Below, piece after piece: positions 1 to 64,000 of a stretch of DNA of 64,000 nt. The first letter of the stretch is position 1; the number at the start of each line of letters is the position of its first letter. Where the stretch lies: contig JAFVGW010000034.1 of the NCBI GenBank assembly GCA_017474765.1, forward strand, positions 22,502 through 86,501, given 5' to 3'. The stretch is from Salinivirgaceae bacterium. Lineage in GTDB: Bacteria; Bacteroidota; Bacteroidia; Bacteroidales; SZUA-534. The notes beneath the pieces were generated by a model. It searched no databases, was not told the DNA's origin, and was given only the letters and a program-made list of their open reading frames with translations. The position numbers were made by a program, and so were the translations under genes.

Positions 1-405
1 CATCGGCACACGCAATTCCCTGAAAATCAGATAGAGAAAAACTGAGCCCAACAATATGGAAATCCATATCAGCAAGTTGATTAATAATAAAACCGATGAC
101 GAGCAATCGACACCAAACGAGCGCCTTAAAAACTGCAACGGCGCCGAAACATAAAGTTGCGCGCCCGTGTAGGTATAATGCTCGCCGTAAGGATAATTCA
201 TGCTGTTGTTACGCACAAGTGATGTGTCGAATTTCACATGATAGTATGTATTGTAGAAATCTTTCAGCGCATCACCACCCGACGACGTGAAATTAGTGGC
301 GCTGCCTGCCAACGGCTCTGCTCCAACAATCAGAAACATCACGATAAAAGACAAAACAGCCGTGCACAACAAACCAAGCAGGCTGGCAAACGTTTTCTGC
401 TTCAT
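1..405 (-). CDS. Integral membrane protein, N-terminal part (runs off window); possible GtrC-like polyprenol-dependent glycosyltransferase by context only
   Basis: Hand translation of the minus strand from ATG at 405-403 (MKQKTFASLLGLLCTAVLSFIVMFLIVG...NYPYGEHYTYTGAQ...LLLINLLIWISILLGSVFLYLIF) has no stop down to position 1. It overlaps the stop of the upstream GT2 gene by ATGA. It is absent from the ORF track because it is open at the window edge. Confidence 0.55.
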   Translation of the reverse strand, partial: MKQKTFASLLGLLCTAVLSFIVMFLIVGAEPLAGSATNFTSSGGDALKDFYNTYYHVKFDTSLVRNNSMNYPYGEHYTYTGAQLYVSAPLQFLRRSFGVDCSSSVLLLINLLIWISILLGSVFLYLIFRELRVPM

Positions 406-1361
406 TTTTTTTCAATAACGTCCTTTACAATATAAATCGGGCGGCCTTTAATCTCATCGAAAATGAATCCCAAATATTGCCCCATGATTCCGATGACAAA
501 CATCTGTATGCTGGCAAACGCACTCATGAAAACGACAAGTGTGGTGTAACCCGAAACAGGTCGCTCCAAAAACCACATCACAATGGAATAAATTATCAGC
601 AGCAGACTTATACAACCAAAAATGATTCCCGCAAAAAGCCCCAGCTGTAGTGGCATTTTTGAAAATGATGATATGGCCGAAAACGAGAGCTTTAGTAATT
701 TGAAAAACGAATAATGGCTTTGCCCTGCCTGCCTCTCCTGCGCCACATACTCAAGAGTGGTGCGCGAATAACCAACCAATTGTATCAATCCTCGCAAAAA
801 ACGTGTTCGCTCACGGAAGTCCGTTTTCAACACATCGGCCACATTTCTCGAAATCAGGAAGAAATCAGATGCGTTCTCTGTCAATTTCGCATCAGAAATG
901 CGATTGATAAACTTGTAAAAACAACGCGATGTTATTTTGTTCCAAAGAGTTGCGTCTTTTCTTTCGACGCGCACCATATTCACCACATCAAAACCATCTT
1001 TCCATTGTGCCACCATTTCAGGAATCTTCACTGGCGGATGCTGCAAATCGCTGTCCATGCAGATGATTGCATCGCCTTTGGCATAATCAATTCCTGCAAT
1101 CATTGCCGATTCATGCCCGAAATTCTTCGAGAAATTTATCACGCGAACATTTGCGTCCGATTCAGCAATCGGCTTCAATATCGACAATGTGGCATCCGTG
1201 CTTCCGTCGTTTACGAATATCAGTTCGTAGGTGCAGTCCATAGCCGACAAAACACGCGTAAACTCCGCATAACTGTTGGCAATGCCTTCGGCCTCGTTAA
1301 ACACCGAAACCACAACGGAAATATCCACACTACTTTTCATTGAAAAATCATTATTTGGCAA
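402..1361 (-). CDS. Family 2 glycosyltransferase, polyprenol-phosphate sugar transferase type (GtrB/ArnC-like)
   Basis: N-terminal GT-A signature ISVVVSVFNEAEGI...LIFVNDGSTDAT...NFGHESAMIAGIDYAKGDAIICMDSDLQHPP (DxD-type motif), followed by two C-terminal TM helices. Confidence 0.85.
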   Translation of the reverse strand: MPNNDFSMKSSVDISVVVSVFNEAEGIANSYAEFTRVLSAMDCTYELIFVNDGSTDATLSILKPIAESDANVRVINFSKNFGHESAMIAGIDYAKGDAIICMDSDLQHPPVKIPEMVAQWKDGFDVVNMVRVERKDATLWNKITSRCFYKFINRISDAKLTENASDFFLISRNVADVLKTDFRERTRFLRGLIQLVGYSRTTLEYVAQERQAGQSHYSFFKLLKLSFSAISSFSKMPLQLGLFAGIIFGCISLLLIIYSIVMWFLERPVSGYTTLVVFMSAFASIQMFVIGIMGQYLGFIFDEIKGRPIYIVKDVIEKK

Positions 1362-1413
1362 AAATAAAGTTTTCGACCGACATTGCCAACATTTTTATGA
1401 AGCCATTGTTAAC

Positions 1414-1833
1414 CTAAAATTTTCTAAAAACAAACCTGACCATCAAGAAATTGAGAGGCACAACAATCGCAAAAACGAGCAATGGCGCAACCGTTGTCGA
1501 CAAACCGCACCACAAGAAAAAATTCAGAAACAGAATGTGAAGTCCGTAATTGACCAAATGTGCGCCGCTAAATCCGGCTCCTTTCCTAAACGACGGCTTC
1601 TCATGAAACGTGAAATAAGCAGACAGGAAGAAATTGCACAAAAAACTTATCACATAACCTGCCGAATAAGCAAAATTCACCCAAAAAGCTGTGTTTGGAA
1701 ACAAAAATTCTTTCAACAGATAATAGATGCCGTAATGGATTCCTGTGGCAATCACACCGACACAGCCCCAACGGACAAACTCACATATCTTATTGTTTGA
1801 CAATATTTTTGTCAGCAGTTCCATTTCAATCAA
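1414..1833 (-). CDS. GtrA family membrane protein
   Basis: 139 aa with 4 predicted TM helices. It has a GtrA-like N-terminus (FVRWGCVGVIATGIHYGIYYLL) and lies directly upstream of the GtrB-like gene. Confidence 0.7.
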   Translation of the reverse strand: MIEMELLTKILSNNKICEFVRWGCVGVIATGIHYGIYYLLKEFLFPNTAFWVNFAYSAGYVISFLCNFFLSAYFTFHEKPSFRKGAGFSGAHLVNYGLHILFLNFFLWCGLSTTVAPLLVFAIVVPLNFLMVRFVFRKF

Positions 1834-2071
1834 TATAAAGCAAAACTATTAAAGTATGTTTAATAGTGCAAGTTTCCAGATTAAAAGAATCTAGTCAATA
1901 AAATGTCTTTCTCTTCTAACAATTTATAATGATTCGGCGCCAACCGAAATCCCCACCAATAGCGATTGACAGTTTCAGACAATACTTGCACTTTTGCTGA
2001 AATAAGCAAGAGACAATATGTTACATCGACATTTACTATCCGCATTTCTATCTTTTCCAACATTTTAGCAT

Positions 2072-2079
2072 TACCTTTG
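2072..2079 (+). promoter_or_regulatory. Bacteroidota -7 promoter box (TACCTTTG)
   Basis: Matches TAnnTTTG and lies 8 nt upstream of the ccsBA ATG at 2087. Confidence 0.45.
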
Positions 2080-2086
2080 CCACCCT

Positions 2087-4291
2087 ATGAAAGCGTTGAA
2101 AATAACAATCATCACCGCATACATTGCGGTGTTGGCAGTGATGGCGGCAGCAACAGTGGTTGAAAAACTGTTCGGAACGCCGTTTGTTTCAGAAAATATT
2201 TATGGTTCCGTTTGGTTTTCAGTCATTTGGACAGTATTAGCCATTGCAGGAACAATCTACATTTTCCGTCAGCGGATGTTTGCACGACCAGTGCGTTTTG
2301 TGCTTCATCTGGCGTTCGTTACAATCCTTACTGGTGCGCTCACCACTCACATTTTCGGTCTTCAGGGCACCACTCACGTGCGGTTGGACGAACCTGCCAA
2401 CATGGCCATCGCTTCCGATGGCGGCCAGTTCATCAAACTGCCATTCAGCATTGAGTTAAATAGTTTTGAGATAGAGACTTACCCTGGCACTCAATCGCCG
2501 ATGGACTATGTGAGTCGCATTACTTTCAAAACCGATAGCGACAGCGCAACTGCTTCAGTGTCAATGAACAAGATCGCTGAATACCGCAACTGGCGCTTCT
2601 ACCAGTCGGGCTACGACCCTGACGGCTACGGCACCTATCTGTCTGTGTCACACGACCCTGCGGGTATTGGCATCACCTACGTCGGCTATGCGCTGCTTTT
2701 CCTATCGATGATTCTGATGCTTTTGTTGCCTGGCGAAGGGTTTCGTCAGACACTCAAACGACTGGCAAACAGTAAATTGACGCTTGCCGCGATAGCATTT
2801 TCTACACTTTTGCCCCTTTCGGCAATGGCAGGCACCGCAACCGTTCCACGCCCCGTTGCGGCTGATTTCGGGCGGCTTCACACCTACAATGGCAGTCGCA
2901 TCTGTCCTGTTCAGACCGTGGCACGTAATTTCTGCATCAAACTTTATGGCAAGTCTAACTATAAGGGAATGAGCGCTGAACAGGTTTTTGTCGGCTGGAT
3001 TCTAAACCCGTCACAATGGGCCGATGAGCCGATGATTAAACTGAAAGGTGAAGCAAGAAACTCAATCGGCAGCGGACGCAAATATGTATCGTACAACGAT
3101 TTAATCACAAACGGCAGCAAACTCGACAATGCTGTTTCCGACATTTTCAGCGGCAAGGATGTGCCTGGCGCAAAATCGTGGCGCGAAGCCGATGAGAAAC
3201 TGAACATTATTCAGATGCTGCTCAACGGGCAGATGCTGAAAATATTTCCGCATCTGGCTGACAACCAAATTGTTTGGTACAGTTCCGCCGACAATCTGCC
3301 ACTCGACATGCCCAACGACGAATGGCTTTTTATCAAGAAATCAATGGATTATGTTGGCGAGTTGGCTTTCACCCACAACTATGACAGTCTGACGCACATT
3401 ATCGGCAAAATTGGTCAGTATCAGGTAAAAACGGCTGCCACCGTGTTGCCATCGACCCGCCGCATGAAGGCTGAAATCATCTTTAACACGCTGAACCTGA
3501 CAAAGATACTCGCGATGGCGCTCACAACCATCGGCATCATCTGCTTCTTTATCTTCACCATTGGCCTGGCACGCCGCAAACCAACCAACAGACCGCTCGC
3601 CATTACGCTCAACGTCGTTTTGGTTGCGACTCTCATCTACAACCTGACTGCCATCAGCCTGCGCGGTTACATTGGCGGCCATCTTCCGCTCTCAAACGGC
3701 ACAGAAACGATGCAATTCATGTCGGCTTGCGCGATGGTGCTAACTCTCTGCATGCAAAGGCGTTTTGCACTCATTTTGCCATTCGGCTACATCATTTCGG
3801 GCCTGACGCTGATGGTGTCGATGATGGGCGAGTCGAATCCGCAAATCACCCATCTGATGCCTGTTCTGGCATCGCCGCTGCTGAGCATCCACGTGTGCGT
3901 GCTGATGCTCGCATACACCCTGCTGGCGTTCCTTATGCTCAACGGTATTGCCGTACTGATTATCGGCCGAAACAACGCCGAACAGATTGAAACGCTGTAT
4001 GTTGTAAGCCGACTAATGCTCTATCCCGCACTTTTCCTTCTGACGGCAGGCATCTTCATCGGCGCCATTTGGGCAAACCAATCGTGGGGCCGCTACTGGG
4101 GCTGGGACCCAAAGGAAGTGTGGGCGCTGATAACAATGCTCATCTACGCAATGCCGCTTCACGCGTCGCTTTTCCCTCGCCTTCAAAAACCGATAGTAGC
4201 ACATATCTTCCTGATTGTGGCCTTTCTATCGGTGCTGATAACCTATTTCGGCGTGAATTTCCTTCTGGGCGGAATGCACAGTTACGCATAA
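2087..4291 (+). CDS. ccsBA: Cytochrome c biogenesis protein CcsBA (fused ResB/CcsB-CcsA, system II)
   Basis: 734-aa polytopic protein with the C-terminal CcsA tryptophan-rich heme-handling motif WGRYWGWDPKEVWALITMLIYAMPLH. A large extracytoplasmic domain sits between N-terminal TM helices, as in ResB. Confidence 0.8.
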   Translation: MKALKITIITAYIAVLAVMAAATVVEKLFGTPFVSENIYGSVWFSVIWTVLAIAGTIYIFRQRMFARPVRFVLHLAFVTILTGALTTHIFGLQGTTHVRLDEPANMAIASDGGQFIKLPFSIELNSFEIETYPGTQSPMDYVSRITFKTDSDSATASVSMNKIAEYRNWRFYQSGYDPDGYGTYLSVSHDPAGIGITYVGYALLFLSMILMLLLPGEGFRQTLKRLANSKLTLAAIAFSTLLPLSAMAGTATVPRPVAADFGRLHTYNGSRICPVQTVARNFCIKLYGKSNYKGMSAEQVFVGWILNPSQWADEPMIKLKGEARNSIGSGRKYVSYNDLITNGSKLDNAVSDIFSGKDVPGAKSWREADEKLNIIQMLLNGQMLKIFPHLADNQIVWYSSADNLPLDMPNDEWLFIKKSMDYVGELAFTHNYDSLTHIIGKIGQYQVKTAATVLPSTRRMKAEIIFNTLNLTKILAMALTTIGIICFFIFTIGLARRKPTNRPLAITLNVVLVATLIYNLTAISLRGYIGGHLPLSNGTETMQFMSACAMVLTLCMQRRFALILPFGYIISGLTLMVSMMGESNPQITHLMPVLASPLLSIHVCVLMLAYTLLAFLMLNGIAVLIIGRNNAEQIETLYVVSRLMLYPALFLLTAGIFIGAIWANQSWGRYWGWDPKEVWALITMLIYAMPLHASLFPRLQKPIVAHIFLIVAFLSVLITYFGVNFLLGGMHSYA

Positions 4292-4380
4292 ACTGAAGGC
4301 GTGAAGGATTGAATAACTGAAGGATTGAATGCGTGAAGGACTGATTGAATGAATCACCGAACAAACTGACATTCAATCAC
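4291..4380. repeat. 8-nt periodic word array (CTGAAGGN/TTGAATNN units) filling the convergent spacer between ccsBA and the acyltransferase gene
   Basis: Read in 8-nt units it gives ctgaaggc gtgaagga ttgaataa ctgaagga ttgaatgc gtgaagga ctgattga atgaatca ccgaacaa. Positions 4308-4329 are an exact reverse-complement match to 54037-54058. Confidence 0.8.
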
Positions 4381-6839
4381 TTCGACAAACAATTCCCGAT
4401 ACTGTTTCTGACTGTCGCGCAAAGCGAATCGTAAGTATGGCCGAGCGGATAAATCGGTTTCAGGAATCTGACATTGACTTTCGAGAACAGACGCGGCAGA
4501 TGCTTGCCTCGCGGAAGCGCCTCATACGCGCCGCTGATGGCCACGGGAACAACTGGCACATTGAGTTCGGCGCTTAATATGGCGAAAGTCTTCTTGAACT
4601 CGCCCATCGAGCCGTCTTTGGTTCGCGTACCCTCGGGGAAAATGATGACATTGCGTCCGCACTTGAGCAACTCGGCAAGTTTCTGTATCGACTCCTTCAG
4701 ACCATTATGTAAATCCATAACAATCACATTGTTACGACGCGCCATCCGTTGCAGGAACTTACCTTTGACATGCTTTTTCTTCACATAAAAATAGGTTTTC
4801 CGCATTATGGCCGACTTGATGAACGAGGCCACAAAAAGGCCGTCGAAGAAACTCTGATGGTTGGGCGCAATGATGCAAGGCCCTTGCGGAATCTGCTCCG
4901 AGCCTTCGCCGTTGAATCTGAAAATCAGTTTGAACAGCGCCTTGCTCGCATTACGTATAATGTTCTGACTGATAGATGTTTTCGGCAGTTTCAACTGCAC
5001 TTTTTCTTTCAGAATCAGCGACCAGTTGACCGTTTCAACCTGGAATTTGGTCTTATGCTCGGCCACAAAACTCGCCAGTGTATTCAAATTACTGAAAGCC
5101 ACCAGTTCCGAGTCGGTAAGGGTGACGCCGTACGACTGCAGAATAAACTCTATCAATCCCACTTTACCCAGCGAATCGAGTGCGATGTCGTATTCAATAT
5201 GCTGATTTGCAGACACTTGAAAATTAGTCTGTTCCTCAATGAACCTCTTGATTGCCACATACTCCTCAAACGCCGGTTCGGGCTGTGTTACAGGCTTTTT
5301 GGTGTCAGATTTAATCAAATCCTGAAGTTTGAAACGCTGTATTTTGCCCAAATTGGTGCGTGGCAGAGGCTCGTCAATCACCGTGAACTGCATCACGCGT
5401 TTGTAGGCCGACTGGCGGGCGTTGAACTCGGGGAAAAACGTCTCTTTCAGATAGTTTTTCACATCTTCAATCTCCAGATTGTGAACCTCGTTATAATCGA
5501 TGCCCACAAGTGCATGCAACACTCCATTATACTCTGTTACAGCAACTTCCTTCACTATCGGCGATGCTGCCATGATGTTCTCCTCAAGTTCGACAGGATT
5601 GATGTTCTTGCCGTTCGACAGCACAATAATCTCCTTCTTGCGGCCTGTGATGTGCAGATAGCCATCGTTGTCGAGATAGCCCAAGTCGCCAGTGTGGAGC
5701 CAGCCGCCTTCAAGAATCTGCTCGGTCTCCTTTGGACGGTTGTAATAGCCCTGCATTATGTTCGGCCCTTTGGCCAGAATCTCGCCATCGACAATCTCAA
5801 TTTGCACACTTTCAAGCCTTTGGCCTGGTGTTCCGACGCGCTCGCGACCAGGACGGTTAAAGGTTATCATTGGCGATGCCTCGCTCATTCCGTAGCCTTC
5901 CAAAACGGTGAATCCCAACGTTTTATAGAACATTCCCGTCTCAATCGGGAGCGATGCGCCGCCGCAAACCATAATATCGATGTGGCCACCGAACGTTTGA
6001 TGAACCTTTTTGAACACCACTCGTCCGATTTTTTTGTTTGGTCTGATTGACAGCAATTTATAAAGAATGCGTCCGACAGTTTTCTGCGATATTTTGGCCA
6101 GCACGGCTTTGTGAATCATCTCATAAAGTCTTGGAACACCGATAATTATCGCCACTTGGTTCTTAGCCAGCGTCTCCATCAAATCGGCACTCTGCATCGA
6201 TGGCGACATGACCACCGTTGCGCCAATCGACAGCGGCATGATAACGGAGCCCATCAGCGGCAAAACATGATGCAACGGCAACAGAATCAGCACCCTACGG
6301 TCGGGACGATAAATATCCACATTGCCGCTAACCTCAATGCAGTTGGCACGCAGATTGGCAAACGAGAGCATCACGCCTTTGGGGCTGCCCGTGGTTCCCG
6401 AGGTGTAAACGATTATGGCTGTTTTATCGTCGGGATAATCACGTGTAACATATTCATCTTTAGATATTTCGCATAACTCTAAATTATCGAAGCAGACGAA
6501 TTTAGGGAAATATTTGAGTTGCAGGCTTACGTCAATCACCATTGAGCAACTCGGGCTGCTGTAGAACACCACCGAAGGGCGGCTGTCGTTGAGCATATAG
6601 GCAAGGTCATCAATCGAGGCTGTGTGGTCAATCGGCACCACAATCTTGCCGTTGAGCCAGCCTGCGTAGAACGCGAAAATCCATTCTGGACGGTTTTCTG
6701 AATAAATGGCAATCTTGTCGCCCTCAATGTTGCGAAACATCTTGGCGTACTGCTGCACACGCATCTCAACCTCAAAAAAAGTGTAGGTGTAGCCTTTGGT
6801 TATTATGGCTGGCTTCTCTTGGTTCGAATAATCTATCAT
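4377..6839 (-). CDS. Tri-domain acyl-activating enzyme / carrier domain / lysophospholipid acyltransferase (Aas-like fusion)
   Basis: AMP-binding motifs YTSGTTGSPKGV and GWLHTGDLGYLDNDGYLHITGRKKE. A central carrier-like segment carries the DSLG serine (IALDSLGKVGLIEFI). The C-terminal PlsC-type motifs are NHQSFFDG (HX4D) and FPEGTRT. Confidence 0.8.
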   Translation of the reverse strand: MIDYSNQEKPAIITKGYTYTFFEVEMRVQQYAKMFRNIEGDKIAIYSENRPEWIFAFYAGWLNGKIVVPIDHTASIDDLAYMLNDSRPSVVFYSSPSCSMVIDVSLQLKYFPKFVCFDNLELCEISKDEYVTRDYPDDKTAIIVYTSGTTGSPKGVMLSFANLRANCIEVSGNVDIYRPDRRVLILLPLHHVLPLMGSVIMPLSIGATVVMSPSMQSADLMETLAKNQVAIIIGVPRLYEMIHKAVLAKISQKTVGRILYKLLSIRPNKKIGRVVFKKVHQTFGGHIDIMVCGGASLPIETGMFYKTLGFTVLEGYGMSEASPMITFNRPGRERVGTPGQRLESVQIEIVDGEILAKGPNIMQGYYNRPKETEQILEGGWLHTGDLGYLDNDGYLHITGRKKEIIVLSNGKNINPVELEENIMAASPIVKEVAVTEYNGVLHALVGIDYNEVHNLEIEDVKNYLKETFFPEFNARQSAYKRVMQFTVIDEPLPRTNLGKIQRFKLQDLIKSDTKKPVTQPEPAFEEYVAIKRFIEEQTNFQVSANQHIEYDIALDSLGKVGLIEFILQSYGVTLTDSELVAFSNLNTLASFVAEHKTKFQVETVNWSLILKEKVQLKLPKTSISQNIIRNASKALFKLIFRFNGEGSEQIPQGPCIIAPNHQSFFDGLFVASFIKSAIMRKTYFYVKKKHVKGKFLQRMARRNNVIVMDLHNGLKESIQKLAELLKCGRNVIIFPEGTRTKDGSMGEFKKTFAILSAELNVPVVPVAISGAYEALPRGKHLPRLFSKVNVRFLKPIYPLGHTYDSLCATVRNSIGNCLSK

Positions 6840-7112
6840 CCAAAAAAACGTTCGGAGTTACTATTTCTCCTTTTTAGTTCAACATCAAAAACCTACGCCC
6901 GAGCAGTCATTACAACACACTGATTATCAACACTCATACTATCGAGCCAGAACTCCTGCGACATCTTGCACGAATTCCCAAAATGCGATTTTAAAAACAA
7001 AAAATGTGCCGTACATAAAGTCAATTGCAAAAACTTGGTCCTGCAATTCAATCTGAGCAAAAAAACGTCTGATAATTAATTCTGCAAACAATTGTTTTAG
7101 ACTGATTTTAAT

Positions 7113-7120
7113 TACCTTTG
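7113..7120 (+). promoter_or_regulatory. Bacteroidota -7 promoter box (TACCTTTG)
   Basis: Matches TAnnTTTG 19 nt upstream of the ATG at 7139. It overlaps the TTG at 7118 used by the ORF track, which argues for the 7139 start. Confidence 0.45.
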
Positions 7121-7138
7121 CGGCTTAAAATTTTTCAG

Positions 7139-9166
7139 ATGAGCAACTTCACAGATTTCGGCCTAAACGACAACATTATCAAGGCAATAGAAGAATTGGG
7201 ATTCGAGACCCCTACCCCCATTCAGGAACGGACAATACCAGCAATCATGACGTCGGACACCGACATTGTGGCTTTGGCGCAAACTGGCACGGGCAAAACG
7301 GCTGGTTTCGGTCTGCCAATCCTTCAGAATATTGACACTGAAAATCGTGAAGTTCAATGTCTTGTCCTCTGCCCCACCCGCGAATTGTGTCTGCAAATTG
7401 CCAACGATTTGGGCAAATACGCCAAATACATCGAAAACATCAGAATAACAGCCGTTTATGGTGGCGCCAACATCACTCCGCAGATAAAAGAACTGAAAAG
7501 CGGGCCGCAGATTGTTGTCGGAACGCCAGGCCGCGTGCTCGACACCATCAACCGAGGCGCTCTTAAAATCAATCATATCAAGCAGTTGGTACTCGACGAG
7601 GCCGATGAGATGCTCAACATGGGCTTTCAGGAGGACCTCGACAACATTCTAAGCACCACTCCCGCCGAAAAGCAGACACTGCTCTTCTCGGCCACCATGC
7701 CCGACGGCGTGCGCAAAATTGCCATGAACTACATGCACAACGCCGAGGAGATTGCCGTCGGAAAGCGGAACTCGGGCGCCGAGAATGTCCGCCACGAATA
7801 TTATATGGTGAAGGCCGCCGACCGCTATCTGGCTCTCAAACGCCTTGCCGACATCAACCCGAACATCTATGGAATTGTCTTCTGCCGCACCCGCTCCGAG
7901 ACCAAAGAGGTGGCCGACAAACTGATTCAGGACGGCTACAACGCTGACGCACTCCACGGCGACCTGTCGCAACCTCAGCGCGACTCGGTGATGAACCGCT
8001 TCCGCAACAAATCGCTGCAACTGCTCATTGCCACCGATGTGGCCGCCCGCGGCCTCGACGTGAACGACCTGACGCACGTCATCAACTACAACCTGCCTGA
8101 CGACCCCGAGGTGTATATCCACCGCAGCGGACGCACGGGCCGTGCAGGAAAAACAGGCGTGGCAATGACCATCATCCATTCACGCGAGACTCGCAAGATT
8201 AAGAATCTGGAAAAACTTGTGGGAAAGCCTTTTGAGGCGAAAAAAGTGCCGAATGGCGCCGAAATTTGCGAAAAACGCCTCTATTCGGTTCTCGACAAGT
8301 TGGAACGCGTGGAGGTGAACGAGGAAGAGATTGCGGCCTACTTACCAATGGCCATCAAAAAACTGTCTTGGCTCGACAAGGACGAACTCATCAAACGTTT
8401 TGTTTCGCTCGAATTCAACAGATTTATAGACTATTACAAAGATGCGCAAGACCTAAACGTTGAGCCGTCGCAAGGCAAAGGCAGAAACGATGGCGAAGAG
8501 CGTGAAAGCCGTGAAAGCCGTAAAGAACGCAAAGAGCGCAAGCAGCAACGCAACGCCGACGACTACACGAGGTTCCACATCAACGTAGGCACGAAGCGCG
8601 GGCTGTCGGTGCCTCGGCTTTTGGGCATGATTAACGACGCCACACGCGACAAGAGCATCGACATCGGCCGCATCGACTTGCAGCGGAATTTCTCGTTCTT
8701 CGAGATTGAAAACTCTGCTGTTGAAAAAGTTACAGAAGCATTCAAAACAGTCACTTACGATAACGAGCCTGTGGAACTTGGCCTCGCCGACAACAAAGCG
8801 CCTTTCGATGAACCTGTCCGCAAAAAGAAGAAAAAAGGTTTCGATGACGATAACTATCAGAAAAACAGCAGAAAAGACGACCGCAAAATCAAGATTGACA
8901 AAATAAAGTTCAGCGGTAAGAAATTCGATGAGGACGATTTCAACTTTGATTTCTTCAACGAGAACCGCAAACAGCGCAAAGGCCGCAACGATTTCGACAA
9001 TCTACAGAACTACGGCATCTATCCTGATGAGGGCTCCAGAAGGCGCGGTGGCAGAAAAGACCGCCATCACGACAGGCACAATGATTCGGGCGCGGGCATG
9101 AAATCGCACAAAAAGGTGCTCAAGCAACCAAAAGGCAAAAAGGCCTCACGGCGGAAGGACAAATGA
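7139..9166 (+). CDS. deaD: DEAD-box ATP-dependent RNA helicase (DeaD/CsdA-like) with DbpA-type RNA-binding domain and long K/R/D-rich tail
   Basis: Q-motif region GFETPTPIQ, then AQTGTGKT, VLDEADEML, SAT and HRSGRTGRAG. The C-terminal part has YTRFHINVGTKRGLSVPRLLGMIND (DbpA-like), followed by about 115 aa of low-complexity basic/acidic sequence. Confidence 0.9.
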   Translation: MSNFTDFGLNDNIIKAIEELGFETPTPIQERTIPAIMTSDTDIVALAQTGTGKTAGFGLPILQNIDTENREVQCLVLCPTRELCLQIANDLGKYAKYIENIRITAVYGGANITPQIKELKSGPQIVVGTPGRVLDTINRGALKINHIKQLVLDEADEMLNMGFQEDLDNILSTTPAEKQTLLFSATMPDGVRKIAMNYMHNAEEIAVGKRNSGAENVRHEYYMVKAADRYLALKRLADINPNIYGIVFCRTRSETKEVADKLIQDGYNADALHGDLSQPQRDSVMNRFRNKSLQLLIATDVAARGLDVNDLTHVINYNLPDDPEVYIHRSGRTGRAGKTGVAMTIIHSRETRKIKNLEKLVGKPFEAKKVPNGAEICEKRLYSVLDKLERVEVNEEEIAAYLPMAIKKLSWLDKDELIKRFVSLEFNRFIDYYKDAQDLNVEPSQGKGRNDGEERESRESRKERKERKQQRNADDYTRFHINVGTKRGLSVPRLLGMINDATRDKSIDIGRIDLQRNFSFFEIENSAVEKVTEAFKTVTYDNEPVELGLADNKAPFDEPVRKKKKKGFDDDNYQKNSRKDDRKIKIDKIKFSGKKFDEDDFNFDFFNENRKQRKGRNDFDNLQNYGIYPDEGSRRRGGRKDRHHDRHNDSGAGMKSHKKVLKQPKGKKASRRKDK

Positions 9167-9190
9167 CCTAACGCACGGCAGTTCAGATAT

Positions 9191-9715
9191 TTACATCATA
9201 CCGCCATAGTCGGCAATTCGGCGGTTTTTGTCTTTTTCCCAAACCTCAAGATTGGTAATCTGCGTGCCGTCGATATCGAATCGCAGCATTGTGCGTTTAG
9301 GGTTGAACCCGTAAACGCCTCCCGCGCCAGGATTCATGTACAGGCAACCGAATTGCTTGTCATACATCACTTTAAGTATGTGCGAATGTCCGCAAACAAA
9401 TATCTGCGGATGCTCCGCCATCAACAATTGCCGTGCCTTGGACTCATAACGTCCAGGATAACCGCCAATATGCATCATCACAATCTTAACCTGCTCAACC
9501 TTAAACACTTGCACCTCAGGCACCATCAAGCGGACATCGCGTCCATCAATGTTGCCATAAACAGCCGTTGTGGGCTTAAATGCCTGAAAATCTTCAAGCA
9601 AAGCTGCGCAGCCAACATCGCCAGCATGCCAAATCTGGTTCACTGGCTCCAAAAACTCACGCATCGCATTGTCGAAATGCGAATGAGTATCAGATATTAG
9701 GCCAATTTTCGTCAT
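9191..9715 (-). CDS. YfcE/MJ0936-family metallophosphoesterase
   Basis: Motifs LISDTHSH, WHAGDVG, GNIDG, MHIGGYPG and CGHSH. The start is taken at MTKIGL (9715) rather than the upstream M at 9739. Confidence 0.8.
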   Translation of the reverse strand: MTKIGLISDTHSHFDNAMREFLEPVNQIWHAGDVGCAALLEDFQAFKPTTAVYGNIDGRDVRLMVPEVQVFKVEQVKIVMMHIGGYPGRYESKARQLLMAEHPQIFVCGHSHILKVMYDKQFGCLYMNPGAGGVYGFNPKRTMLRFDIDGTQITNLEVWEKDKNRRIADYGGMM

Positions 9716-9882
9716 CAGTTTTTTTTCAAAAATAGGCAAAAACTATTGATGAAACTCGTCATACAGCAAACATGAAATTTGAAAACACTTAATGCCTCAT
9801 TACAGCCGCTTCGAGTTCCGTTTTTTTTCGTTAATTTGTGAATTTGTATTATGGAATGAGATTCCAGGCTAATACACAGAAT

Positions 9883-10590
9883 ATGAAACAATTAACATTG
9901 ATATTGATTCCCATTGCACTTTTAGCTGCCTGCGACAAATCTGACTCGTATCAGTTGCCGCCAGTGGAAAAAATTGAGTGCCAATATTTTCCGCTCGATT
10001 CGGGTGCGTGGCGCGATTTTGATGTTGTCGAGATTAAAATCGATGAGCCGATTGCGCTATTCGATACGCAGCAATACATTGTGCGTGAGCGCTTTGGCGG
10101 AATTTTTATCGACAATGTTGGCGACACTCTGCGGCAGATTGAGCGTTTCCGCCGAGCAAGCGAAAACGAAAAATGGCAGCCGATGAACACGTGGTTGGCA
10201 TACGTCAACGGCACGGAAGTGATTCAGATTGAAGAAAATACGCGAATCGTAAAAATGCAACTGCCGCTCGCTGTTGGCAAAACGTGGAACGGCAATGCCT
10301 ACAACCGCACCGACACTCTGCAGAAGTATCAGTTCCGCGTCGACAGTATCGACAGCCCCGCCGTGGTTGGCCGTTTCCGTTTCGATTCGGTGCTCACCGT
10401 TTCGCAGAAAAACGAGCTGACGGCTATCAGCAAAGTGCTTGTCGCAGAGCGTTATGCCGCCGGAATCGGAATGGTTGAGAAGGTTCAAATCGACATATAT
10501 TCAGACTCTTACGCGCCAAATATCGATATTGAAAACCGCGTAACGCAGGGCACAATGATTTACCTCACACTTATTGATTTTGGTAAATGA
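9883..10590 (+). CDS. Hypothetical lipoprotein
   Basis: Signal peptide plus lipobox MKQLTLILIPIALLAAC. Its stop overlaps the xseA start by 4 nt (ATGA). Confidence 0.6.
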   Translation: MKQLTLILIPIALLAACDKSDSYQLPPVEKIECQYFPLDSGAWRDFDVVEIKIDEPIALFDTQQYIVRERFGGIFIDNVGDTLRQIERFRRASENEKWQPMNTWLAYVNGTEVIQIEENTRIVKMQLPLAVGKTWNGNAYNRTDTLQKYQFRVDSIDSPAVVGRFRFDSVLTVSQKNELTAISKVLVAERYAAGIGMVEKVQIDIYSDSYAPNIDIENRVTQGTMIYLTLIDFGK

Positions 10591-11957
10591 CAGACAATCA
10601 GGCAATATCGCTTTATGAACTTTTACACAACGTCCGTGCGGAACTGAAAAATTCGTTCGCGACGCCAGTGTGGGTGGTGGCCGAAATTATTGAGTTCGGT
10701 CAGCGCGGCAACGGCCATTGCTATATGGAACTTGTTGAGAAAGACCAAGATACCGAGCGAATGACGGCCAAAGTGAAAGCCACAATTTGGGCGAATGTTT
10801 ATGCACGCCTGAGCCCTTATTTTGAGTCGGTTACGGGCGAGTCGCTGCACGCCGGGCTGAAGGTGATGCTGCGCGTTACGGTCGAGATGCACGAGCTTTA
10901 CGGATTGAGTCTCAATGTGTTGGATATTGACGTGCAATACACTTTGGGCGATATTGCCCAACAGCGCGCAAAGGTGATTGCCCAACTCACCGCCGACGGG
11001 GTGATTGATATGAACAAGCAGATTCCGTTACCGCTTGTGGTTCAGCGCATTGCGGTGGTTTCGTCGGATACGGCAGCGGGGTGGGGCGATTTTGTCAATC
11101 AATTGGAAAACAACGATTTCGGCTACAAATTTCACGTCGAGTTGTTCCCGGCACTGATGCAGGGCGATGGTGCGGCAGAATCGATAATCGCGGCTATGGA
11201 CAAGATTTTCAGTCAGATGAACGAGTTCGACGCAGTGGCCATTATGCGCGGCGGGGGCTCAAAATCCGATTTGAGTTGCTTCGACAACTATGAGTTGGCC
11301 TACTACGCAGCGCAGTTTCCACTGCCCATTCTGACCGGAATCGGCCACGAGCGCGACGATTCGGTGCTCGACCTTGTGGCCAACACAAGACTCAAAACGC
11401 CCACCGCTTTGGCGGCTTTCATAATCGACCGCGCGGCTGCCTTTGAGCAGGAACTCACCCAGAAATGCGACTATGTGATTGACGTCGCTCGTCAGCGTAT
11501 CGAGCAGAATATCAAGCGTGTTGACGATGATTATCATCGTTTTGTTTTAGGTGTGAGAGCCGTTGTCAGCCACTCGCAGGAACAACTGTCGGGGCTTAAC
11601 TTGCTCGCCAACAGCGCCGTACGCCGCTATTTCGACCTGCGGACGGTCCAACTCTCGACCTTCGAGCAGAAAATCCGTCTTTTGCCGCAAATCGGAATCG
11701 CCGCTGGCACTACCCGCCTTGCCACTCTTGAGCAACGCCTGCAGGCAGCGCTCGCCACTTTCTTTGAAGCCCGCCAGCACCAACTCGACCGCCTTGAACT
11801 CGTCTGCCGCCAAGCCGACCCGCGGAACGTGCTCAAACGCGGCTACTCAATCGTCCGCTCGAAAGGCAAGGCCGTAACTTCGCCCGAGCAAGTGCAAACG
11901 GGCGATGAATTGGCTATTCAAATGGCTGATGGTGTGATTGAAAGTGTTGTGAAATAG
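10587..11957 (+). CDS. xseA: Exodeoxyribonuclease VII large subunit
   Basis: OB-fold N-terminus (VWVVAEIIEFGQRGNGHCYMELVE), catalytic core IAVVSSDTAAGWGDF...RGGGSKSDLSCFD...ILTGIGHERD, and a long helical C-terminus. Confidence 0.9.
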   Translation: MTDNQAISLYELLHNVRAELKNSFATPVWVVAEIIEFGQRGNGHCYMELVEKDQDTERMTAKVKATIWANVYARLSPYFESVTGESLHAGLKVMLRVTVEMHELYGLSLNVLDIDVQYTLGDIAQQRAKVIAQLTADGVIDMNKQIPLPLVVQRIAVVSSDTAAGWGDFVNQLENNDFGYKFHVELFPALMQGDGAAESIIAAMDKIFSQMNEFDAVAIMRGGGSKSDLSCFDNYELAYYAAQFPLPILTGIGHERDDSVLDLVANTRLKTPTALAAFIIDRAAAFEQELTQKCDYVIDVARQRIEQNIKRVDDDYHRFVLGVRAVVSHSQEQLSGLNLLANSAVRRYFDLRTVQLSTFEQKIRLLPQIGIAAGTTRLATLEQRLQAALATFFEARQHQLDRLELVCRQADPRNVLKRGYSIVRSKGKAVTSPEQVQTGDELAIQMADGVIESVVK

Positions 11958-12063
11958 CATTTTACCAAGAAGTATTTGAGCGCGAATAAACTGTCAAAAC
12001 ATTACTTTCTTCCCAAACTGCTATCTTTTTTGAATATCGGCTCAAATTGTCGGCTAACAATTG

Positions 12064-12071
12064 TACTTTTG
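12064..12071 (+). promoter_or_regulatory. Bacteroidota -7 promoter box (TACTTTTG)
   Basis: Matches TAnnTTTG 43 nt upstream of the leuC start. Confidence 0.35.
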
Positions 12072-12113
12072 CGCAATTTGAAAATTTGTTAAACTTTATA
12101 AATATTTGAAACA

Positions 12114-13505
12114 GTGGGAAAGACACTATTTGACAAGATTTGGGACTCGCACGTCGTTCAGGTTATCCCCGACGGGCCAACCCAACTCTACATCGACCGT
12201 CTGTATGCTCACGAGGTGACTTCACCCCAAGCATTCGACACTTTGCGCGACAAGGGAATCAAGGTTTTCCGCCCCGAGCAGGTCGTGGCAATGCCCGACC
12301 ACAACACGCCGTCGGACCAACAGGAGGTCATCAACGACCCGATTGGCCGCAAGCAGGTGGAGACGCTCGCCCGCAACTGCGCTGAATTCGGCATCCGCCA
12401 CTTTGCAATGGGCACCAAGGACAACGGCATCATCCACGTGGTGGGCCCGGAGAAAGGCCTGTCGCTGCCGGGAATGACCATCGTCTGCGGCGACTCACAC
12501 ACATCAACTCACGGTGCTGTGGGCGCTTTGGCAATGGGCATCGGCACAAGCGAGGTGGCCGAGGTGCTGGCTAGTCAGTGCATCCTTCAGAGCAAACCGA
12601 AAACAATGCGCATCAATATTGAGGGCGAACTGCAGAAAGGCGTGGTTGCCAAGGATATAGCGCTTTACATTATGGCCAAAATGACCACTTCGGGTGCAAC
12701 CGGATACGCTGTTGAATATGCCGGCTCAACCATCCGCAACCTGTCAATGGAGGGCCGCCTGACGCTCTCTAACCTGTCGATTGAAATGGGTTCGCGCGCC
12801 GGTATCATCGCGCCCGACGAGACAACCTTCGCCTACCTGAAGGGCCGTGAGTATGCGCCCAAAGGTGCAGAGTGGGACAAGGCTGTTGCTTTCTGGCGCA
12901 CGCTGAAGAGCGACGACGACGCTGTCTTCGACAAGGAGATTACCTACCGCGCTGAGGACATTAAGCCGCGCATCACCTACGGAACAAACCCCGGTGCTGG
13001 AATCGCCATCGACGAGACCGTGCCCGTGCTCGACGGAATGAGCGACGCCGAGAAGGCTCAACTGACTGTGCAACTGAACTATATGCAGTTCAAACCTGGG
13101 CAGAAACTCGAGGGTACACCTGTGGATTACTGCTTCCTGGGCGCCTGCACCAACGGCCGCATCGAGGATTTCCGCGCCTTTGCATCGGTTGTGAAGGGCA
13201 GGAAGAAATCGCCGAACATTGTGGCGTGGCTGGTTCCGGGCTCGTGGCTTGTGCGTCAGCAGATTATCGACGAAGGCATCGACAAGGTTCTTGAAGAAGC
13301 CGGATTCGAGTTGCGCCTGCCGTCGTGCTCATCGTGCCTGGCCATGAACCCCGACAAGGTGCCCGCAGGCAAGTTGGCCATCTCGACATCGAACCGCAAC
13401 TTTGTCGGCCGTCAGGGCCCCGGCGCCCGCACCGTGCTGGCATCGCCGCTCGTTGTCGCCGCAAGCGCAATTACTGGCGTGATTACTGACCCGAGAAAAT
13501 TGTAG
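12114..13505 (+). CDS. leuC: 3-isopropylmalate dehydratase large subunit
   Basis: Aconitase-family motifs: [21 protein letters not shown] and [11 protein letters not shown]...CSSCLAMN (Fe-S cysteines). It has a GTG start. Confidence 0.92.
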
Positions 13506-13528
13506 TTTGAAACGATAACTAATTCTCG

Positions 13529-13554
13529 CACAGATAAACACAGATAACACAGAT
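13529..13554. repeat. Three direct CACAGAT heptamers, left flank of the GxxExxY gene
   Basis: CACAGAT occurs at 13529-13535, 13539-13545 and 13548-13554, ending 4 nt before the ATG at 13558. Confidence 0.85.
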
Positions 13555-13557
13555 TTT

Positions 13558-13968
13558 ATGTATTTTATAGACAGCGAAGAGGCAAAACAAGATTATCTGC
13601 ATAAAGAACTGACCGAGAGTGTCATTCGTGTTTTTTATGAAGTTTATAATACGTTGGGATATGGTTTCATTGAAAATGTTTACCAAAATTCTATGTATTT
13701 TGCTTTGCAAGACGCTGGTTTTGAGTGTGAAGTGCAAAAAGATATTGACGTCTTTTACAAAAACAAGAAAGTTGGCAGTTATCGTGCCGATATAATCGTA
13801 GACGATACGTTACTTCTTGAGTTAAAGGCCGTTAGTGAGTTAAATGAATCTCATAAACGGCAATTGTCAAATTATCTGAAAGCGACAAAATTTGAAGTAG
13901 GATTGCTGCTGAACTTTGGTGAGCGCCCACAAATTAGGCGTTGGATATATACTAATGATAATAAATAG
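13558..13968 (+). CDS. GxxExxY family protein (PD-(D/E)XK nuclease-like fold)
   Basis: 136 aa with the family hallmark GYGFIENVY (GxxExxY) and a downstream ...YRADIIVDDTLLLELKAV core. It is inserted between leuC and leuD on the same strand. Confidence 0.8.
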   Translation: MYFIDSEEAKQDYLHKELTESVIRVFYEVYNTLGYGFIENVYQNSMYFALQDAGFECEVQKDIDVFYKNKKVGSYRADIIVDDTLLLELKAVSELNESHKRQLSNYLKATKFEVGLLLNFGERPQIRRWIYTNDNK

Positions 13969-13970
13969 AA

Positions 13971-14005
13971 ATCTGTGATAATCAGTGTCATCTGTGTCAT
14001 CAGTG
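13971..14005. repeat. Four inverted heptamers (ATCTGTG/ATCAGTG), right flank of the GxxExxY gene
   Basis: ATCTGTG at 13971 and 13990, and ATCAGTG at 13981 and 13999. These are the reverse complement of CAC(A/T)GAT. The array starts 3 nt after the TAG stop. Confidence 0.85.
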
Positions 14006-14025
14006 CGAATTAAAAAACTAAAGAA

Positions 14026-14649
14026 ATGAAACAAAAATTTAATGTAATAAAATCGACGTGTATTCCGGTTGCGATTGACAACTGCAATACCGACCTGATT
14101 ATTCCGGCGCGCTACCTGGCGAGCACCACTCGCGACCCGAAATTCTTCGGCGACGCCTTTATGCACGACCTGCGCTACGACGCTGACGGTAAGCCGGTTG
14201 CCGGATTTGTTATGAACCAACCCGAATTTTCGGAGGCACCGCACGAAGGCTGCCACGAGATTATCGTGGGCGGACAGAACTGGGGCTCGGGCTCGAGCCG
14301 TGAACACGCCGCCTGGGCCATCGCCGGCTACGGCATCCGCGTGGTCATCTCGTCGAGTTTCGCCGACATCCACCGCAACAACCTGCTCAACTGCTTTGTG
14401 CTGCCGGTGGTGGTGAGCCGCGAGTTCCAACAGGAGTTGTTCGACTCTATCGCCAAAAATCCGCAAACCATTGTTACTGTTGACGTTCCGAATCAGACCG
14501 TGACCAACGAGGCCACCGGTCACTCGGAGAAGTTCGAAATCAACAGCTACAAGAAACACTGCCTTGTCAACGCACTCGACGACATCGACTATCTGCTGAG
14601 CGTTCAGGACAAGACCGAAGCGTTTGAGAAGACGGCGAAAAAGTGGTAA
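14026..14649 (+). CDS. leuD: 3-isopropylmalate dehydratase small subunit
   Basis: Aconitase swivel-domain motifs: NTDLIIPARYL and GQNWGSGSSREHAAWAIAGYGIRVVISSSFADIHRNN. Confidence 0.9.
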   Translation: MKQKFNVIKSTCIPVAIDNCNTDLIIPARYLASTTRDPKFFGDAFMHDLRYDADGKPVAGFVMNQPEFSEAPHEGCHEIIVGGQNWGSGSSREHAAWAIAGYGIRVVISSSFADIHRNNLLNCFVLPVVVSREFQQELFDSIAKNPQTIVTVDVPNQTVTNEATGHSEKFEINSYKKHCLVNALDDIDYLLSVQDKTEAFEKTAKKW

Positions 14650-14719
14650 CGAACATACACTTGTTCAAAAAAACAATTTTAGGAACAGCAAGTTTGCATT
14701 GCATTTGATTGCAATTTTA

Positions 14720-14727
14720 TATATTTG
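14720..14727 (+). promoter_or_regulatory. Bacteroidota -7 promoter box (TATATTTG)
   Basis: Matches TAnnTTTG 20 nt upstream of the ATG at 14747. Confidence 0.45.
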
Positions 14728-14746
14728 CAAAAATGAGGTTTTGTAT

Positions 14747-15289
14747 ATGCCTGCAGAAGTGGAAAAATGGTATAAGGCAGTAACCAAAGATGATGTCATC
14801 TATCTCTTCAAGGGAGAGGTTACCGACCAGCTGATTGCTCAGTCTCTTGACATTATTGAGCGTCAGTTGGAGTCTACGCCATTGCCCATTCGCAAGAAAA
14901 TATACAATGTTCTTGTTGAATGCCTACAGAATCTGTACCATCATTCTGCCACCTGCCCAATCGAAAAAGAACGAGAATTCTGCGGAAGGGTTGGAGTTTG
15001 TCTGCTGTCGGAGCATGAGGGGCACTACCATGTGGTCACGGGCAATTTTGTCGAACCGCGTCAAAAAGAATTCCTCACCAAGCATCTTGACAAGATAAAC
15101 TCTCTTGACAGAGACGGACAAAAAGAGATGTACAAAGAGATTCTCGACAATCAGACTTTCTCCGAAAAAGGTGGAGGTGGATTGGGGATGGTTGACATTG
15201 CAAGAAAATCAGGCAGCAGGTTGAATTATAATTTCATTAACTGCGGCAGTGATTATAATTTTTTTACTTTAGATGTTACTTTTAATTGA
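14747..15289 (+). CDS. SiaB-like GHKL-fold protein kinase (partner-switch kinase)
   Basis: 180 aa. Start taken at MPAEVEKWYK because the upstream part of the ORF overlaps the leuD end and the promoter box. It has a C-terminal glycine-rich ATP-lid-like box EKGGGGLGMVDIARKSG. It is paired with a DUF1987/SiaC-like gene 23 nt downstream. Confidence 0.6.
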   Translation: MPAEVEKWYKAVTKDDVIYLFKGEVTDQLIAQSLDIIERQLESTPLPIRKKIYNVLVECLQNLYHHSATCPIEKEREFCGRVGVCLLSEHEGHYHVVTGNFVEPRQKEFLTKHLDKINSLDRDGQKEMYKEILDNQTFSEKGGGGLGMVDIARKSGSRLNYNFINCGSDYNFFTLDVTFN

Positions 15290-15311
15290 ACAACTTATAT
15301 AAACAAATAAA

Positions 15312-15689
15312 ATGGATCCTATTTCTATTATCGGAACACCAAAGACTCCAACCGTTACATTTGAGTCGAATGGCAAACTTGAAATCAAAGGACGTTCAAT
15401 TCCTGAAAATTCGGTTGAATTCTACAAACCATTAGTTGACTGGCTTGAGCAATACCTCTCATCTCCCGCTCCACTGACTGAAGTTTCAATAAAACTTGAG
15501 TATTTCAACACAAGTAGCTCAAAGTGCATACTTGATGTATTCAAGAAATTGGAAGCTATCTACAAAAGTGGTAATGACGTCGTTATTCTTTGGCACTACG
15601 AAGAGGATGACGAAGATATGCTTGAAGCAGGAGAAGACTACCAGTCTATCATCAAGGTGCCGTTCAAGATGGTTGAAATGTCGGAATAA
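15312..15689 (+). CDS. SiaC-like (DUF1987) regulatory phosphoprotein
   Basis: 125 aa. The sequence is TPTVTFESNGKLEIKGRSIPENSVEFYKPLVDWLEQY...LEYFNTSSSKCILDVFKKLE, typical of the DUF1987 fold with a Thr/Ser phospho-site region (FNTSSSK). Confidence 0.7.
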   Translation: MDPISIIGTPKTPTVTFESNGKLEIKGRSIPENSVEFYKPLVDWLEQYLSSPAPLTEVSIKLEYFNTSSSKCILDVFKKLEAIYKSGNDVVILWHYEEDDEDMLEAGEDYQSIIKVPFKMVEMSE

Positions 15690-15730
15690 CAACTACGTCA
15701 AACATATCTGACGAACATTGCAGATTTCAG

Positions 15731-15781
15731 ACCACCTCAACTAATGCCAATAGCATTGGTTTTGAGGTGGTTTTGCTTTTT
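15731..15781 (+). terminator. Intrinsic terminator-like hairpin after the SiaC-like gene
   Basis: ACCACCTCAA (15731-15740) pairs with TTGAGGTGGT (15762-15771). There is an inner CCAAT/ATTGG hairpin, and TTTTGCTTTTT follows. Confidence 0.65.
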
Positions 15782-15907
15782 ATTACTACAACCACCGAAC
15801 ATAACGCAATTGTATAATTGCATAATAATCAACAATATATGACAACAACGCATCTGGTACGGATGGAATGTTATGCCAATTGATTGAAGTTTGAGGGGGG
15901 TGATTTT

Positions 15908-18900
15908 CTATATATTTGATTGTGAGAATCTCTCTAAAATCCTACGCAACAATCTGCACATCAACGTTATGTATAACAAAAGTGAATAGAACCAAATCAC
16001 CAGCATATTGACCCAATATGTTGAGCATGGAACCCCGAAAATGTTTTTATATGGCGCATAAAAATGAGCTTTTACTAATGGATGTGTAGGCTCAAGGTAT
16101 ATAGGATCGGCTTTCTGGTACAGATTTCCATTAATTTCCAAAATCCTGTCAAGAGAATTTGAGTTCCGCACAAACGTAGTAAGGTTCTCGTTGCTGTATA
16201 ATTTCTTACGCCGCAAAAACGCCTCGCGTTCGTCATCGGTGCGCTGCATCGAGTTTATCAGATTGTCTTTCTGCGCATTAACATGGTTATACTGCTTATA
16301 GTAGTATACTTTAAGTTTCCCAAGAAAAGCCTCCAACTGCTCTATCACTTCTGGCGTTAATTTATTGATATACAATCTGTCTATCTTATCAAATTTGAAA
16401 TAGCCCATTGCGTCAAGAGGTTTGCTCAGTTCGTTTCGGATAACCTCCAAATCTGATTTCACCTTTATTTGGTGAGACGGATTCGAATAATTGCGCTTGC
16501 AGAAAGCCACTTTATTATCTATTGTCTTCAGCCAGTAGTTTTTACGGAAATCGCACTGACTCAACACCTTATTATATTCATAAAAGTCTTTCTCAAAATC
16601 ATTTTCCTTAAACTGCTGCACTGTCAATGCCTCATAAGCCCATCGGGCGGTTATGATTTCACCGTACCACGGAATCTTGTTGGGTTCGGATATTGCAGGA
16701 TTAAACTTGTCGAACGACACAATAATACCACTCAATATCAATTGAGGAATCACCAGGAACGGTATAAGTATATATATGGTGACAACTGTATCGAAACTAT
16801 CTGATATGTTCAATCCCAACAGGCACGAGAAGAACCATGAACTGAACAATGCAAACCAATAGTAAAAGAACATCCCCCTAACCCCAAGAACCACGTTGCC
16901 GACCAGAACAAACAGCAGCGCCTGAACTGCTGAAATCGCAAACAATATTGCCATTTTTGACAAAATGTAACTTGTTCGGCTCAAATTCAGGAAACGTTCA
17001 CGCTTTTGTATCTTTCTGTCTTTCACTATTTCTTCGGCACTCACAGACAAGCCCATGAATATTGCCACAATTACCGACATGAAGATGTAAACTGGTATGT
17101 TCTCATTTGTGTAGAAACAATACGGGCCATTAGCGGGATTGAAATACCTGATTATGAATGCCAATAAAAATGCCAGAATGGGCGATTCAAGAATATTTAT
17201 CACCATATACTGACGGTTGCTGATTTTTGCCAGCACATCACGTTCGACAAACACCTTGAACTGCTTAAGTCTGCCAGGTATCTTGGCTGCATTCTCTGGC
17301 AATTCCTTGTATTTTGTTGAAAAATCCAAAGGTTGCTCTCTAATCGTATCCTGATAATAACGGAACCATTCCGCTGGCTGTATTCTTCTGTGGGGCGTCA
17401 AGTTGCCGTATTCATCAAGCATCTGAGACTCAACGATGTTGAAAATCTGCTCTGGATTAACATTGCCGCAAGTGCGGCACTCACTGTCGTTCCAGTTTGC
17501 CTGACGGACTTTCGTCTTGAAATATATTATGGAATCAACAGGGTTTCCATCGTAAATCAAATAACCGCCTTTGTCGAGTATATACAAGTTATCGAACATC
17601 TTGAATATGTAGGACGAAGGCTGATGTATGACCGTAAAGACCAGTTTTCCTTTCAGTGTCAACTCTTTGAGAATATCCATTATGTTCTCCGAATCGCGCG
17701 ACGACAAACCTGACGTTGGCTCATCGAGGAACAAAATGGCTGGTTCGCGAATAAGTTCAAGAGCGATGTTAAGCCTTTTGCGCTGTCCGCCACTGATTTT
17801 CTTATTCAACGGACTGCCGACAACCATATCCTTTATGTCAAAAAGGCCAAGACTCTTGAGCACTTTCAGCACCTTGCAGTTTATCTGGAAATCAGACAAA
17901 TCGTTGAAACAAAGCCTAGCGTTATACAGAAGATTTTGATATACAGTAAGTTCCTCTATCAGCAAATCGTCTTGCGACACGAAACCTATCATACCTTCAA
18001 TCTTCTCGCGTTCTTCATAAATGTCAATACCATTTATCATGACCTGCCCCGACGACGGCCTGTTGCTACCATTCAGCACATTGAGCAGCGTTGTCTTGCC
18101 AGAACCACTCGCCCCCATGATTCCGACCAAATTGCCAGACTCCTGAACCATATTTATAGGATTCAGGCCTTTGACTCCACCCTTGAAATAATACTCCACA
18201 TCTTTGGCAACAAACTGAATCTTATTGCCTATCTCGTCGGCGAAATAAAAGTTGACAATGTCGGAATAATAAATGGGCTTCATCTTCGCATCACGCAACG
18301 AAGCACCAAGATTCAGAACATAAACACTGCCTGGCACAAGATTCTGGCCATTCAAATACAATTCGTTGTCGCCGAACTTGCGGATGAGGTACATGTTCGA
18401 TGGCTCGAAATACAAAACCCACAGTTTGTCATCGAACATTTCGTGACAATAGTGTCTGATATCAGGAACTGACGATGTTTTGCGTCCGTCGATGAGCAGG
18501 AATTTAGGTGATACGGGGATTTCGTTCTCACCTGAAAGCACAAAATCTCTCAACAATTGGAAATTATCGGCTGAGAAAAAGAATATTTCCGAAACTGCTT
18601 GGACAAACTCAAGTTCTTGCGCCGAGACTTCCGTGCCCGATTTAATAAACTCAAGAAGCCTGACCAGCACAACCATTTTCTGCCTGATATCAAGTTCCTC
18701 GTTTATCTGGGTGCATATTTTCAACACTTTAACCGAACTTAACGCCAGGTTCTTCTGCTTGCTGCTCTCTTCCTTTTGTTTACGCTGATAGTGAGCGTAA
18801 AAGCCGTCGAAAAGTTCAAGATATTCCGAGACGGCATTGTCGTTAAGTTGTTGATAGAGAAAAGCCTCAATAATCTGCCTGCCGACTTTATTGTTGGACC

Positions 18901-18958
18901 TCGGCCCGACAATAATGGCAAACAATTGCATCAACGCTTTTAAGACTTTCTCCCTCAT
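15908..18958 (-). CDS. ABCG-type (ABC-2) transporter, fused ATPase-permease with ~240-aa N-terminal cytoplasmic extension
   Basis: Walker A GASGSGKTTLLN, signature ISGGQRKRLNIALEL, Walker B ILFLDEPTSGLS, H-loop VIHQPS, and a C-terminal multi-TM ABC-2-like domain. I could not assign the N-terminal 240 aa to any motif. Confidence 0.8.
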   Translation of the reverse strand: MREKVLKALMQLFAIIVGPRSNNKVGRQIIEAFLYQQLNDNAVSEYLELFDGFYAHYQRKQKEESSKQKNLALSSVKVLKICTQINEELDIRQKMVVLVRLLEFIKSGTEVSAQELEFVQAVSEIFFFSADNFQLLRDFVLSGENEIPVSPKFLLIDGRKTSSVPDIRHYCHEMFDDKLWVLYFEPSNMYLIRKFGDNELYLNGQNLVPGSVYVLNLGASLRDAKMKPIYYSDIVNFYFADEIGNKIQFVAKDVEYYFKGGVKGLNPINMVQESGNLVGIMGASGSGKTTLLNVLNGSNRPSSGQVMINGIDIYEEREKIEGMIGFVSQDDLLIEELTVYQNLLYNARLCFNDLSDFQINCKVLKVLKSLGLFDIKDMVVGSPLNKKISGGQRKRLNIALELIREPAILFLDEPTSGLSSRDSENIMDILKELTLKGKLVFTVIHQPSSYIFKMFDNLYILDKGGYLIYDGNPVDSIIYFKTKVRQANWNDSECRTCGNVNPEQIFNIVESQMLDEYGNLTPHRRIQPAEWFRYYQDTIREQPLDFSTKYKELPENAAKIPGRLKQFKVFVERDVLAKISNRQYMVINILESPILAFLLAFIIRYFNPANGPYCFYTNENIPVYIFMSVIVAIFMGLSVSAEEIVKDRKIQKRERFLNLSRTSYILSKMAILFAISAVQALLFVLVGNVVLGVRGMFFYYWFALFSSWFFSCLLGLNISDSFDTVVTIYILIPFLVIPQLILSGIIVSFDKFNPAISEPNKIPWYGEIITARWAYEALTVQQFKENDFEKDFYEYNKVLSQCDFRKNYWLKTIDNKVAFCKRNYSNPSHQIKVKSDLEVIRNELSKPLDAMGYFKFDKIDRLYINKLTPEVIEQLEAFLGKLKVYYYKQYNHVNAQKDNLINSMQRTDDEREAFLRRKKLYSNENLTTFVRNSNSLDRILEINGNLYQKADPIYLEPTHPLVKAHFYAPYKNIFGVPCSTYWVNMLVIWFYSLLLYITLMCRLLRRILERFSQSNI

Positions 18959-18970
18959 ATTTGGTTCGGA

Positions 18971-19387
18971 TTATTGTCTGAAGCCGATGAGCATTACAGC
19001 CAGACCAGATGTCATTTCTTTCGAATCAATTTCTGCTTCGATGATACAATCCATTGTGTTTTCGAATTTAAAATCCCAAACAGGGGTGTTTTCAAAATCA
19101 CGGTTGGTAAACAACAGGTTACGATCCTGGTCATAGACCGAGAATGCAAGGTTGCCTGCCTCCGTACCGCAATATCCCACCAAGCGATAGATTGTACCAG
19201 TATAGAATGTAACGTAAAACTCCGCCACATCTCCTTCGTTCAACAAAACCGTATAATACTGACCGTCAGATATGTATGAGTCCGTCATGTGCGACTTGCA
19301 CTTCTGCACTGATGATGCCATCTGCGCAAACGGCGCCATTGGAGCCATTACCAACAGCAAAGCCAGAATAAATGAAAATTTTCTCAT
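18971..19387 (-). CDS. Hypothetical secreted protein
   Basis: Signal peptide MRKFSFILALLLVMAPMAPFAQ. It lies 12 nt upstream of the ABC gene on the same strand. Confidence 0.55.
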   Translation of the reverse strand: MRKFSFILALLLVMAPMAPFAQMASSVQKCKSHMTDSYISDGQYYTVLLNEGDVAEFYVTFYTGTIYRLVGYCGTEAGNLAFSVYDQDRNLLFTNRDFENTPVWDFKFENTMDCIIEAEIDSKEMTSGLAVMLIGFRQ

Positions 19388-19406
19388 CTGCTATCTGATT
19401 TTAATT

Positions 19407-20315
19407 TCACACTTTATTGATTATGCCCTCACGGATAGCGCTCACTTTCTCAGTAATCTCAAGCAACACGTCATCGGGGATGGTTATTTTTGTGACTGAT
19501 TTAACTATTGTCATTTTCTTTTCAGCATCGATTTCTGGAACCACATAAGTGTATTGCGACTCAACTCCAGCGAAAACATCAGCCAATTCAACAAGTTCGT
19601 TCATCAGACTTTCAATCTCAGGCGCGTCGTGATAATATGGCGACAAAATCTTTATCAAATTATCAAGCGGCTGCCTGCTTTCGCCAATACGCTGAGCCAA
19701 AGCGTCACTTTTCGACTCAGCGGTCAATTGCGACAATATGTACATTGACTCTATCCACCCGCCAGCAAGCACCAATGAGCCCTCTCTCTGGCGCTGGGCC
19801 TCTTTCATATAGACATCCACATCGCGATAAGCGCCTGAAACAATGTTCATTAGCGAATCCTTGTTGTTAACATTGTTTTCAATCCGCTCCACAAGTTCTT
19901 TGTTGAATGCCGAGGTCAAATCCAAATCGTTCGACAGACCTTTAATAACCGAAAAGAGGCTGACAATCAATGGCGACTGTTCATAAATGCTCATGTATGC
20001 CAAATCTGCGCCATACACTCCCAAATTGACACATTTGTAGAAATTGCTCGTGTAATTCTGCCTGTTATCTATTGGGTTGAGCAAATTGCTATTGAACGCG
20101 ACACCTGAATTTCTGACCAACATGGTCAACTGATATGGCGAAGGAAGGCTGAACAGTGTATTGCTGAATTTAATTGTCTGGCTCAGAGAATCAATATTCT
20201 GCAACGACACCATGTCAATTTCTTTTGTCTGATTTTTTGAAGATTTGTTGCTGCACGATGTTGCCATTACCGATGCAACAGCCAACAAAACCAATGAATG
20301 TACAATTGTCTTCAT
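19407..20315 (-). CDS. Hypothetical lipoprotein (helical)
   Basis: Lipobox LLAVASVMATSC. It is the first gene of an apparent three-gene minus-strand operon. Confidence 0.6.
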   Translation of the reverse strand: MKTIVHSLVLLAVASVMATSCSNKSSKNQTKEIDMVSLQNIDSLSQTIKFSNTLFSLPSPYQLTMLVRNSGVAFNSNLLNPIDNRQNYTSNFYKCVNLGVYGADLAYMSIYEQSPLIVSLFSVIKGLSNDLDLTSAFNKELVERIENNVNNKDSLMNIVSGAYRDVDVYMKEAQRQREGSLVLAGGWIESMYILSQLTAESKSDALAQRIGESRQPLDNLIKILSPYYHDAPEIESLMNELVELADVFAGVESQYTYVVPEIDAEKKMTIVKSVTKITIPDDVLLEITEKVSAIREGIINKV

Positions 20316-20439
20316 ACCTTTTTATGTTACTTAATGCAAGTAACAAAAAAAATAGCAAATTGTAAGCGGTATGATAAGAGAAATTACTAAAAAAACTGAA
20401 ATTTGTTCATCAGCAAAAATCAGTCTGCGGAACGCCTCC

Positions 20440-21396
20440 CTATTCGGCCATGGTAAACGACTCAACCATTTCTTTATATTCAGAAGTTGTCAAGTCTTTA
20501 ACAAAATAATTCACAGGATTTTGGCGTCCTTTGGAAGTTATAACCTCATAGTGCAAATGCGGGCCTGTTGACAAACCCGTGTTTCCAACTCTGCCTATTT
20601 CGGTTCCTCGCGACACAGTGTCGCCTACATGAACCGAGAACTTGCTTAAATGCGCGTAACGTGTTTTATAGCCGAAGCCATGGTCAACAATCACTTGCTT
20701 GCCGTATCCACCAGCATCGCTCGACGTTGAAACCACCACTCCGTTACCGCTTGAATACACCCGACTGCCTTCAACGGCGGCCATGTCCAATCCATCGTGA
20801 TGCACCTGACGGTGTGTAATCGGATGCTCGCGCCAGCCAAACGGCGACGAAACCCTATAAGAGGTTGGTGCAACAGGTAAAATTGCGGGTATGCTGAGCA
20901 GACTGTCATCGCAACGTTTTGCCGAACGAACAACAGCCTCATACGACTGCATCTGCAAATTGAGTTTCTTCGACAGAATATCCACCTTTCGATTGTAGTC
21001 AACCAGCAAATCGGTGTTGAAATATCCCTCGAGCATCTCATAACGATTCACGCCACCGAAACTGGCCATTCGCTTGTCTGATGAAAGCGGCGTCATTTTT
21101 GCCAGAACACGGTAGCAACTGTCGTCGTGGAATTGTATTTCTGAAAGGAAGTCTTCTATTTGGGTGAATTTGTTGTCGAGATGCTTAATGTCGGCGATGT
21201 ATTTGTCGCCAATTTTTTTGAGTTGAAGAGCCTCAGCCGATGGAATCATATTAATATATGAGAGCGCCCAACAAAAAACTCCAACCGCCAAGGCAGCAAA
21301 TAGGAATTTTCTGCATCGCTTGCAATGGTAAGCAAGCGTTCGCCTTTCAACAACATACTCTAAGCGTTCGCTATCGTATATGTATTTATCACTCAT
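20440..21396 (-). CDS. M23 family metallopeptidase (membrane-anchored)
   Basis: HDGLDMAA...GYGKQVIVDHGFGYKTRYAHLS...GRVGNTGLSTGPHLHYEV (HxxxD and HxH motifs), with an N-terminal TM helix. Start taken at MSDKYIYD. Confidence 0.85.
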   Translation of the reverse strand: MSDKYIYDSERLEYVVERRTLAYHCKRCRKFLFAALAVGVFCWALSYINMIPSAEALQLKKIGDKYIADIKHLDNKFTQIEDFLSEIQFHDDSCYRVLAKMTPLSSDKRMASFGGVNRYEMLEGYFNTDLLVDYNRKVDILSKKLNLQMQSYEAVVRSAKRCDDSLLSIPAILPVAPTSYRVSSPFGWREHPITHRQVHHDGLDMAAVEGSRVYSSGNGVVVSTSSDAGGYGKQVIVDHGFGYKTRYAHLSKFSVHVGDTVSRGTEIGRVGNTGLSTGPHLHYEVITSKGRQNPVNYFVKDLTTSEYKEMVESFTMAE

Positions 21397-21785
21397 ATTC
21401 CTTAAAATGGTGCGTAAAACTATACATTTTTTGTATAAAACATAACTCTTGGCGTTTTTTTTATCAAGAAAAATCACTTTTTCGCCATTAAAGATTGGGA
21501 ACAAAAGTAAAATTTATAGTGAAAATGAAACCAAACCATACAAACCAACCACCTGTTTATCTGCAAGATAGACTTTACACTATCTAAGACACACATCAAT
21601 TTGGATTCAAACCTCAAAAAAATTGAAAAAACATGAAAAAAAAATTGTGTTTTGTGCCGCCAGAAAGGCTCCCAACCGCGATATTTCAAGAGAACGAACC
21701 GTGATTATTGGGAATTATGTTACGCTAAAATATGACGATAATTGAAGGATTATGTATTTTTACAGCGGATTCTATACCATAATAT

Positions 21786-21950
21786 ATGATTGAATTCATA
21801 CGAACACTTTGCAAAGGAATCGCACAAGGTTTCAGTCAGTTCGTAAACAACGACTTGAAAAGTTATGTGCCTCTGTTTATCGTAGCAGCGGTGCTAATCA
21901 TAGTGGTACTGATAAAAAATTGGATTATTAAAATAAAGAATAGAAAATGA
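21786..21950 (+). CDS. Possible small single-TM protein (54 aa)
   Basis: Hand-translated as MIEFIRTLCKGIAQGFSQFVNNDLKSYVPLFIVAAVLIIVVLIKNWIIKIKNRK. Its TGA overlaps the capA-like ATG (ATGA). It is too short for the ORF track. Confidence 0.35.
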   Translation: MIEFIRTLCKGIAQGFSQFVNNDLKSYVPLFIVAAVLIIVVLIKNWIIKIKNRK

Positions 21951-22999
21951 AAAAGTTATCTATATCATTGCTGACACTGGCAATGTCCGCCGTGCCCTTC
22001 ATAGGCAGCGCGCAAAGCGACACCATCACTATTGTTGCCGTGGGCGACGTGATGCTCGGCAGCATACTGCCCAACCGCTCATACCTGCCGCCTGAGGGCG
22101 AAGAAAAGAAACTGTTTGATGCCGTAAAGCCTTATTTTGACGGCGATGTGGTATTCTGCAACGTAGAAGGCACCTTCGCCGATGAGGAAATTGGTGCAAA
22201 ACGCTGCAAAAACCCATCTCAGTGCTACACTTTTGGTATGCCCACGTCATTCGTCCAAGTGTATAAGGACGCAGGGTTCAATCTCGTGAGCGTGGCCAAC
22301 AACCACAGCGGCGATTTCAGCGACTATGGAAAGAATAACGCCCGCCACCTTTTCGACAGCCTCGACATCAACTGGGCTGGTTTTATCGATAAGCCGACAG
22401 CAGTGTTCACCATCGACAGCGTCAAATACGGATTCTGCGCTTTCGCTCCAAACACTGGCACGGTGTCAATAAACGACATGGAAGGTGCAAAGGCAATCGT
22501 TAAAAAACTCGCCGATTCGTGCGACATTGTAATAGTATCAATCCACGGCGGTGCCGAAGGCCGTAGTTATCAGCACGTACCGAAGACGACGGAGTATTGT
22601 TTTGGAGAAAATCGCGGCGACGTGTATCAGTTTGCACACACAATGATTGATAATGGCGCCGACATTGTTCTCGGTCACGGTCCACACGTAACACGAGCCG
22701 TGGAGGTTTACAAAAACAGGTTCATTGCGTACTCAATGGGCAATTTTGCCACATACAGCAACGTGAGCATCACTGCAGAAAGCGGCCTCGCTCCTATTTT
22801 CCGCGTCAAAATGGACAGCAAGACTGGCGATTTCATATATGCCGAGACCATTGCAACCTATCAAACCAAGCCAAACAAAGGGCCGCAGATTGACCCGCAA
22901 AAACGCGTAATCAAGGTGATACAAAACCTCACAGCCGAAGACATGGCAGACAACCTTCCCAATATCACCGACGACGGGATCATCACTGTGGAACAATAA
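21947..22999 (+). CDS. CapA family protein (PGA_cap metallophosphatase-like)
   Basis: Signal peptide, then ITIVAVGDVMLGS, VANNHSGDF, VSIHGGAEG and LGHGPHV motifs. Confidence 0.8.
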   Translation: MKKLSISLLTLAMSAVPFIGSAQSDTITIVAVGDVMLGSILPNRSYLPPEGEEKKLFDAVKPYFDGDVVFCNVEGTFADEEIGAKRCKNPSQCYTFGMPTSFVQVYKDAGFNLVSVANNHSGDFSDYGKNNARHLFDSLDINWAGFIDKPTAVFTIDSVKYGFCAFAPNTGTVSINDMEGAKAIVKKLADSCDIVIVSIHGGAEGRSYQHVPKTTEYCFGENRGDVYQFAHTMIDNGADIVLGHGPHVTRAVEVYKNRFIAYSMGNFATYSNVSITAESGLAPIFRVKMDSKTGDFIYAETIATYQTKPNKGPQIDPQKRVIKVIQNLTAEDMADNLPNITDDGIITVEQ

Positions 23000-23039
23000 T
23001 TTTTACCATCTAACGGTGTGGTTTTAAACAATATCAAAG

Positions 23040-23062
23040 AGGGGCACGATTGTGCTCCTTTT
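23040..23062 (+). terminator. Intrinsic terminator-like hairpin after the capA-like gene
   Basis: AGGGGCAC GATT GTGCTCCT (one G-U pair) followed by a T-run. Confidence 0.55.
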
Positions 23063-23262
23063 CTATTTCTATGTGGCCATCAATATGACAATATGTCGTT
23101 AAAAAGTAATGATATTATGACAAAAAGTCAATACGGCAACAAACCAACAAGTGTCAATAAATCAATAATCTAACGCAACATACACACCAAAATTTGTATT
23201 GAACAAATGGATGGTTTGAGTTTTGTACGTTCATGGTCATAAATCAAAAAAAAATAATGGCT

Positions 23263-25845
23263 ATGAACACGAATAATTTTACAATCAAGATGCAGGAAGT
23301 CTTGGAAAAGGCTTTCAACATTGCACAAGCCGAAGGCAATCAGGCAGTGGAAACTGGCCACTTACTGAAAGGCTTGTTGACTGAAGAACAGAGCATAAGC
23401 CGTTATATTCTGCAGAAGCACAATGTATCGGAAAATTCTCTGCTTCAGATAGTTGACAATATTATAAAATCGTATGCGAAGGTATCGGGCGGCAGTTTGT
23501 ACCTGTCGTCGGATTTGAACGCGCTGCTGAACAACGCGCAACAAGCGGCAACCAAAAACGGCGACCAGTTTGTTTCGGTTGAGCACGTGTGGGTTGCGTT
23601 CTTCAGCATCAACGACCAGATTACCAAACTGTTGCAAGACCAGGGACTGAGCCGCAAATCGGTTGAGAATTGTATAAAGGAAATCACCAAAGGCGAGAAA
23701 GTTACGAGCCAATCGGCAGAAGAGAGTTATATGGCGCTGTCGAAATACGCTGTGAACCTGAACGAGCAGGCTGCAACGGGCAAACTCGACCCTGTGATTG
23801 GCCGTGATGACGAAATCCGCCGTATCTTGCAGATTTTGAGCCGAAGAACGAAGAACAACCCTATCCTGATTGGCGAACCGGGCACCGGCAAAACAGCCAT
23901 CGCCGAAGGCATTGCGCACCGAATTGTCAAGAACGACGTACCTGAAAACTTGAAAACCAAGAAGTTATACTCGCTTGATATGGGCGCGCTGGTTGCTGGT
24001 GCGAAATACAAAGGTGAGTTTGAAGAACGATTGAAAAGCGTTGTGAATGAAGTGATTAAATCGGACGGCGAGATAATTCTGTTCATCGACGAGATTCACA
24101 CGCTGGTGGGTGCCGGAAAGAGCGAAGGCGCAATGGACGCGGCCAACATTCTGAAACCTGCGCTGGCCCGTGGCGACCTGCGCGTGATTGGCGCCACAAC
24201 GCTCGACGAGTATCAGAAATATTTTGAGAAAGACAAGGCGCTCGAACGCCGTTTCCAGATTGTAATGGTTGACGAACCCGACATAAACAGTTCAATATCA
24301 ATACTTCGTGGTTTGAAAGAGCGGTATGAGATGCACCATAAGGTTCAGATTCTTGACGACGCGATAATTGCCGCCGTCGAACTATCGAACCGCTACATCA
24401 CCGACCGTTTCCTGCCCGACAAGGCCATCGACCTGATTGACGAAGCGGCGTCGAAACTGCGACTGGAAATGAATTCGGTGCCGGAAGACATCGACGAACT
24501 TCAGCGCGACATTATGCAGTTGGAAATTGAGCGCGAGGCCATCAAACGCGAGGGCAACACGGCTAAAATCAATTCAATCAGCGAAGAACTGAACGCGAAG
24601 AACGCCGAACTGACATCGAAAATGGCAAAATGGAAGTCGGAAAAGGCGATTCTGGACGACATCCAAGGCAAGAAAAAACAGATTGAGGACCTGAAATACC
24701 AAGCCACGCAGGCCGAACGCAGCGGCGACTACGGCAAGGTGGCTGAAATCCGCTACGGCCGAATCAAAGAGTGCGAGGCGGCCATCGAGAAGCAAAAAGC
24801 GCTGCTCGAAGGCTCTGACACAATGATTCGCGAGGTGGTGACACCTGAAGATATTGCCGAAGTGGTGTCGAAATGGACACACATTCCTGTGACGAAAATG
24901 CTTCAAACAGAGCGAGATAAACTCATCAACCTTGAAGACGAACTGCACAAGCGCGTCATTGGGCAGGACCACGCCATCGAGGCCATCGCAAACGCTGTGC
25001 GCCGTAGTCGCGCGGGATTGCAGGATGCCAACAAGCCAATCGGGTCGTTCATCTTTTTGGGCACCACGGGCGTGGGCAAGACCGAACTGGCAAAGGCTCT
25101 GGCTGGATTCCTGTTCAACGACGAGAACCAAATGACAAGAATCGATATGTCGGAATACCAGGAACGTCACTCTGTGTCGAGACTGATTGGCGCGCCTCCA
25201 GGATACGTGGGCTATGACGAAGGCGGACAACTGACTGAAGCCGTCAGGCGGAAACCCTACTCTGTGGTGCTGCTCGACGAGATTGAGAAGGCCCACCCCG
25301 ACGTGTTCAACATCCTGCTGCAGGTGCTCGACGACGGCCGACTGACCGACAACAAGGGCCGGACGGTGAACTTCAAGAACACCATTATAATAATGACATC
25401 GAATTTGGGTTCGGACATCATCCAGCGCGAATTCTCGACAATGAACGACAGCAACCGCCGCGAGGTTATGGACAAGGCGCAAAGCGAAGTTATGGGGCTG
25501 TTGCGGGCATCAATGAAGCCGGAATTTCTGAACCGAATTGACGAGATTATAATGTTCACACCGCTGTTCAAAGACGACGTGCGCAAGATTGTGAAACTGC
25601 AAATTGCCCGCCTGGCAGACCGTCTGGCCAAAAACGGCATCAGCATTGAGGCCAACGACAAGGCCATCGACCTGATTGCCAACGAAGGCTACGACGTGAC
25701 CCTGGGCGCCCGACCGATAAAACGGCTGATTGAGCGCGCCGTGCTTAACCCGCTCTCGACGGCGATAATCAAAGGCGAGGTGGACAACACGAAGAAAATT
25801 GTGATTGACGGAAGCAGTGGAACTATCAGACTGACAAACGGATAA
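23263..25845 (+). CDS. clpB: ATP-dependent chaperone ClpB
   Basis: Two AAA+ modules ([10 protein letters not shown] and [12 protein letters not shown] Walker A) with a long coiled-coil middle domain between them. The Clp N-domain starts [14 protein letters not shown]. An alternative ATG lies at 23257. Confidence 0.92.
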
Positions 25846-25861
25846 AGACTCACAATTGGCG

Positions 25862-25895
25862 AATCCGCACTTGGGAAACCGGGTGCGGATTTTTG
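25862..25895 (+). terminator. Intrinsic terminator-like hairpin after clpB
   Basis: AATCCGCAC ... GTGCGGATT followed by TTTTG. Confidence 0.6.
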
Positions 25896-25988
25896 TGCTT
25901 TCGTAGAAACCAAATAACCATGGCAATACCATTTATTATATGGCACTCTTAAGACTTACTCCTTTTTTCGTTATTCGCATTTTTCAGT

Positions 25989-25996
25989 TACCTTTG
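25989..25996 (+). promoter_or_regulatory. Bacteroidota -7 promoter box (TACCTTTG)
   Basis: Matches TAnnTTTG about 39 nt upstream of the folE ATG. Confidence 0.4.
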
Positions 25997-26034
25997 CAGC
26001 TTGACATTCGGTTCATCCGATTTTATTGAAAGAT

Positions 26035-26658
26035 ATGAATATAGACGAAATTGACGACTTCAGTTACCGACGCAAAAATGAGTACAATGCCGAGCAGACA
26101 TCGGCACTGACCGACCTTTACCGTCAGGTTCTCATCAACATTGGCGAAAATCCCGAACGCGAAGGGCTGAAAAAATCGCCCGAACGCATTGCCAAAGCCG
26201 TGCAGTTCCTGACGCAAGGCTACTACCAGGACCCGAAAGCCATTCTCGAGAGCGCGATGTTCAAAGAGCAATATTCGCAGATGGTGATTGTCAAGGACAT
26301 AGAAGTGTTCTCGTTCTGCGAGCACCACATGCTGCCGTTCTTCGGGAAGGCGCACGTGGCCTACATTCCGAACGGCTACATCACCGGACTGAGCAAGATT
26401 GCGCGCGTTGTCGATGCCTACTCGCGCCGTCTGCAGGTTCAGGAACGGCTCACCAACCAAATCAAGGACTGCATTCAGCAGACGCTGCACCCGCTTGGCG
26501 TGGCGGTGGTGATTGAAGCGCAACATATGTGTATGATGATGCGCGGCGTTGAGAAACAGGAATCGTGCACCACTACGTCGGCTTTCACCGGATTGTTTAT
26601 GAAGAGCAACGCAACCCGCGCCGAATTCATAAATCTTTTAGGCAAGAAACTTCATTGA
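26035..26658 (+). CDS. folE: GTP cyclohydrolase I
   Basis: [21 protein letters not shown]...[10 protein letters not shown]...RLQVQERLT...[13 protein letters not shown]. The ATG at 26035 is preferred over the TTG at 26026. Confidence 0.92.
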
Positions 26659-26747
26659 TGCGATGCCCTAATGGCACGCTTTTTGCCTATCGAAGCGGAA
26701 AATTTGAGTAAAGTTTAACAAGTAATGCTAAAAGCCTAACACTCTGG

Positions 26748-26790
26748 AAACTTAAAACTCAAAACTTCGATAACTTAAAACTTTAAACAT
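26748..26790. repeat. AACTT-word array (7-9-nt spacing) immediately upstream of fabD
   Basis: AACT(T/C) occurs at 26749, 26756, 26763, 26772 and 26779. The 14-mer ATAACTTAAAACTT at 26770-26783 recurs exactly at 27796-27809. Confidence 0.7.
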
Positions 26791-26792
26791 AA

Positions 26793-27677
26793 ATGAAAGC
26801 ATTTGTATTCCCCGGACAGGGGTCGCAATTTGTGGGTATGGGCAAGGACCTGTACGACAATTCGGCTTTGGCCAAAGAACTTTTCGACCGCGCAAACAAA
26901 ATTCTCGGCTTCGACATCACAAGCCTGATGTTCAGCGGCACCGACGACGATTTGAAACAGACAAGAGTAACGCAACCCGCCGTTTTCCTGCACTCGGTAA
27001 TAATGGCTAAAGTGCTGGGCGACAAGTTTAAACCCGATATGACCGCAGGCCACTCACTTGGCGAATTCTCTGCTTTGGTGGCTGCCGGCGCTCTGTCGTT
27101 CGACGATGGTCTGACATTGGTTTCGAAACGTGCGCAGGCAATGCAGAAGGCTTGCGAGCTGAATCCATCAACAATGGCGGCCATTATTGGTATGGAAGAT
27201 GCTGTTATTGAGCAAGTTTGCTCTGAAATCGACGGCATTGTTCCGGCCAACTACAACTGCCCCGGACAATTAGTTATTTCGGGCACCAACGAAGGCATCG
27301 ACAAGGCTATTGCCCGATTCACCGAGATGGGCGCCAAACGCGCGCTGAAGTTGTCGGTGAGCGGCGGTTTCCACTCGCCAATGATGGAACCGGCCCGCGC
27401 CGAACTTGAGAAAGCCATCAACGAAGTGTCGTTCTCGGCACCTGTTTGTCCTGTTTATCAAAACGTTACAGCAAGCCCAGTCACCGACCCTGCTGAAATA
27501 AAGAAAAACCTTGTGGCACAGCTCACGTCGCCTGTCCGCTGGACGCAGACAATGCAGAATATGATTGCCAACGGCCTGACAGAGATTGTTGAAGTTGGTC
27601 CTGGTGCTGTTCTTCAGGGACTTATGCGCAAAATCAACCGCGACATCGCGGCAAGCGCAGCACAAAACGAACTTTAA
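26793..27677 (+). CDS. fabD: Malonyl CoA-ACP transacylase
   Basis: FPGQGSQFVGMG, active-site GHSLGEFSA and SGGFHSPMMEPA. Confidence 0.92.
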   Translation: MKAFVFPGQGSQFVGMGKDLYDNSALAKELFDRANKILGFDITSLMFSGTDDDLKQTRVTQPAVFLHSVIMAKVLGDKFKPDMTAGHSLGEFSALVAAGALSFDDGLTLVSKRAQAMQKACELNPSTMAAIIGMEDAVIEQVCSEIDGIVPANYNCPGQLVISGTNEGIDKAIARFTEMGAKRALKLSVSGGFHSPMMEPARAELEKAINEVSFSAPVCPVYQNVTASPVTDPAEIKKNLVAQLTSPVRWTQTMQNMIANGLTEIVEVGPGAVLQGLMRKINRDIAASAAQNEL

Positions 27678-27727
27678 AATTTAGGATTTTGAAGTTAGGA
27701 ATTAGGATTATTAGTATTAATATTGAG
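27678..27727. repeat. C-free TTAGGA-word array starting at the first base after the fabD stop
   Basis: The sequence is aatttaggattttgaagttaggaattaggattattagtattaatattgag, with no C in 50 nt. The 15-mer AGTTAGGAATTAGGA at 27693-27707 recurs exactly at 53875-53889. Confidence 0.75.
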
Positions 27728-27737
27728 CCGATTTTAT

Positions 27738-27772
27738 AACATAGAGACGCAATGTGTTGCGTCTCTATGTTG
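27738..27772 (+). terminator. Perfect hairpin with TAGAGACGC stem (terminator-like)
   Basis: AACATAGAGACGCAA TGTG TTGCGTCTCTATGTT followed by TGTTTCT. It has the same stem core as the hairpin at 55346-55374. Confidence 0.6.
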
Positions 27773-27793
27773 TTTCTAAATTTGTAAACAAAC

Positions 27794-27838
27794 GTATAAC
27801 TTAAAACTTATAACTTCAGAACTTAAAACTTATATAAA
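27794..27838. repeat. AACTT-word array (7-8-nt spacing) immediately upstream of purB
   Basis: AACTT occurs at 27798, 27805, 27812, 27820 and 27827. The array shares an exact 14-mer with the one upstream of fabD. Confidence 0.7.
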
Positions 27839-27841
27839 GAT

Positions 27842-29191
27842 ATGGAACTCAACGAATTGACAGCAATAAGCCCCATTGACGGCCGCTATCGCTCAAAAAC
27901 CGAATCGCTCGACAACTATTTCTCGGAATTCGGACTCATCCACTACCGCGTTTTGGTTGAATGTGAGTATTTTATAGCACTTTGCAACATTCCGCTCAAG
28001 AATTTGGCGGGCGTTGACAAAAACTGCTTCGACAAAATCCGCAAAATCTACAACGACTTTTCGTTCGACGATGCGCTGCGTATCAAAGAGATAGAGAAGA
28101 CCACCAACCACGATGTGAAGGCGGTTGAGTATTTCCTGAAAGAGAAGTTCGACGTGTTGGGATTGGCTGATTACAAGGAGTTTATCCATTTCGGTCTGAC
28201 ATCGCAGGACATCAACAACACGGCTATCCCCTACTCGCTGCGCGACGCGATAAAAGATGTTTACTATCCGCTCATCGAACAGATTATCAATACATTGGCC
28301 GATATGGCCGAGCAGTGGAAGCACGTGGCAATGCTGGCTCACACTCACGGTCAGCCTGCTTCGCCGACGCGCCTTGGCAAAGAGCTGATGGTGTTTGTCG
28401 AGCGGCTCAACAAGCAATTGGAACTGCTCAAAAGCATTCCGTGCTCGGCAAAATTCGGCGGCGCCACAGGCGGCTTCAACGCCCATATGGTGGCCTATCC
28501 CGAGATTGACTGGGTTGAGTTCGCCAACAATTTCGTGGGCAACATTCTGCATCTGGAGCGCTTGCAAACAACCACGCAAATTGCTCATTACGACGACCTT
28601 GGCGCCATCTTCGACAACTTCAAACGCATCAACACCATACTCATCGACCTTTGCCGCGACATCTGGACATACATCTCGATGGAGTATTTCAAGCAGAAAA
28701 TCAAGGCGGGCGAAGTTGGCTCGTCGGCAATGCCGCACAAGGTGAACCCAATCGATTTTGAGAACGCCGAAGGCAATTTGGGCGTGGCAAACGCTGTGTT
28801 TGAGCACTTCTCGGCCAAACTGCCCATCTCGCGTATGCAGCGCGACCTGACCGACTCGACCGTTCTGCGCAACATCGGCGTGCCGCTCGGCCACACCGTC
28901 ATCGCACTCAAATCGCTACAGAAAGGCCTTGGAAAACTGATACTTAACGAAGACAAACTGAAGGCCGACCTTGAAGCCAACTGGAGCGTGGTTGCCGAAG
29001 CCCTGCAGACCATTCTGCGCCGCGAAGGCTACCCGAAACCTTACGAAACGCTCAAGGAACTGACGCGCACCAACTCGAAAGTTACCGAGCAATCGATTCA
29101 CGAATTCATTCAGACACTGAACGTTAGCGACTCGGTGAAAGAAGAAATGATGAAGATTACACCGCACAACTACACTGGTATTTATTTCTAA
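27842..29191 (+). CDS. purB: Adenylosuccinate lyase
   Basis: SPIDGRYR N-terminus, HFGLTSQDINNTA, and the fumarate-lyase signature GSSAMPHKVNP. Confidence 0.92.
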   Translation: MELNELTAISPIDGRYRSKTESLDNYFSEFGLIHYRVLVECEYFIALCNIPLKNLAGVDKNCFDKIRKIYNDFSFDDALRIKEIEKTTNHDVKAVEYFLKEKFDVLGLADYKEFIHFGLTSQDINNTAIPYSLRDAIKDVYYPLIEQIINTLADMAEQWKHVAMLAHTHGQPASPTRLGKELMVFVERLNKQLELLKSIPCSAKFGGATGGFNAHMVAYPEIDWVEFANNFVGNILHLERLQTTTQIAHYDDLGAIFDNFKRINTILIDLCRDIWTYISMEYFKQKIKAGEVGSSAMPHKVNPIDFENAEGNLGVANAVFEHFSAKLPISRMQRDLTDSTVLRNIGVPLGHTVIALKSLQKGLGKLILNEDKLKADLEANWSVVAEALQTILRREGYPKPYETLKELTRTNSKVTEQSIHEFIQTLNVSDSVKEEMMKITPHNYTGIYF

Positions 29192-29201
29192 AAAGCTGAT
29201 A

Positions 29202-31025
29202 ATGAAAGGACTAAAGCGAATACTACAATATGTTTTTCCGCGCTATACAGGACAGGCGCTGCTGAATTTTCTGTTCATCCTCCTATCAACAATTGGCGGA
29301 TTGTGCTCATTCACAATGGTTATACCTTTTTTAGACGTTCTGTTCGACCAGACAATCGAAACGCCCAGTCTTGTTGAGTTCGACTGGAGTGTCGATTCTT
29401 TGAAAAACATATTCAACTATCATTTAGTCAGCATTATAAACGAATACGGAAAGTCTTCGGCCTTGGTTTACCTTTCGGCATTCATCATGGTGGCGATACT
29501 AATCAAAACCCTTTTTTGGTATGCCTCAAAACTTGCAATGATAAACATTCGCTACAGCATCATCCGCGATTTGCGTAACTCACTGTATAACAAGATTACA
29601 CGTCTTTCGCTCGGCTTCTATTCCGATGAGCACAAGGGCGATGTAATGTCGCGAATGACCAACGATGTGAATGAGGTTGAATACTCTGTTTTCCGCTCGT
29701 TCGATGTGATTTTCAAGGACCCGATAACGCTGATTGCGTCGATGGGCCTGCTCATCTACATGAGCCCGAAACTCACTCTGTTTGTGGTGATTATGCTTCC
29801 AATATCTGGCGGAATTGTCGGAAAAATCGGCCATACACTGCGCAAAAACTCCACAGTGGTTCAGAGCAAACTTGGCAGCCTTATGTCGCTCATCGAGGAG
29901 ACACTGGGCGGACTGCGTATAATCAAGTCGTTCAACGCGCACGGCAAGGTTTACAACACGTTCAGCGATGAGAATTTCCAGTTTATCCGCGAGTCGAAAC
30001 GCATGATGCGCCGCCGCGAACTGGCCAGCCCGCTGAGCGAGTTTCTCGGTTCGCTGATTCTGGTTGTTGTGCTCTGGTTCGGCGGCAGTCTTGTGCTGAA
30101 CGGCGACGAATCGCTTTCGAGTTCGGCCCTGATAGGCTATCTGGTTATTTTCTCGCAGATGATTCAGCCCGCAAAACAAATCATCGACGCGTGGTACAGC
30201 ATTCAGAAAGGTCTTGCGTCAAGCGACCGCATTGATGAACTGCTCAATGCCGAAGTGGCCATCCGCGACAGCGAAAATCCGAAACCGATAGCCAGATTCG
30301 AGAACGAAATTGAATATCGCAATGTATCGTTTAAATATGTCAACGATTTGGTTCTCAAAGATATAAATCTGAAAGTCAAGAAAGGTCAGACAGTTGCGCT
30401 TGTGGGGCAGTCGGGTTCTGGCAAATCGACAATGGTTGACCTTCTGCCTCGCTTCTACGATGTTGTCGGCGGCGGAATCTACGTTGACGGAACCAATATC
30501 AAAGACTTGAAAATCGTTGATTTACGGCATCTTATGGGCATCGTCGGACAAGACAGTTTCCTGTTCAACGACACCATCTTCAACAACATCGCCTTTGGCG
30601 TTGAACACGCCACAATGGAACAGGTGATTGAAGCCGCAAAAATCGCCAACGCGCACGATTTCATTATGGAGACGCCCGACGGCTACCAAAGCACCGTTGG
30701 CGACCGCGGCAGCAAACTGTCGGGCGGTCAGCGGCAGCGCATCAGCATTGCGCGAGCCATCCTGGCAAACCCGCCAATTATGATTTTGGACGAAGCCACA
30801 TCGGCCCTCGACACCGAATCGGAAAAACTGGTTCAGGACGCGCTCTTCCGCCTGATGGAGAACCGCACGTCAATCGTCATCGCCCACAGGCTCTCAACGG
30901 TTGTGAATGCCGACCTGATTTGCGTTCTGCAAGACGGCGAGATTATTGAGCGCGGCACCCACGCCGAACTGATGGCAAAAGGCGGACAGTACAAGAAACT
31001 GCACGATATTCAGACATTTGCATAA
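29202..31025 (+). CDS. ABC transporter ATP-binding/permease protein (MsbA-like exporter)
   Basis: Six-TM exporter domain followed by an NBD: GQSGSGKST, LSGGQRQRISIARA, ILDEATSALD. Confidence 0.85.
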   Translation: MKGLKRILQYVFPRYTGQALLNFLFILLSTIGGLCSFTMVIPFLDVLFDQTIETPSLVEFDWSVDSLKNIFNYHLVSIINEYGKSSALVYLSAFIMVAILIKTLFWYASKLAMINIRYSIIRDLRNSLYNKITRLSLGFYSDEHKGDVMSRMTNDVNEVEYSVFRSFDVIFKDPITLIASMGLLIYMSPKLTLFVVIMLPISGGIVGKIGHTLRKNSTVVQSKLGSLMSLIEETLGGLRIIKSFNAHGKVYNTFSDENFQFIRESKRMMRRRELASPLSEFLGSLILVVVLWFGGSLVLNGDESLSSSALIGYLVIFSQMIQPAKQIIDAWYSIQKGLASSDRIDELLNAEVAIRDSENPKPIARFENEIEYRNVSFKYVNDLVLKDINLKVKKGQTVALVGQSGSGKSTMVDLLPRFYDVVGGGIYVDGTNIKDLKIVDLRHLMGIVGQDSFLFNDTIFNNIAFGVEHATMEQVIEAAKIANAHDFIMETPDGYQSTVGDRGSKLSGGQRQRISIARAILANPPIMILDEATSALDTESEKLVQDALFRLMENRTSIVIAHRLSTVVNADLICVLQDGEIIERGTHAELMAKGGQYKKLHDIQTFA

Positions 31026-31110
31026 TTTTCTCGCTCATTTTATGTGAAAAGTTGTTTGCGACTGCAACTCCAACTTTTTTCATATTTTTGGAGTTGATTA
31101 TATCTCGAAC

Positions 31111-31752
31111 ATGAACGCAAAACAACTGATAACTATTTGTTTGATAGCCGCGGCAAGCATTGCGACAACCTCGGCACAAGACACAATTATGCTGATGCGC
31201 GGCAAGCGCCTCCTGGTTAGCGACAGCAAAGTTGAAATCACGGCCAAGGGCGACACCGTGGTCAGTTACCAACTGCCTAACGGAAAGCGCAAGAGCAAAA
31301 GCGCGTATAAAGTATTTTCAATCAGCAACAAAAATGGCGAGCAAGTTTTCTACACACCCGAATCACTTGAAGATGAACTGACTGTTGACCAGATGCGACG
31401 CTTCCTTCAAGGCAAAGCCGATTATTCAGGCGGATTCAGTTGGGGATTCTTTGCTGGTGGTGTGGCAGCCACAACCGCTGGAGCATTTGTTCCTGCCGTC
31501 CGTTTCGATGTGGGCAGCAATGGAGCCACCGTTCCTGTTGGCTTGATTGTGCCATTTGGCTATGTTTTCGTAGTTGGCAACACCACAAAATCAGCCGAAA
31601 AACTTAAAGCACAAAATCCTGGCATGCTCGATGACGAATACTATCTGCTTGGTGCACAGGCTGCTATCAGTCAACAACGAATGGTTAGCGGAGCGCTTGG
31701 TGTTCTCACTGGAGGTGTAATTTGGGGTGTTGTGGCAGCCATCAACGACTGA
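31111..31752 (+). CDS. Hypothetical membrane-associated protein
   Basis: Signal peptide MNAKQLITICLIAAASIATTSAQ and glycine-rich hydrophobic C-terminal segments. No motif recognised. Confidence 0.5.
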   Translation: MNAKQLITICLIAAASIATTSAQDTIMLMRGKRLLVSDSKVEITAKGDTVVSYQLPNGKRKSKSAYKVFSISNKNGEQVFYTPESLEDELTVDQMRRFLQGKADYSGGFSWGFFAGGVAATTAGAFVPAVRFDVGSNGATVPVGLIVPFGYVFVVGNTTKSAEKLKAQNPGMLDDEYYLLGAQAAISQQRMVSGALGVLTGGVIWGVVAAIND

Positions 31753-31760
31753 AATTGAGA

Positions 31761-33416
31761 ATGTTGCATCAGATTCACATACAGAACTATGCGTTAATCG
31801 ACGAACTGACAGTCGATTTCACCGACGGCTTTTCAACGCTCACGGGCGAGACGGGCGCGGGAAAGTCGATTCTGCTTGGCGCGCTGATGCTGGCTTTGGG
31901 CAACCGTGCCGACACTGCGGCCATTGGCAATGCGGAGCAGAAATGCGTGGTTGAAGCCACATTCAACGTAAAGCCGTATCACCTTGAAAAGATTTTTGAC
32001 GAGCTCGACCTTGATTATCAGGACGAAACAATTGTCCGCCGCGAGCTGCTGACAAACGGAAAATCACGCGCCTTTGTTAACGATACGCCCGTTAACCTTA
32101 ACGCGCTCAAAGATTTAGGCCGCCATCTGATTGACATTCACTCGCAGCACGAGAATCTTGAACTGAACAACAATCAGTTTCAGTTGCGCGTGGTTGATGC
32201 GGCCGCGCAAAATGCTGATTTACAGAAACAATACTCGGCCGTTTACGCTGATTACAAGCGCTTGCAGGCCGAACTTGCCGAACTGAAGGAAAATGCACGC
32301 CAGATGTCGGCCGATTACGACTATAATCAATTCCAATACAACCAGTTAGCCGAAGCAAAACTCGATGGTGTCAATCAGGAAGAGATGGAAAATGAGTTCC
32401 AGACGCTGTCGAATATTGTTGATATTCAACAAAATCTGAGCGCTGCGCTCTATGTTTTGCAAGACGGCGAGCAAAACGTCTTATCGGGACTGGCGCAAGT
32501 TCGGCAGGCTGTTCAGCAGACGCAGCGCTACTTCCAAAAATCGGAAGAGTACCTGCAACGCCTTGAGCCTGTGATAATTGAAATGAAAGACTTTGCGCAG
32601 GAACTCGAAAACGATTTGCAACGGCTTGAAAATCAGCCCGAACGACTCGAAGAGTTGCGTGCCAAACTCGACCTGCTCTACAGCCTTATGCAGAAACATC
32701 AGGCCAAAAGCGTTGACGAACTTATTGCAATTCGCAACGATTTAGAACAAAAACTCACAAAATCAGGTGATTACGAAACACTGATTGAGCAAACCGAAAA
32801 GCAACTCAACCAAACCACAAAGCAGTTGACCGATTTGGCGGACAAACTGTCGGACAGCCGCCGAAAGGTTGCCGATTCGCTCTGCAAGCAGATTTGCAGC
32901 CACCTGACGGGCCTGGGAATGCCCAACGCGCAGTTGCAAATCAGCCTGACCGACACCGAAACGTTCACACCCAACGGCCGCGACAGCGTCAACTTTTTGT
33001 TCACCGCCAACCTCAACCACGAACTTCAAAACATTTCGAAGATTGCATCGGGCGGTGAGATAAGTCGTTTAATGCTGAGCATCAAGGCCATATTGTCAAA
33101 ATCGGTTGCACTGCCAACCGTTATTTTCGATGAGATTGACACTGGCGTTTCGGGCGACATCGCGCACAAAATGGGCGAACTTATGTCGATGATGGCCAAA
33201 CAAATGCAAGTGATAACCATCACCCATTTGCCACAGATTGCCGCCAAAGGTGCGGTGCAGTACCGCGTGTCGAAAAACGACGAAGGCGGCACCACTCACA
33301 CTATTGTTGACAAACTGTCTGACGCTGAACGCGTTGATGAGATTGCGCGTATGTTGAGCGGCAAAAATATCACCACCGAGGCGCGAGAGAACGCCAAATC
33401 ACTGTTAAAAGGATAA
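31761..33416 (+). CDS. recN: DNA repair protein RecN
   Basis: MLHQIHIQNYALIDEL...LTGETGAGKSILLGAL (Walker A), a long coiled coil, and C-terminal ASGGEISRLMLSIK...IFDEIDTGVSG. The upstream part of the ORF overlaps the preceding gene. Confidence 0.9.
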   Translation: MLHQIHIQNYALIDELTVDFTDGFSTLTGETGAGKSILLGALMLALGNRADTAAIGNAEQKCVVEATFNVKPYHLEKIFDELDLDYQDETIVRRELLTNGKSRAFVNDTPVNLNALKDLGRHLIDIHSQHENLELNNNQFQLRVVDAAAQNADLQKQYSAVYADYKRLQAELAELKENARQMSADYDYNQFQYNQLAEAKLDGVNQEEMENEFQTLSNIVDIQQNLSAALYVLQDGEQNVLSGLAQVRQAVQQTQRYFQKSEEYLQRLEPVIIEMKDFAQELENDLQRLENQPERLEELRAKLDLLYSLMQKHQAKSVDELIAIRNDLEQKLTKSGDYETLIEQTEKQLNQTTKQLTDLADKLSDSRRKVADSLCKQICSHLTGLGMPNAQLQISLTDTETFTPNGRDSVNFLFTANLNHELQNISKIASGGEISRLMLSIKAILSKSVALPTVIFDEIDTGVSGDIAHKMGELMSMMAKQMQVITITHLPQIAAKGAVQYRVSKNDEGGTTHTIVDKLSDAERVDEIARMLSGKNITTEARENAKSLLKG

Positions 33417-33450
33417 CTCTTTATAATTCATAACTTTATACCACCTTTTT

Positions 33451-34629
33451 ATGGACAATTTCCAATTTTACAGCCCAACCGAATTCGTGTTTGGCAAGGA
33501 CACCGAAAACGAAGTTGGCAAATACGTACGCAAGCACGGCGGTTCTAAAGTGCTGATTCACTATGGTTCTGGCTCGGTTGTCAGGACTGGTCTGCTTGAG
33601 CGCGTCAAAAAATCGCTGGCTGCCGAAGGCATCGCATTCGTCGAACTTGGCGGTGTGAAACCAAATCCGCGCGACACCAAAGTGCGCGAGGGCATTGCAC
33701 TGGCAAGGGCCGAGAAGGTCGATTTCATCCTGTCAGTTGGCGGCGGCTCGTGCATCGACAGCTCGAAAGCCATTGCCGCAGGTGTGTGCTACGATGGCGA
33801 TTTTTGGGACTTGTACGGCACTGGACTTGAGATTAAAAAGGCTTTGCCCGTGGGCACTGTGCTCACTATTGCCGCCGCTGGTAGCGAGGGATCTGGCGCT
33901 TCGGTCATCACCCGCGAGGACGGTTTGCTCAAGCGTGATGCTGGTTCCGACTTGCTTCGTCCGCGATTCTCAATCCTGAACCCCGAACTCACCTGCACCC
34001 TGCCAGCCTATCAGACGGCTTGCGGCGCAACCGACATTATGGCGCACGTTTTTGAACGCTATTTCACAAATACCGAAGAAGTTGAAGTTACCGACCGTCT
34101 TTGCGAAGCCATCCTGCTGACAATGGTCAAGGAAACGCCGCGCGTGATTGCCGACCCGAACAATTACGAAGCCCGCGCCAACATTATGTGGGCAGGAACG
34201 GTTGCGCACAACGACATTGTTGGCGTCGGCCGCAGCCAGGACTGGAACAGCCACTGCATCGAGCACGAACTGTCGGGTCTGTACGATGTGGCTCACGGCG
34301 CTGGACTGGCCGTGGTTATGCCTTCGTGGATGGAATTCACAATGAATCATAATGTTATGCGTTTTGCGCAGGTTGCAACCCGCGTTTGGGGCTGCCAGAT
34401 GGATTTTGAGCATCCCGAAAACACCGCGCTCGCAGGCATTCGCTGCTTCCGTCGGTTCCTTTCGTCAATCGGAATGCCAATCAACTTTGAGCAGCTTGGC
34501 GCAAAAGAGTCTGATATTCCATTGTTAGCCAAAAAGATGGGCATCAACGGCACAACAGGCGGCTTTGTGAAACTCACCACTGCCGATGTTGAGGCAATTC
34601 TGCACATCGCCGCAAAGGCAACAGTTTAA
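33451..34629 (+). CDS. Iron-containing alcohol dehydrogenase (YqhD/butanol dehydrogenase-like)
   Basis: FVFGKDTENEVG, GGGSCIDSSKAIA, and metal-site histidines in DIMAHVFERYF...HCIEHELSGLYDVAHGAGLA. Confidence 0.85.
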   Translation: MDNFQFYSPTEFVFGKDTENEVGKYVRKHGGSKVLIHYGSGSVVRTGLLERVKKSLAAEGIAFVELGGVKPNPRDTKVREGIALARAEKVDFILSVGGGSCIDSSKAIAAGVCYDGDFWDLYGTGLEIKKALPVGTVLTIAAAGSEGSGASVITREDGLLKRDAGSDLLRPRFSILNPELTCTLPAYQTACGATDIMAHVFERYFTNTEEVEVTDRLCEAILLTMVKETPRVIADPNNYEARANIMWAGTVAHNDIVGVGRSQDWNSHCIEHELSGLYDVAHGAGLAVVMPSWMEFTMNHNVMRFAQVATRVWGCQMDFEHPENTALAGIRCFRRFLSSIGMPINFEQLGAKESDIPLLAKKMGINGTTGGFVKLTTADVEAILHIAAKATV

Positions 34630-34649
34630 TCTGATTATCAGGAATATAA

Positions 34650-34686
34650 AATAGGTCATTCTTCTTTGGGAATGGCCTATTTTTTA
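34650..34686 (+). terminator. Intrinsic terminator-like hairpin after the alcohol dehydrogenase gene
   Basis: AATAGGTCATTC (34650-34661) pairs with GAATGGCCTATT (34670-34681), with one G-U pair, followed by TTTTT. Confidence 0.65.
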
Positions 34687-34853
34687 TTGTAAAACGAAAC
34701 TATTGATTTCTATTGATGATAGTCGCATTGCTTTGAAAAAAAAAACTATATATATAGTGAGAGATTCCCCTAAATTTTGTATGTTTGCATAAACAAACAA
34801 TGACACGAGACTAATCGTCGTACATATCTATCTAACTATAAACAACATACCGT

Positions 34854-35222
34854 ATGAAAGAACTTGAGAAACAAACCGTGGAATTCGATGAAAATATGAA
34901 ATCGAATTTGTTGTCAACTTGCAAATGGATGGTTTACACAGCCACATTTCTATCTGCTTTCACCATTAGCGTAATTGTCATTAACATTCTGAATGACAAG
35001 CCTATCAGACATTTATACGCGGCTCTGCTATTTCTCATTCCCGCATTTGTTATGTTTTGCGCAGCAAAATCGATTAAGAAATGGTTGGATAGCGGCAATC
35101 AAAATGATTTGCGCAAATCGGTGCAAGACAACCTGTTACTATGGAAATGCATCGGTCTGTCCACATTAATACCTACCGCGATAGGACTTGTGGCACTGCT
35201 GATAGTCAAACTGATTGGTTAA
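34854..35222 (+). CDS. Hypothetical small membrane protein
   Basis: 122 aa with three predicted hydrophobic helices. No motif recognised. Confidence 0.45.
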   Translation: MKELEKQTVEFDENMKSNLLSTCKWMVYTATFLSAFTISVIVINILNDKPIRHLYAALLFLIPAFVMFCAAKSIKKWLDSGNQNDLRKSVQDNLLLWKCIGLSTLIPTAIGLVALLIVKLIG

Positions 35223-35309
35223 AGTAATTGCGGCGGCGGACAACATTAGGACCTTGTCCTCAGGCACTTTTTCGCTGTACTGCCAACTTAATCTTTTCTC
35301 TGAAATTCC

Positions 35310-35344
35310 CCGTTTCGTATACAGCGCACACCGTTTCGTATACA
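35310..35344 (+). promoter_or_regulatory. Exact 14-nt direct repeat CCGTTTCGTATACA x2 with 21-bp phasing upstream of the TonB-dependent receptor
   Basis: The copies are at 35310-35323 and 35331-35344. The second ends 27 nt upstream of a TAnnTTTG box (TACTTTTG, 35372-35379), which is 22 nt upstream of the ATG at 35402. Confidence 0.5.
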
Positions 35345-35401
35345 ATTAAAAATTGGTGATGGCAGCCAATCTACTTTTGGCACCAGAAACTTAAAAACGA
35401 A

Positions 35402-37753
35402 ATGGATATGAAACGGATTTTAATCTTTGCAGTTTGCTTATTGCTTCAGAATCAGTTGGTTGAAGCGCAGTCGTTCACACAGAACATTAGGGGGTTGGTT
35501 TTCGACGAGGCGTCGGGCGGACCAGTGCCGTTTGCCACGGTTTTCCTTGACGACCAGCCTACGCAGGGCACCGCAGCCGATGCCGACGGACGGTTTGTGA
35601 TTAAGAATGTGCCCGTTGGCCGCCATACGGTTGTGGCACAGGCAGTTGGTTATGAACCACTGATAATGAAGGAGTTGATGGTATCGTCGGCAAAAGAGAC
35701 CTACGTTGAGGCAGGCTTGCACGAGTCGGTGACAACGTTGGGCGAGGTGACCGTCCGCCCCAAAATCAACAAGCAGCAACCGCTCAACAAGATGGCTTCA
35801 ACGGGCGCGCGGATGCTCTCGATTGAGGAAGCAAGCCGCTATGCGGGCGGTTTCGGCGACCCCGCGCGCTTGGCAAGTTCGTTTGCGGGCGTGTCGCAAG
35901 ACGGCTGCACCAACGGCATTTCAATCCACGGCAACGCGCCACGCTTGCTCTCGTGGCGCATTGAGGGCGTCGAGATTCCGAACCCGAACCACTTTGCCGA
36001 CATTTCGGTGGCAGGCGGCGGACTGATGTCGTCGTTAAGTGCTTTTGTGTTAGGTAATTCCGATTTCTTTACGGCCGCTTTCCCTGCCGAGTACGGCGAC
36101 GCTGTTTCGGGCGTTTTCGATATGAAAATGCGCCAGGGCAACAACGAGAAATATGAGCACACCTTCCAGTTCGGCACGTTGGGTATCGATTTTGCTTCGG
36201 AAGGCCCTATCGGCAAGGACCGAAACGCTTCATACATAATCAATTACCGATATTCGTCGCTCGGTTTGGCGTCGCATATGAATTGGGTTGATATGGGCGG
36301 CGAAGTGGTTGATTATCAGGATATAAACTTCAAGGTGAATCTGCCCACAAAATCGGCGGGAACGTTCTCGGTTTGGGGCACGGGGCTTATCGACAGCGAT
36401 GAGAAAACCGTTTCCGACACCACCGAATGGGAAACCAGTTTCGACATAAACCAAGGCAAATCGAAACAAAAAATGGGTGCTATCGGCCTGAAACACCATA
36501 TTTTACTGCCGCGCGGCGGGCAACTCACAACCACTTTGGCCGCCACCGCCAACACAATGGAAGCCGACCGAAAAGCGTACAATTTCAGCACCAACGCCTA
36601 CGACCTTCCTGCGGTTGAAATGTCGACAACGTACACCGATTTGATTGTGGATGTGGCACATAGCCGCAAGGTCTCGGCACGCTACACAATGAAAAACGGC
36701 GTTCACTACACGCATTTTCTGTACGACATTCAGATGCAGCGCGGCGACACTATCGGACAGCCGCTCTACACGGTGTTTGAAGCCGATGGCGCGTCGGGTT
36801 TGCTGTCGGCCTACACCAGCCACCAGTTGAGTTTGAGCAACGAGTTGACGCTCACCGCGGGACTGAATCTCGAGAGCCTGCGCCTGAACGGTGCCGTCAG
36901 CCTAGAGCCCCGCGTGGGACTGCGTTGGCAGCCGACCGCACGTTCAACTTTTGCCGCCGCCTACGGCCTTCACAGCCGTCGCGAGAAGACCGATGTCTAT
37001 TTCGTTAAAATCGGCGGCGAACTTGTCAACGACGATTTGCAATTCACTCGCGCACACCACTTTATGCTGTCGTACAGTCTGAAACTCACCGAGAACTCGC
37101 TGCTCAAAATCGAGCCGTTCTATCAGCATTTGTTCGATGTTCCAGTTGAGGAAGGCACGTCGTTCTCGGTGCTCAACCATATCGAATATTATATCGACAA
37201 AGCGTTGGTTAACAAAGGTTTGGGACGAAACTATGGTGTCGATGTCACCCTTGAGCGCTACCTGAACAACGGTTGGTACGGAATGACCACGGCTTCCATT
37301 TTCAGTTCGCGCTACCGCGGCGGCGACGGCCATTGGTACCACTCGCGCTACGATAGAAACTATGTTATCAATGTGTTAGGCGGCAAGGAATGGATGTTTG
37401 GAAGCGAGAAACAGAACGTTTTTGCGTTGAGCGCGAAAGTCACCGTCCAGGGTGGCGACCGCCACGCGCCTGTTGCCGACGATGTGACGCCCTACGAGAT
37501 TATCCACTCTGTGGATGGCGCCGCCCGCCTTGACGAGACCCGTGCCTTCAGCGAACAGTACGGCACGGCAATCGCCTACAACTATTCGGCCCGTCTCACA
37601 ATCAACAAGCACCGCGTGTCGCACAGTTTCGTTATCGATATGACCAACAACAAAGGCTACTACGACCACGTCTACAACCTGCGCACCCACAAAATTGAGC
37701 CGTACACCGTGAAACTCTCACTGCCGAATATTGCTTATAAGATTGAGTTCTAA
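35402..37753 (+). CDS. TonB-dependent receptor (carboxypeptidase-regulatory-like N-domain + plug + barrel)
   Basis: Signal peptide, then CarbopepD_reg-like IRGLVFDEASGGPVPFATVFL...GRFVIKNVPVGRHTVVAQAVGYE, and a plug region ...MLSIEEASRYAGGFGDPARLASSFAGV. It ends with a terminal aromatic residue (YKIEF). Confidence 0.85.
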   Translation: MDMKRILIFAVCLLLQNQLVEAQSFTQNIRGLVFDEASGGPVPFATVFLDDQPTQGTAADADGRFVIKNVPVGRHTVVAQAVGYEPLIMKELMVSSAKETYVEAGLHESVTTLGEVTVRPKINKQQPLNKMASTGARMLSIEEASRYAGGFGDPARLASSFAGVSQDGCTNGISIHGNAPRLLSWRIEGVEIPNPNHFADISVAGGGLMSSLSAFVLGNSDFFTAAFPAEYGDAVSGVFDMKMRQGNNEKYEHTFQFGTLGIDFASEGPIGKDRNASYIINYRYSSLGLASHMNWVDMGGEVVDYQDINFKVNLPTKSAGTFSVWGTGLIDSDEKTVSDTTEWETSFDINQGKSKQKMGAIGLKHHILLPRGGQLTTTLAATANTMEADRKAYNFSTNAYDLPAVEMSTTYTDLIVDVAHSRKVSARYTMKNGVHYTHFLYDIQMQRGDTIGQPLYTVFEADGASGLLSAYTSHQLSLSNELTLTAGLNLESLRLNGAVSLEPRVGLRWQPTARSTFAAAYGLHSRREKTDVYFVKIGGELVNDDLQFTRAHHFMLSYSLKLTENSLLKIEPFYQHLFDVPVEEGTSFSVLNHIEYYIDKALVNKGLGRNYGVDVTLERYLNNGWYGMTTASIFSSRYRGGDGHWYHSRYDRNYVINVLGGKEWMFGSEKQNVFALSAKVTVQGGDRHAPVADDVTPYEIIHSVDGAARLDETRAFSEQYGTAIAYNYSARLTINKHRVSHSFVIDMTNNKGYYDHVYNLRTHKIEPYTVKLSLPNIAYKIEF

Positions 37754-37802
37754 AGGATTGAATGACTGATTGATTGAATGACTGATTGATTGAATGATTT
37801 TC
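37754..37802. repeat. 8/16-nt periodic array (TGATTGAATGACTGAT units) starting at the first base after the receptor stop
   Basis: Read in 8-nt units it gives ggattgaa tgactgat tgattgaa tgactgat tgattgaa tgatttt. It shares GATTGAATGA words with the 4291-4380 array. Confidence 0.8.
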
Positions 37803-37902
37803 CGCACAATCCAATAATAATGGGAATACAGATTTGAAATGGATTTAAAGTGTAAAATGACTGCGAAAACGCGAAAAATGCAGATGTAAAGAAAAATATT
37901 TA

Positions 37903-37910
37903 TACATTTG
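37903..37910 (+). promoter_or_regulatory. Bacteroidota -7 promoter box (TACATTTG)
   Basis: Matches TAnnTTTG 49 nt upstream of the antitoxin ATG at 37959. Confidence 0.35.
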
Positions 37911-37958
37911 TTTCGATTGAGCGAACTACTTAATATTGTGGAATATAGATTTTAAGAA

Positions 37959-38177
37959 ATGACACTTGCGGTTTTAGAAAAAAAGATGAGCAATCTTTCG
38001 GCTCAACAACAGCAAAATGTTGAGTCTTACATTGATTTCCTACTGTTTCAAAATTCAAGCAGAAAACAGGGAGCAAGAAAGCCGTTGGATTTCTCAAAAT
38101 ACAATACCGTAACTCACGTTTGGGCGGAAGATGCTCAAAGTGTTGTGGATAAACTGCGCTCAAATGACAGATTCTAA
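37959..38177 (+). CDS. DUF2281-like antitoxin (TA pair 1)
   Basis: 72 aa. The N-terminal LEKKMSNLSAQQQQNVESYIDFLLFQ resembles DUF2281 antitoxins. It overlaps the downstream PIN gene by 14 nt. Confidence 0.6.
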   Translation: MTLAVLEKKMSNLSAQQQQNVESYIDFLLFQNSSRKQGARKPLDFSKYNTVTHVWAEDAQSVVDKLRSNDRF

Positions 38178-38583
38178 AATATTTATCGATACCGCGCCGT
38201 TCATTTATCTGCTTGAGGATAACGAACAATTTTCTACAGCCGTTAGAAACAGATTTTCAGATTATTATATGGCTGAAGCGCAACTTTGCACGTCGCTTAT
38301 AACCTTTACTGAATATTGTGTGATTCCATACCGTCAGGGCAATACACAGAAAATTACTGATTTTGAGAATTTTATCGCTGATACAGGCATTTCTGTCATT
38401 CCGCTCACGGTTTCGATTGCAAAATATGCTTCGTTACTTCGCTCTAAATATCAAGGGATTAAGGCAATGGATGCTTTGCAATTGGCATTTGCCATTCAAA
38501 ACGAATGTGATGCTTTTCTCACTAACGACAAGCAACTACGGCAAATCCGTGAGATTAAAGCAGTTCTTGTAAGCGAGTTGTGA
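38164..38583 (+). CDS. vapC: PIN-domain toxin (VapC-like, TA pair 1)
   Basis: MTDSKIFIDTAPFIYLLE (first acidic residue), TFTEY, AMDALQLA and LTNDKQL together give the four conserved PIN acidic positions. Confidence 0.75.
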   Translation: MTDSKIFIDTAPFIYLLEDNEQFSTAVRNRFSDYYMAEAQLCTSLITFTEYCVIPYRQGNTQKITDFENFIADTGISVIPLTVSIAKYASLLRSKYQGIKAMDALQLAFAIQNECDAFLTNDKQLRQIREIKAVLVSEL

Positions 38584-38687
38584 AATAACTCTCACAGAGT
38601 TTATAACGATTGAAATCACAGGTAACACGGGAACTATATTTCGTGCGTTCCGTGGTTATGATTAAATTTGTATGGATTGAAATTGAA

Positions 38688-39704
38688 ATGTTAACGCAAA
38701 ATTCAATAATCACCGCCCTGCTTCTCGACCGCCGCTTCCATTGGTTGCGGTACGCCAGCCTGTGCGTTGCGATGCTCGTTTTCAGCGTTTCCGAGATAAC
38801 GTTCAACTACAGTATGCTGCTCGGCGATGCGGCCCACCGATTTGTTGTTATATTACTGATTAGCAATTGTTTTCTTTGCAAGGTAGCGTTGCTTGCGGCG
38901 CTTGTTGAGGTGCTTGTGCCGCGCATTCTCAACCGCGGCCGCTACGGGCTGTTCACCATTACGCTGATAGCCGTTTCCACGGTGTTTGTGGTGCTGCAGT
39001 ACGTGATTGAAGGCGGCATTTGCGCCCAATGCCACATTGCGTCGCGCTACACGGCCCCGCTGCACTACATTGCGCTCGACGCGATGGTGCTCAATATGCA
39101 GTGGTTCATAGTCGTAATTGGCGTATTATTAGGACTTTGCATAAAGCGAATGGCGCAGGAGCAACAGTGCAGTCAGCAGCAGCAGGCGGAGCAGGCGCAG
39201 ATGGAGTCGGCACTGATAAAACAACAGATTTCGCCCGAAATGCTCTGCACCACGCTTCACACCTGCGGTCAGCGCACGCAAAGCGATGCCGAAGCCACGT
39301 CGGCCGCCCTGTTGCAGTTCAGCAAGGTGCTGCGATACCAACTCTACGACAGCCGCCGCGAGCGGTCGCTACTCAAAAGCGAGATTGATTTCGTGCGCGA
39401 ATATCTCGCCGTCCTGCAGTTCGATGGCGTTTGCAAATCGTTCACAATCAATGTTGAAGGCTCGATAATGGGCGTTATGGTGCCGCCGCTCGTCTTCACG
39501 TCGCTGATGCAGTACAGCGAGCCAGTCACCAATATCGATTGTCTGTTCACAGTCGGTGCTGATAATCTGCAGTTTACGCTTGCCGATGGTCGCGCCGATG
39601 CCGATTTTGCCGATGCCTGCAAGCGCCTGTCGCTGCTCTATGCCGACCGTTACTCGCTGACAATCAGTTCCGCACACATTTGTCTAACAATCCCAATCAG
39701 TTAG
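38688..39704 (+). CDS. Degenerate LytS/YehU-type sensor kinase paralog (predicted pseudokinase)
   Basis: The multi-TM N-terminus plus coiled coil is collinear with the downstream kinase (YQLYDSRRERSLLKSEIDFVREYL aligns with YQFADSRRERVNLLTDIQFLRDFL). However, the H-box is QISPEMLCTTLH rather than QINPHFLFN, and the N-box and G-box equivalents are missing. Confidence 0.6.
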   Translation: MLTQNSIITALLLDRRFHWLRYASLCVAMLVFSVSEITFNYSMLLGDAAHRFVVILLISNCFLCKVALLAALVEVLVPRILNRGRYGLFTITLIAVSTVFVVLQYVIEGGICAQCHIASRYTAPLHYIALDAMVLNMQWFIVVIGVLLGLCIKRMAQEQQCSQQQQAEQAQMESALIKQQISPEMLCTTLHTCGQRTQSDAEATSAALLQFSKVLRYQLYDSRRERSLLKSEIDFVREYLAVLQFDGVCKSFTINVEGSIMGVMVPPLVFTSLMQYSEPVTNIDCLFTVGADNLQFTLADGRADADFADACKRLSLLYADRYSLTISSAHICLTIPIS

Positions 39705-39706
39705 TT

Positions 39707-40768
39707 ATGGCCACCTTCGACAGTTTCTTCAACAAAGTGCTTTTCAGTGGCAAGTATCGGATTGTCAGACATTTGCTGTTCCAGTTACCGATATTTATGA
39801 TGTCGCTCAACGCATTCGGTGCCGCCGACGGACGGCTTTTCGATTTCAGCCGCCAGAACGTGCCGCAGTGGCTGATAATGTACGTCTATCTGCTAACGTG
39901 TTGGTACGTAAATATTTACATACTAACGCCGCGATTCTTCTTCAAAGACAAGATTCTGAAATTTACCATTTCCACAATTCTGCTTTCGCTGCCGTTCGGT
40001 GTTTTGAAGGTTTTGTCGGAAGTTTTTATGAATTACTCTGTTCATAATTCACTGATTATAAGTTCTATAAACGTGGCGTCGAGTTTTCTGTCGATGGTTT
40101 TGCTGTCGGTGGCGCCAACCAGCCTGCTGCTGTTCCGACGGACGGCGCTGCAGAACCTGCGCAACCGCGAGTTGCAGGCCGCCACGGCGCAGACAGAGTT
40201 GAAAATGCTTAAGCAACAGATAAATCCGCATTTTCTGTTCAATATGATAAACAACGTCAACGTGCTTGTGCGCCGCGAGCCAGCGCAGGCGTCGGCGCTG
40301 CTCTACAGGCTCGAGGACCTAATCCGCTACCAGTTTGCCGACAGCCGCCGCGAGCGCGTCAACCTGCTGACCGACATACAGTTCCTTCGCGATTTTCTCG
40401 ACCTTGAGCAGGTGCGCCGCACGGGCTTCACTTATAAGATTGATACTGACGGCATTACCGACGACGTTGAGGTACCGCCGTTGCTTTTCATTCCGTTTGT
40501 CGAGAACGCCGTGAAGCACAACAGCGATGGCGAAAACGGCTCGTGGGTGAACATAAGTTTCTGTCTTGCAGACGGTTTGCTGACGTTTGTCTGCCAGAAC
40601 TCGAAACCCGCCGTTGCGCCCGTGCCCACCAAAGCCAGCGGCATTGGCCTGAAAAATATCAGCCGACGGCTCGAACTGCTCTATAGTAATCGGCACACGC
40701 TTTCCATTACCGATGAAAATGGTATATTTACGGTGAGGTTGAGGATTGAATTGAAAATTGAAAGTTGA
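39707..40768 (+). CDS. LytS/YehU-type sensor histidine kinase (His_kinase + HATPase_c)
   Basis: H-box LKQQINPHFLFNMINN, N-box PLLFIPFVENAVKHN and G-box GIGLKNISRRLELLY, with 5-6 N-terminal TM helices. Confidence 0.85.
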   Translation: MATFDSFFNKVLFSGKYRIVRHLLFQLPIFMMSLNAFGAADGRLFDFSRQNVPQWLIMYVYLLTCWYVNIYILTPRFFFKDKILKFTISTILLSLPFGVLKVLSEVFMNYSVHNSLIISSINVASSFLSMVLLSVAPTSLLLFRRTALQNLRNRELQAATAQTELKMLKQQINPHFLFNMINNVNVLVRREPAQASALLYRLEDLIRYQFADSRRERVNLLTDIQFLRDFLDLEQVRRTGFTYKIDTDGITDDVEVPPLLFIPFVENAVKHNSDGENGSWVNISFCLADGLLTFVCQNSKPAVAPVPTKASGIGLKNISRRLELLYSNRHTLSITDENGIFTVRLRIELKIES

Positions 40769-40790
40769 AAATTGACAATGAACAATTTAG
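40743..40790. repeat. 7-nt periodic TTGAAA(A/G) array spanning the kinase stop codon
   Basis: TTGA occurs at 40747, 40751, 40758, 40765 and 40772. The last 8 codons of the kinase (LRIELKIES) are encoded by the array. Confidence 0.65.
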
Positions 40791-40808
40791 ACAAAAGGCA
40801 TTTTTATA

Positions 40809-40816
40809 TATATTTG
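40809..40816 (+). promoter_or_regulatory. Bacteroidota -7 promoter box (TATATTTG)
   Basis: Matches TAnnTTTG 27 nt upstream of the antitoxin ATG at 40843. Confidence 0.45.
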
Positions 40817-40842
40817 TACGTCAATTATAAATAGGTACGATT

Positions 40843-41055
40843 ATGAGTTTCGATGTTCTTGAAAAAACCTATAAAACACTGACTGAACAGCAGCAGTTAA
40901 TGGTTTACGATTTGGCACTTTCGCTATCAAAACTCAATATGGCGCCCAAAAACGAGCCGACGTCGAAACGCGTGTTCGGCAAGTTCTCAAAAACTGCAAA
41001 AGCGCATTTTTCCGATAATTGGGAAATGTCAGAAGAAGAAATGTGCGGTTTATGA
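40843..41055 (+). CDS. DUF2281-like antitoxin (TA pair 2)
   Basis: 70 aa. The N-terminal LEKTYKTLTEQQQLMVYDLALSL parallels antitoxin 1. It overlaps the PIN gene by ATGA. Confidence 0.6.
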   Translation: MSFDVLEKTYKTLTEQQQLMVYDLALSLSKLNMAPKNEPTSKRVFGKFSKTAKAHFSDNWEMSEEEMCGL

Positions 41056-41453
41056 AATATTTAATTGACACACACATTCTTATATGGCTTGCCATATCGC
41101 CGCAAGAAATCTCAAAAGATGCGCTTCGCACATTGGAAAATCCTGAAAACAAGGTATTTGTATCCACCATATCTCTTTGGGAAATCGCAATCAAACTTTC
41201 AATCGGGAAATTAGATTTGCAAGGATTGAAAATATCTGATTTAGTGCAATTTTGCGATGAACAAAATATCAGGATAATTCAATTGCCATTGTCGGCTGTC
41301 GAACAATACCAAAGGCTTCCTAAAAAGGAAAACCACAAAGACCCTTTTGACAGATTGCTGATATCGCTCTCTATTGCAGATAATTACACTTTTGTCTCGG
41401 CCGACGGCAAAGTGGATTTGTACCGCGAAGACGGATTGGTTTATATAAACTAA
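41052..41453 (+). CDS. vapC: PIN-domain toxin (VapC-like, TA pair 2)
   Basis: MKYLIDTHILIW, SLWEIAIK, HKDPFDRLLI and FVSADGK give the conserved PIN acidic residues. Confidence 0.8.
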   Translation: MKYLIDTHILIWLAISPQEISKDALRTLENPENKVFVSTISLWEIAIKLSIGKLDLQGLKISDLVQFCDEQNIRIIQLPLSAVEQYQRLPKKENHKDPFDRLLISLSIADNYTFVSADGKVDLYREDGLVYIN

Positions 41454-41486
41454 ACTCTAAACTTCTCACCTTCTAAACCTTTCCCA
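41451..41486. repeat. Short TAAAC(T/C)T / CTTCT word stretch between the PIN stop and the response regulator start
   Basis: The sequence is taaactctaaacttctcaccttctaaacctttccc. It is G-free and fills the whole 33-nt spacer. Confidence 0.45.
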
Positions 41487-42203
41487 ATGAACTGCATAAT
41501 AGTTGATGATGAGCCACTTGCGCGCGAGGCGATAGAGATTCTGCTTGAGTCGGCACCCGAACTGACGCTGATTGGAACATTCGGCAGCGCATTGGCGGCG
41601 CAGCGTTTCCTGTCGCAGACGCAGGTCGATTTAGCCTTTCTCGACATTCAGATGCCAGGCCTGACGGGCATTGAGTTCGCCCGCACCATTTCGCCGCAAA
41701 CGCTTGTGATTTTCACCACCGCCTATTCCGAATACGCCATTGACAGTTACGAGGTGGATGCCGTCGATTTTCTTGTGAAACCAGTTGAAAAAGAGCGTTT
41801 TCTGAAGGCTGTCGATAAGGCCGTGAGTTACTTCAAACTGCTCACGCAGGGCGACAAGCAGAACATTGAGCCAGGTGCCGACGATTACTTTTTCGTCAAG
41901 TCGGACCGCAAGTACTGCAAGGTCTGCTTTGCCGACATTCTGTTTGTCGAAGGCCTGAAGGATTATGTGGTGCTTCAACTTGAAAGTCAGAAGATTATCA
42001 CCCGAATGAACCTGAAAGGCATATCAGCCTTGCTGCCGCCGTCGATGTTTATGCGCGTCAGCAAGTCGTACATTGTCAACACCACCCATATCGATGCCTT
42101 CGACAACAACGACATTTACATTGGTCCGCACGAAATCGCTATCGGCGAGAGTTTCAGAGACGAGTTTTTTGATGCGTTTGTGAAGGGGCAGCGGAAGGGG
42201 TAG
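41487..42203 (+). CDS. LytTR-family DNA-binding response regulator
   Basis: Receiver domain MNCIIVDDEPLAREAI...DLAFLDIQMPGLTGIEF...VIFTTAY, with a C-terminal LytTR domain (FFVKSDRKYCKVCFADILFVEGLKDYVVL). Confidence 0.88.
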   Translation: MNCIIVDDEPLAREAIEILLESAPELTLIGTFGSALAAQRFLSQTQVDLAFLDIQMPGLTGIEFARTISPQTLVIFTTAYSEYAIDSYEVDAVDFLVKPVEKERFLKAVDKAVSYFKLLTQGDKQNIEPGADDYFFVKSDRKYCKVCFADILFVEGLKDYVVLQLESQKIITRMNLKGISALLPPSMFMRVSKSYIVNTTHIDAFDNNDIYIGPHEIAIGESFRDEFFDAFVKGQRKG

Positions 42204-42363
42204 AAAATTTATCATCAGCATTGCGACATATAGTTTTCATTGCCAGCAACAATCAAAACAACTTTTTCTTCAACTGCAGATTTTTTTATGAAAAAATCAA
42301 ATGGCAGTAACAATCGGTTGCAAATCTGCGTATATGGAGTTTTTTAGAAAAAACGACAGGACG

Positions 42364-44652
42364 ATGGCAACAAGCAAAATACTCAAACTCACGGCAATTA
42401 TAGCCGTTGTTTTTTTTACATCAACAAGTATCACTCGTGCACAAAATGGAAGTGGAAGTGCCATTGACTGGACTGTTCTTATACGACAGCTCGACAGCAC
42501 CCGAATTGCCGTTCAGTCAATGCCCGATGATACCGCAAAATTGTCGAGATACTACTTCATCAGCAGATATTGCTACGATGTTGATTCGGCCGGCAAATAC
42601 TGCCAGTTGTTGCTCGATTTGGCATTTGAGCTGAACGATCAATATTATATCGCTCTAGGCTACAGCTATATGGCACGCTACTACCTTTGGGCTGGCGATT
42701 ACGAAAAAGCCCGCGACTTCAACATGGAAGCCATATATCTTTGGGAAAAACTCGAAAATAAGTACCAACTTGCCAGAGCGAACATGCAATTTGCCTCAAT
42801 CTTGACAGCGCAAAGCCTGTACGACCAAGCATCAAAATACTACCATACAAGCCTTGATGCATTCAAGGAGATTAACGATTCGACGCACATCACACAGGTA
42901 CTTCAAAGTTTGGGAAACATAAACATATTTGTTCGATTCTATCAAAACGCCACCAATTATTTTACTCAGGCTTTAGCCATCGACTCATCGATTAACAACA
43001 CCTACGGCTTGATTGCAGACCACGCCGGACTCGCGCGGGTTTATGTGAACAAATACAAACGTCACCGCCGTGACTCCCTAGCCGAAGAATGGCTGCAACT
43101 ATCAAAATACCATCTGGATACAGCCTATGTTCTGGCGTTGCCTCTGCCAAACATAACCGAAATGCAGCAGCTGCATATTTACAAGGCGATGGTTTATATG
43201 GAATTGGCCGAAAGAGCAAAAGGTAAAGAATTGATGTCCGCACTTGACTCCTGCGAACGGCACTGCAACCTACTTATCAAGTTGAGACACGACTATAATC
43301 TAAGGTCGAATCTGTCGGGAGTTGTAACAATACAGGGCCGTGCACACATGCGCAGAGGCAACCTCGATTCTGCTTTGGTTTATTTTAAAAGAGCCGAAGA
43401 GCTAATAGCCATTGAAAATCCGCGCCGCGAGATTAAAAAAGAGCTGCTTGCTGCATACCGCCAGTACTACGAAACAAAAGGCGACTACCACAAAGCCAAC
43501 CAATACCTGAAAGAGCTAGTCTATCTGCTGATGGACAACAGCAATGACGAAGTAGCGGCACGAGTGGCAATGTCGAAAACCAGAATGGATTTTGAGCAGA
43601 AAATGCGCCAGCGAGCACTTGAAGAATATGAACATGAGCAGCAATATCAAGCGAAAGCCGAAAGACAACGGCTGCTGCTTATTGCCATAATCTCAAGTTT
43701 AGTGGTCATTTCTATAATAATACTGGTTTCAAGCATAAGACGGAAAAAACTCAACCTTATGCTTAACAAGAAAAACACGATGCTCGATGAGAAGAACTAC
43801 CAACTTGTGGCAGCAAAAGAAGAACTTCAATCACAAAACGAACTGCTGAATGTGGCCAACAAGAGTATCACCGACAGCATTATCTATGCCCAACACATTC
43901 AAGAAGCTGTGATACCAAGCACCGACATCATGCGGCAGATTTTCGGCAACTGCCTGATAATGTTCAGTCCATGCAACATTGTGAGCGGCGACTTCTACTG
44001 GGCAGTGAAAATCGGCCGCTACAAAGCGCTTGCCGTGGCCGACTGCACTGGCCATGGGGTACCAGGTGCGCTGATGAGCATGCTAGGCATATCAATGCTA
44101 AATGATATTATTGCCAATATCGACATGAACTCTACACAACTGCAGGCCAGCGAAGTGCTTAACAAACTGCGCGCCAACGTCATTAACGCATTGCGGCAAG
44201 AAATGAGCACCACCAGCAGTCTCGACGGAATTGATATGGCTTTGATATTGATTGACGATGAACGGCATCTGCTTCAATATTCGGGAGCCTGCAGACCGCT
44301 GATTATGATTCGCAACGGAAATCTGACCAAAATTGAACCCGACCGTATGCCAATAGGTATTCACGGCCGTACGTCACCATTCACAAACCATACTATTGAA
44401 ACTGAAGAAGGCGACTATTTTTACGCTTACAGCGACGGCATAACCGACCAATTCAACAATTGCGCTGACAACCAGAAATTCGGGCGAAAAAGACTACACG
44501 AAATGATGCTCGCCAACTATCAGAAACCATTCAGCGAGCAACTACAAATATTCAAGAGCGCATTCAACCACTGGAGGCAGTCAAACGCACAACTTCAGCC
44601 CGCCGAGCAAACCGACGATGTGCTGCTGGTTGGAATCAAAATTCAATTTTAG
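42364..44652 (+). CDS. TPR-repeat sensor / SpoIIE (PP2C-type) protein phosphatase
   Basis: Signal peptide, about 400 aa of TPR-like repeats, one TM helix (LLLIAIISSLVVISIIILV) and a coiled coil. The PP2C/SpoIIE core follows: SGDFYWA...VADCTGHGVPGALMSMLG...DGIDMAL...YSDGITDQF...TDDVLLVGI. Confidence 0.8.
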   Translation: MATSKILKLTAIIAVVFFTSTSITRAQNGSGSAIDWTVLIRQLDSTRIAVQSMPDDTAKLSRYYFISRYCYDVDSAGKYCQLLLDLAFELNDQYYIALGYSYMARYYLWAGDYEKARDFNMEAIYLWEKLENKYQLARANMQFASILTAQSLYDQASKYYHTSLDAFKEINDSTHITQVLQSLGNINIFVRFYQNATNYFTQALAIDSSINNTYGLIADHAGLARVYVNKYKRHRRDSLAEEWLQLSKYHLDTAYVLALPLPNITEMQQLHIYKAMVYMELAERAKGKELMSALDSCERHCNLLIKLRHDYNLRSNLSGVVTIQGRAHMRRGNLDSALVYFKRAEELIAIENPRREIKKELLAAYRQYYETKGDYHKANQYLKELVYLLMDNSNDEVAARVAMSKTRMDFEQKMRQRALEEYEHEQQYQAKAERQRLLLIAIISSLVVISIIILVSSIRRKKLNLMLNKKNTMLDEKNYQLVAAKEELQSQNELLNVANKSITDSIIYAQHIQEAVIPSTDIMRQIFGNCLIMFSPCNIVSGDFYWAVKIGRYKALAVADCTGHGVPGALMSMLGISMLNDIIANIDMNSTQLQASEVLNKLRANVINALRQEMSTTSSLDGIDMALILIDDERHLLQYSGACRPLIMIRNGNLTKIEPDRMPIGIHGRTSPFTNHTIETEEGDYFYAYSDGITDQFNNCADNQKFGRKRLHEMMLANYQKPFSEQLQIFKSAFNHWRQSNAQLQPAEQTDDVLLVGIKIQF

Positions 44653-44745
44653 TGTTGATTCTTAATAATTTCCACGCTGATTGTACAATTTAACGCGCAA
44701 CGCCAAATTGTTATACACCATTCTAAATTCTGTTTTATCTTTGCG

Positions 44746-44753
44746 TAAAAACA
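44746..44753 (+). promoter_or_regulatory. Bacteroidota -7 promoter box (TATCTTTG)
   Basis: Matches TAnnTTTG 11 nt upstream of the ATG at 44764. Confidence 0.4.
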
Positions 44754-44763
44754 AACAGAATAA

Positions 44764-45450
44764 ATGAAAGAGCATATCAATTCATTCGTGTTAGGTGCCA
44801 GCATTGTGCTTGGCAGTTATCTACTATATTGTGGCATAGACAATTATGCGCACAAAGACCGTTATGTCTCAGTTAAAGGCTTGGCGGAGCGCGAGGTTAT
44901 GGCCGACAGAGTTGTTTGGCCATTGTCGTTCAACGAGGTTGGCAACAACATGAACCAACTCTACGAAATGATTGAAACCAAACAGCGTACCATTGTCAAC
45001 TTCCTGAAAGAGAACGGCATAAAAGACGATGAGATTACCATTTCGGCACCGTCGGTACTCGACCGCCTGGCACAGCAGTGGACGCAGGAACACGTGCGCG
45101 AGCGCTACCAGACAAGTTGCACTATCACCGTCATATCGTCGGATGTGCCTAAAATTATGTCGATTATGAAGATGCAGCAAGAATTGATGAAAAAAGGCGT
45201 GGCCATTGAAGGCAACTCATACGATATACGGTATCAGTACACTAACTTAAATTCGCTCAAGCCCGAAATGATTGAAGAAGCAACGCGCAATGCCCGCCAA
45301 GTGGCTGAAAAATTCGCGCAAGACGCCGACTGCGATTTGGGCAGCATCAAATTCGCATCACAAGGCCAATTCTCAATCAATGAAGAATACACCACGCCTC
45401 ACATTAAGAATGTCCGTGTGGTGACAACCATTGATTACTATTTGAAATAG
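44764..45450 (+). CDS. SIMPL (DUF541) domain protein
   Basis: 228 aa with an N-terminal TM anchor. The overall pattern VSVKGLAEREV...ITISAPSV...ARNARQVAEKFAQDA...V resembles SIMPL / 26-kDa periplasmic immunogenic proteins. The assignment is from memory only. Confidence 0.55.
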   Translation: MKEHINSFVLGASIVLGSYLLYCGIDNYAHKDRYVSVKGLAEREVMADRVVWPLSFNEVGNNMNQLYEMIETKQRTIVNFLKENGIKDDEITISAPSVLDRLAQQWTQEHVRERYQTSCTITVISSDVPKIMSIMKMQQELMKKGVAIEGNSYDIRYQYTNLNSLKPEMIEEATRNARQVAEKFAQDADCDLGSIKFASQGQFSINEEYTTPHIKNVRVVTTIDYYLK

Positions 45451-45521
45451 TGTAAATAAAACTTTGTACAGACGTGCCAGAGCACATCTCTACTAAATTG
45501 ATAACTAAAAACTATAAAACA

Positions 45522-46337
45522 ATGAAAATCAAAATCTTTTCTTTAATCGCAGCGTCGCTGGTTGCAATCGTTGCGTGCACATCGGCACCTAAAAAGGCTG
45601 AACCAGCAAAACCTAAAGCGCTGGTAATCTTCTATTCGCAGAGCAACACCACTCGCACTGTGGCCCAGGAAATCCAGAAGCAACTGAACTGCGATATTGC
45701 TGAAATTGAGTGTGTTGAGCCATATTCGGGCGACTTCGGCCAGACCATTCAGCGCTGGCAGAAAGAGCAGCAGGAAGGCACACTGCCTGAAATCAAACCA
45801 CTTGCAAAAAACATTAGCGACTACGATGTAATCTTCCTTGGATACCCGATTTGGGGCGGAACTTACGCCATTCCTGTGGCTACTTTCCTGAAAAACACCG
45901 ACTTTGGCGGCAAGAAACTTGTACCGTTCTGCACCTTTGGCAGCGGCGGACTTAACACCAGCGTGGCTGCATTGAAACAGAGCGCCCAAAATGCCGAAAT
46001 CCTTGATGGCTACGGAGTTCGTCAGGCTCGCATTGCCGCTGCTCCAGCCGAGGTTGAGCAATTCCTTATCAAACTTGGCCTGAAAGAAGGTGAAGTTGAG
46101 CAACTGCCCGAATTCTCCGAGCAAAAGGAAGTTACCGACAGCGAAAAGGAAATCTTCCAGCAGGCTTGCAGCAGTTACCAAATGCCGCTCGGCACCCCCG
46201 TAACTGTTGGCTCACGCCCAATAAAAGGCGGCACCGAGTACCTTTACACTGTTGAAGGAATGGGCGGCGCGAAATCGCAGATTTTTGTTTTGGCCAAAGA
46301 AAACGAGCAACCAGAATTCACGCAGGTTGTTCGCTAA
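45522..46337 (+). CDS. Flavodoxin-like lipoprotein
   Basis: Lipobox SLVAIVAC, then a flavodoxin_4-like core KALVIFYSQSNTTRTVA...DVIFLGYPIWGGTYAIPV. Confidence 0.65.
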   Translation: MKIKIFSLIAASLVAIVACTSAPKKAEPAKPKALVIFYSQSNTTRTVAQEIQKQLNCDIAEIECVEPYSGDFGQTIQRWQKEQQEGTLPEIKPLAKNISDYDVIFLGYPIWGGTYAIPVATFLKNTDFGGKKLVPFCTFGSGGLNTSVAALKQSAQNAEILDGYGVRQARIAAAPAEVEQFLIKLGLKEGEVEQLPEFSEQKEVTDSEKEIFQQACSSYQMPLGTPVTVGSRPIKGGTEYLYTVEGMGGAKSQIFVLAKENEQPEFTQVVR

Positions 46338-46358
46338 CAATCAGAAAATTTAAAACAT

Positions 46359-46406
46359 AAGGTTGTCCTAAAAGTCGATAACACCGACTTGGGGCAACCT
46401 TTTTTC
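46359..46406 (+). terminator. Intrinsic terminator-like hairpin after the flavodoxin-like gene
   Basis: AAGGTTGTCC ... GGGGCAACCTT (two G-U pairs, with an inner GTCG/CGAC hairpin) followed by TTTTT. Confidence 0.5.
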
Positions 46407-46451
46407 AAACAGTACCTGTACACAATCATTTTATAATCAACGGCTTATACA

Positions 46452-46955
46452 ATGAAAAATATTTGGCTTTTATTAATGGCACTCGCTCTTGTGGCTTGTA
46501 ACGGACAAAACACCAACAACAAAAGCAAAAGACAAGATAAAATTGTGACAATCAACGGCAAACGGCAATTCAGCGACAAAGATGTCGAGACATTGGTTAC
46601 GAATTTCATTGATGCGATTCTCGCGAGAGACTACCAGAAAGCCATCACCTACTTTGCTCCAGAATACGTTTCGCTCCAACTTGGCGACTTTTTGGATAAC
46701 CGTGTCAATCAGTTTATCGGTGAATATCTGTGGGGACAATACACCGATGCACTAGGCAATACACACTCCGTTTCGCCAAATCTGGACAACATTGTTGCAA
46801 TAAAACTACTGAGTGCCTCTGCCGAAACAGACTATTACACAGCCACAATTGAAATCAAACTCGACAACGGCATTAAATACACAACCGAACTTGGAATAAG
46901 CGTTGAATTTGTCAATTCTATCGAAACACTAACGCTGTATGGTGCTGTTGGCTAA
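46452..46955 (+). CDS. Hypothetical lipoprotein
   Basis: Lipobox LLMALALVAC. No motif recognised. Confidence 0.55.
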   Translation: MKNIWLLLMALALVACNGQNTNNKSKRQDKIVTINGKRQFSDKDVETLVTNFIDAILARDYQKAITYFAPEYVSLQLGDFLDNRVNQFIGEYLWGQYTDALGNTHSVSPNLDNIVAIKLLSASAETDYYTATIEIKLDNGIKYTTELGISVEFVNSIETLTLYGAVG

Positions 46956-46995
46956 CAATTTAGCAGCAAAACCGACATTCTTACCGATTATTCTA

Positions 46996-47592
46996 TCACA
47001 AATCATCGATAACAGCCTTACGATTGGCTTCATTGTTGACTTTGTCGATGTAAGTCATAATAATGTAGCCGCCACCGCAGTCCGATGCAATCCAAGCGCC
47101 ATTCAGCAAAACATTGCCTAGGCCAGTGTCGAAAACGCAACTATACGGGAATTCGAAAGTCTCTTTAACATCGGCAATCAACTTTAAAAGCGCCGTGACA
47201 AAATCATCCTCTTTGGCTATGCGCACACTATCTCTTTGCTGCACAGGCTCGCCATATTTTTCGGTCAGTGCGGCTTGAAGTTTCTTATATTCATCGTAAA
47301 TCATCAAGCGAAAATCATCATTGGCGCGACACATAGGAATCTGCACCCTGACACCATAAACATTGCCAGTTTGTGCCGATGACAGCACCGAGACTTCGCA
47401 ATCGTCATATCCAGCGAAAGAGCCATTTAGAATGCCCGAATCGTCAACCGAATGGAAACCTTTCTGTTTCAATTGGTTGACGAAAACGCCGGTTTTGCCG
47501 TCGATGGGCACGCCTTTGAAAGTCTGATGGTTTTGAGCCATTGTTGTGCAGCCATACACTGCCAACAGACATATAAAAAGAATGTGTTTCAT
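46996..47592 (-). CDS. Hypothetical lipoprotein
   Basis: Start taken at MKHILFICLLAVYGC (lipobox). No motif recognised. Confidence 0.5.
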   Translation of the reverse strand: MKHILFICLLAVYGCTTMAQNHQTFKGVPIDGKTGVFVNQLKQKGFHSVDDSGILNGSFAGYDDCEVSVLSSAQTGNVYGVRVQIPMCRANDDFRLMIYDEYKKLQAALTEKYGEPVQQRDSVRIAKEDDFVTALLKLIADVKETFEFPYSCVFDTGLGNVLLNGAWIASDCGGGYIIMTYIDKVNNEANRKAVIDDL

Positions 47593-47656
47593 AACTGTTT
47601 TTTTTGTTTGATAATCACAAATATAATGAAAAAACTGAGCAAACGCCACTTGTATC

Positions 47657-48562
47657 TTATTTTTTAAAAACCGCCTTGAATTCGTTCGGAATTTCCGATG
47701 TAAACTCCATCACCTCCTTGGTCATCGGGTGGGTAAATTCAATTTGCTGCGCGTGCAGACAAAGCCGTCCGCAGGGGTCGGTGACGGCACCGTACTTTCC
47801 ATCACCAGCAACTGGATGCCCGATGTGGCTCATGTGAATGCGGATTTGGTTTTTGCGCCCCGTCTCAAGTTCGAGCGCAAGCATCGAGAACCGACCATTG
47901 GTTTTCAGCACCTTATAATGTGTGATGGCACGTTTGCCCTTGCCTTCTTTGGTCACGTGCATCACCATGGTGTATTTATTCTCGTCAATCCAGGTGTCGA
48001 TGGTGCCTTCGGGCTCATCGGGGCAACCTTCGACAATGGCAATGTAGCGGCGGCTCTGAACGCTCTCGTTCCACGTTGTGCGCAGGCGGAACTGCACTTC
48101 CTCGCTTTTCGCGAAAATCAGTATTCCCGATGTGTCGCGGTCGATGCGGTGGACGATGAAAATGCACTCGCCTTCGCCCTTGAAGCGCATATAGGCGTCG
48201 AGATAGTTCTGCGCCGTCTGGTAGCGCTCGCTCTCGTTGCCCACTGTGAGCAGCCCCGTCTCTTTCTTCACCACAATCAGCCATTTGTCTTCCCAAATGA
48301 TTCTCAATCCTTTAGGCATTGGGAACACCGGGTCGGGCTTTTTGCCGATGAAGAGCGTCTGCCCCGCTTTTAGTTTGTCGGTGAGTTGGCGGAGAACAAC
48401 GCCGTCGGCCGTGATGGCGCCTTTCTGGAGCAGTTGCCGAATCGACGTTCGGCTCTTGCCCTGCATAATGCGCCCAAGGAACTCTTCAACCGTCTGGTCA
48501 GCCTTGACGGGATAGGAGTTGCCCTTCGGTTCCTGCTTCCGTGGTTTGTCGTTCATTCTCAT
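47657..48562 (-). CDS. RluA-family 23S rRNA/tRNA pseudouridine synthase (S4 domain + catalytic domain)
   Basis: S4-like region SRTSIRQLLQKGAITADG and catalytic motif HRIDRDTSGILIFAK, with a C-terminal ...RKNQIRIHMSHIGHPVAGD. Confidence 0.85.
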   Translation of the reverse strand: MRMNDKPRKQEPKGNSYPVKADQTVEEFLGRIMQGKSRTSIRQLLQKGAITADGVVLRQLTDKLKAGQTLFIGKKPDPVFPMPKGLRIIWEDKWLIVVKKETGLLTVGNESERYQTAQNYLDAYMRFKGEGECIFIVHRIDRDTSGILIFAKSEEVQFRLRTTWNESVQSRRYIAIVEGCPDEPEGTIDTWIDENKYTMVMHVTKEGKGKRAITHYKVLKTNGRFSMLALELETGRKNQIRIHMSHIGHPVAGDGKYGAVTDPCGRLCLHAQQIEFTHPMTKEVMEFTSEIPNEFKAVFKK

Positions 48563-48608
48563 AGCCAATAGAAAATAAAAGCCAACCACCTGACAATGAT
48601 TGACTTAT

Positions 48609-48683
48609 TGGTACCCCCGCTGAGAATCGAACTCAAATTTAAAGTTTAGGAAACTTCCGTTCTATCCGTTGAACTACAGGGGC
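48609..48683 (-). tRNA. tRNA-Arg (anticodon CCT), CCA encoded
   Basis: The reverse complement folds by hand into a cloverleaf. The acceptor is GCCCCTG/CGGGGGT (two G-U pairs), the D-arm GTTC/GAAC and the anticodon stem GAAGT/ACTTT. The anticodon loop is TTCCTAA, the T-arm is TTGAG TTCGATT CTCAG, the discriminator is A, and CCA follows. Confidence 0.85.
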
Positions 48684-48753
48684 AGAACGGGCGCAAAAGT
48701 AGCCAATCAATTTGAATTTGAAAATTGTGCCAGACGGTTTTCTGCATTCAGAA

Positions 48754-49698
48754 TCACTTCTGACTGAAAATTATTTCTGTATCAGTGATTTTGCAGTTCC
48801 AATTCATGGCTGTCGAGATTATTTCGGCAACCGATTCTGCCGTCGGATGGTCAAATTTGCCGCTGTATTGCACGTTGCGGGCCTCTTTTGGCAGGATTAT
48901 CTGGCGGTTGAGATAACTGCCAAGTTGCTTGACAATCTGCTCCAACGGCTTGTTGTCATAATTGAATGTACCTGTGTGCCAACCTATTACATTGTTGTCA
49001 AGGCTGTCGGGCTGAGCCACGGTTTTTGCTTTGCAGTCGAACGTGGCCTGCTGTCCTTTGACAACAATTGCGCTGTTCTTGCGGCTACCGAACGCCACTT
49101 TACCTTCAACCACAGCCAGTTCAACCGATTTTGCATCGGCATAGGCCGAAAGGTTGAACGCTGTGCCGAGCACCTTGGTGAATACTTTTTGCGGTGTTTT
49201 CACAACAAACTCATCGCCCGTGTGGCGCACCTTAAACATGGCCTCTCCGCTCAACGCAACGGAGCGTGTGTGTTTCTGACTGTTATATTTGTATGCTATC
49301 TTGCTGTTTTTGTTGAGCCATATGGTTGAACTATCGGGCAAGACAACCATTTCGGCCACATTGCCTGACTCATATTTGAAAATATTGTCGCTTTTGGCGG
49401 GAGCAAGCATGAAAAGGCCAACCAAAAGTGTGACTGAAGCGGCAATTGAAACCGCCCAAACAAAATTGTGACGTATGACGCGGTGGCTGACTCGGTTGCG
49501 GAACTGGTTCCACTCCTCGTCAATATCGACATCCATCTTGTAACTGATTTTTCCAGCGGCAGTCCAGACGCGGCTCAACTCGGCGAACTCGTCGGCGTTT
49601 GCGGGCTCACGCAGCCAATTGGCCAGCATCTGCTCCTCGCTTTCGGCGAGCGGGCTGCCAGTCAGTTTTTTTGCCAATATTTCTTGAATCGCGTCCAT
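48754..49698 (-). CDS. FecR-family anti-sigma factor
   Basis: It has an N-terminal cytoplasmic domain, one TM helix (WAVSIAASVTLLVGLFML) and a periplasmic FecR domain (...GEAMFKVRH...FVVKT...VLGTAFNL). It lies directly downstream of the ECF sigma gene. Confidence 0.8.
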   Translation of the reverse strand: MDAIQEILAKKLTGSPLAESEEQMLANWLREPANADEFAELSRVWTAAGKISYKMDVDIDEEWNQFRNRVSHRVIRHNFVWAVSIAASVTLLVGLFMLAPAKSDNIFKYESGNVAEMVVLPDSSTIWLNKNSKIAYKYNSQKHTRSVALSGEAMFKVRHTGDEFVVKTPQKVFTKVLGTAFNLSAYADAKSVELAVVEGKVAFGSRKNSAIVVKGQQATFDCKAKTVAQPDSLDNNVIGWHTGTFNYDNKPLEQIVKQLGSYLNRQIILPKEARNVQYSGKFDHPTAESVAEIISTAMNWNCKITDTEIIFSQK

Positions 49699-49716
49699 AA
49701 TGATTCTTACCTTTCG

Positions 49717-50280
49717 CTATAAGAACAAACAAACAAGGTTTAACCCTACCCCAAAAATCAAAAAATTTCCAATTATTTCCATATAAGGTTTCAACGTATC
49801 ACGTAACTCCCTGAGTGCCTTGGTGATATATTTTTCAACAGATTTTATCGAAATATCCAAAGTCTCGGCAATTTCTTTGTTGCTCAATCCCTCGAACCGA
49901 CTTAATGAGAACACCGTCTGGCATTTTCCCTGCAACTTTTCAATTGCGTTGCGGACAGCGGCCTCGACTTCTCCGTTGAAGAAGTCGGAACCTTCTGGGG
50001 TTACCATGCTGCCAAGTTGACTTTGTGTGTACTCCTCCTCGAGTTGGATGCGCTTATGTCGGTCGATGTAATTCAGTCCCAGATTGACAATCGAGCGGTT
50101 CAGATATGAGCGAATGTTGGTTTGCAGGTCGACATCCTCCCTCCTATTCCACAGGTTCACAAATGCCTGCTGTGTGATGTCGCGCGCCGCATCGTGGTCC
50201 TTGACAATCGTATAAGCGAAGTTACACATATTGGCAAAGTTGGCGCGGAACAAATTCTCGAACTCTCTTTCAGCAATCAT
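49717..50280 (-). CDS. ECF (sigma-70 family) RNA polymerase sigma factor
   Basis: Region 2 (DAARDITQQAFVNLWNRRE) and the region 4 HTH (LSNKEIAETLDISIKSVEKYITKAL). Confidence 0.85.
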   Translation of the reverse strand: MIAEREFENLFRANFANMCNFAYTIVKDHDAARDITQQAFVNLWNRREDVDLQTNIRSYLNRSIVNLGLNYIDRHKRIQLEEEYTQSQLGSMVTPEGSDFFNGEVEAAVRNAIEKLQGKCQTVFSLSRFEGLSNKEIAETLDISIKSVEKYITKALRELRDTLKPYMEIIGNFLIFGVGLNLVCLFL

Positions 50281-50523
50281 TCTAAACCGTTGTTTCTATG
50301 GCACAAATTTAATCAAGATATTAACCATTTCACTTGTCGGATGTCAAATATGCAAGTTTTTAGAACACAGATTACACCAATTGAACGTAGTACACATTTT
50401 TTATTTGTAGTTAGATTGAATGAGTACTATTTCGTTGCTTTCCGCCTGTATTTGCAAATATACGAAGTTTTCACTTCCCATTCCGCCCTATCCTGCCAAC
50501 GTTGTTAAATTATTTGCAACCGA

Positions 50524-50541
50524 TTGCAACAAATGTTGCAA
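50524..50541. promoter_or_regulatory. Perfect palindrome TTGCAACA-AA-TGTTGCAA upstream of the LacI-family gene (candidate operator)
   Basis: 8-nt arms separated by 2 nt, 36 nt upstream of the ATG at 50577. A half-site, TTGCAAC, also occurs at 50514-50520. A second palindrome, ATGTTTG-cctgt-CAAACAT, lies at 50551-50569. Confidence 0.45.
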
Positions 50542-50576
50542 AATTATATTATGTTTGCCTGTCAAACATTCGGAAA

Positions 50577-51592
50577 ATGGAAAAGAGCGAGATAACCATC
50601 TACGACATTGCCAAAGAGTTAGGCATCTCGGCATCGACCGTGAGCCGCGCGCTGAACAACAACGCAAGCGTGAGCCAGAAAACGCGGCAGGAAGTGGCCG
50701 ACTGCGCCGAGCGGCTCGGCTACCGCAACAACCCGTTTGCGGCAAACCTGCGCAAGGGCACAACCAACACCATCGGCGTGATTGTGCACCGCCTGGACAG
50801 CCTTTTCATATCGGCTTTCTTGAGCGGGGCCGAGAAAGCGGCGGCTTCGCGCGGATACCAACTCATTATTGTTCAGTCGTTTGAAGACTCGAACAAAGAG
50901 ATTGCCAACGCCAAGACAATGCTCGAAAAGCGCGTCGACGGACTGCTGGTGGCCGTGGCCAAAAACAGCGACTCGGTGGCGCACTTCAAGCCGTTCAACA
51001 ACTTCGGCATCCCGCTCGTCTTCTTCGACCGAATCATACCCAACCTTGACTGCGCAAGTTTCTCGATTGACAACTACTCGGCAGCCTGCAAAGTGGCCAC
51101 TCACCTTGCAGAGCAAGGCTGCCACGACATTGTGCACGCCACCATCGAATCGACATCAATGGTCTATCGCGAGCGCGAGCGCGGATTCAACGAGACGCTC
51201 GACAGGCTCGGAATCAAGCACCGCACACTACTAAGCCGAACATCGATTTTGAGTCGGGTAAGGATTTGGCCAACTCACTGAAAGCCAGCGGACAAATGCC
51301 CGACGGCGCGTTCTTCAGCAACGATATGTCGGCGGCGGGATTCATCACGGGCGTGCAGGATTTGGGAATGAAAGTGCCTGACGACGTGGCAGTTGTGGGC
51401 TTCAACAACGACATCACAAGCCGCATTGTGAAACCCAACCTGACAACCATCAACTACCCCGCCAACGAACTCGGCACAATGGCTACAAACCATATTATCG
51501 ACCACCTGCAAGGCGTTAACAATCTGTATGTTACCAATCAGGTGGTGCTGAAATCGGATTTGATTGTAAGAGAGTCATCTATAAGGCATTAG
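50577..51592 (+). pseudogene. LacI-family transcriptional regulator interrupted by a single frameshift near 51220
   Basis: The N-terminal HTH (ITIYDIAKELGISASTVSRALNN) and sugar-binding core are in one frame up to about 51225. The C-terminal part (TTKPNIDFESGKDLANSLKASGQMPDGAFFSNDMSAAGFI...) continues in another frame to 51592. The combined length of about 338 aa is typical for LacI. Confidence 0.75.
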
Positions 51593-51726
51593 GCAAAAGG
51601 CACTAGGCATTAGAGTGGAATTACGAATTATGAATTACGAATTACGATTCACCGATTAAACGATTAAACAATTCACCGATTCACCGATTAAACAATTCAC
51701 CGATTCACCGATTAAACGATTCACCG
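51584..51726. repeat. Back-to-back tandem arrays: nine 7-nt units then ten 8-nt units (ATTCACCG/ATTAAACR)
   Basis: The 7-mers at 51584-51646 are aggcatt aggcaaa aggcact aggcatt agagtgg aattacg aattatg aattacg aattacg. The 8-mers at 51647-51726 are attcaccg attaaacg attaaaca attcaccg attcaccg attaaaca attcaccg attcaccg attaaacg attcaccg. The array begins inside the last 3 codons of the LacI ORF. Confidence 0.9.
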
Positions 51727-51760
51727 AAAAGAAATAATTCACCAATTAAAATATAAGGCA

Positions 51761-53872
51761 ATGAGAATCAAAAATTTAACATCGATTACGTTTGTGGCGG
51801 CGGGGCTGCTGGCCTTGGCTTCGTGCTCAAACAACAACAACACGCGCACAACCATCGGCGACGACGGTCATCTGCTGTGGTTCAACTCGTTACAAATGGA
51901 AGCGCCCGCAACGCTCGGCCCGACGACCTTGCAGATTGCGCAGGAAAACATTGCAAAATATTGGAAATCAGACCGCAAGGTTGACCTGAAACTGAACAGC
52001 GAGGCTGCGGCCGAACTCGGAACGGAAGGTTTTGAAATCGATTTTTCGGGCGCAAACATCTGTGCGTCAGCCAATAGCGAAGTTGGTTTGCTCTACGCTT
52101 CGTACGAACTTCTGCGCCTTCAGGAAACTGACGGGCTGGCCGCTCAAAACGGCAAACTGACGAGCGTTCCCGCCTTCGAGCGCCGCGTGCTCAACCACTG
52201 GGACAACCTTGACGGCACTGTTGAGCGCGGTTTTGCGGGACATTCGCTTTGGAAATGGGACGAAATCAACGCCAACGACGTGGCCGCCAACAGCAATATC
52301 TACGCCGAGTACGCCCGCGCCAACGCGTCGGTGGGCATCAACGGCACGGTGCTGAACAACGTGAACGCCAACGCCGACATTCTGACCGAAGATTATCTGC
52401 TGAAAGTGAAGGCTTTAGCCGAAATTTTCCGCCCGTACGGACTGAAGGTCTATCTGTCGCTGAACTTTGCGGCGCCAAAACATCTGGCCAACCTTGAAAC
52501 ATCGGACCCGCTTGATAATGAAGTGGTTGCGTGGTGGAACGCGAAGGTGGCCGAAATCTACAAACTGATTCCCGATTTTGGCGGTTTTCTGGTGAAAGCC
52601 AACTCTGAAGGGCAGTCGGGACCGCAGGACTACGGCCGCACGCACGCCGACGGCGCCAATATGATTGCCAAAGCGCTCGAGCCGTTTGGCGGGATTGTTA
52701 TGTGGCGCGCCTTTGTGTACGACGCCAAAAGTCCCGATCGCGCAAAACAAGCGGTTGAAGAGTTTATGCCGCTCGACGGCCAATTTGCTGAGAATGTGCT
52801 GATTCAGATAAAGAACGGACCTGTGGATTTCCAACCGCGCGAGCCGTTCAGCCCGCTTTTCGGACAGTTTGAGAAGACACAGGCAATGGTTGAAGTTCAG
52901 ATAACGCAGGAATATCTGGGCCACTCGAACCATCTGGTTTACCTGCATCCAATGTGGAAAGAGTGCTTGGACTCAGACACTTACGAGCGTGGCGAAGGCT
53001 CAACCGTTGGCGCCATCACCGAAGGCAAGGTTATGCCATATAAATACACGGCCATTGCGGGCGTGAGCAACGTGGGCAACGACCGCAACTGGTGCGGACA
53101 CCATTTCGCGCAAGCAAACTGGTACGCCTACGGACGAATGGCGTGGAATCCCGAACTATCGTCGGAACAGATTGCAAATGAATGGCTTATGCAGACATTC
53201 TCGAAAGAGAAAAAGTTTGTTGAGCCTGTCGGGAAGTTAATGGTGGCATCGCGTGAAGCGTGCGTGAAATACGAAATGCCGCTCGGTCTGCACCACACCT
53301 TCAAGGGCCCCGACCACTACGGACCTGGCCCGTGGGACCGCTCAATCCGTCCCGACTGGGAACCTGCCTACTACCACAAGGCTGCCGCCGACGGCGTGGG
53401 TTTCGACCGCACAATGAATGGCTCGGGCGCCGTGGCACAGTATCACGAACCGCTGCAATCGCTCTACAACAACGTGGCCACCTGCCCCGAGAACCTGATT
53501 CTGTGGTTCCACCACTTGCCGTGGGACTATAAAATGAAGAGCGGACGCACGCTCTGGGACGAGTTGTGCCTGACCTTCCAGTCGGGCATCAACGACGCGC
53601 GCTCGTTCGTCGATATTTGGAACTCGGTTGAGCAATATGTTGACCACCAGCGTTTTGCCGACGTCAAGGCAAAACTTGAGCGCCAGGCGAAGGACGCCAT
53701 CTGGTGGCGCGACGCGACAATCCAGTATTTCCAGCAATTCTCAGGAATGGCTCTGCCCGAGGGCTGCCAGCCGTTCCAGCAGAAACTCGAAAAACTTATG
53801 AAGTACCGCATCGGCATCACCAACTACGAGAATCCGAAGATTGAAACGCTGCCTGAGTACAAACTGGAATGA
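51761..53872 (+). CDS. aguA: Alpha-glucuronidase (GH67)
   Basis: Lipoprotein signal (LLALASC). The length and the conserved blocks resemble GH67: DDGHLLWF, NHWDNLDGTVERGFAG, FGGFLVKANSEGQSGP and EVQITQEYLG. The family assignment is from memory. Confidence 0.8.
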   Translation: MRIKNLTSITFVAAGLLALASCSNNNNTRTTIGDDGHLLWFNSLQMEAPATLGPTTLQIAQENIAKYWKSDRKVDLKLNSEAAAELGTEGFEIDFSGANICASANSEVGLLYASYELLRLQETDGLAAQNGKLTSVPAFERRVLNHWDNLDGTVERGFAGHSLWKWDEINANDVAANSNIYAEYARANASVGINGTVLNNVNANADILTEDYLLKVKALAEIFRPYGLKVYLSLNFAAPKHLANLETSDPLDNEVVAWWNAKVAEIYKLIPDFGGFLVKANSEGQSGPQDYGRTHADGANMIAKALEPFGGIVMWRAFVYDAKSPDRAKQAVEEFMPLDGQFAENVLIQIKNGPVDFQPREPFSPLFGQFEKTQAMVEVQITQEYLGHSNHLVYLHPMWKECLDSDTYERGEGSTVGAITEGKVMPYKYTAIAGVSNVGNDRNWCGHHFAQANWYAYGRMAWNPELSSEQIANEWLMQTFSKEKKFVEPVGKLMVASREACVKYEMPLGLHHTFKGPDHYGPGPWDRSIRPDWEPAYYHKAAADGVGFDRTMNGSGAVAQYHEPLQSLYNNVATCPENLILWFHHLPWDYKMKSGRTLWDELCLTFQSGINDARSFVDIWNSVEQYVDHQRFADVKAKLERQAKDAIWWRDATIQYFQQFSGMALPEGCQPFQQKLEKLMKYRIGITNYENPKIETLPEYKLE

Positions 53873-54085
53873 GGAGTTAGGAATTAGGAGTTAGAAGTTA
53901 GAAGTTAGGATATGAAAATGGTGTTGGGTGTTGGGTGTTAGTTAATTACGAATTTTGAATTACGAATTACGACCACTGACTGAAGTCTGTTGTCCGTAGT
54001 CTGAAGTCCAAAACTAAACAATTCACAGATTCACCCTTCAATCCTTCAGTTATTCAATTAGTCAGTTAATTATCAATTAATTATA
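53873..54085. repeat. Composite word-array spacer between aguA and uxuA (7-nt units, several modules)
   Basis: The first module is ggagtta ggaatta ggagtta gaagtta gaagtta gga..., then tgttggg tgttggg tgttag. Together these are C-free for 71 nt. Next come aattacg aattttg aattacg aattacg and ctgaagtc..ctgaagtc. The last module is cacagattcacccttcaatccttcagttattcaattagtcagttaattatcaattaatta. The spacer shares exact 15-, 16- and 22-mers with arrays at 27693, 51632 and 4308. Confidence 0.85.
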
Positions 54086-54094
54086 AAACAATAA

Positions 54095-55318
54095 ATGGCA
54101 CTAGAAAAAACTTGGCGCTGGTTTGGGTTCAACGACCCAATCACGCTCGACAATTTGGTACAAATGGGTGTTGAAGGCGTTGTGACAGCCTTGCACCACC
54201 TTCCCATCGGCGTTGTATGGGAGAAAGACGAGATTATGAAAGTGAAGAACGCCATCGAGGCGAAAGGAATGCGCTGGAGCGTGGTGGAGAGCCTGCCCGT
54301 GAGCGAGGCCATCAAAACCTGCTCGGCCGAGCGCGACCTGCACATCGAGAACTACAAGAAATCGCTGCAAAACCTTGGCGAGTGCGGCATCGACACTGTC
54401 TGCTACAACTTTATGCCTGTGCTCGACTGGTCGCGTACATCGCTCACCTACAAGCACCCAGGCGGCGGCGAGGGACTGTATTTCGACTTCACAACCTTTG
54501 TGGCTTGGGACTGCTACATTCTCTGCCGCCCCAACGCCGAGAACGAATATCCCGCCGAGGTTGTGGCAAAGGCGAAGGAACTGTTCAAGACCTTCAGCAA
54601 GGAGAAATGCGAGGAGTTGACCTACATTATCATTGTGCTGACGCAAGGCTTTGTGAACGGCGTGATTGACGGCACCGTGAAAGACCCCAAAGCGCTGTTC
54701 CTGAAGTATATATCGACTTACAAAGACATTGACAAGGAGAAATTGCGCGCCAATATGAAGCGTTTCCTTGACGACGTGATTCCGACTTGCGAGAAGTACA
54801 ACGTGAACCTGTGCGTTCACCCCGACGACCCGCCGTACCCTGTTCTGGGAATGCCGCGCATCATCGGCTGTATGGACGACCTGGAGTGGCTGCGCAAAGC
54901 CAATCCGAGCCTGCGCAACGGCATCACCTACTGCACTGGCTCACTTTCGGGCCGCCCCGACAACGACCTGGTGGCCATTGCCGAGCGCTTTGCCGACGCC
55001 ATCCACTTTGTGCACCTGCGCAACACTCAGCACTTAGACGATTTCAGTTTCTACGAGTCGGGCCACCTGAAAGGCAGCCTTGATATGCCCGCCATTGTGG
55101 AGGCCTTGCTCAAAGAGCAGCAACGCCGCATCAAGGAAGGCCGCAAGGACATTCGTATGCCCTTCCGCCCCGACCACGGTATCCGCATCTTGAACGACCT
55201 TGACGCCGACAAGAACATCTACAACGCAGGCTACCCGCTCTGCGGCCGTATGCGCGGCCTAGCGGAAATCGCAGGTCTTATGACGGGTATTGAATATGAA
55301 ATGACAAAGAAGAAATAA
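54095..55318 (+). CDS. uxuA: Mannonate dehydratase
   Basis: N-terminus MALEKTWRWFGFNDPITL and internal ...CYNFMPVLDWSRT...VHPDDPP...IHFVHLRN..., typical of UxuA (from memory). Confidence 0.85.
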   Translation: MALEKTWRWFGFNDPITLDNLVQMGVEGVVTALHHLPIGVVWEKDEIMKVKNAIEAKGMRWSVVESLPVSEAIKTCSAERDLHIENYKKSLQNLGECGIDTVCYNFMPVLDWSRTSLTYKHPGGGEGLYFDFTTFVAWDCYILCRPNAENEYPAEVVAKAKELFKTFSKEKCEELTYIIIVLTQGFVNGVIDGTVKDPKALFLKYISTYKDIDKEKLRANMKRFLDDVIPTCEKYNVNLCVHPDDPPYPVLGMPRIIGCMDDLEWLRKANPSLRNGITYCTGSLSGRPDNDLVAIAERFADAIHFVHLRNTQHLDDFSFYESGHLKGSLDMPAIVEALLKEQQRRIKEGRKDIRMPFRPDHGIRILNDLDADKNIYNAGYPLCGRMRGLAEIAGLMTGIEYEMTKKK

Positions 55319-55345
55319 TCGGCTGGATTTCAACGATTTTACAGG

Positions 55346-55374
55346 GTAGAGACGCCACTTTGTGGCGTCTCTAC
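55346..55374 (+). terminator. Perfect hairpin with TAGAGACGC stem after uxuA (terminator-like)
   Basis: GTAGAGACGCCAC TTT GTGGCGTCTCTAC followed by GTGTTTT. It has the same stem core as the hairpin at 27738-27772. Confidence 0.6.
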
Positions 55375-55430
55375 GTGTTTTAGGAAAAGATTGAACGTGT
55401 TTTCTTTATACACCAACCGATTCTTCCGAT

Positions 55431-56402
55431 TTAACTTGGAACGTTAAACTCCATTGTCTCAACATTTTCGCATCTCTCAAAGCCATCAGCGGCAAGTTGT
55501 TTGATGACCGCGTCTGTTATCTGCACAGCAGTTTGCCGCATTGCGAAAAACTTTTTAGTCCGCGCGTTTTCCAAATAGAAATGCGCGATGATTCTGTCAA
55601 AACCCAAATGCCCCAAAGCCCAAATAATATCCCCGACATTTGGCAAATCCATCAGTGTGAAATCGGGAATGAAACGCTCCTGCAACAGCAATTGTTTGAT
55701 GATGGTCATCGACAGGATGGTGTACGCTTCGCCTTCAGTAACAGGCAGATGCCGACGGGCTGCAACGTGAAGGAACTGGTGCATTTCAAGCCGCGAACGG
55801 TCGATTGAAAAGCCGTCGGGCAGGCGCAGGCAAACCGACGAATAGCGGTAATCGGCTGCCAACTGCTCCCAATTGGCCACAATGAACTCCTGCGGAAAAT
55901 AGTGCGTGATAAGCCGCGCGGCCTCAAAATCGTGGCACATACGCCAAATGGCCTCAACGGCTTTTGCATACTGCGGGTCGTAGTGTTTGTCAAGAAACTC
56001 CAAAACCCAACAGCGGTCGGTTTTGACTTCGGTGTCGAGAAAAGCATAGATGGTGCGCTTCTGCTCATCGGCCGACAGATATGGCAAGCGTTCGCGCAAC
56101 TCCTTGCGAGCCGCTTGTTTATTTCCTTTCTCCGCCAGGAAATCGGCCAACACCTCACCAAACTGTCGGTACTGCGGCAACGGCAGGGGCTCATAGCGGT
56201 GCTCTCTGTTCTCCTCTTCCCGATTAAGGCTGTAGAGAATGTTTGAAATCCTCATCGAATCGTTCTGCCGGGTTAATTTTTCCTTATCGGTATCGGACAA
56301 GGCACAGACCAAAGCCCGAAGAATCTGCTGGTCTATTTCCGAAGTGGCAAGTTGCGATATTCTTGCCACCGGCTCAGCCGCCAATAAATCTGAATGTTCC
56401 AT
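55431..56402 (-). CDS. Hypothetical protein (323 aa, predicted all-helical), no recognisable motif
   Basis: Long intact ORF with normal composition and no signal peptide or TM helix. It lies inside the uxuA-end-bracketed segment. Confidence 0.55.
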   Translation of the reverse strand: MEHSDLLAAEPVARISQLATSEIDQQILRALVCALSDTDKEKLTRQNDSMRISNILYSLNREEENREHRYEPLPLPQYRQFGEVLADFLAEKGNKQAARKELRERLPYLSADEQKRTIYAFLDTEVKTDRCWVLEFLDKHYDPQYAKAVEAIWRMCHDFEAARLITHYFPQEFIVANWEQLAADYRYSSVCLRLPDGFSIDRSRLEMHQFLHVAARRHLPVTEGEAYTILSMTIIKQLLLQERFIPDFTLMDLPNVGDIIWALGHLGFDRIIAHFYLENARTKKFFAMRQTAVQITDAVIKQLAADGFERCENVETMEFNVPS

Positions 56403-56553
56403 AGTTGCGCTTTCGTAATAGTTTGTTCAACATTTCGCGCAAACGTACAAAACGGATTTCCATTCATCGGCTCCAGCAGAACAAGATGACGAACGGCGAG
56501 ATTTGTGTGACAAGCAGTCAGAAATAAATGGCAGACGCGCGGACGGCGAACAA

Positions 56554-57471
56554 TTATTTATTCAAATATGGCCGGACTTCTTCAGCAATTTCCCCTAAAA
56601 TAGCATCAGAAATTTCCGTATGAGAAAACTGATAAGTCCAAACATATATTTTATTCTCACCACGATAAACCCGATATCCATTTTGTTTGAAAGTTGAAGG
56701 TGAGAACACATCTGCTGGCTTGAAGCCGTATATAAATTCAAATATTTTATCAGCGTAATGACCGCAAGCAAATATGGTTATAGGAAATTGCTGGAAAAAC
56801 TCATTCTTAAATAACTGGCACCTGTTCTTGATAGATTCTTTAGTAGCTTCCCTTTGTTTTTTTTCTTCTTCCTTTTGTTTTTGCAAATCAATATTAGGGT
56901 CTCTTTCAAATTTATTATTTGGGCGAGTCACCTCGCTTAATTCCGTTATAAATGTATCCTTAAAAAAATCAATGCTATCACTTTTTTCTCGGCAGAATAT
57001 ATCCTGCACCAATTTTTGATACTTATACCAAGTTGTACTTGCACCATATTTGAGATACTTGTGGGTAAATCTACCGTTTTCTCTAGTTATACGCTTTTTA
57101 TTGTCTAAACAATTATACCTGTAATAATGAGGAAAAATAGGATTAAAATTTAAAAATGCCTCAGAACAAACATCATCATCAGGGTGATGTATTTCTGATT
57201 TCACAACAATTTGACCTTCTTTTTTGATGTTTTCTTGCCAATCGTCAAAATTTTCAAAGCAATATCGCTTTTGTTCTTCAATATCTTGTTTCCAAGTAAC
57301 TTCTTGTCCAACTATAAGGATTTTTGCAGACGGGTTACCATAACCAACAAAAGGTTTCTTTTGTTTATAAGTCTCATTATCAAACAAATTTCTAAATGAT
57401 TTAGGAAAACTTGCTGGAAGTGTTAATGGTGGGAAAACAGCTTGCATAATATTCGATTTTGTGTTTAACAT
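56554..57471 (-). CDS. Divergent uracil-DNA-glycosylase-superfamily protein with ~130-aa insertion
   Basis: FVGYGNPSAKILIVGQE aligns with the family-4 UDG motif A region (G-x-G-N-P-x-A-K-[IL]-M-[IF]-V-G-E). TFITELSEVTRPN aligns with YITN-VKCRPP, ITIFACGHYADKIFEF with the central beta-alpha segment, and YQFSHTE with the motif B histidine. The gene is markedly AT-rich compared with its neighbours. Start taken at MLNTKSN. Confidence 0.55.
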   Translation of the reverse strand: MLNTKSNIMQAVFPPLTLPASFPKSFRNLFDNETYKQKKPFVGYGNPSAKILIVGQEVTWKQDIEEQKRYCFENFDDWQENIKKEGQIVVKSEIHHPDDDVCSEAFLNFNPIFPHYYRYNCLDNKKRITRENGRFTHKYLKYGASTTWYKYQKLVQDIFCREKSDSIDFFKDTFITELSEVTRPNNKFERDPNIDLQKQKEEEKKQREATKESIKNRCQLFKNEFFQQFPITIFACGHYADKIFEFIYGFKPADVFSPSTFKQNGYRVYRGENKIYVWTYQFSHTEISDAILGEIAEEVRPYLNK

Positions 57472-57529
57472 TTTTTTCAAGACAAATATACTTCTCCTCA
57501 CAAATTTTCCAACAAAAAAACAGCCGCCT

Positions 57530-57937
57530 TCAAAATCTGAAATCGGCAACAAAAACCCACACTGCAATACATAACGCCCATGTTAGAAAGAATGTATGTG
57601 TATCAGCTTCAACATTATATGCCTGTCCAAAAATTGCCAAAAACGCCCCGACAAGCACACTCATTGACGAAATAGCCACATTTCGGACCAAAGTGCTCAT
57701 TGGCACTCTGACAATCGAAAGCATAAGCGCCAGCATTAAAAATGCCACTATGCCAAGTTTCGCAAAACGATGAATAATCAACTGCCAGTTGTAGGCAAAG
57801 AAAAAGACGATGCCCGCCAACAAAAGACCTGCCCCTAATACCAAAGATGCTATTTGAATAAACCGCAACCAAGCCGCGGCATCGGCCATTCTGACTTTGT
57901 TTGCCGCCTTGTTCGATGTTGTATCCTGTATTGTCAT
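57530..57937 (-). CDS. Membrane protein fragment (DUF2157-like N-terminal ~4 TM helices), probably truncated
   Basis: GAGLLLAGIVFFFAYNWQ resembles the DUF2157 N-terminus. The ORF stops after 135 aa exactly where the AT-rich gene begins. Confidence 0.45.
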   Translation of the reverse strand: MTIQDTTSNKAANKVRMADAAAWLRFIQIASLVLGAGLLLAGIVFFFAYNWQLIIHRFAKLGIVAFLMLALMLSIVRVPMSTLVRNVAISSMSVLVGAFLAIFGQAYNVEADTHTFFLTWALCIAVWVFVADFRF

Positions 57938-58006
57938 ATTTTGATTTACTGATTATTACAAATATAAAAAAAGTCGGTATTCATGTTTAACCCAATTAGT
58001 CATAAG

Positions 58007-58063
58007 CCCGCTCAGCGGCCGTATGCGCGGCCTAGCGGAAATTGCTGGCCTGATGACGGCTTA
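58007..58063 (+). pseudogene. Displaced duplicate of the uxuA 3' end (encodes ...PLSGRMRGLAEIAGLMTA*)
   Basis: The 57-nt segment is collinear with 55234-55290 and has a 28-nt identical core (58015-58042 = 55242-55269). Four synonymous third-position differences follow the core. The frame is kept up to a TAG at 58061-58063. Confidence 0.75.
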
Positions 58064-58185
58064 GACTAAAACCTGCAGATTTTTGGTAATATGAATAATA
58101 TAATCGTGCGTTCCTTTTATCCGCAATAAACCGCCCAATGTGCATAAATCGACGTTTTTTTTAGGCATTGTCAGTTATTCGCACC

Positions 58186-58193
58186 TATATTTG
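58186..58193 (+). promoter_or_regulatory. Bacteroidota -7 promoter box (TATATTTG)
   Basis: Matches TAnnTTTG 18 nt upstream of the ATG at 58211. Confidence 0.45.
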
Positions 58194-58210
58194 AAAAATT
58201 TCTGACTGAT

Positions 58211-60673
58211 ATGGCAAGTTACTCTATAGGCGACATTGCCGCTGTGGTTGGCGGCAAGTTGACACGCGGCTCGGGCGGCAACATTTCTCACATTCTGATT
58301 GACAGCCGCAAGGTGGTTTTTGCCCGCGAGAGCCTGTTTTTCGCGCTTAAAGGCACCCGCAACGACGGCCACCGTTTCATCACCGAACTTTACAAGTCGG
58401 GCGTGCGCAATTTTGTGGTGGACCATCTGCCGCAAAATGTTGAAAGTTACCAATATGCAAACTTCATTGTTGTTGAGAACACGCTGAAGGCGCTGCACCA
58501 GCTTGTCAGTTGGCACCGTCAGAAGATGACAATGCCTGTGGTTGGAATCACGGGCAGCAACGGCAAGACGATTGTGAAGGAATGGGCTTGCAAATGTCTT
58601 GCGCCCGAAAAGTTAATTGCCCGAAATCCAAAGAGTTACAATAGTCAGATTGGCGTTCCGCTGTCGGTTTGGCTGCTTCAGCCCGACAACAATCTGGGCA
58701 TTTTTGAAGCGGGAATTTCGCAGCCTGGCGAGATGGACGCGCTCGAGAACATCATCCGCCCCGACATTGGCATTTTCACCAACATCGGCGACGCCCACCA
58801 AGAGAATTTCACAAGCATTGAGCAGAAACTGACCGAGAAACTGAAACTTTTCAAAAACGCCAAAGTTTTGATTTTTGGTGCTGATAATCAGTTGGTTCGC
58901 GAGAAGATAAAGGCAACTGTCAATCCTGAGACAAAATTGTTCACTTGGGGCACGCAACCCGATGTGAATCTGTATGTGGAATCGGTTGATTATCAGTCAA
59001 CAAGCGCCACCATCCACGCAATGTACAACAATGAGCGGTTTGCGGCGCAGATTCCGTTTGCCGACAAGGCTTCGGTTGAAAACGCCTTGCAGGTTTGGTC
59101 GTTGATGCTGGTGTTTGGCTATGATAATCAGACAATTGTGCAACGGCTGGCCACCATCGAGCCAATCGCTATGCGCCTTGAACTGAAGGAAGGCAATAAC
59201 AACTGCTCGATAATCAACGACAGTTACAACTGCGATATGGAATCGCTGCGGATTGCGCTCGACTACTTGAGCGTGCAGAATCAGCACCCACAGAAAGTTT
59301 TGATTTTGAGCGATATAGAGCAGAGCGGTTACACCAAAAGCGACCTTTACCACCACATTGCGGTGCTCATCAGGCAAAAAAACATTGACCGATTGATTGG
59401 TATCGGTCAGGATATCAAGTCGTTCTCGAACTTTTTCGACTTGCGCAAGGATTTCTTCGCCACCACGCAGGATTTTCTTGACCACTTCGATTTCAGCAAG
59501 ATACAGAACGCATCGGTGTTGCTGAAGGGCGCGCGGTCGTTCAGTTTCGAGCGCATTTCGTCGGTTTTGCAGAAGCAGTCGCACCAAACGGTGATGGCCA
59601 TCGACCTTTCAGCGATGGAACATAACTTGAACTATTTCAAGAGTTTGCTGAAGCCGACAACCGAAATGTGCTGTATGCTGAAGGCGTTTGCCTACGGAAG
59701 CGGCACGCACGAAATCGCTAATCTGTGTCAGTATCAGCGAGTTGCGATGATTGCAGTGGCTTTCGCCGACGAAGGGGTTGAGTTGCGCCGCGACGGCATC
59801 CACATTCCAATTCTGGTGCTCAATCCCGAGCGCGACAGTTTTGCGCAGATGATTGAGTATCGGCTTGAGCCTGAAGTGTATAACTATGTAACGCTCAATA
59901 CTTTCAATCAGGCGGTTTTGGATGCGGGGCAGACCAATTATCCAATCCACTTGAAACTCGACACGGGTATGCACCGCAGCGGTTTTATGCCCGACGACAC
60001 CGATGCTGTGATTGAGGCCGTTCATAACGCGAAAGGATTGAAAATCAAAACAATATTCTCGCATCTCGCCACCGCCGACGAGTACGACCAGGACGATTAC
60101 ACGCTCTCGCAGTTGAACACTTTCGAGACAATGAGCAGCGCCATAATGGCCCAAATGGACTATCCGATTAAGCGCCACATCTTGAATTCGGCTGGCATTG
60201 AGCGCTTTGCCGACAAATGGCAGTACGATATGGTGCGCCTTGGAATCGGCCTTTATGGCTTGAGTGTTGCGGGTGCGCAGTTGCAACCCATCGCCACACT
60301 GACAAGTTCATTGGCGCAAATAAAGCACCTGCCCGCAGGAACAACAGTGGGCTACAGCCGCCGCGGCAAGCTGACACGTGATTCCGACATTGCCACCGTG
60401 CCAATCGGTTACGCCGACGGTCTGCGCCGCTGCCTGGGCAACGGCAACGGAAAACTCTGGTACAAAGGCCGTTTGGTGCCGATTGTGGGCAACATTTGTA
60501 TGGATATTTGTATGGTCGATGTCACAGGCCTTGACGCGCACGAGGGCGACCCGATTGAGATTTTCGGCAAGAACCTGCCCATCACGCAAGTGGCCGAATG
60601 GATGAACACCATTCCGTACGAAGTGCTGACGGGAATCTCAAGGCGCGTGAAACGGACGTATGAGTATGAGTAA
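58211..60673 (+). CDS. murF-alr: Bifunctional UDP-N-acetylmuramoyl-tripeptide--D-alanyl-D-alanine ligase / alanine racemase
   Basis: The N-terminal Mur ligase has GITGSNGKTIVKEW. The C-terminal alanine racemase has the PLP lysine region MLKAFAYGSG and ...VRLGIGLYG...ICMDICMVDV. Confidence 0.88.
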   Translation: MASYSIGDIAAVVGGKLTRGSGGNISHILIDSRKVVFARESLFFALKGTRNDGHRFITELYKSGVRNFVVDHLPQNVESYQYANFIVVENTLKALHQLVSWHRQKMTMPVVGITGSNGKTIVKEWACKCLAPEKLIARNPKSYNSQIGVPLSVWLLQPDNNLGIFEAGISQPGEMDALENIIRPDIGIFTNIGDAHQENFTSIEQKLTEKLKLFKNAKVLIFGADNQLVREKIKATVNPETKLFTWGTQPDVNLYVESVDYQSTSATIHAMYNNERFAAQIPFADKASVENALQVWSLMLVFGYDNQTIVQRLATIEPIAMRLELKEGNNNCSIINDSYNCDMESLRIALDYLSVQNQHPQKVLILSDIEQSGYTKSDLYHHIAVLIRQKNIDRLIGIGQDIKSFSNFFDLRKDFFATTQDFLDHFDFSKIQNASVLLKGARSFSFERISSVLQKQSHQTVMAIDLSAMEHNLNYFKSLLKPTTEMCCMLKAFAYGSGTHEIANLCQYQRVAMIAVAFADEGVELRRDGIHIPILVLNPERDSFAQMIEYRLEPEVYNYVTLNTFNQAVLDAGQTNYPIHLKLDTGMHRSGFMPDDTDAVIEAVHNAKGLKIKTIFSHLATADEYDQDDYTLSQLNTFETMSSAIMAQMDYPIKRHILNSAGIERFADKWQYDMVRLGIGLYGLSVAGAQLQPIATLTSSLAQIKHLPAGTTVGYSRRGKLTRDSDIATVPIGYADGLRRCLGNGNGKLWYKGRLVPIVGNICMDICMVDVTGLDAHEGDPIEIFGKNLPITQVAEWMNTIPYEVLTGISRRVKRTYEYE

Positions 60674-60782
60674 AAGAACGTAAATTGATGAAGCTCAATA
60701 AATGAGCTCAAAAAGCGCAAAGCCGCTGAATTTAGATAATTGGGAATATCTGAGTGGTAGCAAATTGTCTACATGGGGGCAA

Positions 60783-61658
60783 TTATTCAGCTTCGCTGAT
60801 AGTGGCATTAATCATGTTTACAGCAGTCAGATGTCCGCCAGTCCATACTTTCCAATACAATCCCCGACGGCCATCATCGCCCTCAATGTCAAGCATATAA
60901 CGAATATCGCCCAAAAGGCAGGTGAACGATTGTTCTCCTAGCTGTTTCAAAATAATTTGCCGTGCGGGGCAGACATTTTCGGCAATATCAGCACTTGAAT
61001 ATATTTTTCCGATACCCCAGTTTTTCATTGGCTCAATAGCGCCAGACTCGGCTACGTAAGTCATCTCACCTTCAGCAGAAAAGTTGAACGAAACCAATGC
61101 GTCATCGCTATATCCTTTGAATTCAGACACATCGATAAAACCGCCAAAAGATTTTAGTTCGCGCGCCTTACCATATTTGACAGCCCCGCACATATAGGAT
61201 TCGCCCAAGGTAAGCTCGCACGGCGATTGGCTCATTACATAAATCTCAAGCACGTGCGATTTGTTATCCGGATTCAAATCAACCCGCATCGTTGAGCGCC
61301 CGTCAACAATCGGAGCCGTTCCCGACGAGATTTCATCAGTCGTGGTGTATCTCACATTCAGAAAGAGTTTTACGCTGTCGCCGACAATGTTGTCAACCGA
61401 CACAACCAGCTGGTCGTATTCACTGAAATCAGCAGATGGTTTCACACTGTCATCACCGAACCACCATCCACAACCTGCCCACTCACCCTTGTATGTCATA
61501 CGATGAGTTGTGGGTTCGTAGTCACCGCGCCATGTCAAGTTTGCCTGATCAGGATTGAGAGCGTGCTTTTTGACCGATGACGAACAGCCAACCAACGACG
61601 ACGCCATCACAATCAACAGCGCGACTTTGATAACCGGTGACTTTTCTGATCGTTTCAT
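60783..61658 (-). CDS. Hypothetical lipoprotein (beta-rich, possibly carbohydrate-binding)
   Basis: Lipobox MASSLVGC. It is adjacent to an esterase gene. No catalytic motif recognised. Confidence 0.5.
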   Translation of the reverse strand: MKRSEKSPVIKVALLIVMASSLVGCSSSVKKHALNPDQANLTWRGDYEPTTHRMTYKGEWAGCGWWFGDDSVKPSADFSEYDQLVVSVDNIVGDSVKLFLNVRYTTTDEISSGTAPIVDGRSTMRVDLNPDNKSHVLEIYVMSQSPCELTLGESYMCGAVKYGKARELKSFGGFIDVSEFKGYSDDALVSFNFSAEGEMTYVAESGAIEPMKNWGIGKIYSSADIAENVCPARQIILKQLGEQSFTCLLGDIRYMLDIEGDDGRRGLYWKVWTGGHLTAVNMINATISEAE

Positions 61659-61730
61659 AATTACCCCTCACTCCTACACTTTGTGCTCGATTTTGTTACT
61701 CAACTATTTTTTATCTCGTATTATTTGTAA

Positions 61731-62840
61731 TCATTTGAATAGTTTCTGAGCAAACAAATACAAATCTTCGCGCCAAACGGGCCATGTGTGGCCTCCTTCC
61801 TTCGAGTCGTAGAATTCGTATTTAATGCCCATTGTATCAAATTTTTGCATCATAACCTTGCAATTGTTGTAGGCAATGTCGGTTGAGCTTCCCTGTGACA
61901 GCCACAGCAACTTGATGTTCTTGTTGAACTGGCCTTTGTTGGCCTCGAGATACTTGTAGCATTTGGTTCCCGGGTCATTATCGCCGCCGCGATTATTGGC
62001 GAACCAGCCAGAACTGAAAACGCCCAGATAGTTGAAGAAGTCGTTGTGCGGCATACCCACGTGCATTGTGTAAAGTCCGCCCATCGACAGACCGCCAAGA
62101 GCGCGCATTTGCGGACGTGCATCAACTCGGTAGTTCTTCTCAACAAACGGCACAATATTGTCCATTATCTCTTTCTCAATGTCATCATAGCCGCCAACGT
62201 TGGCGTCGAGGCTGACAAGAATCATCGGCACAGCTTTACCTTCTGCAGCCAGATTGTCGAGAATGATGTTTCCGCGACCTTGGTTAACCCAACCACGGCA
62301 GTCTTCACCGCCACCATGAATAATGTAGAAGACGGGGTATTTTTTATTGGTGTCTTTGTCATAGCCAGCAGGGGTGTAGACGTACATTGTGCGCCACGAT
62401 TTGGTCACGCTTGAGAAGTAGTTCTCAGTGCGAACGCATCCATGAGGAACATCTTGAATCTGATATTGTTTGCCACCGTCGAGGTAGGGCACTTCAACGC
62501 AGCTCATCATTCGGCCACAGCCGAAAAAGGTTTCGCTGCCTGGGTCATTCACCGACACTCCGTCCACAATCAGGCTATAGTACTGAATGCCGCTCACAAT
62601 GCGCTCTGTCTTGCCCGACCATACGCCGTCGGCGTTTTTAGTCATATCGTATTTTTTCCCGCAAATGTCAACTTGCACCTTTTGTGCTTCGGGGGCGCGC
62701 AGTTGGAATTCAATTGTGTTGTCGGGGTAAATTGCAGGGTATTTGCTGCCCTGAATGTTTGTCGTGGCTGGCGTCTGAGCCACGGCGGTCGCACAAAGTG
62801 CCAGTGCAGGCAACAGTTGCAATGTCTTTAATAATCTCAT
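61731..62840 (-). CDS. Esterase (CE1 / esterase D-type alpha/beta hydrolase with N-terminal Ig-like domain)
   Basis: Signal peptide, nucleophile elbow GLSMGG, and downstream ...YPVFYIIHGGGED... and GGHTWPVW, typical of putative xylan/feruloyl esterases. Confidence 0.75.
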   Translation of the reverse strand: MRLLKTLQLLPALALCATAVAQTPATTNIQGSKYPAIYPDNTIEFQLRAPEAQKVQVDICGKKYDMTKNADGVWSGKTERIVSGIQYYSLIVDGVSVNDPGSETFFGCGRMMSCVEVPYLDGGKQYQIQDVPHGCVRTENYFSSVTKSWRTMYVYTPAGYDKDTNKKYPVFYIIHGGGEDCRGWVNQGRGNIILDNLAAEGKAVPMILVSLDANVGGYDDIEKEIMDNIVPFVEKNYRVDARPQMRALGGLSMGGLYTMHVGMPHNDFFNYLGVFSSGWFANNRGGDNDPGTKCYKYLEANKGQFNKNIKLLWLSQGSSTDIAYNNCKVMMQKFDTMGIKYEFYDSKEGGHTWPVWREDLYLFAQKLFK

Positions 62841-62858
62841 TTCTATCGTGTTATAAGT

Positions 62859-64000
62859 TTATTTTTTAAGAATGTCAGCCAGAAGTTTCATTTGCTCAAT
62901 GTCGTTTTTAATCCACTGGGTCATAAACAACATTAAGCCATCGGCTGATTTGATTTTTCCATCGCTGAGCAAGCCTAAGAATTCGTTGATTTTAGCAATA
63001 AAGTCATTAAACGATTGCTTAAGCTGTTTCTTATCGCTGAATTCAGACTCTTCAACGTAACCTTCGACTGTGCCAAAGTGGTACGACGCGAAATCGGCAA
63101 GACTGCGAACAGCTTCCTTTATCTCCTTTTTCGATTTACCCGCACGGAATGTTGTGTAAACCGTATTAGCCAGCTCTGTCAACTTCTTAAGTTGTTCTGA
63201 TATTTCGATTATGCTGGTTTCACAATTATTATTCCACTCAATCAACTCCTGCTCCCCCACCTCTCTATTGAGGTCAGATTCTTCTATCTGTTCATCTTTC
63301 TGCCGACTTGTTTTTTTAGCTTTCGCAACTGATGGCTGCCCACTTCCTTCAATCATCTTCTCGAGTTCGGCTATTTTCGATGCCGACTCAGTGTTTTCTG
63401 ATTGCAACTCATGAATTATGTTTTGGGCGTTCATCTTTTCAGTGATGTCAATGCCCACCTTTATCACTTTGTATGGTTTTGTCTCGTTTTGGTCAAGTAC
63501 CGGTGTGTAGGTCTCCTGAATCCACAAATCACGTCCATTCAATGTGATATGATTGATTTCTGTCTCAATTTTACCCCTACGCAGATTACTCCACATCTGC
63601 ATGTGGCTCATTTTTTGCTCTGCGGTCATTTCAACACCATCATCCGACTTCTGACCAATGATTTTATCAGTTGTTGTGCCGAGCATTTTTGAATAAGTGT
63701 CATTAACGTTAGTCACTACACCATTCATATCATATTCAACAACAATCAGTTTATCGTTGATAACCTTCATAATGGCATTTGATTCGTTCTCGCGACGGGC
63801 AGCCTCCTCCTGAGTAGCTTGCAGCTCTTCCATGTTCTGACGCATCTCCTCCTCTTTCGAGGCCAATTCTTCGGCTTGTACCTTTGACTGATTCAACAGA
63901 TTATTTGTTCGCTCGTTGATTTTAACAGTCGAAATTGTAGATGCGATACTTTCGGCAACCTTCTCAACAAAGTTGATTTTATAATCCTCAAGGTTGTGGA
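62859..64000 (-). CDS. Signalling protein, C-terminal part (coiled coil + PAS-like + hemerythrin-like domain); N-terminus beyond window
   Basis: The frame stays open upstream of the TTG at 63896 through position 64000 (hand-checked: ...HNLEDYKINFVEKVAESIASTISTVKINERTNNLLNQSKVQAEEL). It has a PAS-like segment (VVEYDMNGVVTNVNDTYSKMLG...LWIQETYTPVLD...KVIKVGIDITE). The C-terminal IEWNNNCETSIIEISEQLKKL...YHFGTVEGY...WIKNDI resembles bacteriohemerythrin. Confidence 0.65.
   Translation of the reverse strand, partial: HNLEDYKINFVEKVAESIASTISTVKINERTNNLLNQSKVQAEELASKEEEMRQNMEELQATQEEAARRENESNAIMKVINDKLIVVEYDMNGVVTNVNDTYSKMLGTTTDKIIGQKSDDGVEMTAEQKMSHMQMWSNLRRGKIETEINHITLNGRDLWIQETYTPVLDQNETKPYKVIKVGIDITEKMNAQNIIHELQSENTESASKIAELEKMIEGSGQPSVAKAKKTSRQKDEQIEESDLNREVGEQELIEWNNNCETSIIEISEQLKKLTELANTVYTTFRAGKSKKEIKEAVRSLADFASYHFGTVEGYVEESEFSDKKQLKQSFNDFIAKINEFLGLLSDGKIKSADGLMLFMTQWIKNDIEQMKLLADILKK

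What the first reader, a model, noticed from the sequence alone, without database searches (positions are those of the whole stretch)
13527..14007. GxxExxY (PD-(D/E)XK-like) gene inserted inside the leuC-leuD operon and flanked by inverted heptamer arrays
leuC and leuD are normally adjacent. Here a 136-aa GxxExxY-family ORF sits between them on the same strand. Its left flank has three direct CACAGAT heptamers (13529, 13539, 13548) ending 4 nt before its ATG. Its right flank has four inverted copies (ATCTGTG/ATCAGTG at 13971, 13981, 13990, 13999) starting 3 nt after its stop. Heptamer arrays in inverted orientation, tightly hugging a nuclease-fold ORF, look like the termini of a minimal selfish cassette. 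The word CACAGAT also appears inside the aguA-uxuA array (CACAGATTCACCC, 54024-54036). That links this cassette to the intergenic word arrays. One hypothesis is that those arrays are landing pads for, or footprints of, such cassettes.
Basis: partly seen in the sequence, partly recalled or inferred. Interest (0 to 1): 0.6.

Follow-up and report, generated by a model that had tools for sequence, protein, structure and literature searches.

The report
Hairpin-flanked nuclease cassette inside leuCD
A small AT-rich nuclease gene, bracketed by mirror-image arrays of a conserved 7-base word, sits between two leucine-biosynthesis genes; relatives show it belongs to a widespread kind of come-and-go gene cassette, not found described in the searchable literature, and is not part of the operon.

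Summary
A 136-aa GxxExxY (PD-(D/E)XK) gene (13558-13968) lies between leuC and leuD. It is hugged by 3 direct CACAGAT words on the left and 4 inverted ATC[T/A]GTG words on the right.

The arrangement is general. In 73 GxxExxY loci from other Bacteroidota and allies, the most enriched upstream 6-mers (ACAGAT, ACGGAT, CACGGA; 20-32x) are the exact reverse complements of the most enriched downstream ones. The word period is 9-10 nt. The ORF usually lies in sense between same-strand genes.

The leuC|leuD junction is a turnover hotspot:
- 26 of 54 distinct relatives have a 0-25 nt spacer.
- One strain with 99% identical flanks keeps only a solo right arm.
- Another carries a 60%-identical GxxExxY cassette.
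- Another carries a four-helix-bundle ("23S rRNA IVS protein") gene with its own inverted word arms.

The ORF is under purifying selection, and cassette phylogeny disagrees with flank phylogeny.

Best reading: a promoter-less, site-faithful selfish cassette whose arms are cognate sites for its nuclease. It resembles free-standing homing genes, IVS elements and REPIN/RAYT. The mechanism is inferred, not shown.

The parts
12114..13505 (+). leuC (3-isopropylmalate dehydratase large subunit), upstream flank of the insertion site
   Evidence: NF004016 1.6e-210 and TIGR00170 3.1e-183; GC3 0.73
13506..13525 (+). Spacer after the leuC stop; contains degenerate word-like pieces (AAACGAT, AACTAAT). Homology between strains breaks at or just after the leuC stop.
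   Evidence: Sequence; alignment of alleles
13526..13554 (+). Left arm: TCG plus three direct CACAGAT words at 13529, 13539 and 13548, spacing 10 and 9
   Evidence: The same arm is present in orthologues L001, L007 and L011. The word family is enriched 20-32x upstream of 73 GxxExxY genes.
13558..13968 (+). GxxExxY ORF, 136 aa: a minimal PD-(D/E)XK nuclease with E39, D78, E88 and K90 invariant
   Evidence: TIGR04256 and PF13366; invariant columns; AlphaFold2 pLDDT 86 with best PDB fold match Cas4 SSO0001, E 1.2e-4; dN/dS 0.08 against L011; GC3 0.33
13971..14008 (+). Right arm: four inverted words, ATCTGTG / ATCAGTG / ATCTGTG / ATCAGTG (13971, 13981, 13990, 13999), plus CGA
   Evidence: The arms pair in the DNA and RNA folds. 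A homologous solo arm is all that remains in L094.
14009..14025 (+). A-rich leader to the leuD start. No terminator-like site in the region, so read-through into leuD is plausible.
14026..14649 (+). leuD (small subunit), downstream flank
   Evidence: NF002458 2e-56 and TIGR00171 1.6e-42

Best explanation
This is a promoter-less, site-faithful selfish gene cassette. A minimal Cas4/RecB-like PD-(D/E)XK nuclease ORF (GxxExxY) sits in the loop between two inverted arrays of a conserved word (consensus ACAC-N-GAT, period 9-10 nt, 3-4 copies per arm). It is inserted in sense orientation into the leuC|leuD spacer and is transcribed with the operon.

Shown:
- The unit (ORF plus cognate arms) recurs across Bacteroidota and allies.
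- It is gained, lost, decayed and replaced at this junction among strains whose flanking genes are 98-100% identical.
- Its phylogeny is discordant with the flanks.
- The protein is under purifying selection with an intact catalytic tetrad.

Inferred:
- The arms are the binding or cleavage sites of the, probably dimeric, nuclease.
- The nuclease promotes copying of the cassette into the same junction of cassette-less or differently occupied chromosomes by recombinational repair, as in 'intronless homing' of free-standing homing endonuclease genes.
- The arms can additionally pair as ssDNA or RNA, so that the insert is looped out and does little harm to the host operon.
For: Generality:
- Of 73 loci, 28 have at least 2 left-type words upstream and at least 2 right-type words downstream, under a strict rule. 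Words average 1.6-1.8 per 60-nt flank against 0.2 in background.
- Unbiased 6-mer enrichment gives reverse-complementary top lists upstream and downstream.
- The period is 9 (97 cases) or 10 (37 cases).
- Complementarity between arms is 0.92-1.0 at core positions and 0.77-0.80 at non-conserved spacer positions.

Specificity: in 378 kb of LeuD-anchored relatives, arrays of 3 or more words occur only at the three GxxExxY genes. Four-helix-bundle cassettes use other words.

Insertion and turnover: among 54 distinct junctions, 26 are tight, 13 have short spacers, 12 have 111-260 nt spacers (10 of these with strong inverted repeats), and 3 carry ORF cassettes. L094 has a solo arm, L102 is a decayed cassette, L095 carries another allele and L093 carries a four-helix-bundle gene.

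Discordance: L001 against L095 shows LeuC 100% and LeuD 98% but GxxExxY 62%. L095's cassette is closest to L173's, at 78%.

Site fidelity: every homologue looked up, 63-97% identical, is at leuC|leuD. L059 and L067, whose LeuC is only 63-65% identical, also have the cassette there.

Functional protein: dN/dS 0.08, invariant E39/D78/E88/K90 and a Cas4-like fold. Tandem-fused 250-270 aa relatives hint at a dimer.

Operon context: 56 of 74 loci have same-strand neighbours on both sides at short gaps, and there is no terminator here.

Cassettes nearly identical (0-0.4% different) occur between flanks 2-10% diverged, in three lineages.
Against: - No nuclease activity, DNA binding or target has been demonstrated.
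- The 'cassette younger than flanks' signal comes from contigs retrieved by exact identity of the cassette protein. It is therefore conditioned on the focal locus, and ordinary recombination in flanks could produce it.
- Turnover at one junction can also arise from plain homologous recombination in leuC and leuD, with no active mechanism.
- Four-helix-bundle cassettes show the same architecture without encoding a nuclease, so the arms need not serve a self-encoded enzyme.
- Classical homing endonucleases recognise the empty site, not repeats flanking themselves.
- In this window's clade no ORF-less ACNGAT hairpins were seen that could act as targets.
- A distant family member (38% identity) in a GC-rich viral contig has no arms, so the arms belong to a subfamily, not to all of PF13366.
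Confidence: 0.5

Rival explanations
1. IVS-like RNA element. The arms exist to form a long double-stranded RNA stem in the leuCD transcript. RNase III cuts it, excising the cassette RNA and insulating the operon, as with ORF-bearing intervening sequences of 23S rRNA. Mobility is secondary. This is not exclusive of the best explanation.
For: - The MFE and centroid RNA folds of 13506-14025 pair the arms (z -3.5).
- The ORF lies in the loop, with start and stop codons at or inside the innermost words in many loci.
- An allele at the same site carries the four-helix-bundle '23S rRNA IVS protein' family.
- IVSs are bordered by complementary sequences, are cut by RNase III and are sporadic among strains (PMC4990558).
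- The cassette is consistently in sense orientation within operons.
Against: - Mismatches between arms show no RNA signature: 52 G.U-type, 49 A.C-type and 87 transversions in 36 arm pairs.
- The central word position is complementary in only 58% of pairs, which often puts an A.A or T.T mismatch in the middle of each 7-bp helix.
- The word sequence itself, not just complementarity, is conserved across phyla. A stem alone would not need that.
- The window's stem is three short helices with bulges, a poor RNase III substrate.
Confidence: 0.2
2. A cut-and-paste or MITE-like transposable element. The arrays are terminal inverted repeats carrying multiple transposase-binding sites (as at Tn7 or Mu ends), and GxxExxY is the excision nuclease.
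For: - Inverted arrays with 3 words on the left and 4 on the right.
- ORF-less hairpins made of the same words, some in tandem, occur in other genera: L047, L052, L061, L062, L088.
- TnsA-type transposition nucleases share the PD-(D/E)XK fold (general knowledge).
Against: - No convincing target-site duplication.
- No second copy in 64 kb.
- All close homologues are at one and the same junction.
- A 136-aa nuclease has no strand-transfer domain.
- The family is essentially absent from 2.9 million viral contigs.
Confidence: 0.1
3. A domesticated host gene. GxxExxY does something useful, such as repair, RNA turnover or defence. The flanking arrays are the ordinary short-period intergenic repeats of this lineage (STRR-like), which stabilise or couple operon transcripts.
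For: - Strong purifying selection.
- Positions are stable across many Flavobacterium species.
- The window has many other word arrays in co-directional spacers.
- Cyanobacterial STRR hairpins sit between co-transcribed genes (PMC2670836).
Against: - Patchy presence among near-identical strains, and replacement by an unrelated family at the same site.
- Foreign base composition.
- The words are specific to GxxExxY genes, not generic.
- No significant match to known defence systems.
Confidence: 0.12
4. Nothing special: chance repeats next to a hypothetical gene.
For: Short AT-rich words are common in this genome's spacers.
Against:: strong enrichment, mirror symmetry, conservation across phyla.
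Confidence: 0.01

Closest known systems
Free-standing homing endonuclease genes (for example the seg/mob genes between conserved genes of T4-like phages; PD-(D/E)XK homing enzymes such as I-Ssp6803I). Named from general knowledge.
   Same: A small nuclease ORF inserted between conserved genes, in sense and without its own obvious promoter. Sporadic presence at one fixed site among close relatives. All stages of an invasion, decay and loss cycle are seen. The element's history is discordant with its flanks.
   Different: The host is a bacterial chromosome, not a phage, and the site is inside a biosynthetic operon. The gene is bracketed by inverted arrays of a conserved word, which homing genes do not have. 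Cleavage of the empty site is untested.
ORF-bearing intervening sequences (IVS) of 23S rRNA genes (Leptospira, Coxiella; S23p / four-helix-bundle ORF), PMC4990558
   Same: An ORF in the loop of a long stem made by complementary borders. Sporadic among strains and regarded as selfish. The same protein family (TIGR02436) occupies this very junction in strain L093.
   Different: The host site is an mRNA operon spacer, not an rRNA helix. The cargo here is a nuclease. The arms are tandem word arrays. There is no RNA-specific wobble signature, and RNase III processing is untested.
REP/REPIN-RAYT systems (general knowledge)
   Same: A nuclease-type gene flanked by inverted copies of a short repeat. 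In several genera the same repeat also occurs as ORF-less, hairpin-forming doublets or tandems in intergenic DNA.
   Different: RAYTs are single-copy Y1 (HUH) transposase relatives. GxxExxY is a PD-(D/E)XK protein, and is multi-copy in many genomes (recalled, not tested here). In the window's own clade no ORF-less copies were found.
Cyanobacterial STRR (short tandemly repeated repetitive) heptamer hairpins, for example between hupS and hupL (PMC2670836)
   Same: 7-bp-type words in tandem, in spacers between co-transcribed genes, able to form hairpins, function unknown.
   Different: A different phylum and different words. STRRs are not known to enclose ORFs. The arrays here are short (3-4 words) and stable in copy number across deep divergence.
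Cas4 / RecB-family nucleases (PDB 4ic1 SSO0001)
   Same: Best structural match to the predicted fold, with the same catalytic motif class.
   Different: The match is modest (E 1.2e-4, TM 0.50, 22% identity). No Fe-S cluster domain, no CRISPR context, and half the size.

Membership tests
GxxExxY / PDDEXK_3 (TIGR04256, PF13366) | Profile score above the curated cut-off | tested here: met
   128.4 bits against 35; 135.2 bits against 22
GxxExxY / PDDEXK_3 (TIGR04256, PF13366) | GxxExxY motif and the PD-(D/E)XK catalytic residues are conserved | tested here: met
   G36, E39, Y42, D78, E88 and K90 are invariant in 26 sequences
GxxExxY / PDDEXK_3 (TIGR04256, PF13366) | Restriction-endonuclease-like alpha/beta fold | tested here: met
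   AlphaFold2 pLDDT 86, secondary structure HH-EEE-H-EE; the top PDB matches are Cas4 and lambda-exonuclease-like nucleases
Free-standing homing endonuclease gene | Presence/absence polymorphism at one conserved site among close relatives | tested here: met
   L094 is empty apart from a solo arm while its flanks are 99% identical; there are 26 tight junctions
Free-standing homing endonuclease gene | Element genealogy discordant with flanks, or co-conversion tracts | tested here: inconclusive
   Discordance is clear. The low-divergence tract from about -85 to +531 comes from a sample conditioned on an identical cassette protein.
Free-standing homing endonuclease gene | The enzyme cleaves the element-free allele | not testable with these tools
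   Needs biochemistry
23S rRNA intervening sequence (IVS) | Located in a helix of an rRNA gene | tested here: not met
   It lies between leuC and leuD
23S rRNA intervening sequence (IVS) | Complementary borders form a stem that encloses the insert | tested here: met
23S rRNA intervening sequence (IVS) | Excised by RNase III | not testable with these tools
   There is no RNA-specific wobble bias, which neither proves nor excludes processing
Transposon / IS / MITE | Terminal inverted repeats | tested here: met
Transposon / IS / MITE | Target-site duplication | tested here: inconclusive
   Only A-rich low-complexity similarity outside the arms
Transposon / IS / MITE | Near-identical copies at different genomic sites | tested here: not met
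   All contigs read for five close homologues (P0001, P0003, P0006, P0016, P0020), 54 in all, are at leuC|leuD. There is one copy in 64 kb.
REPIN-RAYT | A Y1/HUH transposase-like gene | tested here: not met
   The only family hit is PF13366
REPIN-RAYT | The flanking repeat also occurs as ORF-less hairpins dispersed in the genome | tested here: inconclusive
   Present in other genera: L047, L052, L061, L062, L088. Absent from the window and from 378 kb of its clade.
Integron gene cassette | A single attC downstream of the ORF, next to an intI/attI platform | tested here: not met
   The repeats are on both sides and the neighbours are leuC and leuD
Known anti-phage defence systems (PADLOC) | Significant match to a defence protein model | tested here: not met
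   Best hit is PDC-M36A at E 5.8e-4, partial
Rfam RNA families | A covariance-model match at or near the gathering score | tested here: not met
   Only sub-threshold generic hairpin (miRNA) matches

The most novel reading that the evidence does not exclude
GxxExxY nucleases with ACAC-N-GAT arrays, and four-helix-bundle ('IVS protein') genes with their own word arrays, are members of one undescribed class of bacterial mobile element: 'loop-ORF hairpin cassettes'. These colonise spacers inside operons and helices inside rRNA. The nuclease recognises its own periodic word arrays, as duplex or hairpin, to drive copying into a fixed site or into ORF-less hairpins. The short-period 'word arrays' that fill operon spacers in this and other lineages (STRR-like) are the arms and footprints of such cassettes.
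Probability: 0.25. Interest if true: 0.85.

Novelty: new variant of a known kind. Interest (0 to 1): 0.7.

Why it matters
GxxExxY / PF13366 is a large family: 13,294 clusters at 50% identity match at E <= 1e-3. It has no known function and is mentioned in only three papers in the searchable literature.

Three results give a concrete, testable handle on what these genes are:
- One subfamily travels as a unit with a conserved, mirror-symmetric word array.
- It occupies fixed spacers inside housekeeping operons.
- It turns over among near-identical strains, and is interchangeable with the '23S rRNA IVS protein' family.

These results also bear on two old puzzles: why ORF-bearing IVSs exist, and what short tandem word arrays in operon spacers are. 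If the nuclease reads a 9-nt periodic word, it could also be a new programmable-looking DNA-recognition mode. Practically, such cassettes are strain-level markers and a source of operon polymorphism in gut and rumen Bacteroidales.

Tried and rejected
1. Link through CACAGAT at 54024. It is a single hit at chance frequency. Scanning the window for ACNGAT-type clusters found only this element plus one doubtful fragment at 50366.
2. RNA-specific selection on the stem. G.U-type mismatches (52) are no more common than A.C-type (49), so the RNA stem has no support beyond foldability.
3. Rfam. No family matched in the window region or in 11 loci with hairpins.
4. Sequence search of solved structures found nothing at E <= 1. 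Only the fold search gave Cas4-like matches.
5. PADLOC and PHROGs gave no meaningful hit for the nuclease. The four-helix-bundle allele hits Avd of DGRs.
6. Viral contigs gave one distant relative, without arms. Phage carriage is not supported.
7. A possible remnant of the L093-type arm (GAGTAAWG) near 26706 is a single match below expectation, so it was dropped.
8. Target-site duplication. Only A-rich similarity was found; inconclusive.
9. 'Cassette less diverged than flanks'. I first read this as strong evidence of recent spread. I then realised those contigs were retrieved by exact identity of the cassette protein, so the trough is partly built in. It is kept only as supporting evidence. 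The unbiased LeuD-anchored loci and the discordance table carry the argument.
10. Sigma-70-type promoter matches inside the region were ignored: they are consensus matches only, and the scan does not cover other promoter types.

Full report
OBSERVATION

- leuC runs 12114-13505.
- The left flank reads CTCG CACAGAT aaa CACAGAT aa CACAGAT ttt.
- A 136-aa ORF follows (13558-13968).
- The right flank reads a-a ATCTGTG ata ATCAGTG tc ATCTGTG tc ATCAGTG CGAA, then an A-rich leader.
- leuD runs 14026-14649.

The inverted repeat extends outward by three bases (TCG / CGA). The ORF is a GxxExxY / PDDEXK_3 protein (TIGR04256 1.7e-37; PF13366 1.7e-39), and the neighbours are bona fide leuC and leuD.

The arrangement is far from chance:
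- The heptamer occurs 12 times in 64 kb against 8.0 +/- 2.5 expected, and five of those hits lie here.
- Tandem Repeats Finder reports both arrays.
- The arms fold together both as DNA (z -5.5) and within the full 520-nt RNA (z -3.5).
- The insert is compositionally foreign: GC 0.31-0.36 against 0.58-0.64, and GC3 0.33 against 0.73.

THE ARMS ARE A FAMILY FEATURE

A scan of one genome per species with an alignment of relatives gave 80 loci. They come from Flavobacterium, Bacteroides, Prevotellaceae, Saprospiraceae, Prolixibacteraceae, Ignavibacteria and a few MAGs of other phyla.

Printing the flanks shows the same picture again and again. Upstream are words of the type CACAGAT / CACGGAT / CGCAGAT / CACTGAT. 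Downstream are their reverse complements. The outermost word is often preceded by GGAA/GAAC, and the arms are locus-specifically complementary.

The numbers:
- Flanks carry 1.6-1.8 words per 60 nt, against 0.2 in background. 28 of 73 loci meet a strict 'at least 2 left-type upstream and at least 2 right-type downstream' rule.
- An unbiased 6-mer count puts CACGGA, ACGGAT, ACGCAG, ACAGAT and CACAGA at 20-32x upstream. Their exact reverse complements top the downstream list.
- The period is 9 (97 cases) or 10 (37 cases), with 2-4 words per arm.
- The innermost words often overlap the start codon (caCAGATG) and the stop codon (TAATCTGTG).
- Arm-to-arm complementarity is 0.92-1.0 at core positions and 0.77-0.80 at spacer positions that are not conserved between loci. 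It is only 0.58 at the central N.

So both the word and the mirror symmetry are maintained. In 378 kb of DNA from the window's own clade, collected without reference to GxxExxY, arrays of three or more such words occur only at the three GxxExxY genes present. A 38%-identical relative in a GC-rich viral contig has no arms. The arms therefore belong to this subfamily, not to all of PF13366.

IT IS AN INSERTION, AND THE JUNCTION IS A HOTSPOT

A metagenome scan with the window's LeuD returned 80 loci with LeuD 79-100% identical. Among 54 distinct leuC|leuD junctions:
- 26 are tight (0-25 nt, often TAA-n-ATG);
- 13 have short spacers;
- 12 have 111-260 nt spacers, 10 of them with strong inverted repeats;
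- 3 carry an ORF.

The closest strains are the most telling:
- L094 (LeuC 98.7%, LeuD 99.5%) has only a 45-nt spacer. That spacer is recognisably the right arm alone: ATCAGCG tt ATCTGT a ATCAGTG CGAA, followed by the leader.
- L095 (LeuD 99.5%) has a GxxExxY only 60% identical, with its own ACNGAT arms.
- L093 (LeuD 100%) has instead a 144-aa four-helix-bundle protein (TIGR02436, 6e-34), the '23S rRNA intervening sequence protein' family. It is flanked by inverted arrays of a different word, GAGTAAW / WTTACTC.
- L102 keeps the left arm and the first two codons (ATG TAT), then another palindromic element, then a right-arm remnant. It is a decayed cassette.

Aligning the alleles shows that homology breaks at the leuC stop and resumes at the leuD start.

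Other relatives fill the same spacer with inverted arrays of quite different words: CGTCAATT / AATTGACG, ACGATAC / GTATCGT, AGGAGTTAA / TTAACTCC.

SITE FIDELITY AND DISCORDANT HISTORY

Every homologue I looked up (97, 75, 75, 66 and 64% identical) lies between leuC and leuD with the same kind of arms. Two loci whose LeuC is only 63-65% identical also have a GxxExxY there, with CGCAAAT / ATTTGCG words. Bacteroides-type genomes have one between leuD and leuA.

Cassette and flank genealogies disagree. L001 and L095 have LeuC 100% and LeuD 98% identical but GxxExxY 62%. L095's cassette is closest to that of L173 (78%), whose flanks are 84-90% identical.

Cassettes that differ at 0-0.4% of sites lie between flanks that differ at 2-10%, in three lineages. 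Those contigs were retrieved by exact identity of the cassette protein, however. This trough is therefore partly built in, and I treat it as supporting evidence only.

THE PROTEIN

The catalytic set E39, D78, E88, K90 and the GxxExxY motif are invariant. dN/dS is 0.08 against an orthologue with saturated dS. The AlphaFold2 model is confident (pLDDT 86), and its best solved neighbour is Cas4 SSO0001 (E 1.2e-4), followed by lambda-exonuclease-like enzymes.

There is no solved relative by sequence and no defence-system match. The family has 13,294 clusters at 50% identity, some of them tandem fusions of two copies. 56 of 74 loci have same-strand neighbours on both sides at short distances, and there is no terminator here. 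The ORF presumably rides on operon transcription.

HOW IT MOST LIKELY WORKS

Shown: there is a unit, made of the ORF plus its cognate mirror-image word arrays. It sits in fixed operon spacers, is under selection as a protein, and comes, goes and is swapped among near-identical strains.

Inferred:
- The word, not just the pairing, is conserved. It travels with this protein family, while four-helix-bundle cassettes use other words. The arms are therefore most economically the recognition sites of the nuclease, probably a dimer.
- The site fidelity, patchiness, decay series and discordant history fit the life cycle of a free-standing homing gene, copied by recombinational repair into the same junction.

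The arms can also pair, which would loop the insert out of single-stranded DNA or of the transcript. The RNA version (an IVS-like stem cut by RNase III) is attractive because of the four-helix-bundle allele and the literature on IVSs (PMC4990558). But mismatches show no wobble bias: 52 G.U-type against 49 A.C-type, with 87 transversions. The centre of each word is also often mismatched. A cut-and-paste transposon is unlikely, because no copy was found at a second site. I put about 0.5 on the homing-like, cognate-arm reading.

COMPARISON AND NOVELTY

The nearest known things are free-standing homing endonuclease genes, ORF-bearing rRNA IVSs, REPIN-RAYT systems and cyanobacterial STRR hairpins between co-transcribed genes (PMC2670836).

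It fails a defining feature of each:
- it has flanking arrays, unlike homing genes;
- it is not in rRNA;
- it is not a Y1 transposase;
- it is not a bare repeat.

'GxxExxY' occurs in only three papers of the library, none about this. Rfam has nothing. I therefore rate it a new variant of a known kind, with a 0.25 chance that it marks a new class, 'loop-ORF hairpin cassettes', that also explains IVS ORFs and operon-spacer word arrays.

The cassette idea, the prediction about four-helix-bundle genes and the existence of footprints hold. The specific link through CACAGAT at 54024 does not hold. 'Termini' in the transposon sense is not supported.

Noticed in passing
window 4294-4353; 26748-26793; 27679-27719; 27790-27832; 37756-37799; 40749-40779; 51583-51727; 53866-54084: Short-period (7-8 nt) tandem word arrays (AAACTTA, TTAGGAWT, GAATTAC, GATTCACC/GATTAAAC, AGGAGTT, GGTGTTG and others) fill spacers between same-strand or convergent genes. 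They are absent from the divergent, promoter-type spacers. The same word can recur at different spacers: AAACTTA before two start codons, and GAATTAC at both 51618 and 53944. They resemble cyanobacterial STRRs, and I know of no description for Bacteroidales.
   Followed up: partly
L101, L106, L111/L114/L120/L129, L108/L110/L112, L168 (leuC|leuD spacers): Relatives fill the same junction with 140-250 nt hairpins whose arms are inverted arrays of other words: CGTCAATT/AATTGACG, ACGATAC/GTATCGT, and AGGAGTTAA/TTAACTCC (the last uses the same word as window 53872-53910). Others carry GC-rich GGGGAGGG-type palindromes. They have the architecture of the cassette arms but no ORF.
   Followed up: partly
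L093 391-946: A four-helix-bundle protein (TIGR02436; also matches Avd of diversity-generating retroelements). It sits at the leuC|leuD junction of a strain with 100% identical LeuD and is flanked by inverted GAGTAAW arrays. Other four-helix-bundle genes, in L046, also have inverted word arms hugging the ORF.
   Followed up: partly
window 37959-38583 and 40843-41453: Two AT-rich toxin-antitoxin-like pairs: a ~70-aa 'QQQ..DFLL'-type antitoxin-like ORF plus a 133-150 aa ORF with a PIN-like N-terminus. They are inserted between GC-rich sensor-kinase/LytTR genes, each just downstream of a word array. NCBIfam gave no hit for the larger ORFs. Relatives carry PIN and HepT/NTP_transf_2 pairs next to the leu genes.
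   Followed up: partly
window 14747-15689: A SiaB-family kinase / SiaC-like pair follows leuD here, whereas leuA follows leuD in close relatives (L001-L004). The leu cluster is therefore rearranged in this strain.
   Followed up: no
L047 650-900 and 1415-1532; L052 2785-3700; L061; L062 3400-3514: In Saprospiraceae, Prolixibacteraceae and other genomes the ACNGAT words also form ORF-less hairpins, sometimes in tandem (94-nt units in L052), next to GxxExxY genes. In some loci the gene lies between two complete hairpins rather than inside one.
   Followed up: partly
proteins P0121-P0125 and others: GxxExxY relatives of 250-270 aa contain two copies of the domain in tandem. This suggests the functional unit is a dimer.
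   Followed up: no
window 50366-50392: GAACACAGATTACACCAATTGAACG in a divergent spacer looks like an isolated fragment of a left arm. It could be chance.
   Followed up: no
window 13480-13505 and L059/L067 leuC ends: The conserved LeuC C-terminus I-T-D-P-R is encoded by ATTACNGAYCC, which itself contains a word-like ACNGAT about 15-20 nt before the stop. Whether this helps to target the junction is unknown.
   Followed up: no
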